Virus record (IMG/VR): IMGVR_UViG_3300033463_000049
Coordinates: 38,217-102,216 of that record
Source: a virus
Lineage: Duplodnaviria > Caudoviricetes
Strand: one strand, 5' to 3'
DNA length: 64,000 bases
A program made the position numbers and the translations under genes. How positions within the stretch are numbered: position 1 is the first letter of the stretch; every line of letters starts with the position of its first letter. Below, piece by piece: positions 1 through 64,000 of the stretch. Under the pieces are notes generated by a model, which was given only the letters and a program-made list of their open reading frames with translations, ran no database searches and was not told where the DNA came from.

Positions 1-180
1 GAAACTGAGTTTATTCTCGAAGAGGCTATTGCTAAGGGTGTAATTCGTAAGGATAAGACGCACTACTTCTATGGCTCAGACATGTTCGCAGATTCACTTG
101 AGGATGCAATTGCTTATTTGGATAGTAAGAAGAATCAGGATCTAAAGCTTTCGATTATTAACGAAACACAAAATAAATAA
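1..180 (+). CDS. 3' end of conserved crAss-like gene of the capsid module (partial)
   Basis: Open frame ETEFILEEAIAKGVIRKDKTHYFYGSD...INETQNK ending TAA at 178-180; lies just before the ring-protein genes. Confidence 0.7.
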   Translation, partial: ETEFILEEAIAKGVIRKDKTHYFYGSDMFADSLEDAIAYLDSKKNQDLKLSIINETQNK

Positions 181-197
181 TCTAAATCAATCTGCAT

Positions 198-3100
198 ATG
201 ACGCACAGAGACATATACATAAAATTTATGATCGGTTACGATAAAGCAAACGTTACTTCATCGTATCCTTCCTTGACGGAGTATGAAATAGCTACGTTCT
301 TGGATAAAGCATATCTTGCGCTCATTGCTCAAAAAGTGACCGGTAATAATTCGCGTCATATAGGGTTTGAACAAGACTTAAAACTAACCGAAGATTTAGG
401 TCCACTTGTTACTACAAAAAGAATAAACACCGATATAAACACCAGTCCGATACCATATGTAAGCAACGCACTGTCTTGTGGCAAACCAAACGACTGGTTG
501 TATTTTGTGTCCGGTGAAATGAAAAGAGGTTTGGGAGATTATGAAAAGACTTGGGACATGCAACTCATAACACACGATGTTGCATCCAAGTTCCAAACCA
601 CAGCATATAACATTCCCTGGATTAAACATCCGGTGTGTTATGAAGAAGGAAATCGCATCTATGTATTGTATGACAGTATACTACAATCTGCTAATGCCGG
701 TAGTAATCCGTCGCTGTCTTTGACATACATAAAGAAGCCGAAGAAGTTTATGGTCAACGACGAACCTGAGATTGTTATTCCAGGCGCACCTACCGTCACT
801 TCTGATTATGAAGACGGACAAAACGTTACGTTACACATAGGAGATACTTTTTAGATTGAGTATACAAACGGAAGTTATGGTTCAGTAATGGTGTTTCCTC
901 CTAGAATAATCAATACTGTGACTTCTGAAACATCGACTGGCGGAACCATTAATTGTACTGCTCAATATGTTGGAGAAGGTACTCTAACTCTTAAAAGTAC
1001 GGCGCACCCTACGTGGCAATACTCAGTAAACTTTACTGTAGTGCCGAACGAAGGGGTTACTGAAGAGTGGACAAAAAGTATAACTGGTCCGGATACAATA
1101 TAGGGCAGTGGTAGTGTTACAGCACGTTATTACGCCAATATGATTAGTAATTTGTACGGTTTCTACAATTGCGAATGGACGATTACTCCGATGAGCGGTC
1201 TAGGTGGACATTAGTTGAGTGATTATATATAGTATGGATCTGATGGAAATTAGTTGACAATAGACAGGTTGAGAAACTATACGTACGATATAACTGTGTT
1301 TATCAAAGCAGAACCTGTTGGAATTAGTGATCCTAGTAGAAAGCAGGCTGCTACTGTATCTAAGTACGTTAGAATAATTAACGAGGCGTATCAACCAGAA
1401 TAGGAACAGTGGTATATAAGTTTTAATCCGGATACGTATAATATTTCTCAAGATAATACTATACCACTAGAAGCACACATGGACAGTTCACTAGGCAATG
1501 AGGATGTTCCTGTGTTTAGTATTACAAGCGGTAATTAGTATGCTCGTATTACAAATCAACATGCCGGTACATATCAGCAGGAGGCTACGTTGGAAATATT
1601 ACCAGCGGCAGAGGGCGATGATTTCCCAATTACTATTACGGTGAGGGGAACTAATCATAGTGAGATTTCTGAAAATTATTATGTATACGTACAATATACA
1701 AACAACGAAACCCCCAATCCACCGACGCCCACTATTTGGCACTTTGGAGATTTACTTCCTGCAGGATTATATGGGTCTGGTAGTGAACCACAACCTAGTC
1801 AGTCTGCCACATTAACAACTGCTCCTACTGCAAAATCTTTAACATACAATGGTTCAGCACAATAGTTGGTAAATCCCGGTGTTGCATCTGGTGGTACGTT
1901 GATGTATCGAAGAGTATATCTCGGATCTTCAACAGCATGGAGTTCTGAAATTCCAACGTATACTAATGCGAACGTTCAATCTTAGATATATTACATGATA
2001 GTGGGAGACTCTAGTCATTCTGACGTAACCTTCCCAAATCCAATCAATGTTGAAATATCTCAAAAACAGCTTGGTGTAACGTGGAGCAATACGTCATTTA
2101 CATATGATGGCAACACGCACGTTCCAACTGCTACTCCGACCGGAGTTGTGGGTTCGGATTCAATATCGTTTGTAGTAAGCGGCGGAGCATCTTCTGCGGG
2201 TACGTATACTGCAACAATTGCTTATATGGAAGGTACTGGATATACCAATTATCTGCTTCCACAAAACAATACTTGCCAATTTACTATATCTAATTCAGGA
2301 TCAAGTTCTGAAGCGAGTGTGACAACTGCCCCGACCGCCAAATCACTTACTTATAACGGACAACCCCAAGACTTGTTGAATGCAGGAACAGCCTCTGGCG
2401 GAACACTGTATTATAGTTTAAACGGAACTGACACAACTCCAACTTGGTCTGCATCTATTCCGCAATAGACGAACGCTGGTACTTATAACGTATGGCACAA
2501 GGTGGTTGGTGATTCTTCACACACAGATAGTCCTGTATATGGACCAATGTAGGTAACTATCGGAAAGAAAGAAGTTACGTTGACGTGGAGCAATACTACT
2601 TTCTCATATGACGGAAGCTCACACGTACCGTCTGTATCGGTGAGCGGTGTAATAACAGGAGATTCTGTAAGTGTATCGGTAAGCGGCGATCAAACTAATG
2701 CTGGTACATATACAGCAACTGCTAGTATGACATCGCAGAATTATAAATTGCCTTCAAATTACACATGTCAGTTTACTATAACCGCACCTCAATTACAACT
2801 TAGCGAGTTCAATAGTCAGTCTCCTACTGGATATTATGTGATGAAATTCGACGCTTATGAAGTTCGCACCGATAATGGGCTTGGTATAAATATAGGGGCA
2901 CAGTATACTTATGTAAATATAATAGTTTATATTGATAGAGAAAACGGCGTTGTAAAATGTCCTTCTAATCATTACACCGGAAGTTGGAAATTACTTTCGC
3001 TTAATGAAACAACGCAGTCGATAGGATCTACTATCAACTCTACTCCAAGTGGTGGAAGTGGAGACGAGTATTGTACAGAAATGTGCGACATTGCGCGTAT

Positions 3101-3671
3101 TGTAATGTAGGATAAATACGGAATCAATCTAACGTACGATTCTAATTCTTTGGACAATAATGTAATTGTTTTCAACGATAGTGATCCACAAATCACACTT
3201 TCCGGATACATCGATAGAACTAGACAAATATCATTATCGTCGTTATCGGAATTTAACAACTCTTCTCCGTCCGGTTATTATATATTAAGAGGAGACGTTT
3301 AGGATATGGAGTATAGATCTGAAGGTTCTTACAATTCTTCCGAAACGGAATATCTAAACAATTGTTAGAACTGCGTAGTATATATAGATCGTGCAAATAG
3401 TTTAATAAAAACAGTTGCTGACAGAGACGTTTCTTACGGATACAACTATGCTTGTGACGAATCTACAAATATTGTCGATAGTACGTGTTATTTTGGACTA
3501 AGCGATTGGGGTAAAGGTAAATTATATTATATTGCAAGCGCTGCTTCCGAAGGATTATTGCGCAATTATAACTTGGATTATTAGTGGAGTACGCAAAATA
3601 GAAATGCGTATATTGACGTGAAAGGTGCCGCTCCTGTTATTTCTGGATACATTCGCGGAGTTCAATCTTAA
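198..3671 (+). CDS. Ring/neck protein N-terminal domain fused to ~970 aa of Ig-like/MBG-like adhesin repeats (code 15, ~1157 aa)
   Basis: Track ORFs 198, 888, 1590, 1995 and 2580 are in one frame separated by TAG; first TAA at 3669-3671. N-terminus is a clear paralog of the 3839 gene. Repeated TTAPTAKSLTYNG and TWSNTxFxYDG units. Confidence 0.85.
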
Positions 3672-3684
3672 AATATAATAGACT

Positions 3685-3831
3685 ATGAAAATTGATTTTA
3701 CAGATACAACACAATTTGAGTTGTCTGATTCTATGGCAGAGGAACTTGTGGATCTTGCAATATTGATGGCGTTGGAGAACGTAGAGTCTTAGAGAGTTAA
3801 AACTAAACAATCAACCTTAACATTAGCATAA
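3685..3831 (+). CDS. 48-aa ORF corresponding to the missing C-terminal helix of the ring protein
   Basis: MKIDFTDTTQFELSDSMAEELVDLAILMALENVES(TAG)RVKTKQSTLTLA matches the C-terminus of the 3839 product (FECNDSMAEELISLAITYALENVESNRL). Confidence 0.8.
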
Positions 3832-3838
3832 TAACGTT

Positions 3839-4756
3839 ATGATGTCACATAAAGATATATATACAAAGTTTATGATTGAATACGACAAGGCTAATGTTTT
3901 GTCATCATATCCATCGTTGACTGAATATGAAGTGGCTACGTTTTTAGATAAGGCATATAGCGCATTAATTGCGCAAAAGGTTACTGGTAACAATCCCCGT
4001 TTAATGGGCTTAGAAACGGATGTAAAGGTCATAGAAGACCTTTCTCCGTTGATTGTTACGGTAGAACTTCCGCTTTATCACAACCAACAAGCTGACGATA
4101 GTTCAGTAAACCTGTACTCTAAGAATATAATGTACGTAGATCTTCCAAAAGACGACACCGATGTAAATGCGTATGTGTCTACTGAATGGAATTTTGGCGA
4201 TACATTGCCTTCAAGATTAGGATCTGGTGGTGCAAGCTAGACGTATGCTGTTTCGCAATATGCAGAATATCTGTACTTTATATCGGCGGCTTTGAAAAGA
4301 ACAATGGATCAGACCCCAATGGATGGTCATTTAGAAAGGGCTTTGCCAATAAAGCTGGTGTCGCATCAAATGGCTAAGAGTTTTTTAAATAAAGCTTATA
4401 ACATGCCGTGGATAAAACAGCCGGTTGGATATATAGAATAGAACAAGTTGTATATTATATACGACCCTTCAGATAATTAGTTTAATAATTTAAGTTGGGT
4501 AAACGATACACTTTCTATAACCTATATAAAGAAGCCGAATCCTTTTGCAAAAGATCTGAGCAATACTTCAAAGTTTCCATCTAATGTCGGATATTATACG
4601 TTGTTTGATGCTACTACACCAAATGAATATTATATATTCGAATGTAATGATTCTATGGCGGAAGAATTAATATCGCTGGCCATTACATACGCACTTGAAA
4701 ACGTAGAATCCAATAGACTATCAACAAAACTTAACATGAGAGGATTAGAATCATGA
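3839..4756 (+). CDS. Tail ring/neck protein (code 15, 305 aa)
   Basis: Reads through 3 TAGs to TGA at 4754-4756; paralog of the 198 gene; crAss gene order. Confidence 0.85.
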
Positions 4757-5664
4757 ACATAAACGAAACGAGACAATTAGGTATTGAGTTTGAAAGACGA
4801 GTTCAAACTATGATTCCTGATAGAGAATACATTGACAAACTTGATACTGATACTATTTATTCTTTTTTAAACTAGTATCAAGATAAGTATGTTCATGAAA
4901 TCTACAGGAATCTCGATAAGGTTGAATCCGGGTCAACGTTGTCTGCGCACATAGAATCTGTTCTACAGTCATTGTAGCGTAGCGTTACAATCTCAACAGA
5001 TCAGACCGATATAAATGCAGATCAGTCGAAATGTATTGGCAACTATACTGGCAATTTTGACATATCTGACTCTAATTATATTGTAATAGATACAGCAAGA
5101 TCAGTTGTATTTAGACTGCCAAACGACTTCTATATGTATATCAGAAGTGTTTCTAACGTGAGTTCTACTTACGGATTTAGATCTAATACAACCAATGGAC
5201 AGAGCAGCAATGACCCTCTTCAGAAACTTCCTATAAGGATTATTCCGAATGAGTTGGTATCTCAATCGGACGTGTGGAGACTGTTAGAAACTCCTCATAA
5301 TAGTTTGAGGATTCTGAGGTATCCTGCTGCTGTATTGAGTGCTCCCGATAGTACCGGGACTACCAGCTATCCAACACTGACCTGTATATACGACCAGTAT
5401 ACTACAGTCGAGGGCATTAAAGTTTTATATTACAAACAGCCCAGACATTTTAGTATATTGACTAGCACTCCGTGCGAACTTCCATCAGACGCTTTTGATG
5501 ATTTAGTAACCGGTGCGGTTGATTTGTATATTCAATATGTGTCTAACAACAGACCTACTGATAGAAGCAGACAGCCGATCATTCCCGCTTCTGAAACATC
5601 TAAAGCTAAAGAAGAGGCACAGAGACAGCAAAGAAATCGTAGGAAACAACAAGATGAAGACTGA
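4753..5664 (+). CDS. Putative tail ring protein (code 15, 303 aa)
   Basis: ATGA overlap with the previous stop; in frame with track ORF 5134 via TAGs; C-terminal YYKQP...CELP..AFDDLVTGAV resembles ring-protein ends. Confidence 0.75.
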
Positions 5665-5666
5665 TT

Positions 5667-6362
5667 ATGAGATGCATTGACCTTATCGCAGCATTTGAGC
5701 TTGAGATAAATAAGCTTGACGATGCTCTACAAAAGCCGGTCACTGATGATTCTATATATTGGTTAAATCAAGCTATGATGAAGCTTGTGAAAGAAAGGTT
5801 TAACGGCAATTTGCCACACCGGACATCATACGAACAAAATGAAAAACGCACTAGAGATTTAGTCAATCTGCTACGTGAAGAGATACATGATTTCGCGGTG
5901 GACTACGAACCGGTACAACACAAGTCATATGATGAATACGAATACAATTATCCATCAGACATGATGTTTGTACTAAATGAAGATGTTGTAATATCAGATA
6001 CTCAAGGTGGTCACGAGATGGACACTTGTGTATTTGAATGCACAGCAGACAACTTCATGTATAGAATAAATAATAGTCTTACTGATTTCCATTATAGGTA
6101 TCATCGTGCAAGACCTCTGAGAGTTAGGACACAGACTGGTTTCAGACTCCTAACTGATACGAAATATAGAATTAAACAATATACTTTGGGCTACCTTAAA
6201 TTGCCCGAAGAAATAACCAATGAAAATCCTTTTAAAGAATATCAGGATTTTCCAGATTACATTTGGATGGAGATAATCAAGATTGCAGCTTAGATGTATG
6301 TAGAAAATCAGGCTGATCCTAGATATCGCACCATTACAAATGAAGTAAATACACAAGAGTAA
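5667..6362 (+). CDS. Putative tail ring protein (code 15, 231 aa)
   Basis: One TAG at 6291, then TAA at 6360-6362; LGYLKLP...WMEIIKIAAQMY ring-like motif. Confidence 0.75.
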
Positions 6363-6465
6363 ACATTCGTTTATTCTAAATTCAAATAATTTAAACGTGG
6401 AAACCCCAGCTAGTTAGGTCTAGACATTGAAATATAGGGGGAGTAGAATAAATTAATTTAAAAAT

Positions 6466-7578
6466 ATGATTACATACGTAAATTCAGTGTTTGTTAGCAA
6501 CGTTGATTCTAGCAACATTGTAACTATTTCTAGCAATTCTGACTTTGCTAGCGTTAGCAAGGGCAAGTTCGTGTTCCTCGATATCGATTCGAACACTTCA
6601 ATTAGTGCTACTACCACTCGCTTTAAGATTGGTATGGGTACCGGTAAGACCATTTCAAACGACAAGGGCTCTGTAGCCGAGATCAAGTGGTCTAACATCA
6701 TCAACGTTGACGACATCAAGGGTTGGACAGCAAGTTCTTATGCTGCTGACACCGAGGACGTTTGCTACATCAACCTCGCCGGTGCTACTGGCCTGATTGG
6801 TTCTGGTAAGACTTTGTCTCAGAAGGGCAAGCGCATCATCGTTCGTCTGACCTATAAGGATATGCCTCATCGCTATCGCAAGTGGACTGAGAGCTATGAG
6901 TATGTTACCGAGGACGGTGAGACCGTTGCTTCTATCGCTACCAACATCGCTAAGATGATTAACAAGGAAGCAAAGCGTGCTCGTGTCATCGCTACTGTAG
7001 GTGAGATTAACAGCACTTCAGCAAGCGCAACCGCTACTGTTGGTTCTGCTTATTTCCATGCAGACTCTAACTGGGACAATGTTTCTGCAAGCGCAAACAA
7101 CAACACGATTGTTCTTACTGCCATGACTTATGATGATGACAACTCTGTTGATTCTCTGAACTGGTACAACAAGGTTCGTTTCAATGCAAACATGTATTAC
7201 ACGGATCCTTCTGCCGAGGGTTGGGAGTCTATCAACAAGCACTTCATCACTGGCGCAACTATTACCAAGGTTCCCGGTAAGACCTATGAGGCTTCTGCTA
7301 AGCTCGTTCGCGATCGCGAGGCTCAGGCTATGGGTTACGACGGAATCCTGAACCGTGGTGAGGGTACATGGCCCATCATCAAGCCCGGTATGAATGTTGA
7401 TCTGACCAAGCACTACAATGTAGTTACGCTTGAGTTTGAGAACATGTATCGTACCGCTGACGACCTGTTCCGTAAGACCAAGCAGACGGTTGAGATTTAT
7501 ACCACTGCTGCTACTTCAGGCATTACGACTGAATTGGCTAAGCTTACGAGCGCAGTAGTTGACACCAACAAGGAATGA
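6466..7578 (+). CDS. Probable auxiliary capsid protein (370 aa)
   Basis: Strong high-expression codon bias (AAG/GAG/AAC/CGT), position after the ring genes as in crAss-like phages, followed by a terminator; no TAG. Confidence 0.7.
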   Translation: MITYVNSVFVSNVDSSNIVTISSNSDFASVSKGKFVFLDIDSNTSISATTTRFKIGMGTGKTISNDKGSVAEIKWSNIINVDDIKGWTASSYAADTEDVCYINLAGATGLIGSGKTLSQKGKRIIVRLTYKDMPHRYRKWTESYEYVTEDGETVASIATNIAKMINKEAKRARVIATVGEINSTSASATATVGSAYFHADSNWDNVSASANNNTIVLTAMTYDDDNSVDSLNWYNKVRFNANMYYTDPSAEGWESINKHFITGATITKVPGKTYEASAKLVRDREAQAMGYDGILNRGEGTWPIIKPGMNVDLTKHYNVVTLEFENMYRTADDLFRKTKQTVEIYTTAATSGITTELAKLTSAVVDTNKE

Positions 7579-7586
7579 TTTTAACT

Positions 7587-7627
7587 AAGCTGGGGTGGGC
7601 AACGCCCATCTCGGCTTTTTTATTTTA
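7587..7627 (+). terminator. Rho-independent terminator
   Basis: AAGCTGGGGTGGGC-AAC-GCCCATCTCGGCTT hairpin followed by a T-tract. Confidence 0.85.
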
Positions 7628-7632
7628 TCGCT

Positions 7633-8346
7633 ATGAAAGTAAGAATAGGAAATGACATTCGCCTGCAGGTTCAATTGAGCTTTGCAGGAGCACAGGAATC
7701 TGTTAATATTCTTTCTCTGAAAGCCGTTTTCATAAATAGAACACTTAAGGATGAGTTTTTGAAGGAGTATAAGAAGAAGAACAGATTCATACACAGATTT
7801 CCTATCGAACCTTTTTCTGACGAATTTCAGCCTACTGAGTACAACATTCATTCTACCGGCAATCCCAGATATAGAGCTTTCGTTATGAATCAATATAACG
7901 GCTTTGGTGTATACCCCGACTGGAAAAATGTAATGCCGTTTAAGAAGATGGATATTACAGAATACGTATCTAAGGTTTCGAGAACTCAAGATCCGAGTTC
8001 TGTAGTAGCTGTATTCCCAGCAAGTATTCAAAAGTATGCCGGTGAATACGACCTGATCGTAACCGCACAGGTATACGACGACGGTTATGAGGATAATGTT
8101 CGTACTGTAACAGTAGACTATAAAAATGTATTCGAACTTGTTTCTTCTAGTGAAGAAAGTGATGTCAACGATGCAGTACAGATTAGCATAAATAACATTT
8201 CCGAACCACCTTCTACACATGATTATTTCGTAATATCCGGTTCTTATGACAACAATGAGATACTGTTGAGGAGAAATGATAATGCTACAATTCATGTAGA
8301 CATAGATTCTGTGAGCGGGTGGTACGAACAACCCGAGGAGGATTAA
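7633..8346 (+). CDS. Hypothetical virion-associated protein (237 aa)
   Basis: Intact ORF in the structural operon; beta-rich; N-terminal RIGNDI. Confidence 0.7.
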   Translation: MKVRIGNDIRLQVQLSFAGAQESVNILSLKAVFINRTLKDEFLKEYKKKNRFIHRFPIEPFSDEFQPTEYNIHSTGNPRYRAFVMNQYNGFGVYPDWKNVMPFKKMDITEYVSKVSRTQDPSSVVAVFPASIQKYAGEYDLIVTAQVYDDGYEDNVRTVTVDYKNVFELVSSSEESDVNDAVQISINNISEPPSTHDYFVISGSYDNNEILLRRNDNATIHVDIDSVSGWYEQPEED

Positions 8347-8347
8347 T

Positions 8348-8863
8348 ATGCCGATAATAGCGTCAATAGGAAAGATGTTCCAAGGACTGTCGGCAGGCAC
8401 TCCATTGGGTAAAATGTTAATCGCCGCAGGAACTGCTATCACAGCCTTCTATTCTCCAATAGCAGCACTGTTAGTAGCGTGCTTCATCTTTACTACAGTA
8501 GACATGCTATATGGCATAAAGGTGGCATGCAAGCAGAAGAAAAAGATAGAGAGCAAGAAGAATTGGAAAGGTACGTTATCAAAACTCCTAGACGAGTTCG
8601 TAATACTGTCTCTGGCTAGATTACTGGAATGGGCTATATTGGATGACAGCGGTGTGTTTGTATTGACTGGCGGTGTAACTGTAATAATCAGTTTGACCGA
8701 ATTGTGGTCTATACTTGAAAACCTCAACACCCTCAACCCCGAAGGTCCGTGGAAAGCTTTGAGTAAATTCCTTAAGAAAAAAGGTGAAGATTATATAGGA
8801 ACTGAAATAGATTTAAACGATGACGATACTAACAATACTAAAGTGGATAGTAGCGAATCGTAA
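8348..8863 (+). CDS. Holin (phage holin 4-like)
   Basis: Three hydrophobic segments and the ELWSILENL motif; overlaps the downstream spanin-like gene. Confidence 0.8.
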   Translation: MPIIASIGKMFQGLSAGTPLGKMLIAAGTAITAFYSPIAALLVACFIFTTVDMLYGIKVACKQKKKIESKKNWKGTLSKLLDEFVILSLARLLEWAILDDSGVFVLTGGVTVIISLTELWSILENLNTLNPEGPWKALSKFLKKKGEDYIGTEIDLNDDDTNNTKVDSSES

Positions 8864-9482
8864 AAGCCTGTTTAAGGCCGTTTTAGGCCTCTCTGTTGGG
8901 CTTTTGTTTGGTTGGTGCGTAATGCTCAGCCACTAGAATAAAAAGCTGTCAGAAAGCCTGCAAATGGCTTAGAATAACATTGAGGCCTATTAGGGCTCCC
9001 TCGCGGGGTCTTAGTAGGCCAATAATGTTTTAAAGCTGGACGTCGAATCGCTACATCAATAGAATGATAAAGTTCTCCAACAGCTAGATAGTGTTAGGAA
9101 GGAACTTAAAATAAAACCAAAAGAAATACATACTGCAGCAACTCAAACGTAGATACTATACGTTAATGAGGGTAAGGGGGTATAGGGGGATCTTAGAGAG
9201 ATACTTAAAGATACTACCTATACTGATAGTATAAAATATAACGACTTAACTTCTGTCTACTATACTATAGGTGCTGATACAGTAAGTATGAGAATAGATG
9301 TAAAGAATACTTAGTATTTATATATATACAGCAAAAAGGAGTATAAGAATAAGAAAAGCTTTATAAAACGTATATTTACTTGGGATTTCAAGAAAGAGCG
9401 CAAGTATAAGTACGAAATAAAGAACACTAATGATTTGATTAAAACAGAAGATGTAAGAGTCATAGAATCAAACAAATTATAA
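8820..9482 (+). CDS. Spanin (Rz)-like lysis protein (code 15, 220 aa; absent from ORF track)
   Basis: N-terminal TM segment then coiled coil; 9 in-frame TAG; TAA at 9480-9482; overlaps the holin gene. Confidence 0.7.
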
Positions 9483-9483
9483 A

Positions 9484-10203
9484 ATGGCGAAGATTTCATT
9501 AAAGACAATAACCGATGATATTCTTCTCCTTGTAAGAAATAACTACATTAGTGAAAGTGAAGACCTCTCTAGAGCTTAGATTCACGCGTGGGTAAAGGCG
9601 TACAGACACAAGTTGTGGAAAGACGAAAAAGATCGCAGAAAGCAATTAGCTCTGATGAATAAGCTCGACTTTGATGAATTCATAGACAACGAGTATTTTC
9701 GTAAAGTTGAGACAGGTCCGATGGAACTTGAACCAGTAGAATCTGGTGACGAAGATGGTTAGACTTTCACAAAGCGTACAATAGACACGCTCGAAGATGT
9801 ATTTAACAACGACGACAATAGTATTCTTGCCATTCACGATGAAAATGGTGAGAATATTTAGTATATGAATCATGTGCGTCGCCATTACAACTATTGGAGA
9901 AGATATACGTTTGGAGAGATGACCGGATATTATAAAGATGACGGTCACGTCTATGTCCAAGGACTTGTTGACGAAGGTCAGCTTAAGTATATATACGTAC
10001 TGTGGATTAAGGAAATTGAAGATGACGATGAGGATGAAGATGATGAGGATGATGTACTGATTCCTGCATGGATGGTCCCAACTATCAAAGAACTCATAAT
10101 GAAGAATGAGCTTGCGTTTATGCTCAATAGACCTAGCGACGATAGCAACAACGCTACGTTGGCAAGCGTAAAGCCACACGGTCCACAAGACGATGAAGAA
10201 TAA
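9484..10203 (+). CDS. Putative tail ring protein (code 15, 239 aa)
   Basis: ATG 9484 in frame with track ORF 9865 via 3 TAG; DDILLLVRNNYISESEDLS and IPAWMVPTIKELI motifs; crAss gene order. Confidence 0.75.
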
Positions 10204-10636
10204 AAAATCTTATACATTCAGAGATATGTACCGTACAATGCCCATAGAGGTACCGTACAGCCGTTATAAGCGCATTTTAGACGAGATGTGTAAAGTTATT
10301 CTGGAACACATGTTAGAGCGCTCAGAAGGCTTTAAAATGCCTTACGGACTCGGCTTAATACAAATTGGAAAGTACAAACCAAAGTCTTATACACAAGACT
10401 CTCTGTCTGTAGACTATAAGTCTAGCAAAACTTACGGGAAGAGGATATACCACTTGAACGAACATTCAGATGGATATAAATTTAGGTTATACTGGTCTAA
10501 AATACCAAGGACGTTTCCGAATAGATACAAATATCAATTAAGCTTAGTAAGACAAAACAAGCGTAAGTTAGCTCAACTAATATTTAACAAACACGATTAT
10601 ATAGATATAGATGATATACAATTATACAAGGTGTGA
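10193..10636 (+). CDS. IHF/HU-like DNA-binding protein of the crAss tail module
   Basis: Basic protein with FKMPYGLGLIQI and YHLNEHSDGY; lies before the tail tubular and muzzle genes. Confidence 0.75.
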   Translation: MKNKKSYTFRDMYRTMPIEVPYSRYKRILDEMCKVILEHMLERSEGFKMPYGLGLIQIGKYKPKSYTQDSLSVDYKSSKTYGKRIYHLNEHSDGYKFRLYWSKIPRTFPNRYKYQLSLVRQNKRKLAQLIFNKHDYIDIDDIQLYKV

Positions 10637-11477
10637 ATCAGTCATCGCTAAAATCATGGCTGATTTAGATTCCACAGAAGTAAGATAGAGAACTTCTGAT
10701 ATAAAAGAATGGATTTTTGAGGCCGTGGAAAAGATTGGTGCTCCTATGCAGTATATCAGAAAAGAGTCTGGGACAGAGGACTGCCCGTTGTTGAAGATAG
10801 AAGACAACTAGGTTCCACTGCCTTCAGATTTAACTGTATTAGACGGTGCGGCTTACTCGGAATCACCAAAAGGCCCTTGGGTGCCAATGAAGACGACTAC
10901 AAGCTTATTTAGAGAGCCGTCTAGGCCACAAAAACCCAGCGGTGGACATGAGCCAATGAGACATAAAATGTTCACTACACAAGGCCAGTTTTACACAGTC
11001 AACCTTATGAAATATGCTGAGAAGCATCTAAAAACTGACGATCAACCTCAGTATTTCATTAAACCAGGTTGGTTGGTTACTAATAAACGAAAAGGATTTG
11101 TAAAACTGGCTTATAAAGCAATACCAGTAGACGAAAGAGGTTATCCACTTATTCCAGACCTCCCGTCCTACCAAGAAGCAATCTATTGGTACGTTGCAAT
11201 GAAGTTATCCTTCCCTAAGTGGATAAACGGTTCACTCGGAGGTAATTCTAAATACGCACAGAAGTATGCCGCAAACACCTACAGCTATATGTAGAACCAG
11301 TGGAACTTCTATCGTAATCAAGCTTATGCTGAAGCAATGATGCCAACTGCAGACGATATGGAAAATATAAAGAACGATTGGAATAAGTTAGTTCCAGATT
11401 GGGATGCTAGGGATACGTTCTTTAAAGATATAGGTACAGAACAAGATATTTATACTGATTACTATTATGGATATTAA
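10611..11477 (+). CDS. Tail tubular / ring protein (code 15, 288 aa)
   Basis: In frame with track ORF 10881; AYKAIPVDERGYPLIPD...YQEAIYWYV motif; TAA at 11475-11477. Confidence 0.8.
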
Positions 11478-14400
11478 TTCACAACAATAGATAAATACAT
11501 TTGTTGGCGGCATGAATACCGATACCTCCGATTCGTTACTGGAGAGTAATCAGTACAGATATGCCGAAAATCTAAGAGTTGTTACTAACACCGACAGCAA
11601 TAGTGGAGAGTTGCGAATGATTGAAGGTACGAAAGTATTCATACCTCAAGGTGACTGGAATGAGATCATTAAGATCGATAAAGTTCGAGACATTGTAGTA
11701 TTTATTACTAGGAGTAGTAGTACTTGGTCTATATGGAAATTTAAAGACGGTGGAACAGCCTCTCCTACCAGAATATTTGGTCCGTGCAGTACGAAGATAT
11801 GGAAAACTGGATGTTATCCAAATCTCAGTACGGTACTTAATTACGAATCTGAAAGTAATATCAAGTACTATATTGCAGATGGAATACATCAAATAATGGT
11901 ACTTAATGTGGCAGATACTCCGTCTTACATTCCGACAGATATAAAACATCTTTCCGGATATACGGAAATCATGTTGCCAGACTTAAGTGTGCAAATATCA
12001 GACCGATCCGGACAATTAAAGTCTGCTAAAGTATAGTATGCGTATAGATTGTACAAATAGGGTGGATCTGCAACGAAACTCTCTCCTTTAAGTAGAGTAT
12101 TATCTCTGTACAAAGATTCTAAATCTGGATACGCTAGTACTTTTAGATCTGGTAGATCTGTTAGAATTTTACAACCTTCTGCAGAATTTTATACACAGTC
12201 TACATAGCCATCTGGATACTTTGTAAATCCAAGAATATATATTTCTACAGACACTGTTGTAGATAATCAAGGATTGCGCGGCACACCGACTGTTCCGTAG
12301 ATACATATAAACGATATATCGTTCTCAAAATATTCGAATAACGGAAATTAGCAAATCGGAGAATCTATTCACGATTGTTATTATATAGAAGACACATTGT
12401 GTACAAGAAATTTGGACACAGATCCGTTGTCTCCGTCTGAAGTTTTGTATTCCTACAATCACAATACTGCCGTGCGCGGATTAGATTCAACTCATTACTT
12501 TGAAAATTCTGGAGACGACGACTCTACGTGGATACAAGAAAATTCAAGACTGATTGTTGTGCAAATCGGAAGTACTATGGACGACAATGAATACGAATGT
12601 TCTAATGTTATAGAGTTTACATATGACGATCTGTACCAACTCACACTGAGTTCCGGATGTATTGTAGACTCTGTGTGGCAAGCCGGCCAAAGAATTCAAG
12701 TAGATAGTATTCAGCGTACACATCCGTTAGGAAATACATCGCAACAGCAAGAAAACCTTTCTGTATCTGAAGTATTGGATAGAATACAGATTTTCAGAAT
12801 CAATTATGTAGTAAACGGACAATCACCAGAAGTAAACGTAATATATGATGGCACATATGTTGCCGGAGGTTAGATTATAGACTCGGGGCAAGATGATTTA
12901 CGCTCAGTTGCAGTTTCTGAATTATTGTCATACGTTGATTTTGGAGTTACTCCAAAAGTACTGGAGGTGAAAAATAATTATTTATTTGCTGCCAACATAA
13001 ATTATTCTCAGTAGAAGACCGACGATCTGTTTAAGAACCTAGATCTGAGTTCATGCTTTACTATAGAATAGTGCACTGGACCAGAATACACAATAAGTGA
13101 AACTAGTTAGGATTTAAATTATCAATCTCAACACGCAGCATTTAGGCCCGGTGAAACCTATCGATTTGGAGTAATATTCTACGATAATGAAGGAAATCGT
13201 TCTAGCGTATTTCCGCTAGGAAATGACGTTACTATGGACGATTATTCATCTTTCAATTGGTTGACTATAAACCAAGGTACTCCTACAGACACTGTATATA
13301 GCCCTACGTTTACAATAAAACCACCGACAGTAAAGATAAAACAAAGAAGTTATATACCAAACTGTTCTAGATACGAGATTGTAAGATGCATAAGAACGTT
13401 GTCAGATAAACGCACCCTTACACAAGGATTGATAGCAAAACCCGCAGAATGTTGGGATGCAAATCCATTAGAAGGAAGCAGCCATCGGATGCGTATAATA
13501 GGACCGAGAACTTTATTTTCTCTTGGAGAAATTGATTCGTATCACGGGGCGAATTTTAATGATGAAACTAGGTATGTTACAACTTCCGATTCAAACATCC
13601 TTTGTTTTGCATCTCCGGAATATGTTTATCAGCAAGACGATGTAAAAGATATGTTGAACTAGTATCAAGGTGCGCTGTCGGTAAAACGTGTTGCGAATTA
13701 TATTCCGTACATCAAAGTTGATCAGAGTAATTCATATAAATATGCTCCAACAAACGGTACTTTTAATTATCCGACAGTTATTGGGTATACTAATAACATT
13801 ACTATAACTCACTAGTTTAGTAGTATTATTAATTCACAAACACTTTCGCTGCCGTTTACAAAAAACAATAAAACTGGATATATAAAGTTTAATCACATTA
13901 CTCCGCATACAATATAGTATTATACTACATTTGTAGCAAACGGGCCGGCAAATATTACAGATCTAGCATATCCGAATGTACCAGCATATAATGCTTTTGC
14001 AAACGGAGAAGATTTGCGATTTAAAGACGATATAACGACCATAGGAGACTATTCTTATCTCGGATGGTCTGCGTTAGCTTATAATGTTAGTAATACAGGA
14101 AGCGGTAGTGAATTGTATAATACGTTTAAAAATGGTAACGGAGAAACATATCCAATTGGAACAACTGGGGCATGTGTTTTAATGAAGGTTGATAATATAA
14201 ATACATTTACTCCAAACACGGTGGTTGAAACCAACGGTCCGTTTTTGATAACTGTAGCAGATATATACAAATCTGCAAATCCTTACGGAGGAGATACTTC
14301 GGACGCAAAAAGGAATAGTACATATTGCTCATTTGGAGATGTATTTGAAAATCAAGTTGCAGATCATGTGCTGAACAGCGGTGACTGTTATATTAGAATG

Positions 14401-15876
14401 TTCTAGTATAACGCACTACACAACTGGTATGATGCAACATTTCCGGCTGTAACTAAATGTGGAACTGTATATAGCGTTCCAATGTTTATGGACATTGACT
14501 TACACGGACAGTACGGAACTACGTATACAAAGAACATAGCAAAAGGATATTATATACAAGATAAAGCGGCTCAATTTGATTCATACATACAAGAGACAGA
14601 TGCTTATTTGTATAATACTGCTTACAATCAACATCCGGATATAATAAAATACTCTACGAACGATAATCGTGAGTATATCTCACAGCAATACGATACCAGA
14701 GTTCATTATTCTGAATAGAAAACTAATAATGAAGATATAGATAGTTGGACACAGTTCAGAGCAATGAACTTCTCAGATGTAGATTCCAGATTTGGTGAGA
14801 TAACGGGTCTTAAGTTGTTTAAAGACAAACTTGTATTCTGGCAAGAAAATGCAACTGGAGTTTTGGCTGTCAACGAACGCGTGATACTTCAAGATGCAAA
14901 CGATACACAAGTTACGCTCGGTACTGGTCAAGTGTTGGATAGATATGATTACATAAGTACTGTATACGGTATGAAGAAAGACCAGAGTACGGCTTGTATT
15001 TCTAACGACGCACTATATTGGTGGGATGGTAACAACAGAGAGTTGTTACAATATGCTGAAAAGTATTCTGTAGTACCTTTGTCGCAGGTTAAAAATATAC
15101 GCAACTATATAAACAACAGTGCTGAAAATGACCATCCTCATGTATACTATAATAATAAGTATAAAGAGGTTGTATTCCAGTGTGTAAACAACGAAGCTGT
15201 GGCATACAGCGAGTTATTGTAGAGATTTACTTCAGTCTATACGGCTATTGAGAACAACCAAAAAGGATTTATTCCCACATACTCAGCTTGTGTGAACGAT
15301 ACTATATATATTACGGATGGAAAAACTATTGAGACAGACAATACAGTTTCACAAAGCGGATCTAAGTTGTTTGGATATAGCGCATATCCTTATATAAAGT
15401 ATATAGTAAATTCTAACAATACGCTAACAAAAACTTTCGATACTCAAATAATAGGCGGAGAGTTGTACGGAGGAAGTACTCGACACGAATTAGTGGAAGG
15501 CAGTAGTTATGGAACCCACAAAGCCAACGGAAAGGATGTAAATTCTGAAATGCTATTCCAAAATCAACCAAAATTGATAGACGACACTCATAATTCTCTA
15601 ACACAAGCTAAGCATATTTTGCATGACGATGGCGTGTTAAAAGACTTGGAAATGCGTTACAACACTCCGTTAAAACAAACAGCTCATACTACTGGTACAT
15701 CTTTGAGTAATAGAGAATACGATTATAGACTTAACATTCCGAGAGAGACTGGTAATGAAGTTTACGGCGGAAGGTTAAAGGGAAAAACGATGCAATGTGA
15801 ATTATGGTCTACTAATAACTCCATTGACTTCTCATTGCAATACATAATAACTAAATATAGAATGTCATGGAGTTAA
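11467..15876 (+). CDS. Muzzle / tail stabilization protein (code 15, ~1469 aa)
   Basis: Seven track ORFs in one frame; NTFVGGMNTD N-terminus, FRPGETYRFGVIFYD, DVDSRFGEIT, GRLKGK C-terminus. Confidence 0.85.
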
Positions 15877-17801
15877 GAGATAGAAAATATATAAAGAACA
15901 GAAAACAGCTTCCTAAATTTGATCCGGGTAAGCCGGACACTGGGGTAGGTGCTGGCAATAATTGGTAGAATATAGATCCAACTTCTGCTATTACAGGTAC
16001 TCTAAATACAGCAGCGTCTATTTATGACGCACACCAATTTACTACTACATCTGACGACTATATCAACAAATATGGGTCTACTAACTCTAACATAGGTGGA
16101 ATCGGTTATACTAAATACAACGATATAGACCGTGGTAGAGAGATGGATATAGTTGGAAGAGAAAATACATAGAATACGTTTAAGACAACGTTAGCTGGTG
16201 TTGGCGCAGGTGCTGCAATCGGTTCAATCATACCGGGCGTAGGTACTGCAATTGGTGCTGGAGTCGGCGCTCTTGTTGGTGGTTTAGGAGGCCTTGTTGG
16301 AGGTTTGTTTGGTGGTTCTCATCGTAAACATAAGGCTCGTCAAGAAATGAGAGAAGCTCAGCAAAGAGTTGACAACTATAATGAGATGAACAGATCTGAT
16401 GCACTCACTACTTCCCTGCAGCTCAAACAAGCAGAAAAGTACGGAGATAGCAGATCTCAGTTGTTGTTTAGTGCAAATCTTGGAAAGCCGAGTGGGTTTA
16501 ATCCAAGCAAGGCCGTTTCTAGTTTAAAACCTGTGCACACCGTTGCAGGAAAGGTAACAGCTCCGCAAAACTCGTTTACTAGACTACATGAAGGATTGTG
16601 GAACAAAGATGAAGAGCTGGCACACTTTGTAGACGAAGGTCCGAACGATACCGCACCTAGTTATTTAAGAGATGGAGACGTCGCCTTCGGAGCTACAAAA
16701 AATCCAGAGACCAATAATAAATTTGAAGACGATGCTGAACCGTACATTCGTATTATGGAAGCTATAAACAAAAATAGACCGAAGGGGGATGGTCCACTTG
16801 GAGAATCGTCTAGAAAAACATACGACATGGCCGTTAAGAATATAAAGCAGAATGCTGTAAATAATTTAAATCATTTAGAAGATGTTATGAATGCTACGAT
16901 GGCATATAATAAATATAATTGCGGAAAGCCAAAATTTGATCCCGGTAAACCAGATACCAGGTCCTCCTTAGAGAAGAATGGCCTAGCAGATGAATACGGA
17001 CTCACATGGTGGGGAAACGCAGTCCCTTCGTCGATAGGGGCATTAGCTAGCCTCGCATAGTATTTTGAAGCAAAAGGAGATAAACCGTATAGACCAGATA
17101 CATATGTGCCAAATAGATTTTAGGATAAAGGTTTAGCTCTCCTTTCCAGCCTTAGAATAAATCCATATGGCACAATGTAGCAGTTAAGAGACGCAGAAGC
17201 CCGTACAAATAGTGCAGTTACTTCTTCTGGTGGATTGAGTACGGCTTAGAAAAATCTAGCAAGAATTGCTTCTCTACATGGAACACAGCAGCAGATTGGT
17301 AATATGTTGAATAGCATACAAGCTCAGAATAACTCATATTTCTCCAATTATGCAAATGCTTTGTTGGCACAAGGACTCGGAGATGCCCGACGTAGTCAAG
17401 CTGCTAAACAGTATGATCTTGAGTATTATGCTAAAGCACATGCTGCAAGACAATAGATGCAGCAAATGGGTATGCGTAACTTCTTGGATTATATTCAGCA
17501 GTATGGCAGAAATGAGTTTGAAAGAAAGAACGCTCTTGCAAATATCGGAATGTACAAACAGTCTATTGATATTGAAAGGGAGAAATTGGATAGATAGTTC
17601 CCGAAAACGAAGGCACAGGATGCTTCTTCTACTACATGGACTGGCGGAATACCTTATGTAATTGCCCCTGAGATATTAGATAAGATTCCAGGAGCAGTTA
17701 CTCAACCTACATTACAATTTGTACCGGGACCACAAAACTGGCAAAAGCCAAGGAATACGTGGGCAGATAACATTATGAACCAATACGGATGGGGACGATA
17801 A
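15867..17801 (+). CDS. Internal virion cargo/ejection protein with glycine zipper (code 15, 644 aa)
   Basis: GVGAGAAIGSIIPGVGTAIGAGVGALVGGLGGLVGG TM/gly-zipper; Ala/Gln-rich helical C-terminus; TAA at 17799-17801. Confidence 0.75.
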
Positions 17802-17802
17802 T

Positions 17803-19929
17803 ATGATATACGCTTATGATCAGAATATACAATATCCAGTAAAGGATTTGTATGATAGCTAGATGATAGCAATGAGTATTGCTGCAGCTAAGGATATGTA
17901 TGAGAAGGGTCAATAGGAAATCAAAGAGTTTAAAAAGGAATTTGGAGATTTTTACAGTCCGTTTAAAAAGGACATGGCTAGGTATGGTCAAATCGTAAGC
18001 GGAGTAAAAGACACCATTGACAATCTTTACGCAAACGGAATAGATCCAATTAGAAGTGCAGAAGGTAGGGCTGCTGTCAGCAGAGCTATTCAGAGTGTTG
18101 ATCCTGCTGAATTGAATAACATGCGCGCAAATGCAAAAGTTGGATATGCGTATTTGGATGCATTGCAGAAGTTAAATTCTCAAGGCAAATATGATCCAAA
18201 CATGCAGAATGCGTATTTGAGATCACAAGGCTTGCCGACATTTGAAGAGTTTAGTTCTGAGGGTGGTAACGCATGGACCCAATCTTCGCCAATGGAAGCT
18301 ATAAACCTCAGAGACCTAACCTCTCCGGGCTTTGCGCATAGAACTGCACACGAGCTTACCAGGGAGCAAGCTATGCGAGAAATGGGATCTTCATATGACC
18401 CGAGAGCAAAATATACCGGATTTACATATGACGATCTGTTTGATACGGCCGGAATGCTTGTTCCAGGACTTCGCGGAGATTGGAGAGCTGAATATTTCAG
18501 GGATATTTCTGCACAAAAAGCACTGGCTAAGAATCCAAATGCCACGCAAGCAGACATTGATAAATAGTTTTAGAGTGATATTGCTGAAGCAAACAGATAG
18601 TGGATAATAGAGCCGAGTGGAAAATTGGACGATTACTACAAAGAGGCTGGATTGCAATTAGATAGGCAAAAGCTTGGATTGGAAGCTGCGAGAATGGCAC
18701 AAGCACAGCGCAATGCAGACAGATCTTTCCAATTAGAACTGCTTAAAAATGGAATAGGAATAGATCCAAAGACTGGAAGATTTGTTGCCGCCACACCATC
18801 AGACATGAGTGGATATGTCCAACCGGTAGAACAGAGGTAGATTGATAAAAATGTAAAAGGTAGAGCAGACGCTCTCGGTAGTTATCAATAGGTACTATAG
18901 TTATGGATGCAACAGAATCAGAAGACAATTGACGACTACGAAAGAGAAAAGCGTGCGAGTACTATCGGATATAGAGAAGAACAGACGCCTGCTACAAAAA
19001 TTTCAAAATATCCAAGTGCAGTAGGTGGGGTTATTCCGCAATTTGGTAACACATCTGGTACGATTACTAAAAAAGTTCCGTACATAAAAAATGCAGCATC
19101 TGATGAGCGACTTGCTAAATTAAAGAAAAACGCAGACACCGCTAGATACAATATCAGAGAAATAAAAAAGATGATGTCTGGTGGAGTTGAACAGCTTAAA
19201 CGTAGAGGTTACTTGGATGCAAACGGATTCCCGACTGAAAGATATACCAAACTTGTTACAAAACTGTATCTCAATAAGGATAGAATGGCGGGTTTGTCGC
19301 AAACACAAAAACAGTAGACTGTAAACGGATTGTTTAACTCGCTATATTCTGCTGGCGATTTGGCGGCTGGTGATTTCAAAAATTGGAGAGATTCTCAATT
19401 TGCTTCTGGTAATTTAGAGACGCTTCCTGGAACCAAAGATAAGAAAATGAGATCTGTATACACAGGAGAATATACCTACGCTCCAGTATACAAGAATGCT
19501 GCTCTTGGTGTAAAGATGGGCGAATCTTCGATGGAAATTCGAATAAATAATTGGCTTACTAATAATATACAGGCATGGGACTTCTCCAGTAAAAAGTAGG
19601 ATTATTTCTTACCTGGTAAAGGCGGAGAAAAATATGCAACCGAAGGTCCTCTGTTAATATCAGAAACGTCGTTAAAAGAGTTTGCAAAACTGTATGGATA
19701 TAGTCTTTCAGATGTAACTAAAAAACAGAATCTCCGCAGACATTCCTATAAAAAGGAAGGATCTCCGTACGAAACTGTTTATTACGAAATTCCAGTATTT
19801 AAAGATTTGAATAATAACGGAGGCTTTAATTATTATAGAATAAACGAAACTGTGAATAAAAAAGACTTCGGTTCGAGTTAGAGTGCAAAAGACAGAGAAG
19901 ATGCACAACATCAGTCTGTAATGAATTGA
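17803..19929 (+). CDS. Putative internal virion/ejection protein (code 15, 708 aa)
   Basis: Four track ORFs in one frame joined by TAG; TGA at 19927-19929. Confidence 0.7.
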
Positions 19930-19933
19930 TTGT

Positions 19934-22900
19934 ATGAAAAAACAAATATATAACCCTAGATATCAACAAGGTGAAGCGATATTGTAGAACCTGCGGAGCA
20001 ATAAAGTCCGCAGGTCTTACGCTTCATATGCCCCTGTGTACGAAGGCGTTATATCTCCAATAGAGTATGAGTAGAACGACAGCGCAGCGCAATACGATTC
20101 TAGTGGAGATGTTGTAGCGGAAGACAAGGGAGGAGTACTTTCCGGAATAGGAGAGTTTTTATTTGGAGATTATCACCACGCTGCAGATAGATTTGCGGAA
20201 GCAAGTTTAGCAGACTCGTGGAGATTGTTTCACGAAAAACGTCTGCAGGCAGAAACTACTAACAAATTAAATCTGGTTTCAGAAGCAGAAAGTAAACTCA
20301 GTGAATTAAAACGCGCTGAAGATTATGCGGATTCTGTCGATAAATATAATAATCTTCTACAGTAGTATTCTAATGCAATAAAGTAGAACAACTTAGAAGG
20401 CGCGCGCAACATAAAGAGTGAAATAGATAAGTGCATAAAAGACATCGTTTCTTTTTAGACCGATATAAAATTTAAAGGCAAAAACAGCGATATAAATGTA
20501 GATTTGTTTTTCGATCCGTCGAAAGATGAAAAACAAGGAAAGTATATTAGAAACGAGGTTCGTAGAAACGTTTTAAAAGAAAACTTAACTTGGGATAGAA
20601 GAGAGCCAATTGGTACATCGGCTGCGTTATCTTGGGTTTAGAATTTGTTTGAGAGCGGTCAAATGGCCATACAAAAGGCGATTTCTCCAGAACAAGCTAG
20701 AGGAAACTTTACAAAAAAAGCAATCAAATAGAGTTTATCTGGAGACAGGTGGACCGATTATTTATTCGAAGGGTATGACGAAAAAGATGGTCCAACTACT
20801 ACGGATTTGCGAAACAAGATACAGCCTTATAAAAACTATTGGGAAAGACAGTTAGAGAATCGAAAGATTGATGCTATTAAATCCAGTATTTAGTATAAAA
20901 ACGGAAACTGGTTGTTTGATCCTCAAAAAATAAATCCAAAGTTTAGACAATACTCTGAAAACAACGATTCTGGTCTAATTGGAGGATTGCTTCCAGACCA
21001 ACTGCTGTATTCGTTTTCTGAACTCGGAAGTTCTTGGAGTGATTGGCAAAATATGGCATTGATGACAATGTCCGATGTCGCAGCAGGATATGGTGCAAAG
21101 GTTCTTACTAATTTCGCAGTAAAGAGAAGTCCTTATATAAACGCAGTTTTAGCAATAGACCAATATAACAGATTGAAAACTGCGGGAAGATTTGCAGAAG
21201 CTTCTAAACTTGAAAAGACTGTTGCCGCTGCAAAAAAACTGGTACCACAGGCCGTAGTATCCGGAGTAAATTCAATAGAATCGGTAGGAAAAGGGGCCGC
21301 TATGTTGGCAAGTACATATTTTATAAATAGAATGCGTCAACATGAGACCAATTCCGAAGTAATGGATGCCTGGTCGAATCGTGTTTTACAGAATGCGATG
21401 GACAAAAATGCAGATATGACGAAAGTGCTAAATAACACAAAGGAATATCTGACGCAAATAGGAATACCTACCGAAAACATGACAGATATAGACCTCGTCC
21501 AACATGCTTTGGCGTACAACATACCAAGTGGAGATTCTACTTTCGAACAAGAAAAGGAATCCGCACGCAAGGGATTGGATAAAGTCTACAACGAAAACAT
21601 GTCACTTGCAGCAAAGGATTACGTAGAGGCCTTGCCGTTTTTGTCGTTTTAGGGGTCTGTTTTAAAATCAATAGGAAACGGGTTTGTCAACAAATTAAAA
21701 GATAGAACCTACGCAAATGTGGCGAGGGGTATATTGGACAAGACCGCAGAAAGAGCTGTATCTAAGACGTTTTTAAATAGCAATTTATCTAGCAAACTGG
21801 CATCCAAGCATACAGCAGATTACTTAGAGAGAGCTTTAAAAAAAGCTGGTTGGGTAGGTACTATGGAGGGTATCGAAGAAGGTCAGCAACATTTATTGCA
21901 GCAAAGATATTCGAGAGGCGAGTATGATGATTATAATACTCCTACGTCTCAATTCTCTCTTCCGTCCGTATTTAGAGACTTTAATCTTGGTACAGATGCC
22001 GTCGGTGCATACTTGGGAATATTGTACGGCGATCCAGATAACGGCACTCCAGAATTGCGCAGGGCAATGCAAATAGGTGCAGTAGCTGGCATGTTGGGCG
22101 GCGGATTCGGCTTGGGTCTTGCATCAAACGTCCTTCCGTCAGAAGGTAGAGATAATATACGAAATTTAACAGCTCAACTTAGAAGTGATTTTGCTATAAA
22201 CAAGATTTTGGGAGATTCTTACGGCACAGCTCAAGACACTGCTCACATGAACATGTTTTATGACGCCATGTAGAAACACGGTGTTACAAGGTAGCGGTTG
22301 CAGCAAAGCTTGGAGGATCTTCGACAATTTAAAGGGGAAAACGTCACCGATGATTATATTTCACGCGATGTAGAACTATTAAATGATGTCTGGTACTATA
22401 CGAACAGTGACAAGTTTAATTCTTCTATGAAGGACAGGAATATAAAAAAGAACTCTCCGGAATATAAAACCGAGGTTATAAATGCCGCCAAAAGAAGAAC
22501 TTAGGTACGAGAACAGCTTCGATTTATACAAGAAAAGCTCAGAGAGCAGGATGGAATGAAAAATTCTGTTCTTAGAAAAGTATTTAATTCTTCTGACGGA
22601 TTTAGTGAAGCCGAAGATCCGGAGGTAGACAGATTGGTGGATCAACTGTGGAAATCATACGACGAGTATAAAATAAACAGAAAACAGACTCGTAAAAAGC
22701 TGGAAGAAGCTTTAAATAACGTTTAGACAAACGAGTATTCTCAAGAATGGCAGTTAAAGAAGGCAGAACAAGATTTGGAAGAGTTTGACAAATCTCAGGA
22801 ACTTGGGTGGCATGATTATTTGGATCAGACCATTGACAAAATGATCGCCTATAGAACTCTCCAAAATGCAGAAATTTTAACAGAAAACCTCACTTCTTCA

Positions 22901-25900
22901 AAGGAAGTTGTCGATACGATTTCTAAAGAGCTCGGATTGGGAATAGAATCCCCGAAAATTCAACCTTATTTGGACGCTCTTCAGTTACAAAAAGACCAAT
23001 TATATAAGAATCTTGAAAATGACGACGTTTATAATCAAAACGAACTTCGTAAATAGTTGAATGCAGCAAGAAAAAAGGGGCAGCCTATACTCCCACTTAT
23101 AGAAAATATTGCGGCAAGAATAGAAAAGAAATATGGTAGACTTCCGTTCTAGGATGAAATAGATAGTATTCAGCAAAATATGCTTTTGAGTAGGGCATAT
23201 TATGATGTAATGAAACCTATTTCTGACATGTATCATACTGGCGAAATAGATCCGAGATTGGCGGCGAAAGCAGTGTCTACTATATCATGGAAGAGTTTGT
23301 CTAAAGAAGAGCGAAAACTATACTTGGACACCATTAATGACGAGCGACAAAAGGATGGTAAAAACCCATTAAATGAAAAGAGTATAATTTTTGAATACTC
23401 TAAGCGCCAAAAAGATTCGATAAAAGACATAAAGGCTTTGTCGGAACAATACGCGAAGCATTTACAAGAACACAAAGATGAAGACGACAGCGGAAATGTA
23501 GATGTAGACGCCGAGGATATGAGAAAGCGCGCCGCTCAAATGCTGATGGATTTCGAACGTTAGAAGTTTGAAGATCTGCGTAGAATTAATCATAGAGAAT
23601 ATTTGCGCGAGGACTCTACAGTTAGTGTAGAAGATGCTGCTAAAAATGGCGACGAAGATGCCAAGCGAGTGTTGCAAGAAAATCTACAAAGTTATTCTAA
23701 CGATGAAATGTCAGATCGCGATGTGATCGGTGAGAGAACGGATTAGATTTTAACAGACACGCCAACAACCGTTTCGACTGACGAATCTCCGCAGGAGCAG
23801 ACAATAACATCTACTGATTCTGGTAGGCCTGTGATAGAATCTCCATCAGACGAATCAAATTCTATAGATAATGCGTCGGCAGAAGGTGAAAATGTTATAT
23901 ATGCCCCATCTGACGAAAGTGGGCCTCAGCCTATCGACAAACCATCTGACGAAAGTGGGCCTCAGCCGATAACGCAGACGCAGATGACGTCTCAAGAGAG
24001 ACATTTGCGTCACTTGTTGGGATATGACGACGAAGAGGTTGGTTAGTATTAGGCGCCGTCTGATGAAAGTGGAGAATAGTCCGTTGACAAATATGACCAA
24101 TATGATACTCGCGACTATATAGAAAAGGAAAGCGACGAAACTTCTATAGACGAGCAGTAGGCGCTAATTGATATAGACGACCACGGATCGTCTAGATATG
24201 ACGACTTCTTGCAAAGTAGAGACGAACGCACAATATAGTCTACAGATTAGATATATTCGAATTTCTTACATTAGACATTCAAATATGCTAACTATGCCGG
24301 GGATGACGAACTTCCGACAATAATAACTAAAAAGATTGTACGTGATGTAAACGGAAATCCTATTGTAAAGAACGGAGAAATTCAGTACGAAGAAAACCCT
24401 CTAAAGTTCAGAAACGGCGCACAGCTTAGATCTGGCGGACAACTCGCTAAAAAGCTTTTGATTCCGGGTTGGTTTGAGAAGGCAGATAAGTATTTTGTAA
24501 TAACTGCTGATGAATCTACTGTTTAGGATATAAAAAATCCAGATAATCTTGTTGTTATAATGGTAATTCAAGACGGAAATGATGCATATTGTACATTCAT
24601 GACAGGTCTTGAGATAAAAATAAACAAGAACGGAGGAGTGTTGTCAAACGGCGAAAAGGAAATTCGCAACAGAATGAAAACCATGTATTATTCTTCGTTC
24701 TATACGCAAGACGATTCTGGTATTACCGAGCATGTTGTAAAAGACGAATATGGAAATATCGATGAAGACGAAGTTCGTCTTGGACGATAGATAGTAATGA
24801 TGTCTCAATATATTGCGGAACATCCTGGAGAAGATACTTCAAAGCTCACGCAAGAAGAATTGTGGAAAAAAGCTGCAAGTTGGTATTCGTCTTCAGATCA
24901 AAAGGTTGTCAACAAGGTAGATTTTGCTGTAAGGCGCTTTTTATCTGGAGATCGCCCCGTATATAGTAATGAGAAAATAGAAGAAGAAATATCTAAACTT
25001 CGAGAGGTAAGAAATAGTATAATAGACGCATGTCTTACCAAAGATAAGTGGGGAAATTACCAATTATACTACGATCCGAGCCAATACAAGTATGTGAAAC
25101 CTTTAAATCCAAGAACTAGTGGTGGTAAGATAAACGACGTTAGAGAGGATGGAAAGCCAGTATTCAGAAAACTTACCGACGGTGGATTTGAAATGAGTAC
25201 CGACATAGAGGAACTCACCAGACAAATAGCCGATGAAGAAGTTATGATAGGCGTCGGTCTCGGTGAAAGATCGTTTGCATATAAGAGCGGAGAAAAAGCT
25301 CCTATTGCAAAGCTGGATCCGGAATCTACCGGCAATTATAATGAAGCTGGTTACGGACACTCTGGTAAAATCTATTATATCGCAACTACTGTAAATGGCG
25401 ACAGGAGAGCTATTCAGCTTTTTGAAAAAAAGTTTAAAGACAGTATAGAAAAAGTTGAGGCCGAGTATGTAGAAGAGTCGATACTCCCGAACGGAAAGAT
25501 TGCCGAAGGAGAAACTCCGACCATTAGTGAATTTATATTGAGACTGGTCACCGATACTATTTCTGACGACGTATTCGAAGGAATGCCTGTAAGATATATA
25601 CCGCAGTTTAAAAAGCAGTTATTGAAGATACTTGTAAATGCAGACCATAGTACTTGGGTAAGGGCAAAAAATGAATCGAAACAACAGCATTTTGCTCAGA
25701 AGCAGTTCTTTTTTGACGACGAAACGGGTGATTTGATAATCGCACTGCCGGACCAAAATGGTGTATATAAACACACCAAGTTTAATATAAAAGATATAAG
25801 GTCTGACGAAAATGTGCGAAAAATCATAATAGCAGCCATTTCTAATAATTTGCACTGGAATACAGATAGGACAATGATGGTTGACATGATGCCTGCGGAA

Positions 25901-28900
25901 TTCCTTGAATGTTTGCGTCAAGTGTTCAAAAACGACGATACGCTGACAGAGTACAAAATTGCCGGCATTGATGACCTCACGTTTAAAAAGTCTGATCTAT
26001 TTAAAGACGACTTATCTTATAAAGAGGTATCTTTGGCAGCATGGATGTTTGCTACCGGAAAACTGTTAACTTCCGTGGGAGATACTATTTTCGACTCTCC
26101 GTTTGTATATGCAGACGGCGCAGTGTCAGCAGATCCTGCTGGAAATGTATTAAAGGAAATAGAGCAAGGTGCAGAATAGCGTGATTCGAAAGAATTGGAA
26201 GTAAATAAACTTGAACGTCTGCAAGGTCGTTTCAACGAGTTTAATGCAAAGCGCATAGGAAATTTATTGTACGTCCAAGACAAAGAAACTAGAGAACGCC
26301 TTACGGAAGGAAAGAAGATAAGAGATTTTGCACTGTTTGACATAGATGCAAAAATTGAAGATTCTGACGAGTAGGTTACTAATAAATTAAAAGAATCAGT
26401 TAAATCATATACTGATTTTCTAAAGTCGGAGTACGGTCTTGATATAGAAGACAAAAATATTATCTATCCAGATGAAAGCGAATATTCGGCTGTAAAAAAC
26501 AGACAAGCATTATTTACTGCAGTTTTAAATAGAAAAAACAAAGTAATTGTTTCTGTGGACAGCGTCGATACTGTAGAACAAATGTCTCAAAACGACGGAA
26601 TTCCTGTATCTGGAGTATTCTCGATAGTAAAGCAAGATGGAACACTCGACGTGGATTCTGCTAAGAAGTGGATAAAAGACACGCTCGGATTGGATAATTC
26701 TCAATTCATTGTTACAAATGGTGTATTAAGAGCAATGGATGGTAGAATTGTTTATGGCGTAACGAGTGTTGCTGTAGATACACTTAATGATTTAGTAAAG
26801 GGTGTAATAATGTTGCAAAAAAATAGCGGAAGAGGTCTTCATTATCATGAAGCTTTCCACTATGTAAATTTACTTTTGCACACGAAAGAAGAAAGAGACG
26901 CCATTTACAACGAATACATGGATTTGCACCCGGAAACAAGAGGGTATAAAAACAAAGTGTTGGAAGAACTTCTTGCCGACGAATTTATGCAATACTGTGC
27001 CGACATTGACGCATGGAATGAAAAACAAAAAGGCCGAAATAAGATTAGTAGATTTATACACAAGATAATAAAAGACGTTTTAGATTTTATTAAAGCTTGG
27101 GGTAAGCAAGATCTAATTAAAAAGCTGTATAAAAGTATACATTCCGGTGGTTATAAAGGCAGGTTGATGGATCAATATTCGGTCAACGAGTTTAGAAAAG
27201 CTTATCCGTCCGGCGCAAATGGCGGTATGTATATACCCGGATAGAAAGTAGATGTAAAATTTAATAGTATATAGGACGCAAGAACGTTCTTCAATGTGGC
27301 AGAAAACGTTGCACACGCATTTTTGGATTTTGCAAACATAAAGAAAGTCAGCGATGTATCCGGAATAAGTGCATCTACGTTTGATAAATTCTTAAAGAAA
27401 CTGGAACGAGATAACGAAAGAACGGATAATCCGTATATTCAAGATGTAATTGATAATTACGATGCTTTTATAGATACTATAAACAGTTTGCTAAGGAGAT
27501 ATGGAGTTGTTCCTAAAAACAAAACCGCACACGGAAAGAAACAAATAGCTGACGACGATGCAAATGAACGCAGACAGCCAACAGGAGAAATTGCACAACT
27601 TTCTGCGTTGTATGACAATTATACTGTAAGCAAAAAGGACAACGTTGCATTTAGAGCAAAACTCTTTTTGTGTCAAGTAAAGGAATCTCATTTTGTTTAC
27701 GACGAAAATCAAAAACAAAACGTACTAAAACTTACAACAGATCCTGTAACAGGCTTGTAGAAGTATGTTTCTTATGACGACTGCTGGTAGATATTGACAA
27801 AGGAGTTAAACGGAGTCGATAGTTATGACGAACTTCTTAAAACTGTAAAACGTTTGTCAAAAACAAAAGCATTTTTTGCAGAAGTTTACAAAAATCTACA
27901 GTCGATTTCCGGAGATATCGAGCTGGAGACGCAGATATTTAATACTGTAAACAAGCATTTGACAAAAGTCGCACAGGCTCAACTTTAGGATAAGAAAAAA
28001 TTCGCAAAGAAGTCATACTATAGCGATGGAACAGAGGCGACCGAGGATTATACTCCAGCAACTTCAATACAGAAGACGTGGGATCAGAATAAATCTTTTG
28101 AAATAATTAATGACAATACACTTAAGGCTAAGAAAATGTTGCCAAGAGATTGGTCAAAAGATTTATTTGCCTCTCCGCTCATAACGTTTAGTAACGGAGA
28201 ATATCGAATAAACAGAACATATGCAAAACAACTGCAAGACGAATTAAAAGAATTGAAGTCTGTCATGAGAATGTAGGATTCTTTGACTCCTGTAGAAAAA
28301 GATCAAATTTCTCAAAAGGCTTTCCCAATGCTGTTGTCCCTGATATAGAAAATGTCAATACCTTTCGACGAGGCAGTGTTGACCGAGTACATACAAATGC
28401 ACATCGACAAACAAACTCAGGGTTCAGAAACAACTAATAGATTTAAGAGTAAATACAAGAATCTAAACGGCGGAAAAAAAGCCAACGACCAAGACACAAT
28501 CTCTTCAGAAAGTTTTTATGACGCAATGAAGTAGGTTTTATCAGATCCTGCTGCATCGAAAACAAATTCTGCAAATATATCGTTCTATATAGATACAATG
28601 TTCAATTCGAGGTCTGGCAGTATTGTAAAAATCGGCAAGAAGAAAATGATGGCAGTTGGCGTCGAAGGACACCGATCTAAGCACAATCTTGACGAATTAT
28701 ACGAAGGATCTGCTGGTGAAATTGAAATGATGGCTGTCGCATACAACAATATATATCCCTCTTCTAGAGAATTGTCTATAACTGGACCGGGTGGTAATTT
28801 AATATTCCCAGTTGGCGAAAACAATTTTATGTCCGATATTACTAGATGGATTAATAAAAACCACGACAACATTATTGAAAAACTGCAGAATACTCCGTAT

Positions 28901-31900
28901 GCAAGGAATTCGAATGTACTAGAGATTGCTAGAATATTGACTCAAAGCGGAAGACTTGGAAAGTCGTTTGAATTCAAATTAAACGTTTTTGTTGGATTGG
29001 AAGACGAGAAGTCTAAGAAGGGTGTAGATTATTTTGGAGTCAATTCGCTCGAAGACGTTGTTGCCAAACTGATGATGATGAATAGGTCTATTGCAGGAGG
29101 AAAGAATAAAGGATCTGATATGATTATTCTTCCGACGATGGCAGATAAAAAGACTTATTACGCGCTAGAGTTAGTAAGTAAGACTGGTGAAGATTATGAC
29201 ACGTTCAACATGCCACACGACCTTCTTATAAGTGAGCCGTCAGAAGAAAATGAAGGTGAATTCTTTGGTCATCCTAATTTGAATGGTGTTCGAAGATTTT
29301 CTAATGCGACTCTTGATAGATTTGCTGCATATTTTGAAGACGAATTGAACAGTCTTGAACAATATTATTCAAAAGAAAATATAAAGGCTGTAGTAAACAA
29401 TCGACAAATAAGAAAAGCTAATTTCCACGGAAAAGTAAAGAACGGAAAAATGGACTTCTCTGGAAACGGCGGACATTTTAGATACTTTTATGGACTAGAA
29501 TATCCTGTCGAATACGGAGAAACGGTAGGGGACTTAAACTTAAATCAAGTTCTTGAATGGGAATACATGCGCGAACAACAAGCCGGTGATCCACTTTTAG
29601 GTGACGGCGATTGGCGATATAGAACTGATTTTGACGAGTTAGACGGATTTGAGGGAGTAAGAAGACGACTAAAATAGATCCGACAGTATTTCTCCAATAA
29701 AGATGTATTGCGACACGCGATAAATAAAATGTTGTTTGCTAGAATCGACGAACAGATGGACGCTTTTTCAAGACCGGGAGAAAATCAGTTAATAAAACTT
29801 CTGTCTTACGAAGACGTGTTTAACAATCCCGGAGTAGTTGAAACTCATTATGCAAATAGAGCGATTCCAACTTAGTTGATAGACGCATATGTTCAGAAAT
29901 TCAAAGCCGTCGGAATTGACAAAACAAAAGACGGAAGTGATATAAACGCCTCCGACGCATATCATAATTCTGCTTTGGCTGAAAACCTCGTTTTATCTGT
30001 CGTAGGCAACTTTGTAGCCCAGTCTATGATTTCTGTAATAGAAATTGAAAAAATATTTAGCGGAGATCCGGCGTTTTATAAGTGGAAGTATTCGAGAAAG
30101 AAAGAGCGTAAAATAATTGGCGATAGGGCTTATGATTTTGAAGTACTCCTTGAAAAGGATACTGATAAAATCAAGCGTCTTGGTGCGTTATTGTCTCCCG
30201 GTTCCGAGTTAAGAACCGACTTCTCTACCGAGGATTATCAAAAATTTCCGTGGCTCAAAGGTACAAAATATGTAAACGCTACTGTACGTGATGTAAAAGC
30301 AAAGTCTATATTCTTAGATGAAACTAGGGATTTGTTCACAAGACAGATGGTAGCTGACGTCTTGAGAAATAGTAAAAATAATGCGGATCTTGATTACTCT
30401 GGTGTAAAAGGAGAAAATATATCTTCTAAAGGTTCTGAATTTGCAAAACTTCTTACAAATTATGGCAATGAAGTAGAAGTAGAGTTCAGAGGTAAAAAGT
30501 TTAGAAATGCTGAACATGCTTACCAAACTTGGAAATCTGGAGAATTTGATGAAGTTGCGTATAATAGTAATGCAAAAAAGCCAAGAGGATCTAAAAGTGC
30601 AAATACTACTCAAGTAAACGGTCAGAGTACTAATTATTGGATAATGGAGGAAATATTAACTGAAAAGTTAAAACAGCATCCAGAATTAGTAAAAGGTATA
30701 ATTGAAAGAGGCGGAGACGCTTATCTTTTTAATTCTACACATAATGTCGTCGGAGACAGATTTTGGGAATCTTCCGGTCAAAATAAGTTTATGTAGGCTT
30801 TACGTAAAGCGTACAATATAGTAAATTTAGCTGACAATGTTAATTAGAAAGAAAGAAACGAAATTAGAGACGAACAGTTAAATCAACGTATAAATAAAAT
30901 ATATACAGACGAGGCTGCGTTTAAAGAAGAATTCAATAATCTTTCCGATGCACAAAAGAATTCCATAACAAAAGCTGTTGCTCAACAAATAAAACCATAC
31001 TCCGATATAACAGTATCTGATGCTCAGGTGTTGATAAGACCTCATTTATATCGTAAGATTAGAATGATGCTTGGGTAGTGGTCTGTAACACCTATAAAAA
31101 TCACATATAAAGATTATAAAGGCGTTATTCACGAGACAACTTATAGCGACGACGAGGCTTATCGTATAATAGAGAACGATCCAAACTGGATGATCGATCC
31201 AGAAAAGGCCGCAAAAGTATCTAGACTGTAGCTCTTCCCTCTAAAGATGACGTATTTTAAAAACGATCCAAGGGAGCTTAATCCAGGAAACAATATTGCC
31301 TACGGTTTGTATAATAAGATGGCTATATTCCCAGCTTTTAAATTCTTATTTAGAAGTAAGACTGGACGTCAGATATATGATCGCATGAATAGGTATGAGG
31401 ATCCATTAGACATGCTGACATTTGAATCCGCAGTCAAGGTGGGATTGAATCAAGATATATATTCTCCGTATAACAGTAAAACAGAATCTCTGGATAACTT
31501 CAACGAAGGTTTGAATGAAGAGTCCGGATGTGTTTTGGATGATTCCGACAACGAATCTTGGATAAAGACTGGTGAAGGACTTACTGTAGAAGTTCAGGAT
31601 TTAAAAGGTTTGAGAATGCAGTTGAACACCGAGGCGCATACTGACGAAGAGCGTGCGATAGGTACTCAGATGTTTAAAATCCTATTTGGAAATATATACG
31701 ACGACGAAGATTATGTTATCGATAAAGAAGGAAGACCTTCTAGAAAAGGTAAAGAGATTCGTGACGACATAATGAAGTGCATTAAGAGTCTTACGGCACT
31801 TGGTGCAAACCACATCAAAAAAATGTTCTACAACGAAGATGGTAGAACAATAAATAAAGATGCTGTATCAAGTTATCTCAACACCGTAATCGAAAATAAC

Positions 31901-34900
31901 AATCTGAGCAATACCGTTACTGAAATTCTATCACAAGGCGGCACTATTGAATCTCTGATGTAGAGAACTTTGTTTGAACACAGTGTATCTTCGTTAGTAA
32001 ATAGTCATGTAATAGATATAGAAACTAAAGGTGGTAGTGCAGTTCAGCAATCTGTATTTGGTTTTGTAAGTTACGGAGCAAAGAATGTAAGATCTGAAGA
32101 AACCTACGACGAAGAGGGGTATCGTGAATTAAACAATGGCAGAGAATTATCTTGGAATGAAAAAGACGGATCTATGGAAGTGATGCTTTCTATGAACTTC
32201 TTTAAATCTGTTGTTCCAAAAAGTTATCAACGTTCTTATGATGAAATGAGACAATGGTTGATTGATCACGATATCATAAAGGGATGGAAGAGAGCTAAAA
32301 ACCCTATATTACAAAGATTGAATTTGCTTATAGATAGTCCTGAATATACTTCTGGTCCTGAATTGTCAGTAACTACAGAAGCTGTCTTTGATGAATTACA
32401 TATAAAGAAATTTAAAGATATAATTTTAAACAAAGACAAAATTCAGAAACGATTGTTGGCATTGGGAGGAAAAAGTCTGATCGATGAAGTTAAAAACCTC
32501 TTAAATGCAAATGAACTGCAGTGGGATATGGAGATTCCGACAAACAAGTATGTATATACAGAGGAATCTAAACCGAAACCGTTTGGTGTAGGTTATCGTA
32601 TTCCTACGCAGGGCCTTTCTTCTACTTTTGCATTTACTGTCGCAGACGTTCTTCCAGAATGGGTTGGAGATACTATTATTGTTCCGAGAGAGTTTACTGC
32701 GCAGACCGGTTCTGACTTCGACGTTGATAAATTGTTCTTAGCGACGTTGTCCTACAAGAATGGCGAATTGGAGTAGATGGACGGTAACGATTTTTCGAAC
32801 GCGTCAAAGGGAGCCGTTGCAAACAGACTTCTTAAAAACTACATAGATGTAGTAACGGACATTAAAAACCGAGCAAACGCTAGAGCTTCTATTGACGTCG
32901 TTACAGACATTATTCAGGATAGTACTCTTCCGGCCATTAGAGGCAAGTCTGATAAATACGCCGCTTCCATGTACGAATTGACTCCTTATTTCCAATTAAG
33001 AAGAAAGTAGGAATTTTCTATTGGTAAGAACGGTATTGGACCATTTGCCCTTAACATTACAAATCTTGCACTTACACAGTATGCTCACGTAAGTATCGAT
33101 TTTTCTAAACTTCCGTTTAAACTTGGAGCATTGGATAAGGTTGTTGGAGAAGATGGAATCAGAATTTCCGACTGGCTTTCTGCTATGGTCAACGCCCATG
33201 TTGACGTTGCAAAGGACCCGTACGTGTTTGATTTGAATGTGAACCAAGCTACTTATAAATTTGTAAATCTTTTGTTGAGAGCTGGAAAGGGAGAAGCTAC
33301 GTTCTTGTTTTTGGCACAGCCTGCGATTAAATCGTATGCTTCTGCATGGAATAACTCGCAGGGTCTTTATGGAAATAATCTACAATACGACGATAAAAAA
33401 CCAGAAAGGTGGCAACTGATGAACAGTTATATACAGTCTTATGCCAACAAGGCGAAGGAAGTTATAGATGCGATTCAGGATGAAAAGCAGAGAGATCAGT
33501 ACACCGAAAAATTGAAAAATATAATTGAAGAAAAGGATGTTGATTGGAATTCTATATTTGACAAGTAGAAAGCAAAGCGAGCATTATCTGAACAAAATTC
33601 AGTATTTTCTTTATTATATCAAATTTTAGCTTTAAAAACGTTGGACAAACTCGATCCGTATGCACAAGAGCTTTCTGATTTGGTTAAAGTATCTCGCATC
33701 GACACCAAGAAGTTTGGTAATACTATAGCACTGCAACGTAATTTCATAAACGAATATATGAGATTTAAATACGGAAAGCGTGATGTTACGTGGTATAATA
33801 CCGACGGAAAAGAGATTGATGCAAGAGAAAGATATTTCCAGGAAACGTTCCTTGAGGATAAATTATTCACTGCTACAAACCTAACTAGAGATATTTTATC
33901 AACACAAAGTATAGTTTCTTCAAAGCTTTTTGGAGACATTATGACTACGATATTCTCTCAAACGTTTGGTGCAAGTGAAGAAATTAAAGACGGAAATGGA
34001 ACACCAATTCCGGTATACGATAAGGTTTATGACGAAAAAGTCGTTCAGGAAGTCTCAAATGCAGCAGAAAATGTTATAAGGCATAGATTGTTGTCATTCT
34101 ACTCCAAAGGAGTTAATAGAGAGTTATTCCGCAGAGCAGACGTCTTAGAGGAAAATCCAAAGACTTGGAATGAGATAGAAAAAGATAATGATTATACCGG
34201 CCCTATTGATTTTACATTTGGAGGAGACGTCGAAGTAATGTAGAAAAACTTACATAGATTATGGTTCGGAGACAGTTCTTCAGAAGATTATTATGAATAG
34301 AATAGTATATTCTCAAATATAGCGTAGATTATAAGCATAATAGAAACTTCTGATCACGAATCTAGAATTACTAAATATAAAGATCTTGTAACAGAGTCCG
34401 GTAGAATTAAAAACGAGTTGTTGAACTATTTAAAACCGCAGCCTGCAAATAATAAATTCTCTATACCAAGAATGCTACTTAGAAAAACAAATCGCAATAC
34501 ATTCACAGACGAAAAGAATCGTTTAATATCTGCATTTCACGATTTGTTAACCAGTGACATAAAAGGAATAAGAAGAATGGCGCGCGATTTGGCAATATAC
34601 GCCTATTATTCTACGTATAATACAAACGCTCCGAACGCATTCTTCGACCTCGTTCCGATTGAGTATAGAAAATAGTACGACATGGCCATTGCGGAAGGCG
34701 TAAATCAACAAGAGGGAACTTCAATATTTGCAGTTTAGAATGATGACGAAATAGATTATTCTGTAGAATGTAGTCATATTTTAGATGCAATTTGTAGGAA
34801 TTTCTACACGAACGACAATATAGTTCCTTTATACGAACATGTAGATAAATATAATAGTAAACATGTCGGAGAAGGACCTGGTGAAATCATAAAGAATATT

Positions 34901-36175
34901 CAAAACAGTAAAATCCCAATGTTCTTACTTACAACTTAGCAGTATAAACCATTCTTAAAGATGAACGTAAATGGGGACATTGTTTTATACAGGAAAAAGT
35001 TGAGAATATTTGCAGAGACTGATTCTGGAAATCAATACGGAAAGGTTTGGAACCTCTATCTACCTATATCTAAACTCGGAGTACATAGCGGAACTACACA
35101 TCAATATGAAATGCATGCGTCATCCAGCGATACTTCCATGTTTGAAGACAATAAGATTCCGGAGAACTGGAGTAGAAATGCTGTGGGACAATTTGTAATG
35201 AATTTTATAAATGAATCACAGCAAAGAATAGACAACAAGTTGTCTAAGCGCAAACAGGTAAAGACTATTAAATATGTGAAAGTAAAATACGAATAGGTTA
35301 ACAGAGTAGAAATAGAAGAATCCGTTTCTAATGACGTTCATCTTAATGTTGACCGCGGATTTAATGGATACGACACCGTAGTTGTAGAAAACCCAGTTAA
35401 TTTTATAAAAGACAATTCTAATGAAGTGTTTGACTTGTCGAACGATTCTTTTAAAACTCAACTTGAGACATTAAAAGAAAACAATTAGTATTCTGCAGAA
35501 AAGGATGGTATTAACATAGGGTTTGTAGGTACTCCCAACTTAAAGATAACTAAAGAAGACGTGACGCAGTATGTATACGACGAAATCGAAAAATATACCG
35601 CTTCACACGAAGGTACGGATGAAGCTTCTCGCAAAGCATATGGAGAAAGTTTGTTGCAGGACGAAAAGTTAAATGACAAAGTTCTTTATAATAAGTATGT
35701 CAAGTATGCAAAAACCATATTTACGTGGGCTCAAATAAATTCTATAAATATAGACACAATGTATCTCGAAGATACTCCTGTCGGTCGTGCTTTCAACGAC
35801 GAATATAATAGAGTGTCTACTAGATATGATTTTGCAGAAAACACTACTTTGGTGTTAGCAGACAAACCCGTTTCAAAAGAAGTTGTTGAAAATTCGCCTG
35901 CCGTAGAAAATAATACTTCTGTAGAAAAACCTTCTGTTGTAGATAAAACATCAAATGTTGATGATATACAAAATAATGCAGTAGAAGGTGCACAGAGTAT
36001 TGATAAATACGTAGACAAAACTGACGATTATTTATATGACGAGCCTACTCCCGGTAAACCTGTTAGTGTTACTAAAGAAATGCTAGAACGTTTAAAATAG
36101 TTAAAAGCTTAGAATTCTGTAATAAATAGTGAATCTTAGAAAGGTTCTACAGAATCTTATAGCGATAAATGTTAA
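19934..36175 (+). CDS. Giant virion RNA polymerase polyprotein (code 15, ~5413 aa): ejection-protein-like N-terminus, zincin, two-barrel RNAP
   Basis: More than 20 track ORFs share one frame; the gaps I read contain only TAG. GYRIPTQG and QTGSDFDVDKL (DFDVD at 32714-32728), VDVAKDP, HEAFH zincin at ~26846. Confidence 0.9.
23853..24075 (+). repeat. PSDES(G) peptide repeats; 26-nt direct repeat with 36-nt period (23906, 23942)
   Basis: CCATCTGACGAAAGTGGGCCTCAGCC twice, plus two degenerate PSDES copies. Confidence 0.85.
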
Positions 36176-36180
36176 TAATT

Positions 36181-39100
36181 ATGTTTTGCCCAAATTATAG
36201 AATAAAAGATGTTTTTAATCGCTTCAACGAAATGATTGAAGCGTTGGGCGGAAAACCTATGACTGAGGAAGAATTCAGGTCCAGTGAGCTTAGAAATAAG
36301 CGTACTGGGCTTGATTACTCAGCAATGGAATCCGCGTATAAAGTATACCATAGAAATGGTGGTCATTTCCTTGATGAAACTCCACAGGGCAAACCATCAT
36401 TATTATTTAATACTCTGTTAGATCATTTTGGAAATAGAGCAGAAGCTATAGCAGCTAAATCTAATGTATATTCTGATGAATTCTTTAACTGGTTTGGAGA
36501 TTGGACTAGGCGGTATGGTATTGTTGACGATTCCGTAAAATATAATATAATAACCCCGGAAGGTGAAATAAATTGGGATTATTTTGAGTCTTTGTTAGAC
36601 AAATACCACAATAAGCAACCCGATTCAATGTTTGCTCACGGTAGGTATACGTTATCAACAAGACCAGAAAATCATTTTTCTGAAGAAAAAAATACACTAA
36701 ACCATATTAAGTTTGTAACTCAGTCGATGTTAAATTTGCTTGAGGGCAAATATGATATGGATCTTCCGTTTGTATCTGAAGCAAGAGCGTCTTTAAAGAA
36801 TCAAAAAGATCTAATGATACTTGCTGCAATGTTTCATGATGCAGCAAAACCGTATAGACACGGGGATATTCATGGATGGGAAAGTGCTGATATATTGCGT
36901 GATGTATTAGGTTTGAATTATGGCAACAGACTCGCAGAATGGGCGGTAAGACACCACATGCCTATGCCATTCTCACATAAAGCTGATTTTAATAAATCAA
37001 ATCCCGAAGCTTTAGAAGTAGCTAAAAATATCGCAAGAGATGCAAAACGAGTTGGCATTGATGCAAATACCGCGATAAATGCGTGGGTTTTAATAAACGC
37101 CGCCGATGTAATAAATGGAAGAGAATTGTCTGTAGAAGATAACTGGGCTAAAAAAGCTGCTGCAAACGGTCCTACTAGATACGGAGACGATTTATCTGTA
37201 AAAAACGTGCTGTCAATAGAACTCAAAGAAAAAGTAGAACTGCTTAAATGGGCATTTGACCAGATAAAAGACGAAGATTTCGGCGATACTGTTTATAATT
37301 ACAATAATCAAGAACGATTTGATTATCAAGCTTTTCCTGAAGGCGGTAGAGAAGATAAAAAACTTCCATATTTAAATAATGCGTCAAATGTTTCTAAAGT
37401 TGTAGATGAGAACGGAGAACCTTTGGTTGTGTGGCACGGATCGAAAGCTATATTTGATGTGTTTGACCCGTCTAAATCTGATTCTAGATAGTATTTATCA
37501 ACTACAGTAAGAGATGTGAATTTTTTCTCGTCAGACAAAACTGTTGCTAATTTTTTTGCTGTAACAGAAAAACAATCTATGGCTTCTGCAATAAGCAAAA
37601 GTATTTCTATTGTGTTAGACGCCTTTAGTGGAGAAGAAGTACCGGAAGAAGAAATAGACGACGCTATATGGACAGAAGCTGCAAGACGCACTGGTAAATC
37701 TAAAGAGCAATGTAAGAATTTTTGGGAAAACGAGGTTCCTAAAGAATATAAATTACACGACGAATTTGGATATTCGAGAATGAAAGATCCGGATGTAGAA
37801 AAATATAAATATCCCGTATATTTATCTATGAAATCGCCGACAATAATAAATGCAAACGGGTAGCGCGCAAACGAAGTATTAGAAAATAATAAACAAATTA
37901 TCGACTCAAACGATGAAATAATCATTAACAATATTAACGAGACTGTTGGAAAACAAGAAACTGCCACAGACTATCTAGTAAGAAACTCAAATCAAATAAA
38001 GCACGTCAAGAATCTCGGTACGTTTGACCCAAACAATCCTAATATATACCACATATCTGCAAAACCAAACACTCTTGCGTATAGGCTGAATTCTACCAGA
38101 CTTGAATCGTTTTTTGACAACGCGTCTTTAATATAGTTGCTAGACGGCAAAAGCGTGTCGATTTCTAATATTGTACCGCATCTTTTAAATACTGGCAGTT
38201 TTGCTAAATATAATCTACCGTTGGCAAAAGTAGCTCAAAAACACAACATTCCAGTAATGTTTGCATCGTTGCCGAAAGGTAAACCGATGGCCACTATAGA
38301 AACAGATGGAGTTGTATATATATAGATAGACCCTGAACAAATCACTCAGTATACTACAGAGACTGCATCTGAATACGTCTTGCATGAAGTTGTGCACGCC
38401 CTTTCTGTAAAAGCGCTTAGAAATCCAATTACAGAAGAAGAAAAAAATTTCTCTACCGCCACTATCAAATTGTACGACATACTTGACAAACTTATGCCGG
38501 AAACTGATTATAACCGCGCAAGTATGGATAGCGGTGGTTATATACTAGCCGATGTATACGAGTTTGCAGCAGTATTTGCTACAGACAAGGATGCAAAAAT
38601 GCTGGTGTATCAAAAGGCGCTGGACGAGGACAAAAAGGGGAACAATAAGGTCTTCTTGAGACTTAAATAGTTTATAAATAGCTTGTCTAGACTTTTGTGG
38701 AACAAGAATGTATTTAAAGGATTGAAATCGGATGAAGTAAAACTTTATCAGAAGAATCTCAATAACTTCCTTCTTACAAGAAGAGTACAAGAATATATAG
38801 ATCCTGCAGAATTGTTTAATAACGTATTAGAGTCTACGTATAACCCAGCTACGAATGATTAGCAGACAGCTACACTTAGAGAACGTCTCACCAAACGCCA
38901 AGAAAATGCAATAAGACATTATGTTGCAGCTACTGGAGAAATTACTGATGCTACAAAACACAAAAAACTCTGGGACACTAGAATAAAAGTGTCTGAAGCA
39001 CTGGAGAAACGTCTTGCGGCAATCAATTCTTCTACCTTAGACAATGACCTTAAAGTCAAAGCTAAACAAATAGTAGATACACAACTTAGTCAATTTAAGA

Positions 39101-42100
39101 ATAAAACAGTACCAACCGTGGTTGTATTGCAGTCATTCTTATAGCAGACGTTACCCCAACTTCTAGAAGATGTAGAATCAGTGAGAGCTGTAAGCGATAG
39201 TACGCATTCTTACTATATGTATAACATGCACGATAATTTTGGAGCATATGCTGCAATATTTGATATGCTTAGTAAGGATGTTAAAGATCATTTCTTTAGA
39301 GACGAGCTTGATGAAGAATTTAAAGGAATAACTACTATCGATAAATTGTCTATAACAAAAGATATAGACTCTATGATTTCAGTAATCAACGATGCTGCAG
39401 CTACTGCCCAAGATGGAGTGAGATATATGTATAATATTTTGCTCAACAATGTAAGAAGGGATTTGGCAGATCTCAGTACTGAAATAAACTATAGCGATAC
39501 TAAAGCATTTTTAGATCAAATAAATAGTATAGGCTTCGATACCAATTCGTTTATAGATATACTTGGAGCTAAAGACGGAGCAGAAGATCCACTCCTTAAA
39601 TCTATAGTATATTTAGTAAACAAGGCTTTACGAAAATCCAAAGATCAGACTAGAGAAATAGTTACAAAACTATTAAAGTTAAAAGATAAACTTGCTCCGG
39701 GAGAATCTTTATTGACTTTATACGAAGTTGACGAAAACGGAAGAACTACTCAATTCTTGGTAAGAGATTTAAATTTTGGTAAGTTTTATAGGGATTATAA
39801 AGAATTTCAAGAGTCTCTCAATAAGAAATACGGATTGCCAGAAGGAAATAGGTCTGCCCCATCTGATGTAGAAGCTCGTAGAAAGTACAACCAAGACAAA
39901 AATAAATGGCTATCGGAACATTGTGAAAGAAGATTTGTTTAGAAATATTATGATGCGTACGCAAGTCTTTCGGACGATACATTGGAGCAGTTGAATGCCA
40001 TACGTACTGCAATATCTGCAATAAAATATGAAGCTTTCGACGAAAACGATAAGATGTATCATTATGATAGACTTTCAGAAGATCAATGGAAAAGACTGCA
40101 AGGTTTATATATACAAAAAAGAGTTCTTTCTTCTGATTATACTATCTACGGCGATTTAAAGATAGAAGGTACAGATCAATATCGTTGGGCAAAAGAACTT
40201 CAATAGTTGAATGAAACTTTATACAATAAGACCGACTAGGAAATAAAGTATGCAACTGAACTATGGGAAGCAGAACGAAAAAGGGTGTTAAAACAAGCTG
40301 TTGATAAGTATACTGTAGATGGAGAAACAAATCTTATTGCTGTAAAACGTGTAATAGATAAATGGGACGAACGAAATTCTAAAAGAGTATTCAAAAGTGA
40401 CGACGAAGGCCTTCTCATATTTAATTTAATCAAAGAAGAGACTGAAAAGAATGTAGGATTCGAAGAACCTGTTTACGAATTAAACGGAGATCAGGGTGCT
40501 GCTTATCAAGCAAACAAAGATCGTATAAATCAGATTATAAATCTATTTAGAGATTACAATACAGGTGAGCCCAATTTGGAAGTAATGCCTGCGCAAGTTA
40601 AAGCTAATCTTAGGAAACTTGAAAAAGAGAATAAAAAGATTAGACAAGATGCTATTGCTGGAAATAGAGATTTGATTCGTAAATCAAAGGCTTTCAGACG
40701 AGAATACCGCAAAGTATTTAATAAATATCTGAAGACAGAATACACTAAGTACTATAGAAAATTACATCCTGTCGAGGACATGTATATTACCAGCGGAGAC
40801 GATGTTAGAGTCATCAAAAAACGTTGGGAAACCATTTTAAAAGTAAACAAGGGTTTTGACAAAGAAGGTGTTTCGTATTAGGAGAAATTTACCGAACTCA
40901 TTCCCGGTGATGGATGGATTAACCGAGATGATAATGATCAACTTCTTAATTTAGAATACAAAAAAGCTGGATATAATGTACCGTATATACCTAAGAAAGA
41001 TTTGTATGATAATTCTAAATAGTATAATAAAATAATGTCATCTCCTACATTAAAAGCTGTGTATACAGCACTTGTTGGAGATAAGGAGACTGGAGAAACT
41101 GGCGTATTGTAGGAAGCCAATGCTAAATAGTTTAATAGACAATACCAAGACGATTATTTACTTCCCGGAATTACTGGTTCGATGTGGAAGTATATGAAAA
41201 ATCAGGGAGTATTTGGGTCTGTTACACAAGCTTTAGCATATACTTGTGACCATTTGGGATTTACCCAACAAGGTTTGTCTCAAGATACATCATTTGGACA
41301 GTCTGTAGATTCTGCATTAGAAAGTATTAATGATTTGTACGAAGTAGTTTCTTCTGAAAATCAAGTATTTGGTGGAAAAGCGACCGGTACTCGCCCGGAT
41401 GGAAGACAGTTTAGCATAATCCCTCAGTATTACACCAAAAGACTAGAAGACCCTTCTCAGTTGTCATCAGATTTAATTGGTATCGTATGTAGTTATTATG
41501 AAAACGCTTGTAATTTCGAAAACAAGAGTGAAATAAAGGACTATGTTGAATCTTTAGTTGACGCAATTGAAAATAGAAGATATGAAATCGTCAACAAAAA
41601 TACCGGCAATAGAGAAATAAAAGAGGGTTCGCAAACTAAAACTTTCAAGAGTGCTAAAAAGTTTGTAGAAATGAATCTCTATAACGTTAGGTCCGATAAC
41701 AATAAAATAGGTCTTAATATAGGTGACAGCCGATATGAATTAAGCTTAGGAAAAACTGCTTAGAATTTCTCAAGATTAACTCAAGCTTTAAACCTCGGTA
41801 TGTCTCCAGCCGTAGCGTTAACCGGCTTCTTTACGGCTCAATATACGCATTTAATCAATGCTATAGTTGGTGATAGAGGATACGGAATGAACGAATGGAC
41901 TCAGGCAACAGGAGAAGTAATTGGTCATTATATACGAAACTACGGTGGAATGCAATATGCAAGCAATCAACTTTCTAACGATAAAGTTATGCTTCTTGCA
42001 GAAATGTTCGATGTTTCAAACCAACTTAAGCGCAAATTTAAAAACACAAATAGAAGTCGATTTGTCAGATTTTTAGATAACTGGTGTTTTGGAATGCTTA

Positions 42101-43194
42101 CTGCATGTGACTTCGCATCCAAATCAACTATAATGGTGACTGTACTGATGTCTCATAGATTTATGAACGGTAAATTCATGACAAAAGAAGACGTCTTAAA
42201 TACTCTCGAGGCATCTACTGAAGAAGGTCGCAAACGACTTTTAGAGCAGTGGGAAAAAGGTAAGAATTTATATTCAATATTCTCAGTAAAAGATCGCGAT
42301 TTACAAATAGATAAAGAGTATGCGGAAGCTTTTGAAAAGGTAAGACATACTGTATATAGTAGAATAAACAAAACTGCTGAAAATGCGGACGGTATGGCAA
42401 CTGAGACACAGAAGGCCGCAATGACCACTAACTTCTTTGGCGCAGCAGTACTTACTCACAGACAGTATTTACCACTGATGATTCAACAGCGTTTCTTACC
42501 GATGACTTATGATTTTGATATGTAGATATATACACAAGGTCAATATATAGTAGATTGGTAGTTCTTTAGAAATGTGTGCATATCTTCTGCGATCGATTTA
42601 ATAAAATCAAAATCAATACAAAGCGCTATCAACACGTGGAAACAAAATTATGACATTTTCATCAACGATACGTCTTCTGAGGAAAATTGGAAAATATCAA
42701 GAGCGCGTAAAAAGGCGTTGAAGAAAACTATAACAGAACTTTCAATGTTTTTTATAGCAGTCGTTCCTCTCGTGCAATTAATATGCATGTTTGCTGACGG
42801 CGACGATAAAAAAGATGATTTAGCATTGCAACTCGCCGCATATGTTGCAAGGCGTGTACAATGGGAAACATTCACTCCATATAGAATGAGTGATATTTTC
42901 AACAATGTTAAATCACCTTCTGCACAAACTGGCACGCTCGATAAAGTTTCTAATCTTTGGAGTCAGTTAAGCAGAAGAGCAATGCCTAGAGCAAGCCTAT
43001 TAGACACGTTGCTTGGATTGGAACAAAATAGTGAGTATAATGATATTATAATGAGAGGTGTTTACGAAGGACATTCGCGAATGTATAAAGCGCTAATGTA
43101 GCTTACACCTTATCACAACTTATACGAACAATGGTACGGTTCAAAGCAAAAACGTTCTTATTACGAAAAACAAATTATGCAATTAGATAATTAA
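36181..43194 (+). CDS. Large ejected polyvalent protein (code 15, ~2337 aa): ART-PolyVal with nested HD domain, zincin, helical C-terminus
   Basis: Ten track ORFs in frame; FFNWFGDW...SKVVDENGEPLVVWHGS...NQIKH..NLGTFD; AAMFHDAAKP; LHEVVH; TAA at 43192-43194. Confidence 0.85.
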
Positions 43195-43197
43195 AAT

Positions 43198-43235
43198 AAT
43201 CCCGAGCTACTTTTATAAGCAGCCCGGGATTTTTC
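43198..43235. terminator. Probable bidirectional terminator between convergent arms
   Basis: AATCCCGAGCTAC...GCAGCCCGGGATT hairpin flanked by A/T tracts. Confidence 0.75.
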
Positions 43236-43256
43236 ATTACACATACATCTATCGTT

Positions 43257-43682
43257 TTACAATAGCTTCTTAAAATAAGAATTAAACAAGTCCTTGTTTA
43301 TTGCTGAAGAACCTGCTTTTGCAATAATGTCACAAAGATACTTCTTTTCCTCTGGAATTTTTACAGTAAGTTTGTAATTTTTCTCTGTATATTCTCCATT
43401 ATAGAACATACCCTTGTCAACATTTTTTGCCTCCTCATAACAATTCTTCTTATAAGATATTGTCAATAAGGACATTGTGACTAAATCAGAATAATCGATA
43501 TCGTCAATATTTTCGTTTTTACACAACTTAATATTGTCGAATAATATTGGTAACATGTACCAAGCTTTACTTCTATCACCTTCTGCATTCATATCTTCAC
43601 AACAACTGTCTTCTTTTGACAAAAAGTTGCCAGATTCATCACAAGTATATGTTTTGTCTATGTAATTAATTTCTGTATTCAT
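43257..43682 (-). CDS. Hypothetical protein
   Basis: 141-aa ORF closely following the upstream gene. Confidence 0.65.
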   Translation of the reverse strand: MNTEINYIDKTYTCDESGNFLSKEDSCCEDMNAEGDRSKAWYMLPILFDNIKLCKNENIDDIDYSDLVTMSLLTISYKKNCYEEAKNVDKGMFYNGEYTEKNYKLTVKIPEEKKYLCDIIAKAGSSAINKDLFNSYFKKLL

Positions 43683-43684
43683 AA

Positions 43685-44758
43685 TTATAATTCTAATATT
43701 TCTGAACCATCGCCTTCATAATAGGCTCTACTATGTTCCCACTTACCTGTAGACTGATGCCAAGCAATATGAATTATGGCTGAAAAGATTATTTTATCTC
43801 TTTCAACTATTAACGCTTCTGGAATCTTAAACACTCTTATTTCATAAGAACCAGTTGTATCAATTCCAATGATATAAAATTCAAATTTCCAACTGTTAGG
43901 GTCTTCATTACATTCGTTTTTCAAATACCACCATACTGCAGATTTATAGTATGCTAACTGCCTACCATAATCGTACATCTCTATACTTTCCTCAAAGTGC
44001 CACAACTTAGCTGTGGTCTTTAAGTCGTATATAATAGCTTTCTTATTCTTAAAATCTAATGTAAGACCGTCCAATAAGGATTTGCATTTTACATTCATTT
44101 GTACAACATCTTCCGGTAAAGCTTTATTACTTTTAAATGTTTCAAATTTATACTCCCAGTTTATATGGAATTCGTGATATGCTGCGTGAATAATAGTACC
44201 TGGCTCAGGCTCATCTAAAAACGGTTTAGATGTTTCTAAAACAGGTGTTTCTATTATCTTACTAGCAAGCTTGTGAGATTGGATGTTTTGCTTAATTTTT
44301 TCAAGCATTTTGGCATCCCAAGGACTAATCATAATCCTTCCATCATTTGCTTTCAGGAAGTCAATATAATCCTTCAACGTAGAGGCTATTTTCAGGCCTT
44401 CTGACAGCATTGTTTCATCTGTCTTTCCTCTTGTACTATACGCCTCTTTATAGGCGCTTAGAACGGCTTTATTTGGTTCGATTTCAACTGTGTTAGCTAA
44501 CTCTTGACAGAACTTCTCTTGTTGTGCAGAAGAAGGTTTACCTTTGTCCCAGACTACATAGTCTTTTTGGAACTCTTCAGGTTGTAGAATGTATTCGTGA
44601 ATCATTGTTCCACGTTCCAGTACTGGATTCTTCTCTTCTGGCACGTCTTCAGTTAGCATCTTATGTAAAAAGGCTGGCCCCTTATTCAGAAACCAGCCTA
44701 TATTCGAATTGCTTATACGAGTTTTATCCTCGTAATACGGTATAGAAATATCCATCAT
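43685..44758 (-). CDS. PD-(D/E)XK exonuclease (RecB/ExoVIII-like)
   Basis: ISNS, GTMIHEYIL, KSLLD, IYDLKTT, YGRQLAYY motifs. Confidence 0.85.
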   Translation of the reverse strand: MMDISIPYYEDKTRISNSNIGWFLNKGPAFLHKMLTEDVPEEKNPVLERGTMIHEYILQPEEFQKDYVVWDKGKPSSAQQEKFCQELANTVEIEPNKAVLSAYKEAYSTRGKTDETMLSEGLKIASTLKDYIDFLKANDGRIMISPWDAKMLEKIKQNIQSHKLASKIIETPVLETSKPFLDEPEPGTIIHAAYHEFHINWEYKFETFKSNKALPEDVVQMNVKCKSLLDGLTLDFKNKKAIIYDLKTTAKLWHFEESIEMYDYGRQLAYYKSAVWWYLKNECNEDPNSWKFEFYIIGIDTTGSYEIRVFKIPEALIVERDKIIFSAIIHIAWHQSTGKWEHSRAYYEGDGSEILEL

Positions 44759-45537
44759 TGCTTTTCAATGTTCAAGTCTTCGAGAATATTCTCGAGTGAC
44801 TCATCAGGATTGTTCTTAACCTCGTCAGCAAATACGATAACGTTATCATAAGATATTACACCAAGATTGTCTGCAATAAATGACGCTACCTCACATGCTT
44901 TATCTTCTTCAAGAATATCAGTAAGAATACCAAGTATGGCATCTACTGTCAGACACTTAAAGTCGCGCTTATAACGTATACGTGAACATCTGTCATTCAG
45001 ATAATCACTTACTTCTTCTTCATCATTGCAAGTACAAATCACCAGTTTCTTTCCTGTGGGTTTAACACCATCGAGGAAACCAAGCAGATAACTTGTGTTC
45101 CAATACTTGTCTAACTCATCGAAGAGTACACAAGTGTCAATTTCTATACGAGAGAAGAAACTTTCAATTTCTCCAGCACGTACAGATTTATCTACCACAA
45201 TGATAGGAACATTAGAATTCATGGCAATGTGTTTTGCCATCAACGTTTTACCGCTTCCCTTTATACCAGAAAGCAGTACACCAGTAGTGAGTTTGCTAGT
45301 GGTTTTAAACGTATTTACAACTTTGTTTACAAAGCGCTTATCGGCAGCACTCTGATAATACTTCTCCGGCATCTGAAAGTCGTTGTCTTCTTTCAAATAC
45401 AACTCGTCGGAATATCTATCACTCAGGAGAACGTATACTTTGCCGGACTTCAGTTCATAGTCCATACCGTTCGGTTTCGGCGTAATCTGATCACCGGACT
45501 TAATAAAATTATTTTTCTTTTCCATGATTATCTGCAA
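44755..45537 (-). CDS. AAA ATPase (true start probably a few codons downstream, MEKK)
   Basis: Walker A GIKGSGKT, Walker B VLFDELDK, DRCSR arginine finger. Confidence 0.85.
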   Translation of the reverse strand: MQIIMEKKNNFIKSGDQITPKPNGMDYELKSGKVYVLLSDRYSDELYLKEDNDFQMPEKYYQSAADKRFVNKVVNTFKTTSKLTTGVLLSGIKGSGKTLMAKHIAMNSNVPIIVVDKSVRAGEIESFFSRIEIDTCVLFDELDKYWNTSYLLGFLDGVKPTGKKLVICTCNDEEEVSDYLNDRCSRIRYKRDFKCLTVDAILGILTDILEEDKACEVASFIADNLGVISYDNVIVFADEVKNNPDESLENILEDLNIEKQ

Positions 45538-45904
45538 TTAATGACTGAATCATTTCGTCAACCTGTTTATGATTACGTACTAAGAAACACTTCATTTTGC
45601 TTCTGTGTCTCTTAAGGTAATACTTAAACAACTTGTAACGTAAGGGAAATGAGTCTCCCATCAGACCTTTACACTCAACTACAAATCCACGACCAATAAA
45701 GTCTGGCAGATATGTAATCGGACGAATCTTCTCGTCTAAATACGAGAATCCGGGAAGTAGAGTAAAGTGCTTTGGCTCATACTTAACAGGTATTCCTGCT
45801 TTCATAAAAGCTTCATAAGTATAGCACTCCAGTTTGCTTCTGAAATGTATTCCATACTTATCGACACTTGTCGCATTTTTTACTCTACCTTCACCCCTTT
45901 TCAT
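45509..45904 (-). CDS. Small PD-(D/E)XK endonuclease (DUF1064/T7 endo I-like)
   Basis: FRSKLE...YEP...TYLPDF...VVECKG. Confidence 0.8.
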   Translation of the reverse strand: MKRGEGRVKNATSVDKYGIHFRSKLECYTYEAFMKAGIPVKYEPKHFTLLPGFSYLDEKIRPITYLPDFIGRGFVVECKGLMGDSFPLRYKLFKYYLKRHRSKMKCFLVRNHKQVDEMIQSLIADNHGKEK

Positions 45905-46181
45905 TTTTATCTACAAAGATTATGTTTCCGTCTTCGTCGAAAATCACTCCATCACCAACAAGGTTACCTTTTTCATCTGATGCACAAACATGTATGTGTT
46001 CGGGGAATACAAATCCTCTCCACACATGAATCTGCTTGCCGTTGGCAATATTGTACTTAAGCACTTTACCACCAAGAGCCTTTTCGGTAATCTTGTCGTG
46101 CAATGCGATACTAGTTAAAATTAGAGATGCCAGTGCTCCAAGAGCAAAGAATCCCAATCCTATCATGATACTTTCAAGCAT
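45891..46181 (-). CDS. Small membrane protein
   Basis: N-terminal TM helix; overlaps both neighbours. Confidence 0.6.
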   Translation of the reverse strand: MLESIMIGLGFFALGALASLILTSIALHDKITEKALGGKVLKYNIANGKQIHVWRGFVFPEHIHVCASDEKGNLVGDGVIFDEDGNIIFVDKNEKG

Positions 46182-47151
46182 ATTTTTGAAGTGTTGAGTT
46201 TAACCAATTTTTTACTTCGCTAAATCCATTGTCTCTAACAGCATCAGAGATGTCTTTAGCCTTGAACTTTTTATGGACGAATATAGCATCAAATTTGTAT
46301 TGTCTACTATAATCGCGAGCTTTCAACATACCAGTCCTATCCCTGTCATATAGTATAACTATATGCCTCCACTTACTCCGTAAGCTTTGTAATATGTCTT
46401 CTGGTATAAAAGTTGTTTCACTCGAAGCAGCTATCGCATAATATCCCATCTCATATAGGCACATAACGTCTTTTAAAGATTTCGTTATGATGAGAAGATT
46501 CCCACCCTCCTTGGGCAATTCAGCAAGACCTTGGACGTGACGATTTGTCAGATTCGTACGCCATTTAGTATACTTAGAGGCTAAGGGTCGATAAATTTTA
46601 AACTTATCAAACACCTTGTACGCATACATAGGACTTGTTTCTTTGTAAGTACCTCGGACGACATTATTACAAAGAAAATATTTGATACTAAAGACATTAA
46701 ATTTCTTTAAAGTATCTATGCTTATATGAAACTGCTTCCAATAACGCTTATCTACGTCATTGAATGGCTGACGTACTATTCCAATATCTGTCATACCAGA
46801 ACTAACTCTAGGACACGTTGTATTTGTCCGTATAGTTTGATTTGGATTCATACGTCTAACAATCGCTAAAAGTTCTCTTTCGAGCTCTTCTCGTGTTTGT
46901 ATACCACGATATAGTTTAACAAACTTTAATGCATTACCAGCTTCACCGGTTCCGTGATCTTTAAACAACAAATCTCCAGTTCTGCTAGGAAATATAGCAA
47001 AGCTGGGGATTTTATCGTCTGGTCTCAATGGACTATTCATCAGTTTCCCTGGTTTAAATGCTCCGATATAGTAGGAATACATACTATAATCGTCCAGTTT
47101 ATCCAATAAGTCTCTAAGACTCATTGTGATTGCTGTTTTTGTACTATACAT
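46174..47151 (-). CDS. dnaG: DNA primase (DnaG family)
   Basis: SPLRPDDKIPSF, FKDHG, TOPRIM IITKSLKDVM and LYDRDRTG, KDISD. Start reassigned to MYSTKTA because the upstream extension is a tRNA-like RNA. Confidence 0.88.
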   Translation of the reverse strand: MYSTKTAITMSLRDLLDKLDDYSMYSYYIGAFKPGKLMNSPLRPDDKIPSFAIFPSRTGDLLFKDHGTGEAGNALKFVKLYRGIQTREELERELLAIVRRMNPNQTIRTNTTCPRVSSGMTDIGIVRQPFNDVDKRYWKQFHISIDTLKKFNVFSIKYFLCNNVVRGTYKETSPMYAYKVFDKFKIYRPLASKYTKWRTNLTNRHVQGLAELPKEGGNLLIITKSLKDVMCLYEMGYYAIAASSETTFIPEDILQSLRSKWRHIVILYDRDRTGMLKARDYSRQYKFDAIFVHKKFKAKDISDAVRDNGFSEVKNWLNSTLQKYA

Positions 47152-47177
47152 GACATTAAAGTACTTTAATAGTATTG

Positions 47178-47333
47178 TGGGAATTATGGGATTCGAACCC
47201 ATACTGAACTTCGCTACAGTTTGGCGCTTTTGTCTTGATGTGTACATCCCTTTCGGTTCCGTACAATGGTAACATCTCAATACACGTTGTTCCTTACCTC
47301 CTAATGTTAGTGCTACCGTTACACTAAATTCCC
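47178..47333 (-). ncRNA. tRNA-like RNA 1 (156 nt): acceptor, D and T arms; anticodon arm replaced by a multi-hairpin insert
   Basis: GGGAATT/AATTCCC+A; D arm GTGT-AACGGTA-GCAC; T arm ATGGG-TTCGAAT-CCCAT. Confidence 0.75.
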
Positions 47334-47592
47334 CTAAAAGATGGCGGGCTTACCTTCTCCGTGCATTACAATAAATCGTATTTCCAGAGCACCTTCAACA
47401 CTAGGACCTCGGACCACCCGTCTTAGTTTCCTTTCAGACTTATTAACCATCTTTTGTATTTGCGCTCCCCTAGAAAATCATAAACTCAAGGAGCCTGAGA
47501 ATGTATCTGCATACACTTGTGGCACATCCGACCGCCTATGTGCATAAATATCATAACGTCTTATATCACATTGTCCATTCTCGTTTTATTTG

Positions 47593-47715
47593 TACTACCA
47601 GTGAGACTCGAACTCACATTAACTGCACCGTGTATGGCCGTTCTATCTTTATGGCGAACACCTTCCTCGCCTTCCATCTTGTGGCAGTGGTATGCCTATT
47701 CCCACTCATAGTAGT
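47593..47715 (-). ncRNA. tRNA-like RNA 2 (123 nt) with expanded central domain
   Basis: ACTACTA/TGGTAGT+A; D arm GTGG-GAATAGGCATA-CCAC; T arm GTGAG-TTCGAGT-CTCAC. Confidence 0.7.
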
Positions 47716-47720
47716 TTTTA

Positions 47721-48077
47721 TTAATACCATTCGGTCCAATATAAAGAATCAGAATCCGACCAGTTCTTTTCCCAGTCTCTAAACTCTTTTTCAGACCAAT
47801 TGTTTCTTTTTTTCAAGCATCTTTTTGAACAACTGTATTGTAAGGAATCCTCGCATAAGTATCCTTCTTCCATCAACTTTCCACATGTATCACATACTCT
47901 ACAACTTTCTATGTCGAGTAACTCAAGTATCGACCGACGTACATCTCTGTTACCTCGTTCCAATGCTTTCTTTATTGATGGAAATACATAGTCAAACGCT
48001 TCTCCAAATAAATCTTTACTCTTTGTTATAATTTCTTTATAACAATTAGCAGACACTAGTTCTTCTAGCTTCTTCAT
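47721..48077 (-). CDS. Hypothetical Cys-rich (Zn-finger-like) protein
   Basis: CDTC...CSKRC; start reassigned to ATG 48077. Confidence 0.65.
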   Translation of the reverse strand: MKKLEELVSANCYKEIITKSKDLFGEAFDYVFPSIKKALERGNRDVRRSILELLDIESCRVCDTCGKLMEEGYLCEDSLQYSCSKRCLKKRNNWSEKEFRDWEKNWSDSDSLYWTEWY

Positions 48078-48195
48078 GTTTCTTTTCTTCTCGTTTATAT
48101 TCTGCAATATAACGCTTCGCTAGAACTTTCTCTCGTCCTCCGCGATTCCAGTACCAGTCCATCCAGTACTCTTTTGTTCCGTGTTTATATTTCAT
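48046..48195 (-). CDS. 49-aa hypothetical protein (not in track)
   Basis: MKYKHGTKEYWMDWYWNRGGREKVLAKRY...SVC; overlaps the next gene start. Confidence 0.5.
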   Translation of the reverse strand: MKYKHGTKEYWMDWYWNRGGREKVLAKRYIAEYKREEKKHEEARRTSVC

Positions 48196-48197
48196 AG

Positions 48198-48258
48198 TAG
48201 ATATGGTGAGACTCGAACTCACTGTAAGCCACCACCTTAGACGCTCTCTTACATATCT
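48198..48258 (-). ncRNA. tRNA-like RNA 3 (61 nt, no D arm)
   Basis: AGATATG/CATATCT+A; T arm GTGAG-TTCGAGT-CTCAC, identical to that of RNA 2. Confidence 0.65.
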
Positions 48259-48551
48259 TTCCAGTCAAACGTTCCGCTCTTTTGAGTTAAGTATACCTTC
48301 CTGTTCCCATGGCAGCTCCGGTAATACAACGAGGGTTTGACATCGTTAGGGGCTGGCTACTGCTTACGCAGCCTCCAGTCCTCCACCACTGACCTTTTAT
48401 TTCTGAGGGCGTCCCTCTCCATTCCTTGCGTGAACTGTTATTTTAATCAGAAATATTGGTTGTCAGCACCACTGACCATTATCTTTTCCAAAAGTTATGT
48501 AATATCTCAACATATTCTTCTGATATCCACATAGATCCTACTATGTGATAT

Positions 48552-49181
48552 TTAAAAAGGCAGGTCGTCAGCACCTGTATTAGACTCTGCAGTCACCGGA
48601 ATACTGTTAACTGCATCTGAAATAGTTGCAGTACCAGCAAGCGGATCTGTAGCAGGTTCTTTGTCTGCCACAATAGGACGCTCAAGAAGATCATTCTTCC
48701 AAAGCTTAATCTGCGACTCTGTTACACCCATAGCCTCAACGAATATACCAAGATTAGATACTTTCGTAAATCCGTTCTTGTCGTAAACAACCTTAAGACG
48801 CAAACCCGGCTGCATATCAGCAGGATTTATTGCCAACTGAGACTTAACCCAATTGATCATTTCAATAAATGACGAGCCTTCAAAGTCTGTATGACCACCT
48901 TTTACAGCATCGATGACCTGCAGAATACGACCGAACTGCTGATTATCACGCTTCTGAAGGTCTTCATCAGTCTTAATCCACATGTTCTTCTCGTTCTTCC
49001 ACTCTGTCATAGTTGCTGTCTGGCCATGTTCATTCTCGAAGATAATCTCCAAGAAATCACGATCATTAGAAGTCTTGTTTACGTTTACTTCTTTCAAAGT
49101 AATATTTTCATTGATGCCCACAGGCATATATGAGCTGTTAAACTCTTCGTTATTTGTTGTTGCGGTTTTTGTACTATACAT
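48552..49181 (-). CDS. Probable single-stranded DNA-binding protein
   Basis: Acidic DDLPF tail; adjacent to an AAA_24-type ATPase. Confidence 0.65.
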   Translation of the reverse strand: MYSTKTATTNNEEFNSSYMPVGINENITLKEVNVNKTSNDRDFLEIIFENEHGQTATMTEWKNEKNMWIKTDEDLQKRDNQQFGRILQVIDAVKGGHTDFEGSSFIEMINWVKSQLAINPADMQPGLRLKVVYDKNGFTKVSNLGIFVEAMGVTESQIKLWKNDLLERPIVADKEPATDPLAGTATISDAVNSIPVTAESNTGADDLPF

Positions 49182-49199
49182 ATCCCCTTAAAAATTAAA

Positions 49200-49943
49200 T
49201 TATACAGGTTTATAAATTCTATTCCAGTAAGTTGTTATACTTCCGTCTTCATTACCGGTAGCAATAACGATGTCTTTACCGGCAATATGACGTGCCCGAG
49301 CTTCCATAATGGTACCATCTCCTCCAGACTTGAAGGAAATGTGAGTCTCGTTATCCTTTCGATATACGTACCCGACAGCATCGGCCATTCCGCAGACGAT
49401 TTTACCAAGTTTTCCAACAAGGTCGATTTCTTTTGCGTTGACCTCCTCGCCGTCTTTATCGGTGATACTATCTTTGACATGTCCTACTAAAATGAATTCG
49501 TCACACAGGTCTTTGAACATGTCAATGACCTTTTTTACTGCGTCTCTTAAGTATTTGTACCCAGCACCACGAGCTAGTGTAGTGACGTCATCACCCTTCC
49601 AATTCTTACCAAGCTCGGTCTTACGATACAACGTACAAGCGTAACTCATACATATATCCTCAAGTCTGGTAGCATTGTCTATAGTGATGCGTTTATAAAA
49701 GTTGTGTCCTACTTCTGCATTCTTGGCACGTATGGCACTAGCAATCTCTCCCAAATCGTTGATGGTTCTAGCCTGGATGGCGAGAGCATCAATAAAATTA
49801 GTTCCTCCTTCCAAATCAATGATAAGGTTGTTACCCAGCTGGGCTAGACACGAGGTCTTACCAGATTTAGGAAGACCGTAAAGAACTAAATATCTAGGAT
49901 TTTCAGAGACTGCTGGAACTTTCTCTGTAGGTAAAATAAGCAT
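49200..49943 (-). CDS. AAA_24/Sak4-like RecA-fold ATPase
   Basis: LYGLPKSGKT, IIDLEGG, ITIDNAT, ILVGH, ADAVGY. Confidence 0.8.
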   Translation of the reverse strand: MLILPTEKVPAVSENPRYLVLYGLPKSGKTSCLAQLGNNLIIDLEGGTNFIDALAIQARTINDLGEIASAIRAKNAEVGHNFYKRITIDNATRLEDICMSYACTLYRKTELGKNWKGDDVTTLARGAGYKYLRDAVKKVIDMFKDLCDEFILVGHVKDSITDKDGEEVNAKEIDLVGKLGKIVCGMADAVGYVYRKDNETHISFKSGGDGTIMEARARHIAGKDIVIATGNEDGSITTYWNRIYKPV

Positions 49944-49946
49944 ATT

Positions 49947-50423
49947 TTATCGGTTAATTGTAATAAACAAATTAATGATAATGTTCTTTGTCTTTCGATC
50001 GAAAGTGCGATAGTATCGCGAATCAGAAAGCTTGTACAGAGGAATCAGGGTCGAACCGATCTGAATCTCGTCCTCAAAGAACTCAATGGGTGTCTCGTCA
50101 TACAAATAATACTTCTTAATGGGAGTATAATTGGACAAGAACTTAGCTGCCTTAGCAAACTCGATAGAGTTGTCCTTCAGGAGGTAGCTATTATCACGAT
50201 TGCTGATGATAATGTGGTCATCAGTGTCAAAACCAGCCTCAGCGAGCATTGCATTCAGAGTGGGATCCGGAGTGCCGATATTCTTAGTACCGCGCAGATA
50301 GGGATTCATCTTGGTCAGACCAGCAATAATGAGGTCATCAAGATTCTTAGAAGCATTGTTGAGGTTACGAAAGTTAAAACTATTGTTATTATTACGGTTA
50401 ATCTTGATCGTGTATGTTTTCAT
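49947..50423 (-). CDS. Hypothetical protein
   Basis: 158-aa ORF within the operon. Confidence 0.7.
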   Translation of the reverse strand: MKTYTIKINRNNNNSFNFRNLNNASKNLDDLIIAGLTKMNPYLRGTKNIGTPDPTLNAMLAEAGFDTDDHIIISNRDNSYLLKDNSIEFAKAAKFLSNYTPIKKYYLYDETPIEFFEDEIQIGSTLIPLYKLSDSRYYRTFDRKTKNIIINLFITINR

Positions 50424-50465
50424 AATTTCAGCCTAATTTTATATGTTCTATACTTGTCGATGCGA

Positions 50466-51389
50466 TTAACATTCAATCAGAGTATTGTACTGTAGCTCAT
50501 TCTCGAATTCAAGTATACACGGTTTACCGGCATCTCTGTTTTTCAGCAGGTGCATGTATACTTTATTTTTAGTAGGTAAACGATTTGGGCCATATTCAGC
50601 AATATTCAATATTTCTGGTCGATGTAGTACGAAGACATAGTCACTCGCTTGGAACATCGCATCAGACGATGATAAGTCGCTTCGCATCGGATAATGTGCC
50701 GATGGGTTATTAATCCTTTCTGGCTTTTCAATTTCACGATTCATTTGAGCTATCTGAATAATACTCGTCAAAGGCAATTTCTTGGCTTTAATAAATACTT
50801 TCTCCAACTCACTCGTAGTTTCAATCACACTGCCTATTTGTTTTGTCAACAGTGTATGATCGTACGTAATTATGAAATGTTTACCAGTACCTTTTACATA
50901 CTGGTTATAAAAGCTGTAAATAGTTTGTTCTATTTGCATGGGAGTTCCAGGGTCGTCTACAAAGTAGATAGGATACTCCTTTAGCTGATTAGATACTGTG
51001 ATGACTTTTCTGAAGGTCTCATCATCCAGGTCCGTTTCCGAACTATACAAGGTAGAAGTTGTTTTTCTTAGCTTACTCGAAATTGTTCTTCCAACTTGCC
51101 TAAATCCAACCATTTCTAACGAGAAGTTTAGAACAACTATCTGCGCGTCAGGATTAAGGTCTATGATGTCAGTGGTCATGGTATTGCAGAGCGAACTCTT
51201 GCCTGTACCACTAATTCCAGCAAACGTGTAGATTGTATTGGGTTCAATACCTCCCATACACTGCTTATTTAACTTTTCCCATCTAGTCTTCAGCGAAACG
51301 ATGTTATGGTCCCGTCTTCCTGCTATATAGTTGATAGCCTCTTGAGCTACAACTGAAATAGGCCGAATTTTAGATAAGGTCTGTTCCAT
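50466..51389 (-). CDS. dnaB: Replicative helicase (DnaB family)
   Basis: AGISGTGKS, FSLEM, YDH, IAQMNR, SDL, LLKNRD. Confidence 0.9.
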   Translation of the reverse strand: MEQTLSKIRPISVVAQEAINYIAGRRDHNIVSLKTRWEKLNKQCMGGIEPNTIYTFAGISGTGKSSLCNTMTTDIIDLNPDAQIVVLNFSLEMVGFRQVGRTISSKLRKTTSTLYSSETDLDDETFRKVITVSNQLKEYPIYFVDDPGTPMQIEQTIYSFYNQYVKGTGKHFIITYDHTLLTKQIGSVIETTSELEKVFIKAKKLPLTSIIQIAQMNREIEKPERINNPSAHYPMRSDLSSSDAMFQASDYVFVLHRPEILNIAEYGPNRLPTKNKVYMHLLKNRDAGKPCILEFENELQYNTLIEC

Positions 51390-51936
51390 AAGTATTTATA
51401 GGAGTTTCTACAGTGTCGTTCATCTCTTCTTCAGATTCTTCCCACTGGTGGTCTACTAACCAACGCCACATGGTTTTCATATAACTAAGTTTTCCTTCCG
51501 CCATCTTTTTATGGATTTCAAAATTCAAACAAGCTATAAGATGTTCTGCCATAGCCGAACTCTTTCCACACGTAACGTTGAATAAGTGTCTACACTTGTT
51601 GACATTTGCCCTAAGATAACATTTGGAGCCATCTGGACGTAGTACATATACTGGGTACTGATCATAAAACATATCGAAATAGTCCTTCTCGTTTGAGAGA
51701 ACAGATTTTAGCTTTTCGGTAGCTTCATAAACAGTAAATCCACCTCTCTCCATCGAGGTGATAAGATTCTGTTGAACTAAGTATGATATTTCGTCGTCGT
51801 CGATAAGGCTGACTAACCGATGGACGTCTTGATTTTTTGTTGTTTGATTCTTATCCAACACCATACTTAGGAAAACCAACTGATTCATATTTAAATCTGG
51901 TAAATCCAGAAGTTTTGTATTTAGTTCAATAATCAT
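51370..51936 (-). CDS. Putative replication initiator/helicase loader
   Basis: Between PolB and DnaB; FDMFYDQYP and YMKTMWRWL..HQWE resemble the C-termini of phage replisome organizers. Confidence 0.55.
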   Translation of the reverse strand: MIIELNTKLLDLPDLNMNQLVFLSMVLDKNQTTKNQDVHRLVSLIDDDEISYLVQQNLITSMERGGFTVYEATEKLKSVLSNEKDYFDMFYDQYPVYVLRPDGSKCYLRANVNKCRHLFNVTCGKSSAMAEHLIACLNFEIHKKMAEGKLSYMKTMWRWLVDHQWEESEEEMNDTVETPINTYGTDLI

Positions 51937-51967
51937 CTCTTATATACGTTGATAAACAAGTTGGTTA

Positions 51968-53860
51968 TTAAAACAGGGTTAGTTGTTGTTCAGTAAAGTC
52001 TGCAACTATTTTTTTGGCTTCACTGATATAGTACCGATAGTTAATCTTTCGACTTTCTATCGTGCGATCATCAAACTTATTCAGGATTGTTACTCCCGAC
52101 TTCGTTAACATATTGGACCACGATTCTCCTTGTTCATCAGATTTCACTTTAAACAGGTATGGTCCATCTGTACTAGCGTAAAATCTATTTATACGTTGTA
52201 CTGGGGTTTCACCGTGTATGACGGTAAATTTCTTGTCGACCCTCTGAGTTATCAGAAAGTCTTTTATATCTGTTTGACGCTTAATAAAAGCATCGATAGG
52301 TTCTTTTGTAAGAAAGTAGTTTATAACAGCCTTGGGAATGATAACTGGTGCCATACCCTTTCCAAGTCGGTTTTCTGTAATAAACATACCCTTTCTTTCT
52401 ATCAGTTTCGGGTCGTGAGATTTTGACCACCCTTCAACGACACCAAAATAATCGTTGACTGCGTACTGATAAAACGCTTCATAGCGATCTGTTTCAAAAG
52501 ACAATCTCGTAATGTCTTCGACTTCTTTGATAGCTTGTCCTATACTATCAGAGAGGTCTTTTTTTGCGACATACATTACACCATCTGTATTTACTTGGAT
52601 AATCTCACAACCCAAGTCATACAGGCGATCTACGAGCATTAATAATACCAATTGTCCGTTTATTCTAATCTTAAAGACTGAAAACGGATCGTACATCCAG
52701 CTTGTCTCTTGTTGCATTTTTCCTGTGACAGAATTAAGAGTTAATTTAAGGGCATCGCTCTTAAGTTTCTGTCCGCTATGTTTGGCCTCAATGCGCTCGT
52801 GGTAAATACCAGAGTAAACCTGCCAAAATTCTTCTCCAAGGTGTCGAGGAATCCATTTGTATTGAACAATAAAGCTCGGATACATAGATGCCACGTCGGC
52901 GTGACCAATGAATTCGTCCTCCTTGGGAACGTAGATCTTCGGTGTATTAATAGAGTGTATACCTCCTACACCAACAGATAGCGTTGTATTTGAGAGCACA
53001 AACTGCTTCTCATAGCCTTTTCGTTCTTTTGTGAACACTACTTGCCCTTTCATGTCCTCAAGAACCGCCTGAATTTTTGGATTTTTGTATCGAATAAACG
53101 GAAGTATGACATCTTTCAATGGAATGTAGTCCATTGGTGAACGCATCGATTCCAGTTGTCTTTTACTCAGCCCAGTGGCTTCACAGTATTTTTTAGCCAG
53201 TAGAGTTTCACCGAACTTCACACTGTCCATTGAATACGCATTGATGCCATATTCCGTTTCTATGAAAGATCTTAAGGCGATGTCTTTCGAGAGCCTGTTT
53301 AAAAGCTCTGTGGTTGAATCTACGTCGTTAATATTATAACCTATCATCTTGTCCATATTTTCAAGAGGAATGGCTGAGTCAAAGTCGCCATCGTATTCTT
53401 GAACATTTGGATAATGCATAGTTACTTGCATTTCTTTGAGACCTACGCGAAGCTTGCTACTAAATTGCAATGTAAGTAAGTCCATAGATTCGAAATAATT
53501 CGCGTATTTCCATCGTTTAAATTTCTCAATACCTCCTTCTTCTGATTTCACTATAGTTGATGAGAGATTGAATAACGATTGACACACTCTTGCAGATGAG
53601 ATTTGGTCTAGTTTGTAATAAAAATCTATAATGTAGTTTATTATAACATCATCATAGTGTTTATTATTATATCCACAGAACATACGTTTAGCGTCGTTCT
53701 TATAATAAAAGAAATCAACTAACTCAGTTAGCTGATTCTTTCTTTGGGATATTTCGAAAGTATATAAATCGTTTGTTTCAGTATCTCTACATGTACAATG
53801 AAAGCAGTTTGGAAATATTTCAATATCGTAAACGACTACTGATTGTTCATGTATTACCAT
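51968..53860 (-). CDS. polB: DNA polymerase, family B
   Basis: Exo motifs YDIE, GYNNKHYD, YNINDV; Pol motifs DVASMYPS, KLTLNSVTGK, NTDG. Start reassigned to ATG 53860. Confidence 0.92.
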   Translation of the reverse strand: MVIHEQSVVVYDIEIFPNCFHCTCRDTETNDLYTFEISQRKNQLTELVDFFYYKNDAKRMFCGYNNKHYDDVIINYIIDFYYKLDQISSARVCQSLFNLSSTIVKSEEGGIEKFKRWKYANYFESMDLLTLQFSSKLRVGLKEMQVTMHYPNVQEYDGDFDSAIPLENMDKMIGYNINDVDSTTELLNRLSKDIALRSFIETEYGINAYSMDSVKFGETLLAKKYCEATGLSKRQLESMRSPMDYIPLKDVILPFIRYKNPKIQAVLEDMKGQVVFTKERKGYEKQFVLSNTTLSVGVGGIHSINTPKIYVPKEDEFIGHADVASMYPSFIVQYKWIPRHLGEEFWQVYSGIYHERIEAKHSGQKLKSDALKLTLNSVTGKMQQETSWMYDPFSVFKIRINGQLVLLMLVDRLYDLGCEIIQVNTDGVMYVAKKDLSDSIGQAIKEVEDITRLSFETDRYEAFYQYAVNDYFGVVEGWSKSHDPKLIERKGMFITENRLGKGMAPVIIPKAVINYFLTKEPIDAFIKRQTDIKDFLITQRVDKKFTVIHGETPVQRINRFYASTDGPYLFKVKSDEQGESWSNMLTKSGVTILNKFDDRTIESRKINYRYYISEAKKIVADFTEQQLTLF

Positions 53861-53887
53861 AATGATACTAAGATACGTTGGTTCAAG

Positions 53888-54039
53888 TAAGCACCGCGGA
53901 ATCGAACCGCTCTCCTGTTCGTGCAGAAGAACCATCCTAGTGTACAAAACTGTATCGGGGTGTTCAACTCTCGTATTACATTTTTCCGCTTGCTACGAAT
54001 TTCGCGTAGCGATCTTTCATTTGTACTCTGGTAGTGCTC
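53888..54039 (-). ncRNA. tRNA-like RNA 4 (152 nt)
   Basis: GAGCACT/GGTGCTT+A; T arm GCGG-TTCGATT-CCGC; internal GTACAAA/TTTGTAC and GCTACG/CGTAGC stems. Confidence 0.55.
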
Positions 54040-54045
54040 CTAGCA

Positions 54046-54828
54046 TTACGCTTTTGCACAAGCAAGTAGTATTCCATACTTGTTGTACAATTTTAGTTCA
54101 AGACATGTTTTATCTCGAACTGTTTTAGCTCTCTCTCTGAGTATATTCTTTAGCGTTTCTATTGGAGTATTTTCGTTGCAATTACAGAAAGGATAACCTA
54201 CTACGTATGGGTCGCCCTCCTTTTCGTATATTGTACCCGGCATCACTTTGTTTTCGTATACCAGAAACAATCTAAATAAGGGTTCTCTTTTATCCGTATT
54301 GCAATATACACGTGACAGAAAGTTTCGGACATATTCTCTATGAATAAAGAGCTGTGTTTTTATCTGTGACTTCATTTCCTCACAAAAGAGATCTTGTTTT
54401 AAGCTCTCTTCTGTCGGAATGTGTTTGTTTTCAAATTTCTTACACTTATATTCTTCATAAGCGTGCATTCGTGCTGCGAATCCCAATTTCTTGGGGCATC
54501 GTGCGTTCATCTCTTTTGCTTCTTTTTTAGTGAGACGAACTGGAGTTTTACTCCACATATTTGTATATACTGTAGTATCAGTATACGAAGGAATTGTTAT
54601 ATTGTACTTCTTAATTGCCGCAAAAACAAGATTTCTATTCTTTCTACTACTCTTATACATCTGCATGAATCCAGGTGCATTATACATTTTGCAGAGTTGT
54701 GCAAAAGGTTGAGTATATATTTTATTAACGAACTTCTGTCCGCGCTTGGTTTTAAGAAATATGGCTATTTTTTCTATTATCTTTTCTTCCCTCTCTATCT
54801 TATTTAGTAACGTCTTGATGTCTTTCAT
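54046..54828 (-). CDS. Hypothetical basic protein
   Basis: 260-aa Lys-rich ORF. Confidence 0.7.
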   Translation of the reverse strand: MKDIKTLLNKIEREEKIIEKIAIFLKTKRGQKFVNKIYTQPFAQLCKMYNAPGFMQMYKSSRKNRNLVFAAIKKYNITIPSYTDTTVYTNMWSKTPVRLTKKEAKEMNARCPKKLGFAARMHAYEEYKCKKFENKHIPTEESLKQDLFCEEMKSQIKTQLFIHREYVRNFLSRVYCNTDKREPLFRLFLVYENKVMPGTIYEKEGDPYVVGYPFCNCNENTPIETLKNILRERAKTVRDKTCLELKLYNKYGILLACAKA

Positions 54829-54872
54829 ATTGATTATGCTTTAGTTCGACATATGTTAATAGTCTCTCTTAG

Positions 54873-54911
54873 TGGATTAGTGGGGTTCGATCCCACCTAG
54901 CGTACCAATCT
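54873..54911 (-). ncRNA. tRNA-like minihelix 5 (39 nt)
   Basis: (A)GATTG/TAATC(C)+A, 9-nt linker, GTGGG-ATCGAAC-CCCAC. Confidence 0.45.
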
Positions 54912-54940
54912 GTTTCCAGCTACGTCTCCTATATGTCTAC

Positions 54941-55489
54941 TTATGCAATAAGCAACTCAGAAATATCTGAGTCAGTGTCGGTGTTAAACTCAATGGAAGT
55001 CTTGTTGTTATACTTCTCAATCTCAGCGTCATACTTGTTAATATTAAGCTGGATTGCATTCATCAGAGAAGTAATCTTGGCAGATGTGAAAATCTCACGC
55101 TTGCCGGTACCCTTGACACCCTTGCGAGCTTTCTCCTTAGGGTCGATAGTCTTCTTGATAATGTCCTTCCAGTGAGCAATCTTCTCCTTCTCCTCACTTG
55201 CTGCAAAAATAGTATAATAGTGCTTTTTCTTTTCCTCTTCGTAATCAAACGTAAAGGTGCCATTGTTGATTGCATTCAGCATCAACTTGAGCTTGATTCG
55301 AGTTTCTGACATCTGAGTGATCTTGTTGTAGAGCTCCTTCAAGTCAAGACCTGAGCCAATGCCCATCTTAACTGCCTTGGTACTCATCACATTCTCAGTC
55401 TTAATAATGTGCCAATACTTAGTAATAGTCTCGTCAAGCTTCTTACGAGCGATAATAATATCTTTTGAATTCATCGTTGTCTTCTTCAT
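54941..55489 (-). CDS. Hypothetical coiled-coil protein
   Basis: 182-aa ORF with high-expression codon bias. Confidence 0.75.
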   Translation of the reverse strand: MKKTTMNSKDIIIARKKLDETITKYWHIIKTENVMSTKAVKMGIGSGLDLKELYNKITQMSETRIKLKLMLNAINNGTFTFDYEEEKKKHYYTIFAASEEKEKIAHWKDIIKKTIDPKEKARKGVKGTGKREIFTSAKITSLMNAIQLNINKYDAEIEKYNNKTSIEFNTDTDSDISELLIA

Positions 55490-55557
55490 AAATTATATAG
55501 TGATTTAATTAAACTTCTTGATAACTTATGAATTCGAGAGCTCGTTTACCTACTTTG

Positions 55558-55643
55558 TCCCTACTATCTTACTCAAGGGTAATAGGGAACAGAAAGTGTA
55601 GTGTAACACAGGTACAACCTTGCTACTATATACACTTTCTGTT
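55558..55643. promoter_or_regulatory. Tandem long hairpins in intergenic region
   Basis: TCCCTACTATCTT/AAGGGTAATAGGGA and a perfect 13-bp AACAGAAAGTGTA/TACACTTTCTGTT stem. Confidence 0.55.
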
Positions 55644-55775
55644 AATGCTATGTTATTACTTCATAAACGTTAAGTTTACGGTATAAGACGTCGGATTTCC
55701 ATCAAAAGAGATTAAAGTGTCATACATACAATATGCAGTATAACGTGGCAGCTACAAGCTCCAAATAATCTACTT

Positions 55776-56333
55776 TTAATATCTGTCCAACGTATAACCG
55801 TCAACCTTTACGCGAAGGTGAAGCAATACATTTCCTAAACTGTCGTAAATCGGGATAAGTCCGCGATTTTCAAGAGATACGTGTACACCCATCTGCTGGG
55901 GTTCAGGCATCGTTTTTCCATTTGCCGGTGTAGCTACAGTATTGAGAACTCCGCTCTTTACACCGAATCTCGCTACGTCATACAGACGATTGACGACAAA
56001 ATCATACTTATTCTCCAACACAGCTTTAGCTATAAGCTCTTGGCTGAGTCCTTGGAGAATCGTGTTCTTGTCGAGATTATCCGCCATACCGACCAATGCC
56101 TTAAACGTATTGAAGGCGAAGTCTTTGAAGCTGATAGTTTTTTCAAGACCAAACAAGCGATTCCACCATCGTACACTCCGCTTACCTAAAGTGAATGTAC
56201 CATCCTCGTTAACATCGAGAATCTTATAAGCTTCACGCTTTCCGACATCCATAAATACAGACTCGGCGATCTTTGGCTCCATGAGGAGCATGTTTACCAG
56301 CATCTGACTTTCACTGGTCAGAAGCTTTTTCAT
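55776..56333 (-). CDS. Hypothetical protein
   Basis: 185-aa ORF. Confidence 0.7.
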   Translation of the reverse strand: MKKLLTSESQMLVNMLLMEPKIAESVFMDVGKREAYKILDVNEDGTFTLGKRSVRWWNRLFGLEKTISFKDFAFNTFKALVGMADNLDKNTILQGLSQELIAKAVLENKYDFVVNRLYDVARFGVKSGVLNTVATPANGKTMPEPQQMGVHVSLENRGLIPIYDSLGNVLLHLRVKVDGYTLDRY

Positions 56334-56343
56334 CGGCTATGGA

Positions 56344-56970
56344 TTAGTCTTCAACAATTGTTGCCTGGACAGACTCAACAGAGTTCTTGGTACGTTCGGC
56401 CTTGAACTTACGAGCCTTGTCGATGTTCGAGTTCTTGGTATCGATGATCATCTTTTTCCAAAGCTGAAGCTTCTCGATAGCCTTGTCCACGCGAATGATT
56501 TCGTTATCATTCAGCGCGTTCAGCTTGTCAAGCAGACCATCGGGATCAGCAAAGATCTTGCTGCGATCACCTGCCAGAGCCTGAGCGAGAATGGCGTCGT
56601 CACTTGCATCAGAATCGATGCGCATGTCGCCAGTGATGGGGATAATAGCCTCCTGCGAGAAGACCTTATCGCCAACCTGCTTCTTGCGACCACGGTTGAT
56701 GTATACAACCGAAGCGCCGTCAGCCTGCTCACCGACTTCTACAGCAACGATGTCCGTACCAGTCAGCTTGAAGCGGCGCGGACTGCGGTTCAGAACCAGA
56801 TCCAGGTTGTTGTTGTTTTCAGAGTTTACTACTTCTTCGTTGTGGCGAAGGTTTGTGTCTTCCTGCGTAGCGCGGAAGAACTGCAAGCCGAACGACTTAC
56901 CTACGTTGGCAAGTGCTCGGCGGTTGTTTGCTACGACAGCAGCATTAACTTTCAGAGTTACTTCGTTCAT
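56344..56970 (-). CDS. Hypothetical protein (highly expressed codon usage)
   Basis: 208-aa ORF with strong C/G-ending codon bias. Confidence 0.75.
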   Translation of the reverse strand: MNEVTLKVNAAVVANNRRALANVGKSFGLQFFRATQEDTNLRHNEEVVNSENNNNLDLVLNRSPRRFKLTGTDIVAVEVGEQADGASVVYINRGRKKQVGDKVFSQEAIIPITGDMRIDSDASDDAILAQALAGDRSKIFADPDGLLDKLNALNDNEIIRVDKAIEKLQLWKKMIIDTKNSNIDKARKFKAERTKNSVESVQATIVED

Positions 56971-57019
56971 TGTTAAAATGTCCTTTTTGATATCGTTCTT
57001 GATTGAACCAACGACATCT

Positions 57020-59100
57020 TATTAAAAACTATGCACACTTTAGGCGGTGCGTTATTAGCCTTTATACGGTTTTAATTTCCGTCAAAATATAAGTTTCTTT
57101 CGATTATTTGATACAATGGCACGATGACACTGTATGTAAGTCTCCTATCCCTGTGCCAGTAGTCCTACTGGCCGCTTTGTTTACCTTCAAGCTACTTGCT
57201 ACGTGAATAGACAAGGGGAATCCAATGGTAGGATTAGCTAAGCCCGTCAATGAAGAGAATCCCATTCTTAAAGCTATGAATGACAGGTTGTCGAATCAAC
57301 GACATATAATCTACTTGAATGTTATTTTATAGGTATAAAACATAACCGAAACGATATAATCCCGGCTGCGTACATTACGCATTTGACTCGTTGGCGGCAT
57401 TTCATTTCTGACTACCGTTCATGGAGTATCCCACAAAATTGTATGATTTCTTTCAATGTATTTTCCAGATAATTGAGAAATCATGCGCTGTTGTACAGTC
57501 TTGCGATACTGATTAGGCACAGCTACCCCAGTTCTTTTTTAACGCACAGAACAATCAATACCTGCGTCTACATTCAGCATAAGGCATCTCGTATGTAGAA
57601 ACGTTTATTATCGAACGGTCTAGAGCTCCAGAACTCATCACGGACCCACGGCTTTTTGTTGTGCATTCAGCTTTGCTGCTGTCTTCTGTTTATAGTGCAC
57701 GAATATGGAGACTTCAACTCATACCTACTCTTACTCTTGTCACCCACTACATCTTGCTTTTCACAATTCTCCGAGACAGGGAGACGTGAACGCTAGCTAC
57801 TCACTAGCACCTGCATGCGATTAATCACTGCGTCTGATGGCTACGATATAGCTGCCTTGTGAATAATTTCTGTATTAACTTCTACCTTTCGGGGGACATA
57901 TAGATTTGCAGTCTATACTTTAACCCTGGTTAGTTCATAACGGTTGGCACTCAAGTTTCTCTACATCCCATATAAGATGGCTACTGCTTCCCATACAACG
58001 GGAGCTAACGGCTTACTACTCCGCTTATATAACGTGGTATACTTGGTAGAGGGACACTTAATTTTTGTTAAACGTGTTAGTTATCTCTAATTTCCTACGG
58101 CTTACTTTCTTGTGCTGTGTTGTACATTTCAATCTACTAAGAGGACTCATATAAGATGTGTGGTCTTCCACACCACAAATTTTAATGGGTACTACCCAAT
58201 CTTATAATTTACCACCAAAGTTAGTACGCACAATATCCTATCCGTGTAAGGCTAGGCGGATCTCTTGCAACGCTGGCGTGCGCAGTGTCGAATCAGCCCA
58301 TCATGACTTATTTTTGTTCTGATTGTCAAGGAATCATCTAAATTTCGTTTTGCGGAAAGTATTACAAATCGTCTACCATTTGTAAGTGACTGTCTACCAT
58401 CAGACTTATGAACGCGGTCTCGTGTCGCTATCCTCCTGCATCGAGGATCTGGTCATTTTGCTTTTATATCCCGCACAAACGACCAAAGCCAGGCGGTCTA
58501 TCTTCAACACATTTTCCTCAGTACCCCATCCCCGGTGACCCAGTGGGACCGTAGCCTCAAAGGTGGTCATTCAGTAATCGAAACTGAAAGGATTTCTTCA
58601 AGGACCGTAGTTACGGTACGGCGTAGATTGTCAAGCCATCTACTTGGCTAATATGCTCAGATAAATTCTTCACTCCCTTATATACCCGGCTGGTTGTCCG
58701 TGGACTCCAGGTAAAGGACTAAGCTACGACTAAGTTAAAAGGGGCATTCCCAGTGTGCTCATGTGAGATTTGGAATCTCGTACAGTCCTCATAAAACCGC
58801 ACTTTTACATGTTTCATCTCGTGTACGTTATACTATTATTCGCACAAATAATAGTTTGTCCGATACGGTTCGTTTGTCTTACTACCTGCTGGTGTAAGCT
58901 TGCGCCTTTTTTCTACTATCCATCCTCCAGTCGGTTCTCGATGGCCGAATCGGGTTGATACAGCGCTAACCCGAATACCAGGGAGTTTTTCAAACTCTGA
59001 GGTCTTCCACAGGTCTTTCAGGTTTTGCCTTTGGAGCTCCCCCTATTTCACTACTGTCAAGTAAGTTTGGACTCGGTGTGCATACAGGCTAATGAGGCCT
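57020..59100. ncRNA. ~2.1-kb non-coding, hairpin-dense region; candidate large structured RNA(s)
   Basis: No credible ORF; long-range complementarity between 57125-57145 and 57707-57742, plus many local hairpins. Confidence 0.55.
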
Positions 59101-59113
59101 GCACTTATAGCTT

Positions 59114-59557
59114 CTAAGGCTCGTCGGACACCACGGGATGATCCGTCTTTGATGAATAGACCTGATTCCCATCTATGATGAGCACAACACTGTGTGTTTC
59201 ATCAGACTCATCGATCTGTTCATCTCCCGGGCTTCTGTTTTTAACAGGCGTGACTTCTATCTCTCTCAAACTATCGAGAGGGACATAAATCGTGTCCGTC
59301 GTACTCTGGGGCACGGGTACCCGTATGTACTTTATTTTTTCAACTAGGACAGTGTCGTGTTGAACAGTGTCCAAATTAATACTCTTTGCCGCATCGAGTT
59401 GTAAATCGAGTGGCAATTGTCCGTTATAATTCCAGCTAGGAATCGTAGCAGCATGCAACGCGTTCTGTTGAACTGCGTCGGACTCAATGTTTGTAACCAG
59501 CGAGTAGCCCATATAGGCCATTGCCAGACAACAAAGAGCTGTCATAATTTTTCTCAT
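59114..59557 (-). CDS. Exported/membrane-anchored hypothetical protein
   Basis: N-terminal signal-like hydrophobic segment; ends in TAG followed by AAG CTA TAA. Confidence 0.65.
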   Translation of the reverse strand: MRKIMTALCCLAMAYMGYSLVTNIESDAVQQNALHAATIPSWNYNGQLPLDLQLDAAKSINLDTVQHDTVLVEKIKYIRVPVPQSTTDTIYVPLDSLREIEVTPVKNRSPGDEQIDESDETHSVVLIIDGNQVYSSKTDHPVVSDEP

Positions 59558-59692
59558 AACTTTGATAGTTTTGATTGTGTTACATTACTAGCTAGTCACT
59601 TAAGCGGTTTACTATAGACTGTTTGAAGGACTTCCAAACGTTTTTCAATCTCGCTTTGACACTCTTTATGGGGTGTTGTCTACGAAACCGCA

Positions 59693-61171
59693 TTATGCGT
59701 TTTTTGTCTCTTCCTCCTTGGCTTTAGCCTTACGTTCAGCCCAGGCCTTCTTGGTTTCTTCAGCCAGAGCCTTCTTCTCTTCCTCAGAGCGTTCCTCCAG
59801 TTCAGATACGTAGGATAGACCGCAGTCGGTCAATTGCTCACCAGCGCTGCGGAACAGGTTGATGATGTGATAACCATACTGCTTGATGTTCTCACCAAGG
59901 TTCTTATAGTCGGTCATGCTGAGTTCCTTACCGTAGTAAGATCGACAGATAACGTTGAACGTCTTGTTGGCGTTCTGACATTCCTGCGTCAGCTGACCGC
60001 CGTCTGTAGTAAAGTCGACGCCGATGTTTTCAAGCAAAGTGTCGATTTCGTCAAATGACGGACTTGTAATATAGTCGAGGATGTTAGTATAGTACTGAAT
60101 CTGAGCCTCGCACTTCTCAATTTCAGTCTTGTTCTTCTTAGCGTCCAAATTCTCGATGCTCTTCTTGTTGGACTCGATGTTGATGTTACAACACCACTTG
60201 ATAATCGATTTCACACAATATGCGATTTCGGCTTCATCCAGGACGGGTTGACCGCTCTGCTTGTCCTTTATAGCATCACGAAGGATAACGAAGGCATGAA
60301 TAGGATTCTTCTCAACAGCGACGACAGATGCCATACCGCGGCCAATACCTCCGAAGAATATGGTGGGCTTAACGTAGGTAAAGAGATCATCCAGCCAATC
60401 GCCAGAGTTGTAGTTCTCGAAACGAGCTTTAGCCTCTTCGGTGTTCTCAGCGCGTTCTGCTTCAGCAAGACGAAACTGCTTCATGAAATCGATGCCCTGC
60501 GTCATCAGTTCAGGTAGACGCTTGCTGTGAGTCAGGAACATGTACTCAAGGGCCTTTGTCAGGTCTTCCTCGGAGACAATCTTCGTGGGGTCGAGTTCAG
60601 GCTTCTCACCTTTACGAATTTCATCTTCCTTCTTGAGCTGCTTCTTAGTCTCAGCACCAATCTTCACGTCTTTGGCCTTAACGGTCACGTTTCCGTCTTC
60701 TGTAGCAGGCAGAGCTTTGATATCAGGGAGCTCGATGTCGTATCCAGCGGCCTTTGCACAGTCGATGAGAGCCGCATAGTCGGTCTTCTGCATAAGAAGT
60801 GCAAACGTATCATCTCCGTTTGCGCAGTGATCCATAAGCGTTGTGACGGTACCGAGAGCCACAAGCATGTTTGTCTTCTTCCGTACCTCCAATGGAAAGG
60901 CCAGCGCAGGATCTGCGGGGTTAACTACTGTCTTTTCCAGAAGGCTAAACGCAAGAATCTTCATGTCTGCTGACAGAGTACTCATCTTCTGGCGCAGCTT
61001 GTCGGGGTTGGTACCTGCAAGCGTACGGACCTCCTCTTCGTTCAGTTGAGCGTTCTCAATTACTTCCTCCTGCTTCTTAGCTGTCGTCTTAGGTGCAGCG
61101 GCAGGAGCCTTCGGTGCTCCCTTAGGAGCATTGTTTTTGTTTCCCTTACTGGGAGTGTTATTCTTACTCAT
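59693..61171 (-). CDS. Hypothetical 492-aa protein with K/A/P-rich N-terminus
   Basis: Long ORF with strong high-expression codon bias. Confidence 0.8.
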   Translation of the reverse strand: MSKNNTPSKGNKNNAPKGAPKAPAAAPKTTAKKQEEVIENAQLNEEEVRTLAGTNPDKLRQKMSTLSADMKILAFSLLEKTVVNPADPALAFPLEVRKKTNMLVALGTVTTLMDHCANGDDTFALLMQKTDYAALIDCAKAAGYDIELPDIKALPATEDGNVTVKAKDVKIGAETKKQLKKEDEIRKGEKPELDPTKIVSEEDLTKALEYMFLTHSKRLPELMTQGIDFMKQFRLAEAERAENTEEAKARFENYNSGDWLDDLFTYVKPTIFFGGIGRGMASVVAVEKNPIHAFVILRDAIKDKQSGQPVLDEAEIAYCVKSIIKWCCNINIESNKKSIENLDAKKNKTEIEKCEAQIQYYTNILDYITSPSFDEIDTLLENIGVDFTTDGGQLTQECQNANKTFNVICRSYYGKELSMTDYKNLGENIKQYGYHIINLFRSAGEQLTDCGLSYVSELEERSEEEKKALAEETKKAWAERKAKAKEEETKNA

Positions 61172-61252
61172 TTTGATAATAAATTAAGAATGGGTTAATT
61201 ACTTGGGTCATGTAAACCCGTTTGTGATCTCTGTTTCTGTCGTTAGATTCAT

Positions 61253-61675
61253 TCATGATGTATCATACGGCATACCCGGTGTTCCTTTGTTCAGCGGGTT
61301 ATTAAAAGTTGGTTGACCTCGGATTTCCCCGAAAGTCTCACTAGGAGCATAGAAGCAAACTTTGCTGTCACGTGCAGGGATTTCTACTACCTCACTCGCA
61401 GGATTTGCCGTAGAGGCGAGGATGTCACCCAGCGTTGTGTAGAAATCAACACAATTTGCTGGGGACACCTGCGTGGGATTATACACCTGCTCAAAGTTCT
61501 TCTTGACATCGCTCGAGCTCTTATCGAGCTTTGAAACGATCGCTCCACCAGCCATTCCTGCGAACAATGAGATCAGCAGGATCCAAAACAGATTGTCACT
61601 CTTGTTGTACTTTGCCATAATCCAACAAACAGTGATCAAACCGATGATGGAAAGAAAGGTCAGTAAGCCTGTCAT
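61253..61675 (-). CDS. Two-TM membrane protein coupled to the ECF sigma gene
   Basis: Two N-terminal hydrophobic helices; ATGA overlap with the sigma stop. Confidence 0.7.
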   Translation of the reverse strand: MTGLLTFLSIIGLITVCWIMAKYNKSDNLFWILLISLFAGMAGGAIVSKLDKSSSDVKKNFEQVYNPTQVSPANCVDFYTTLGDILASTANPASEVVEIPARDSKVCFYAPSETFGEIRGQPTFNNPLNKGTPGMPYDTS

Positions 61676-62247
61676 AAGTTTAACTTTTTTTGAAATTGTT
61701 TTCTCATACGGAACAAGTTAGATTTAACCGTTCCTGACGGCACATTTAACGCAGCCGCTATTTGCGCAACAGTCATATTCTCCACATAAAACAGTCTACA
61801 CGATTCTCGATACGATGGAGGTAACGTGTCAATTAGACTAATTAGATAATCATAAGTCATCTTGTTTACGACGCTTATTTCATCATCCCCCTCTTCGTCA
61901 GGTAGTTGCAACTTTTTTTCCTGATTGTCTGAGGATACATTAATCTTATTGCCGATTGTTCTAAGGTAGTCAATGGCTGTATTTTTTGTTAGAATTCTCA
62001 GCCAACCCCCGAAGGAGTCGTACGCTGTGAATTGAGAGAGTTTATCGTATACCTTCAAGAATACTATATTGGTCAAATCTTTCGACTCGTCCATATCCTT
62101 CAAGTAATGGAACAGCAGGTGTTCCACAAAAGGTTTATACCTATAAAATATACGATTGAAGGCCTTCATTGATCCAGCCTGCGCATCTTTGATAGTCTTA
62201 ATTTCCTCAGGTGTAATTCTGGGAGTTTTTATAGACATACCAAACAA
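61672..62247 (-). CDS. ECF-type sigma-70 factor
   Basis: Region 2 AFNRIFYRY...DLTNIVFLKVY...SFGGWLRILTKNTAIDYLR; region 4 LPPSYRESCRLFYVENMTVAQIAAALNVPSGTVKSNLFRMR. Confidence 0.92.
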   Translation of the reverse strand: MFGMSIKTPRITPEEIKTIKDAQAGSMKAFNRIFYRYKPFVEHLLFHYLKDMDESKDLTNIVFLKVYDKLSQFTAYDSFGGWLRILTKNTAIDYLRTIGNKINVSSDNQEKKLQLPDEEGDDEISVVNKMTYDYLISLIDTLPPSYRESCRLFYVENMTVAQIAAALNVPSGTVKSNLFRMRKQFQKKLNL

Positions 62248-62495
62248 ATTTAATTAGATTACGCTAGAGTACACTAGCGAGTGGTTATTAACCTCTTTCG
62301 AGATGTGACAGACACTTGCTGTATAGTGAGGTAGCGAATATCGAAATTCGGTCTTCTTGATTTTATCAATAGTGACGAACCTACCTACCTCTAACTTAGA
62401 GTATATGTACACTTTACTCCTCTTTGTCAGGCAGCTCAAGTGCTTACTATCGCACGAGCACTTAAGGGAATTTCACCCTATTCCTCAAGTTATAG

Positions 62496-62534
62496 TGGGC
62501 CGTGGGAATACGAATCCCGTTACGTTTACGACCC
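62496..62534 (-). ncRNA. tRNA-like minihelix 6 (39 nt)
   Basis: GGGTCGT/ACGGCCC+A, 9-nt linker, GGGA-TTCGTAT-TCCC. Confidence 0.55.
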
Positions 62535-62965
62535 TAGAAAGGTAAGCCGGATACGACTATTCTGTCGTACTCGGCTTTCAAGTTCTTCACCATGTTATCA
62601 TGAAACGTCATCTGAAGATCTTTTGATATGTTGCAATTATTCAACATACCTGTTGCTATCCTTATAAGTACGTCCAACGTCTTATAATTGAAAAGAGCGG
62701 ATTTGTTGAAAATCTCGTTCAATAACCACACATTCGCTTTACGAACATCTGGTTGGTAGATAACAACTTTCTCTTCTTCTGAAATATCCCACGGTACACA
62801 TGGCTGCGGATACGGACCAAATAAATTAGTGTTATTTAACAGTATATAACTCGAACCCTTGTTGTACAAAGATTGTAAGTAGTTATACTTATCTGCAACG
62901 GTGTTTTCTTTCATACAAGATGGTATAAAAGAATCACCTATCAACAATTGTTGCTTGTGCATCAA
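62534..62965 (-). CDS. Hypothetical protein
   Basis: 143-aa ORF ending GLPF-TAG. Confidence 0.65.
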   Translation of the reverse strand: MMHKQQLLIGDSFIPSCMKENTVADKYNYLQSLYNKGSSYILLNNTNLFGPYPQPCVPWDISEEEKVVIYQPDVRKANVWLLNEIFNKSALFNYKTLDVLIRIATGMLNNCNISKDLQMTFHDNMVKNLKAEYDRIVVSGLPF

Positions 62966-63380
62966 ATTCGTTAATTAACTTAATAATCTGATCCTTGGAT
63001 ACTTTGAATTCGTATCCTAACGCTCTGATTACCTTCATGGGAGATACTCCCTGCTGACAGAGACGGTAATACTTTCCTTGTAAGGATCGTACATCATCTT
63101 CTGATAAATAAAGATCAGAGCCGTTTGGACTAAATTCGGTTTTGGAAAATACACCGAAATTGATGAAACTGAGAGGATGAAATACCCAATCCATGTGACA
63201 CAACTCAATGTTGTCCAACACGTCTTGTGGTACTTCTACGGTCTTGCCGCTACTTAGGAAGCCTCCTAAATCTACGGCCTTTTTATCCAACTGTAATGTC
63301 GGATACACGCCTTTTACTTTTACAATAAAAAGGTCACTTTCACGTTGGGCGATATAGACGCCTGAATTTTCTGGAAACAT
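62934..63380 (-). CDS. Hypothetical protein
   Basis: 148-aa ORF coupled to its neighbours. Confidence 0.7.
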   Translation of the reverse strand: MFPENSGVYIAQRESDLFIVKVKGVYPTLQLDKKAVDLGGFLSSGKTVEVPQDVLDNIELCHMDWVFHPLSFINFGVFSKTEFSPNGSDLYLSEDDVRSLQGKYYRLCQQGVSPMKVIRALGYEFKVSKDQIIKLINEFDAQATIVDR

Positions 63381-63381
63381 T

Positions 63382-63897
63382 TTATTTAAAAGATTTGATT
63401 AAATAGTCAGCAAATTTTCTGTCTATTCCATACTTACTCATGAGGATTGGGATTATTTCATCATCTGACATTCCCCATTTTCTAGAGTGGTCATATGTTT
63501 CTTGTGCAGGCAAATGTGTTGTACTAAACCAGTTTACCCAGCCAGCTATTACTTGCCAATAAGAATACATATCGGGATCTTCTTCTGACAACTTAGTCCA
63601 GTTGATAGTATCCGCAAATTTCATATACAGCTCAGACTTAGGTATATTGTTCACCTGTTCCATTGTAACAGGCTTAAGTTCAGCGTACCTTAACTGATCG
63701 TATATTTCCTGACGCTTCCATCGTTGTTTGATACCAAGTATCTGCTTAACAACTACAGAACGCTTGTTTTGCGGATAACGCTTTACTACGTTGTCATAAA
63801 CATAATTAATCCAGCGTTCTTTGGCTTTACACCACTTCAACGCCAAGTTTAACATAAGGGGCATTCTGTCCCTCAGCATTGCTTTGTATCCGTTCAT
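63382..63897 (-). CDS. Hypothetical protein
   Basis: Start reassigned to ATG 63897 because the upstream extension crosses tRNA sequences. Confidence 0.65.
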   Translation of the reverse strand: MNGYKAMLRDRMPLMLNLALKWCKAKERWINYVYDNVVKRYPQNKRSVVVKQILGIKQRWKRQEIYDQLRYAELKPVTMEQVNNIPKSELYMKFADTINWTKLSEEDPDMYSYWQVIAGWVNWFSTTHLPAQETYDHSRKWGMSDDEIIPILMSKYGIDRKFADYLIKSFK

Positions 63898-63912
63898 ACA
63901 GTTAAAAATTAG

Positions 63913-63948
63913 TTGGACGACCCGGATTCGAACCGGGAATGACAGAAC
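63913..63948 (-). pseudogene. Orphan 3' half of a tRNA-Gln-like gene
   Basis: TTCTG-TCATT-CCCGG-TTCGAAT-CCGGG-TCGTCCA-A; no 5' half in the ~16 nt before the upstream tRNA. Confidence 0.6.
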
Positions 63949-63964
63949 ACGTGTTTTTGTATAG

Positions 63965-64000
63965 TTGCCCCAACAGGATTCGAACCTGTGCAGCAAGACC
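63965..64000 (-). tRNA. 3' half of a tRNA, probably Gln-type (truncated by window edge; anticodon not visible)
   Basis: TCTTG-CTGC-ACAGG-TTCGAAT-CCTGT-TGGGGCA-A; A72 suggests the U1:A72 pair typical of tRNA-Gln. Confidence 0.7.

Follow-up and report, generated by a model that had tools for sequence, protein, structure and literature searches.

Inserts in the catalytic barrel of crAss-like virion RNA polymerases (RNAPs) are C-terminal domains of the bacterial RNAP alpha subunit (alpha-CTDs) that are mobile between phages; we put the probability of this identity and mobility at about 95%. We see one such insert in the window, that is, in the whole stretch of 64,000 nucleotides that was analysed, which belongs to a gut/rumen crAss-like phage and comes from the record of a 102-kb virus genome. 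The following features of the window are referred to below.

19934-36175, plus strand: virion RNA polymerase polyprotein of 5413 aa (P0001), an ORF with TAG read as Gln; barrel region compared with PDB 6vr4
30431-30838, plus strand: NADAR-like domain inside the RNAP ORF (Pfam PF08719, E = 1.4e-5, under the gathering cut-off)
32030-32773, plus strand: catalytic (beta'-like) double-psi beta-barrel with the insert inside it; residues 46-256 of the model correspond to E. coli beta' 359-479
32177-32284, plus strand: strand and helical segment directly N-terminal to the insert, the probable equivalent of the beta' dock judging from alignment ranges
32285-32569, plus strand: optional insert with its linkers (residues 4118-4212) at site 1, replacing a loop of 0-12 aa in relatives
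32306-32527, plus strand: alpha-CTD-like folded core, matching alpha residues from about 245 to 311/320 (structure match, leave-one-out HMM)
32591-32614, plus strand: GYRIPTQG motif (sequence; match to 6vr4)
32714-32728, plus strand: catalytic DFDVD motif (sequence; match to 6vr4; bioRxiv 10.1101/2020.03.07.982082)
36169-43194, plus strand: adjacent ORF of 2341 aa, TAG read as Gln, with an ART-PolyVal match (E = 2e-11) and a weak HD match

The polymerase ORF stays open only if TAG is read as glutamine (there are 57 in-frame TAGs); translated with table 11, the RNAP region falls into short ORFs. This explains the nr records named 'DNA-directed RNA polymerase subunit alpha [Crassvirales sp.]', which are code-11 fragments of the virion RNAP and not alpha subunits. 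The plus arm of the window (198-43194) is rich in TAG and the minus arm (43257-63996) nearly free of in-frame TAG; ARAGORN found no tRNA within the window. The barrel region matches phi14:2 gp66 (PDB 6vr4) with E = 3e-22, and this gp66-homologous DFDxD barrel lies within a giant ORF, as expected of a crAss-like virion RNAP. By analogy with gp66 and crAss001, the enzyme of the window is probably packaged in the virion and catalytically active (10.1101/2020.03.07.982082; PMC10172136). The closest named relatives of the RNAP region come from Suoliviridae/Oafivirinae phages, namely cr7_1 (Burzaovirus coli) and a Bohxovirus, which together with the TAG recoding suggests a Suoliviridae (Oafivirinae)-like phage. 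A Bohxovirus record (PV686213) was annotated with the standard code, so that its RNAP appears there as many small hypothetical proteins; its diverged site-1 insert (L241:3280-3560) contains an in-frame stop other than TAG. At four loci the reading frame is broken within the catalytic motif (near L073:3526, L158:893, L149:3280 and L156:3256); these breaks fall at two positions, behind GSDFD or behind GSD, and are consistent with introns in the DFDxD codons.

According to the predicted model, the insert is located inside the catalytic barrel, behind the helical segment and just ahead of the RxP strand. The barrel model aligns with 6alh_J (Z = 4.3, rmsd 3.5, 97 aligned residues; its first strand is poorly modelled), and its residues 103-182 match the alpha-CTD with Z = 8.1-8.2 in the barrel context. 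The insert comprises 95 aa and separates the WLIDHDIIKG helix from the PFGxGYRIP strand; relatives without it have a loop of 0-12 aa at this place, which rules out that the segment is core RNAP in all relatives. We take GYRIPTQG to be the counterpart of the beta' NRAP motif. The alpha-CTD-like residues quoted in a preliminary description of this DNA are indeed in frame at 32297-32551, upstream of GYRIPTQG (32591) and DFDVD (32714-32728). There the domain was described as inserted next to the barrel; the insertion is borne out, but the domain sits inside the barrel and not next to it. Site 1 appears, from the alignment ranges, to be the end of the segment that matches the beta' dock.

When the window insert was used alone, we were not able to find a PF03118 match in Pfam, a significant match in single-sequence searches of Pfam, PHROGs and the PDB, or a homologous protein. 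The NCBIfam RpoA model was matched in its CTD part with E = 0.039; the ESM Atlas gave only sub-0.9 leads, and the Foldseek E-values all exceeded 0.001, with alpha dominating the ranks. Weak matches to CPSase_L_D1 and CDK were dismissed as noise. Among ten aligned inserts, on the other hand, seven match PF03118 (best E = 5.8e-10; 7e-5 for the insert of L001; P0049 is above the gathering cut-off). The RNA_pol_A_CTD HMM, which had been proposed as a check, thus recognises most of the aligned inserts but not the window copy by itself. An HMM built from the other inserts, with the window left out, scores the window insert at 22.0 bits, compared with a maximum of 14.3 in 5000 shuffles, and pinpoints it within the 5413-aa protein. 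All 36 PDB entries retrieved with the insert profile are RpoA, Bacteroidota-type structures coming first (9n9p, 3e-9; P. gingivalis 8dkc, 1e-8), and in a search of 1.84 billion proteins all ten of the insert-column matches that were scanned are PF03118 proteins.

The structure prediction agrees with these results. From a phage-only alignment, AlphaFold2 predicts a five-helix domain (pLDDT 75.6), a compact helical fold of the HhH type, and in a VIA comparison with 48,161 chains the top six matches of the predicted insert are alpha-CTDs. The best of them is 1z3e_B (Z = 8.3, rmsd 2.3 A, 66 residues aligned); Rad51-N, SAM and Y-family HhH domains follow with Z of 4.9 or less. Note that a Z near 8 is modest on its own, but it agrees with the sequence evidence for a predicted alpha-CTD fold. 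The alpha-CTD-like segment of the preliminary description is therefore real, as the leave-one-out HMM, the PF03118 matches of the homologues and the predicted fold agree. Its alignment by eye to the alpha-CTD pattern holds overall, except for the GxKSL match, which was probably shifted by one residue: with the conserved Glu302 as anchor, positions 298 and 299 of the window insert are Ser and Leu. Within the RNAP ORF there is no RNA_pol_L or RNA_pol_A_bac match that would indicate an alpha-NTD, the insert being 95 aa in total with barrel sequence on both sides, and elsewhere in the genome of the window phage there is no PF03118 match. Tandem PF03118 domains (2-11 copies, some fused to TPR repeats) occur in the bacterial proteins P0014, P0047, P0053, P0056 and P0059.

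As judged from sequence comparison, the inserts derive from a Bacteroidota-type RpoA-like domain. The best-preserved inserts, those of L159 and P0005, are 47% identical to the alpha-CTD of Segatella copri, compared with 22-43% for other references, and S. copri is the top scorer of the insert profile among 92 genomes of the Bacteroidota phylum. The 11 phage copies tested, which come from both insertion sites, form one clade (SH-aLRT 99, with 82 columns and long branches), and the tree leaves the donor at the 'Bacteroidota-like' level. Thus the bacterial origin claimed initially holds and can be narrowed to Bacteroidota-like. The domain apparently entered the barrel of TAG-recoded Suoliviridae-like crAss phage RNAPs in one event. 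We did not find a close free-standing relative of the insert. A free-standing phage alpha-CTD as the immediate donor is likewise unsupported: all 11 matches of near insert length resemble the inserts, and each one inspected is a fragment of an RNAP. One record deposited as a bacteriophage (MT839982) contains at L242:446-706 an rpoA CTD 100% identical to that of Segatella copri, followed by an rplQ-like gene, and is probably mislabelled bacterial DNA. The window insert, with 15% identity to the S. copri alpha-CTD, is among the most diverged copies and may be weakened or vestigial. Two further inserts, P0007 and P0028, are nearly unrecognisable (20 and 9 of 1000 shuffles, respectively, score equally high), and their homology is doubtful.

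Three properties of the cassette are absent from the preliminary description: it is optional, it is exchanged laterally, and it occurs at two sites. A long site-1 insert is present in 13 of the 82 barrel clusters and absent from the other 69, in a sample that is biased toward insert carriers; the proposed look at related RNAPs hence finds the insert missing from most of them. For example, the flanks of L001 (cr7_1-type) and L004 are 94% identical in DNA over 6.3 kb, and a clean indel at the insert site separates the two; further pairs with and without the insert are L003/L082, L068/L152, L071/P0010 and window/L072. In two loci (L158:287-556 and L156:2680-2940) the same domain is found in the preceding loop, behind the GGxAxQQS strand, with site 1 empty; these site-2 copies match PF03118 with E = 7e-6 and 2e-4, respectively. 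The two sites are about 250 nt apart, and the searches were anchored on this barrel region; we found no alpha-CTD copies elsewhere in 12 insert-negative phage records. The dock loop also takes up other sequences, as P0029 and P0042 have there an unrelated insert of more than 150 aa without a Pfam match, and L094 and P0020 have short acidic extensions.

The inserts do not follow the phylogeny of their host enzymes. In a quick tree of the RNAP backbone without the insert, the distribution of the carriers needs nine gains or losses, at least four of which are forced by well-supported branches. Insert identity (13-55% among the inserts) is uncorrelated with backbone identity (Spearman -0.07, p = 0.63); for instance, the window and L068 are 67% identical in the backbone and 23% in the insert. 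L003 and L070 share a tract of about 300-335 nt, exactly over the insert, that is 100% identical, while the surrounding 6.8 kb are about 78% identical and the flanks have a dS of about 1.1-1.2. An identical insert tract in diverged surroundings indicates that it was transferred laterally not long ago, through recombination in the conserved flanks. The two sequences come from separate assemblies, and their identity is unlikely to be an artefact of assembly. For this pair we rejected co-conversion from introns at the DFD motif, because the identical tract stops about 24 nt past the insert. Insert dN/dS is 0.12-0.16 (L160/L161, L001/L069 and L066/L069; small counts), above most of the flank values (0.01-0.13) and well below 1, so the insert is under purifying selection.

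The inserts have kept the core of the alpha-CTD and lost most of its DNA-binding face. In 16 inserts, counted in E. coli alpha numbering, L253, L262, S263, V264, L270, T277, D280 (14/16), E302 (15/16), L307 and L312 are mostly kept. The residues that bind DNA in the bacterial domain include R265, N268, C269, N294 and S299 (PMC1874639, PMC5511352); they are retained in 6, 2, 0, 2 and 0 of the 16 inserts, respectively. Positions 266, 269 and 299 are mostly Leu, Val or Ile (299 mostly Leu or Ile), Arg or Lys is found at 265 in 9/16, and G296 and K298 are each found in 9/16. At R265, N268, C269, N294, G296, K298 and S299 the window has T, A, V, A, G, S and L, which agrees with the earlier observation that the DNA-contacting Arg and Asn are replaced (Arg265 by Thr4147, Asn268 by Ala4150). 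Helix 3 is deleted, shortened or rebuilt in most copies; of the 287 determinant on this helix, positions 287-289 are gapped in most inserts and substituted in the window, whose copy also has a short insertion ahead of helix 1. The net charge of the inserts ranges from 0 to -6, and no surface patch is clearly conserved among them. UP-element binding and contact with CRP-type activators by the insert are unlikely. The suggestion that host activators are recruited loses ground as well, because helix 3 is deleted or rebuilt, the DNA face is lost and the enzyme works without sigma.

What may the domain do? Our tentative proposal is that it acts as a protein-docking module, a tether for host factors of the NusA type at the RNA exit. 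The alpha-CTD has entered the barrel and now behaves as an optional cassette, which lineages gain, lose and exchange; a hydrophobic cluster has taken the place of its DNA-binding face, and helix 3 has become shorter. From its tether at the dock-equivalent segment, the domain would hand an alpha-less polymerase a grip for elongation machinery that binds alpha-CTDs, the first candidate partner being host NusA, and in some hosts early transcripts could then differ in pausing, termination or coupling. The dock (beta' 381-414) lines the RNA exit channel on one side (PMC4499122). The RNA path of the paused E. coli complex is formed by NusA-S1 and the dock, and the alpha-CTDs bind NusA near the RNA exit, one at AR2 and the other at the NTD (PMC5842316). 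NusA, which the preliminary description had named, is a geometrically plausible partner for a domain placed at the apparent equivalent of the beta' dock, by the RNA exit. The NusA of S. copri has an acidic C-terminal extension that is AR-repeat-like by eye and has no Pfam match. Docking is favoured because the phage records searched have the domain at two loops of the barrel only, and because a conserved hydrophobic cluster replaces the DNA face. A fixed, conserved partner is poorly predicted, on the other hand, because the host domain is nearly invariant (93-100% identical across Bacteroidaceae matches) while the inserts drift and have no clear conserved patch. That 69 of 82 clusters do without the long insert makes the cassette dispensable, which counts against docking, and the unrelated inserts in the loop mean that it may simply be permissive. 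The more specific version, in which an alpha-less single-chain RNAP has re-acquired a host alpha-CTD at the RNA-exit dock, at two sites, and recruits NusA or the coupled translation machinery, is doubtful at present; if true, it would make the domain a mobile accessory, tuned to the host, with which a viral enzyme regains part of the elongation complex of cells.

The rapid turnover of the cassette can also be read as the trace of a conflict. The injected polymerase would then carry a decoy or self-like shield in an exposed, permissive loop, soaking up a host or rival-phage factor aimed at the alpha-CTD or hiding a loop sensed by defence systems. The gains and losses (at least four and probably nine) resemble an arms race, and the fully identical L003/L070 cassette within flanks of high dS and the lack of correlation between insert and backbone point the same way. 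Phage enzymes that target alpha are known (T4 Alt/ModA and Rac; PMC7824862), and an optional NADAR-like insert with a neighbouring ART-PolyVal and HD is the pattern of polyvalent proteins (PMC5512222). The NADAR-like domain is missing from the loci compared, among them those of the closest relatives L068 and L152, and is thus a second optional insert of the RNAP. However, a decoy should remain host-like, and R265, the target of T4 Alt/ModA, is kept in 6/16 only. ART-PolyVal is moreover patchy across relatives and does not track with the alpha-CTD insert (the complete insert-bearing cr7_1 lacks it and several insert-less genomes have it), so that a functional link between the two was dismissed. 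Altogether, we consider a decoy or shield rather unlikely. Perhaps the domain has no function of its own and is a promiscuous cargo with a stable fold that spares the barrel, tolerated in a permissive loop and spread by recombination in the flanks. Conservation limited to core residues, a dN/dS of 0.15 compared with 0.01-0.13 in the flanks, nearly unrecognisable copies such as P0007 and P0028 and the other inserts taken by the same loop are what one would expect of such a passenger. Yet the cassette persists across backbones of only 41-69% identity even though it could be replaced by a clean empty allele present in the same species, it was recently transferred exactly, and it adds 10 kDa to be packaged and ejected, which makes a passenger unlikely, too. 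Residual nucleic-acid binding is the most improbable of these explanations: a non-specific contact with upstream DNA or exiting RNA would help the sigma-less enzyme to engage its template. The HhH-like fold and the partial retention of R/K at 265, G296 and K298 (each 9/16) fit this idea, and added template affinity could help an enzyme like gp66, which is poor on double-stranded DNA in vitro (10.1101/2020.03.07.982082). Against it stand the nearly complete loss of N268, C269, N294 and S299 (PMC1874639, PMC5511352), the T265, A268, A294, S298 and L299 of the window copy and the neutral to negative charge of the inserts.

Whichever function applies, the insert offers a specific handle on the initiation, pausing and termination of transcription by crAss-like virion RNAPs and on their contacts with host factors. 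We know of no promoter motif or partner of gp66. Since alleles with and without the insert occur naturally within one species (cr7_1-type L001 and L004-type, flank dN < 0.01), the effect of the domain is directly measurable.

Compared with the RpoA CTD (PF03118; 1z3e_B, 1lb2_B, 9zum and the Bacteroidota-type 8dkc_A and 9n9p_A), the inserts share the predicted fold (Z = 8.1-8.3), the core residues and the LSV motif, and the best-preserved ones share the flanking helices of the Bacteroidota type. Whereas the RpoA CTD hangs on the alpha-NTD, the phage domain occurs in single copy within a beta'-like barrel and is tethered at both ends; it lacks the DNA-binding residues, has a shortened helix 3, evolves fast and is optional. 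With phi14:2 gp66 (6vr4; 10.1101/2020.03.07.982082) the window enzyme shares the single-chain, two-barrel architecture, GYRIP and DFDxD and the absence of an alpha subunit, but gp66 and most relatives have no insert at the loop that carries it in the window. An alpha-CTD in a crAss RNAP was not described in the main texts searched, which include few subscription papers, and the main text of the survey of polyvalent proteins does not mention alpha-CTD or RpoA (PMC5512222). Like the polyvalent virion-injected proteins (PMC5512222), the alpha-CTD-bearing RNAP is large, probably injected and equipped with optional accessory domains (NADAR-like, ART-PolyVal and HD in this module), but in this case an accessory domain lies inside the catalytic barrel: a module of the cellular RNAP, its DNA binding lost, appears to have been grafted, at the place of the dock, into a viral enzyme with two barrels.

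Follow-up and report, generated by a model that had tools for sequence, protein, structure and literature searches.

The window analysed here (64,000 nucleotides, the final 64 kb of a 102,216-bp contig) contains a stretch, 57019-59107, that is the longest ORF-free run of the whole genome when TAG is read as Gln, and this raises the question of what it encodes. The phage belongs to the Crassvirales, family Suoliviridae (delta crAss-like), with Oafivirinae as the best subfamily match. The assignment is based on the non-coding DNA and the neighbouring proteins, which are without matches other than Crassvirales. Reading TAG as Gln raises the long-frame coverage from about 0.6 to near 1.0 across much of the genome, and the phage is therefore recoded. 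An ARAGORN search of genome G000 identified six tRNAs and no amber suppressor, despite the assignment of TAG to Gln.

The nearby genes code for a family-B-type DNA polymerase (PolB), DnaB and an ECF sigma factor, and every neighbouring gene is on the minus strand. The order is ECF sigma factor, 2-TM protein, 492-aa protein, ~150-aa protein, the ORF-free stretch, proteins of 208, 185, 182 and 260 aa, PolB and DnaB. The stretch is flanked by:

56344..56970, minus strand: downstream gene, 208 aa, 113 homologs, no family
59105..59557, minus strand: upstream gene, ~150 aa, hydrophobic stretch at the N-terminus, TAA end at 59105-07 if TAG is Gln

The 208-aa protein has no match in Pfam, PHROG, NCBIfam, PDB or Atlas, and its AlphaFold model is uninformative (pTM 0.26). 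The TAG of the upstream gene lies in the loop of a covarying hairpin (59105-59125, minus strand). Its position is taken by AAG or CAG in some relatives, and all end at a TAA three codons later. A code-dependent C-terminal extension is possible.

A hidden gene does not account for the gap, because the ORFs called in it vary in strand and place between genomes. About 30 close relatives, gathered via the 208-aa flanking protein, are similar over the whole gap. In a G-test with APC, 14 pairs (12 of them canonical, range 58779 to 57157) reached E<=0.05 against a tree-based null, with E-values that are coarse because only 12 null alignments were used. For nine pairs, the 5' and 3' sides each require as many parsimony steps (3-7) as the pair itself, indicating repeated simultaneous change on both sides. 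Alifold of the whole gap gives 72 helices with 400 bp, and 182 pairs show compensatory change. Ten local helices in the 57120-57745 region are 96.2% paired versus 84.5% when shuffled, a value that none of 500 shuffles reaches, and 37 of their 55 pairs are double-changed. In the domain 57951-57694, the corresponding figures are 96.9% versus 86.4%, with double changes in 20 of 34 pairs. Since these helices were picked from the same sequences in which they were tested, the replications weigh more. Motif scans of IMG/VR yielded 138 loci, 125 of which match a reference gap. In the first replication set, comprising 27 Oafivirinae (55% mean identity, largely separate from the first set), 12 local and 4 mid-range helices have at least two compensatory pairs, whereas permuting the pairing rules in five ways leaves 0-1. 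Such helices number 8 in 9 Loutivirinae, versus 0 under permuted rules.

The gap thus has a conserved secondary structure and no conserved ORF, together with the same gene context family-wide and collinear conserved motifs. Extensive covariation-supported structure without a conserved ORF is one mark of the large structured phage ncRNAs, and we regard it as nearly certain that the feature is a structured RNA. Folding energies computed from single sequences do not stand out (z -1.4 to -0.4).

The initial annotation had noted a conspicuous RNA candidate here, and its core idea, a large, conserved, structured phage ncRNA, is upheld by the covariation, whereas its boundaries and closing helices are not. 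It had placed a ~620-nt RNA at 57120-57745, which is the last third of the ORF-free gap. Conservation runs across the entire gap, 59130 to 56973, and makes the feature ~2 kb long, three times the proposed size. Taken by itself, the 620-nt piece is no more stably folded than its shuffles (z -1.30 on the plus and -1.36 on the minus strand). The piece was thought to be closed by three nested long-range helices (57125/57738, 57132/57720 and 57138/57707). The motifs are indeed present at these positions, and all 18 pairs are Watson-Crick. However, dinucleotide shuffling produces comparable chains of 18 bp or more, in 87 of 100 shuffles of the whole 2,143-nt gap and in 43 of 300 shuffles of a 665-nt piece, so that the helices are no better than chance. 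They are also unconserved: in 22 homologs that are 60-80% identical to the window, they are 77.1% paired versus 78.0% when shuffled (494 of 500 shuffles at least as high), with double change in 2 of 18 pairs, and their 3' arms are deleted in some relatives (L036, L031, L049).

Most of the nested-helix arms have better partners elsewhere. The segment 57745-57694 belongs to a separate domain, closed by 57951-57947/57698-57694, and makes up its 3' half. Within this domain, 57725-21 pairs with 57875-71, the segment 57751-42 with 57855-47, and 57720-57708 is a local hairpin rather than a long-range arm. On the other side, 57135-57128 pairs with 57118-11, making 57135-57111 a local hairpin as well. 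A pairing of the 57742-38 arm with 57286-80 is likewise not supported, and alifold assigns other partners to both segments. The three-helix closure is thus refuted as a conserved fold. A stand-alone 620-nt RNA closed by these helices, which can form in this one genome, has hardly any probability, since they are at chance level, unconserved and in clash with covarying helices. The check on a homolog alignment that had been suggested did reveal strong covariation, in local helices. Two smaller hairpins of the original proposal belong to these: both 57172-57155 (double changes in 4 of 7 pairs) and 57381-57367 (4 of 6) are real and covary on the minus strand.

We strongly infer that the RNA is read on the minus strand and consider this very likely, not the plus strand as had been written, since the G-U pairs and GNRA loops point that way. 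Beside Watson-Crick anchors, G-U outnumbers A-C (84 vs 38) in the minus-strand reading. GNRA-capped stems number 92 on the minus versus 23 on the opposite strand, and T-loops 27 versus 16. The orientation of the neighbouring genes, all of them minus, points the same way. For UNCG-capped stems the bias is reversed (12 on the minus versus 54 on the opposite strand), probably in part as the mirror image of GAAA loops.

The structure starts at the stop of the upstream gene, and the last helix of the main body is 57311-06/57107-02. Next come an A/U-rich spacer, a pseudoknot, and a hairpin that covers the region of ribosome binding for the 208-aa gene. In 5' to 3' direction of the RNA, the layout is:

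57100..59125, minus strand: whole structured non-coding region, ~2 kb, by conservation and covariation, ORF-free
59076..59125, minus strand: 5' hairpins, the first overlapping the TAG/TAA end of the upstream gene
59101-59097/59089-59085, minus strand: second 5' hairpin, conserved loop
58750..59063, minus strand: domain 1, family-wide motifs GAGAATATG, CAAAAGGTA, GAGAACCGTCTGG
59057/59009, 59003/58977, 58966/58902, 58854/58833, minus strand: domain 1 helices
58845-42/58758-55, minus strand: domain 1 pseudoknot-like pairing
58498..58724, minus strand: domain 2, helix 58724/58672, modules swapped among relatives
58663-59/58503-498, minus strand: closing helix of a 165-nt subdomain of domain 2, which holds hairpin 58622-58604 and a T-loop hairpin (~58590-58570)
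58097..58498, minus strand: domain 3, most conserved block, 80-87% identity in relatives
58484/58451, 58448/58430, 58385/58362, 58336/58320, 58300/58253, 58285/58268, 58245/58097, minus strand: domain 3 helices
57694..57951, minus strand: domain 4, 257-nt multibranch, closed by 57951-47/57698-94, replicated
57918/57898, 57875/57721, 57865/57732, 57852/57746, minus strand: domain 4 helices, with T-loop-like hairpin 57720-57708
57345..57681, minus strand: domain 5, hairpins 57681/57668, 57645/57617, 57486/57441, 57381/57367, 57366/57345, middle variable
57102..57311, minus strand: 3' domain, closed by 57311-06/57107-02, closing motifs kept in Loutivirinae too
57303/57290, 57256/57184, 57235/57219, 57172/57155, 57135/57111, minus strand: 3' domain helices
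57033..57061, minus strand: H-type pseudoknot (57061-58/57045-42 and 57050-46/57038-33), close clade, follows the A/U-rich spacer
56976..57019, minus strand: hairpin around the ribosome-binding region of the 208-aa gene, kept in both Oafivirinae and Loutivirinae

Domain 4 holds the upstream arms of all three long-range helices of the initial annotation.

The architecture is a chain of 60-260-nt domains. Helices spanning more than 300 nt do not rise above the null, and the data therefore show a domain chain and not a single global fold. A helix closing the 5' and 3' ends (59093-83/57064-54, from alifold) is confined to the close clade and competes with covarying local helices. Two further long-range helices, 58359/57437 and 59063/57312, are plausible in the close clade and show no covariation. 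Relatives swap or duplicate whole modules, while the total length stays at ~2.0-2.3 kb in Oafivirinae and Loutivirinae. At 58945-58920 and 58560-58500, seven relatives (L026, L028, L048, L049, L051, L054, L017) carry alternative modules at the same site, and one structural module is found at either of two positions among close relatives. Such replacement suggests recombination of RNA domains. One of the "family-wide" motifs is among the modules exchanged by close relatives.

The chain could be a polycistronic array of smaller independent RNAs that are cut apart post-transcription. Covariation that ends at spans of ~260 nt, the A-rich linkers between domains, and the swapping and duplication of modules among relatives would all fit such an array, and tRNA-like acceptor/T-arm elements elsewhere in the operon could mark processing. 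However, total length and motif order are constant despite the module exchange, no domain has a second copy in the genome, and a non-exhaustive look at the motif hits found no domain standing alone. We consider an array unlikely, and give about an even chance to mainly one ~2-kb trans-acting molecule. A profile search also found no second copy of the RNA as a whole in this genome.

The tRNA-like acceptor-plus-T-arm elements are on the minus strand at 47178-47333, 48198-48258, 53888-54039, 54873-54911 and 62496-62534, and could possibly be processing marks. They are uncalled by ARAGORN, which identified no tRNA within the window. Two relatives (L014, L017) have true tRNAs at about the site of the 53888 element, just upstream of PolB.

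A syntenic gap of about 1.85-2.48 kb is present in all five Suoliviridae subfamilies, namely Oafivirinae, Loutivirinae, Uncouvirinae, Bearivirinae and Boorivirinae, and ~2% of each ~100-kb genome is given to this unannotated structured RNA. A nucleotide profile built from the close relatives gives alignments of almost full length in other Oafivirinae genera (E 7e-168 to 2e-93), and partial ones in Loutivirinae. For Uncouvirinae, Bearivirinae and Boorivirinae, synteny, short blastn matches and motifs suggest that the gaps are homologous. Five short motifs keep the same order between about -2050 and -750, each motif being present in three or more of the distant subfamily representatives. Blastn gave no match beyond Suoliviridae and unclassified relatives, and one exact gapped motif pattern had no matches in 185,579 prokaryotic genomes.

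The constant gene context could indicate a giant cis-acting intercistronic leader for the downstream replication genes, working by antitermination, ribosome recruitment or tRNA/code sensing. The element is co-oriented in the operon and in every case precedes the same set of genes that leads to PolB and DnaB, its 3' end consists of a pseudoknot and an RBS-enclosing hairpin, and the TAG/TAA at which the upstream gene ends is overlapped by a covarying hairpin. On the other hand, there is no match to T-box, riboswitch or leader families, the A/U-rich spacer splits the main body from the RBS module, and known leaders are much shorter than this. We regard a leader role for the whole element as improbable. 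The hairpin at 56976..57019 is probably a cis-acting leader, and the last 90 nt (pseudoknot and RBS hairpin) probably form a leader of their own for the 208-aa gene. A promoter scan was at chance level (10 vs 8.6).

The location within the replication module (PolB, DnaB) would also be compatible with a replication origin that has a structured primer RNA of the ColE1 RNAII or T4 R-loop type. Iterons or long repeats were not found, the GC content slightly exceeds the genome mean, with no AT enrichment, and there is no skew switch at the element, the extremes being at 43101 in the window and at 15569 in the genome. An origin is thus very improbable.

In agreement with the initial annotation, which could not assign a known class, an Rfam search had no match to GOLLD, ROOL, OLE, introns, RNase P or tmRNA. 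Even at permissive thresholds, Rfam models had no match in the window gap and 11 homologous gaps, while tRNAs, a group I intron and a tmRNA nearby were found in the same searches as positive controls. For RNase P RNA, tmRNA, SRP, 6S and rRNA, there was no Rfam match or ARAGORN call. An ORF-less group I or group II intron or a decayed mobile element would have some plausibility in delta crAss phages, which have many group I introns (PMC7886860). However, none of the 12 loci matches an intron family, while a real group I intron is found nearby (L044:961-1250). Moreover, no gene is interrupted, the flanking genes are separate and complete, and the element is fixed in the family, so that we give this explanation almost no weight.

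GOLLD and ROOL are the precedent for large structured phage RNAs (PMC12286853). By analogy, the RNA appears to be of their kind (large, phage-borne and modular), yet a member of neither. Like GOLLD, it is phage-encoded, large, multi-domain and covariation-rich, and has conserved and variable parts. GOLLD is often encoded close to tRNA islands; here, L014 and L017 have tRNAs ~3 kb downstream of the RNA, and the window itself has no tRNA but tRNA-like elements at 53888 and 54873. Another trait of GOLLD is an RNA-only oligomeric nanocage. Unlike GOLLD, whose Rfam model (conserved 3' region) has no match even at E<=10, it is ~2 kb and not 800+ nt long, and is embedded in the replication operon of one phage family. 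ROOL is likewise a phage RNA with many helices and pseudoknots, and the earlier 620-nt size fitted it (an example has 659 nt, PMC12286853), but there is no Rfam model match, the element is three times longer, and no shared motifs were detected. OLE is also a large conserved RNA encoded beside a membrane-protein gene. However, it is bacterial (Bacillota) and ~600 nt long, its Rfam model has no match, and oapA is not adjacent here, the neighbouring proteins being without Pfam or NCBIfam match.

In the crAss-like phage phi14:2, abundant early long non-coding RNAs have been reported (bioRxiv 10.1101/2020.03.07.982082). What they share with the RNA discussed here is location: both are long, intergenic and upstream of PolB in crassviruses. 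However, homology was found neither in sequence nor in the flanking protein, and of the two regions in phi14:2 one scores as a tmRNA, whereas the RNA here does not. The region concerned (L058:4031-4502, NC_021806; RF00023, E 4.7e-15, 46 bits vs a cut-off of 47) is the second half of an intergenic region called a non-coding RNA of unknown function (bioRxiv 10.1101/2020.03.07.982082). The crAss genomics literature examined has no mention of non-coding regions. A literature search, with most subscription journals outside its reach, found no description of the RNA, and the family is undescribed in the sources searched.

Our preferred reading, to which we give slightly less than an even chance, is that the gap encodes a giant multi-domain ncRNA of Suoliviridae, a stable trans-acting scaffold or oligomer. 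The RNA would be co-transcribed with the operon from the ECF sigma factor to DnaB, and would then be freed by processing, or its fold would shield it from decay, so that, as a stable scaffold, it could accumulate in the infected cell. Tertiary or intermolecular contacts may come from conserved unpaired motifs, T-loops, GNRA loops and pseudoknots, with the variable hairpins at the periphery, as in GOLLD and ROOL. It might act in trans as an oligomer or with adjacent-encoded orphan proteins. As a guess, the likeliest target would be tRNAs or ribosomes, as parts of the translation apparatus of a cell forced to adopt TAG as Gln, although a translation-related target is in itself rather unlikely. 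A bolder version, one RNA machine of rRNA size (~2,000 nt), scaffold or ribozyme, that is a Suoliviridae-wide core gene and acts on host translation in infection by a recoded phage, is doubtful. If true, this machine would exceed GOLLD in size more than twofold. Should it be one molecule, the RNA would rank among the largest non-ribosomal structured RNAs of prokaryotic systems.

Within the gut crAss virome, delta crAss phages form the largest group, with 13-18% of crAss reads (PMC7886860). An open question in PMC12286853 is whether large natural RNAs commonly form nanocages. Although Suoliviridae were uncultured as of PMC10136315, the RNA can be made by in vitro transcription, which would allow a direct test of the nanocage question (PMC12286853).

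Other non-coding features were seen near the element and elsewhere. A second intergenic region of ~285 nt (55490-55775, minus strand) has a strong predicted fold (~-81 kcal/mol), and relatives have a gap of similar size at the same place. Outside the window, genome G000 C1 has further long ORF-poor stretches at 6229-8111, 16552-17862 and 3436-4376, the first two of which hold tRNA genes. In Loutivirinae, RAGATH-9 and RAGATH-20 RNAs, a permuted-tmRNA-like match and a group I intron are located just upstream of the sigma gene (L042:273-430, 1365-1466; L044:961-1250).
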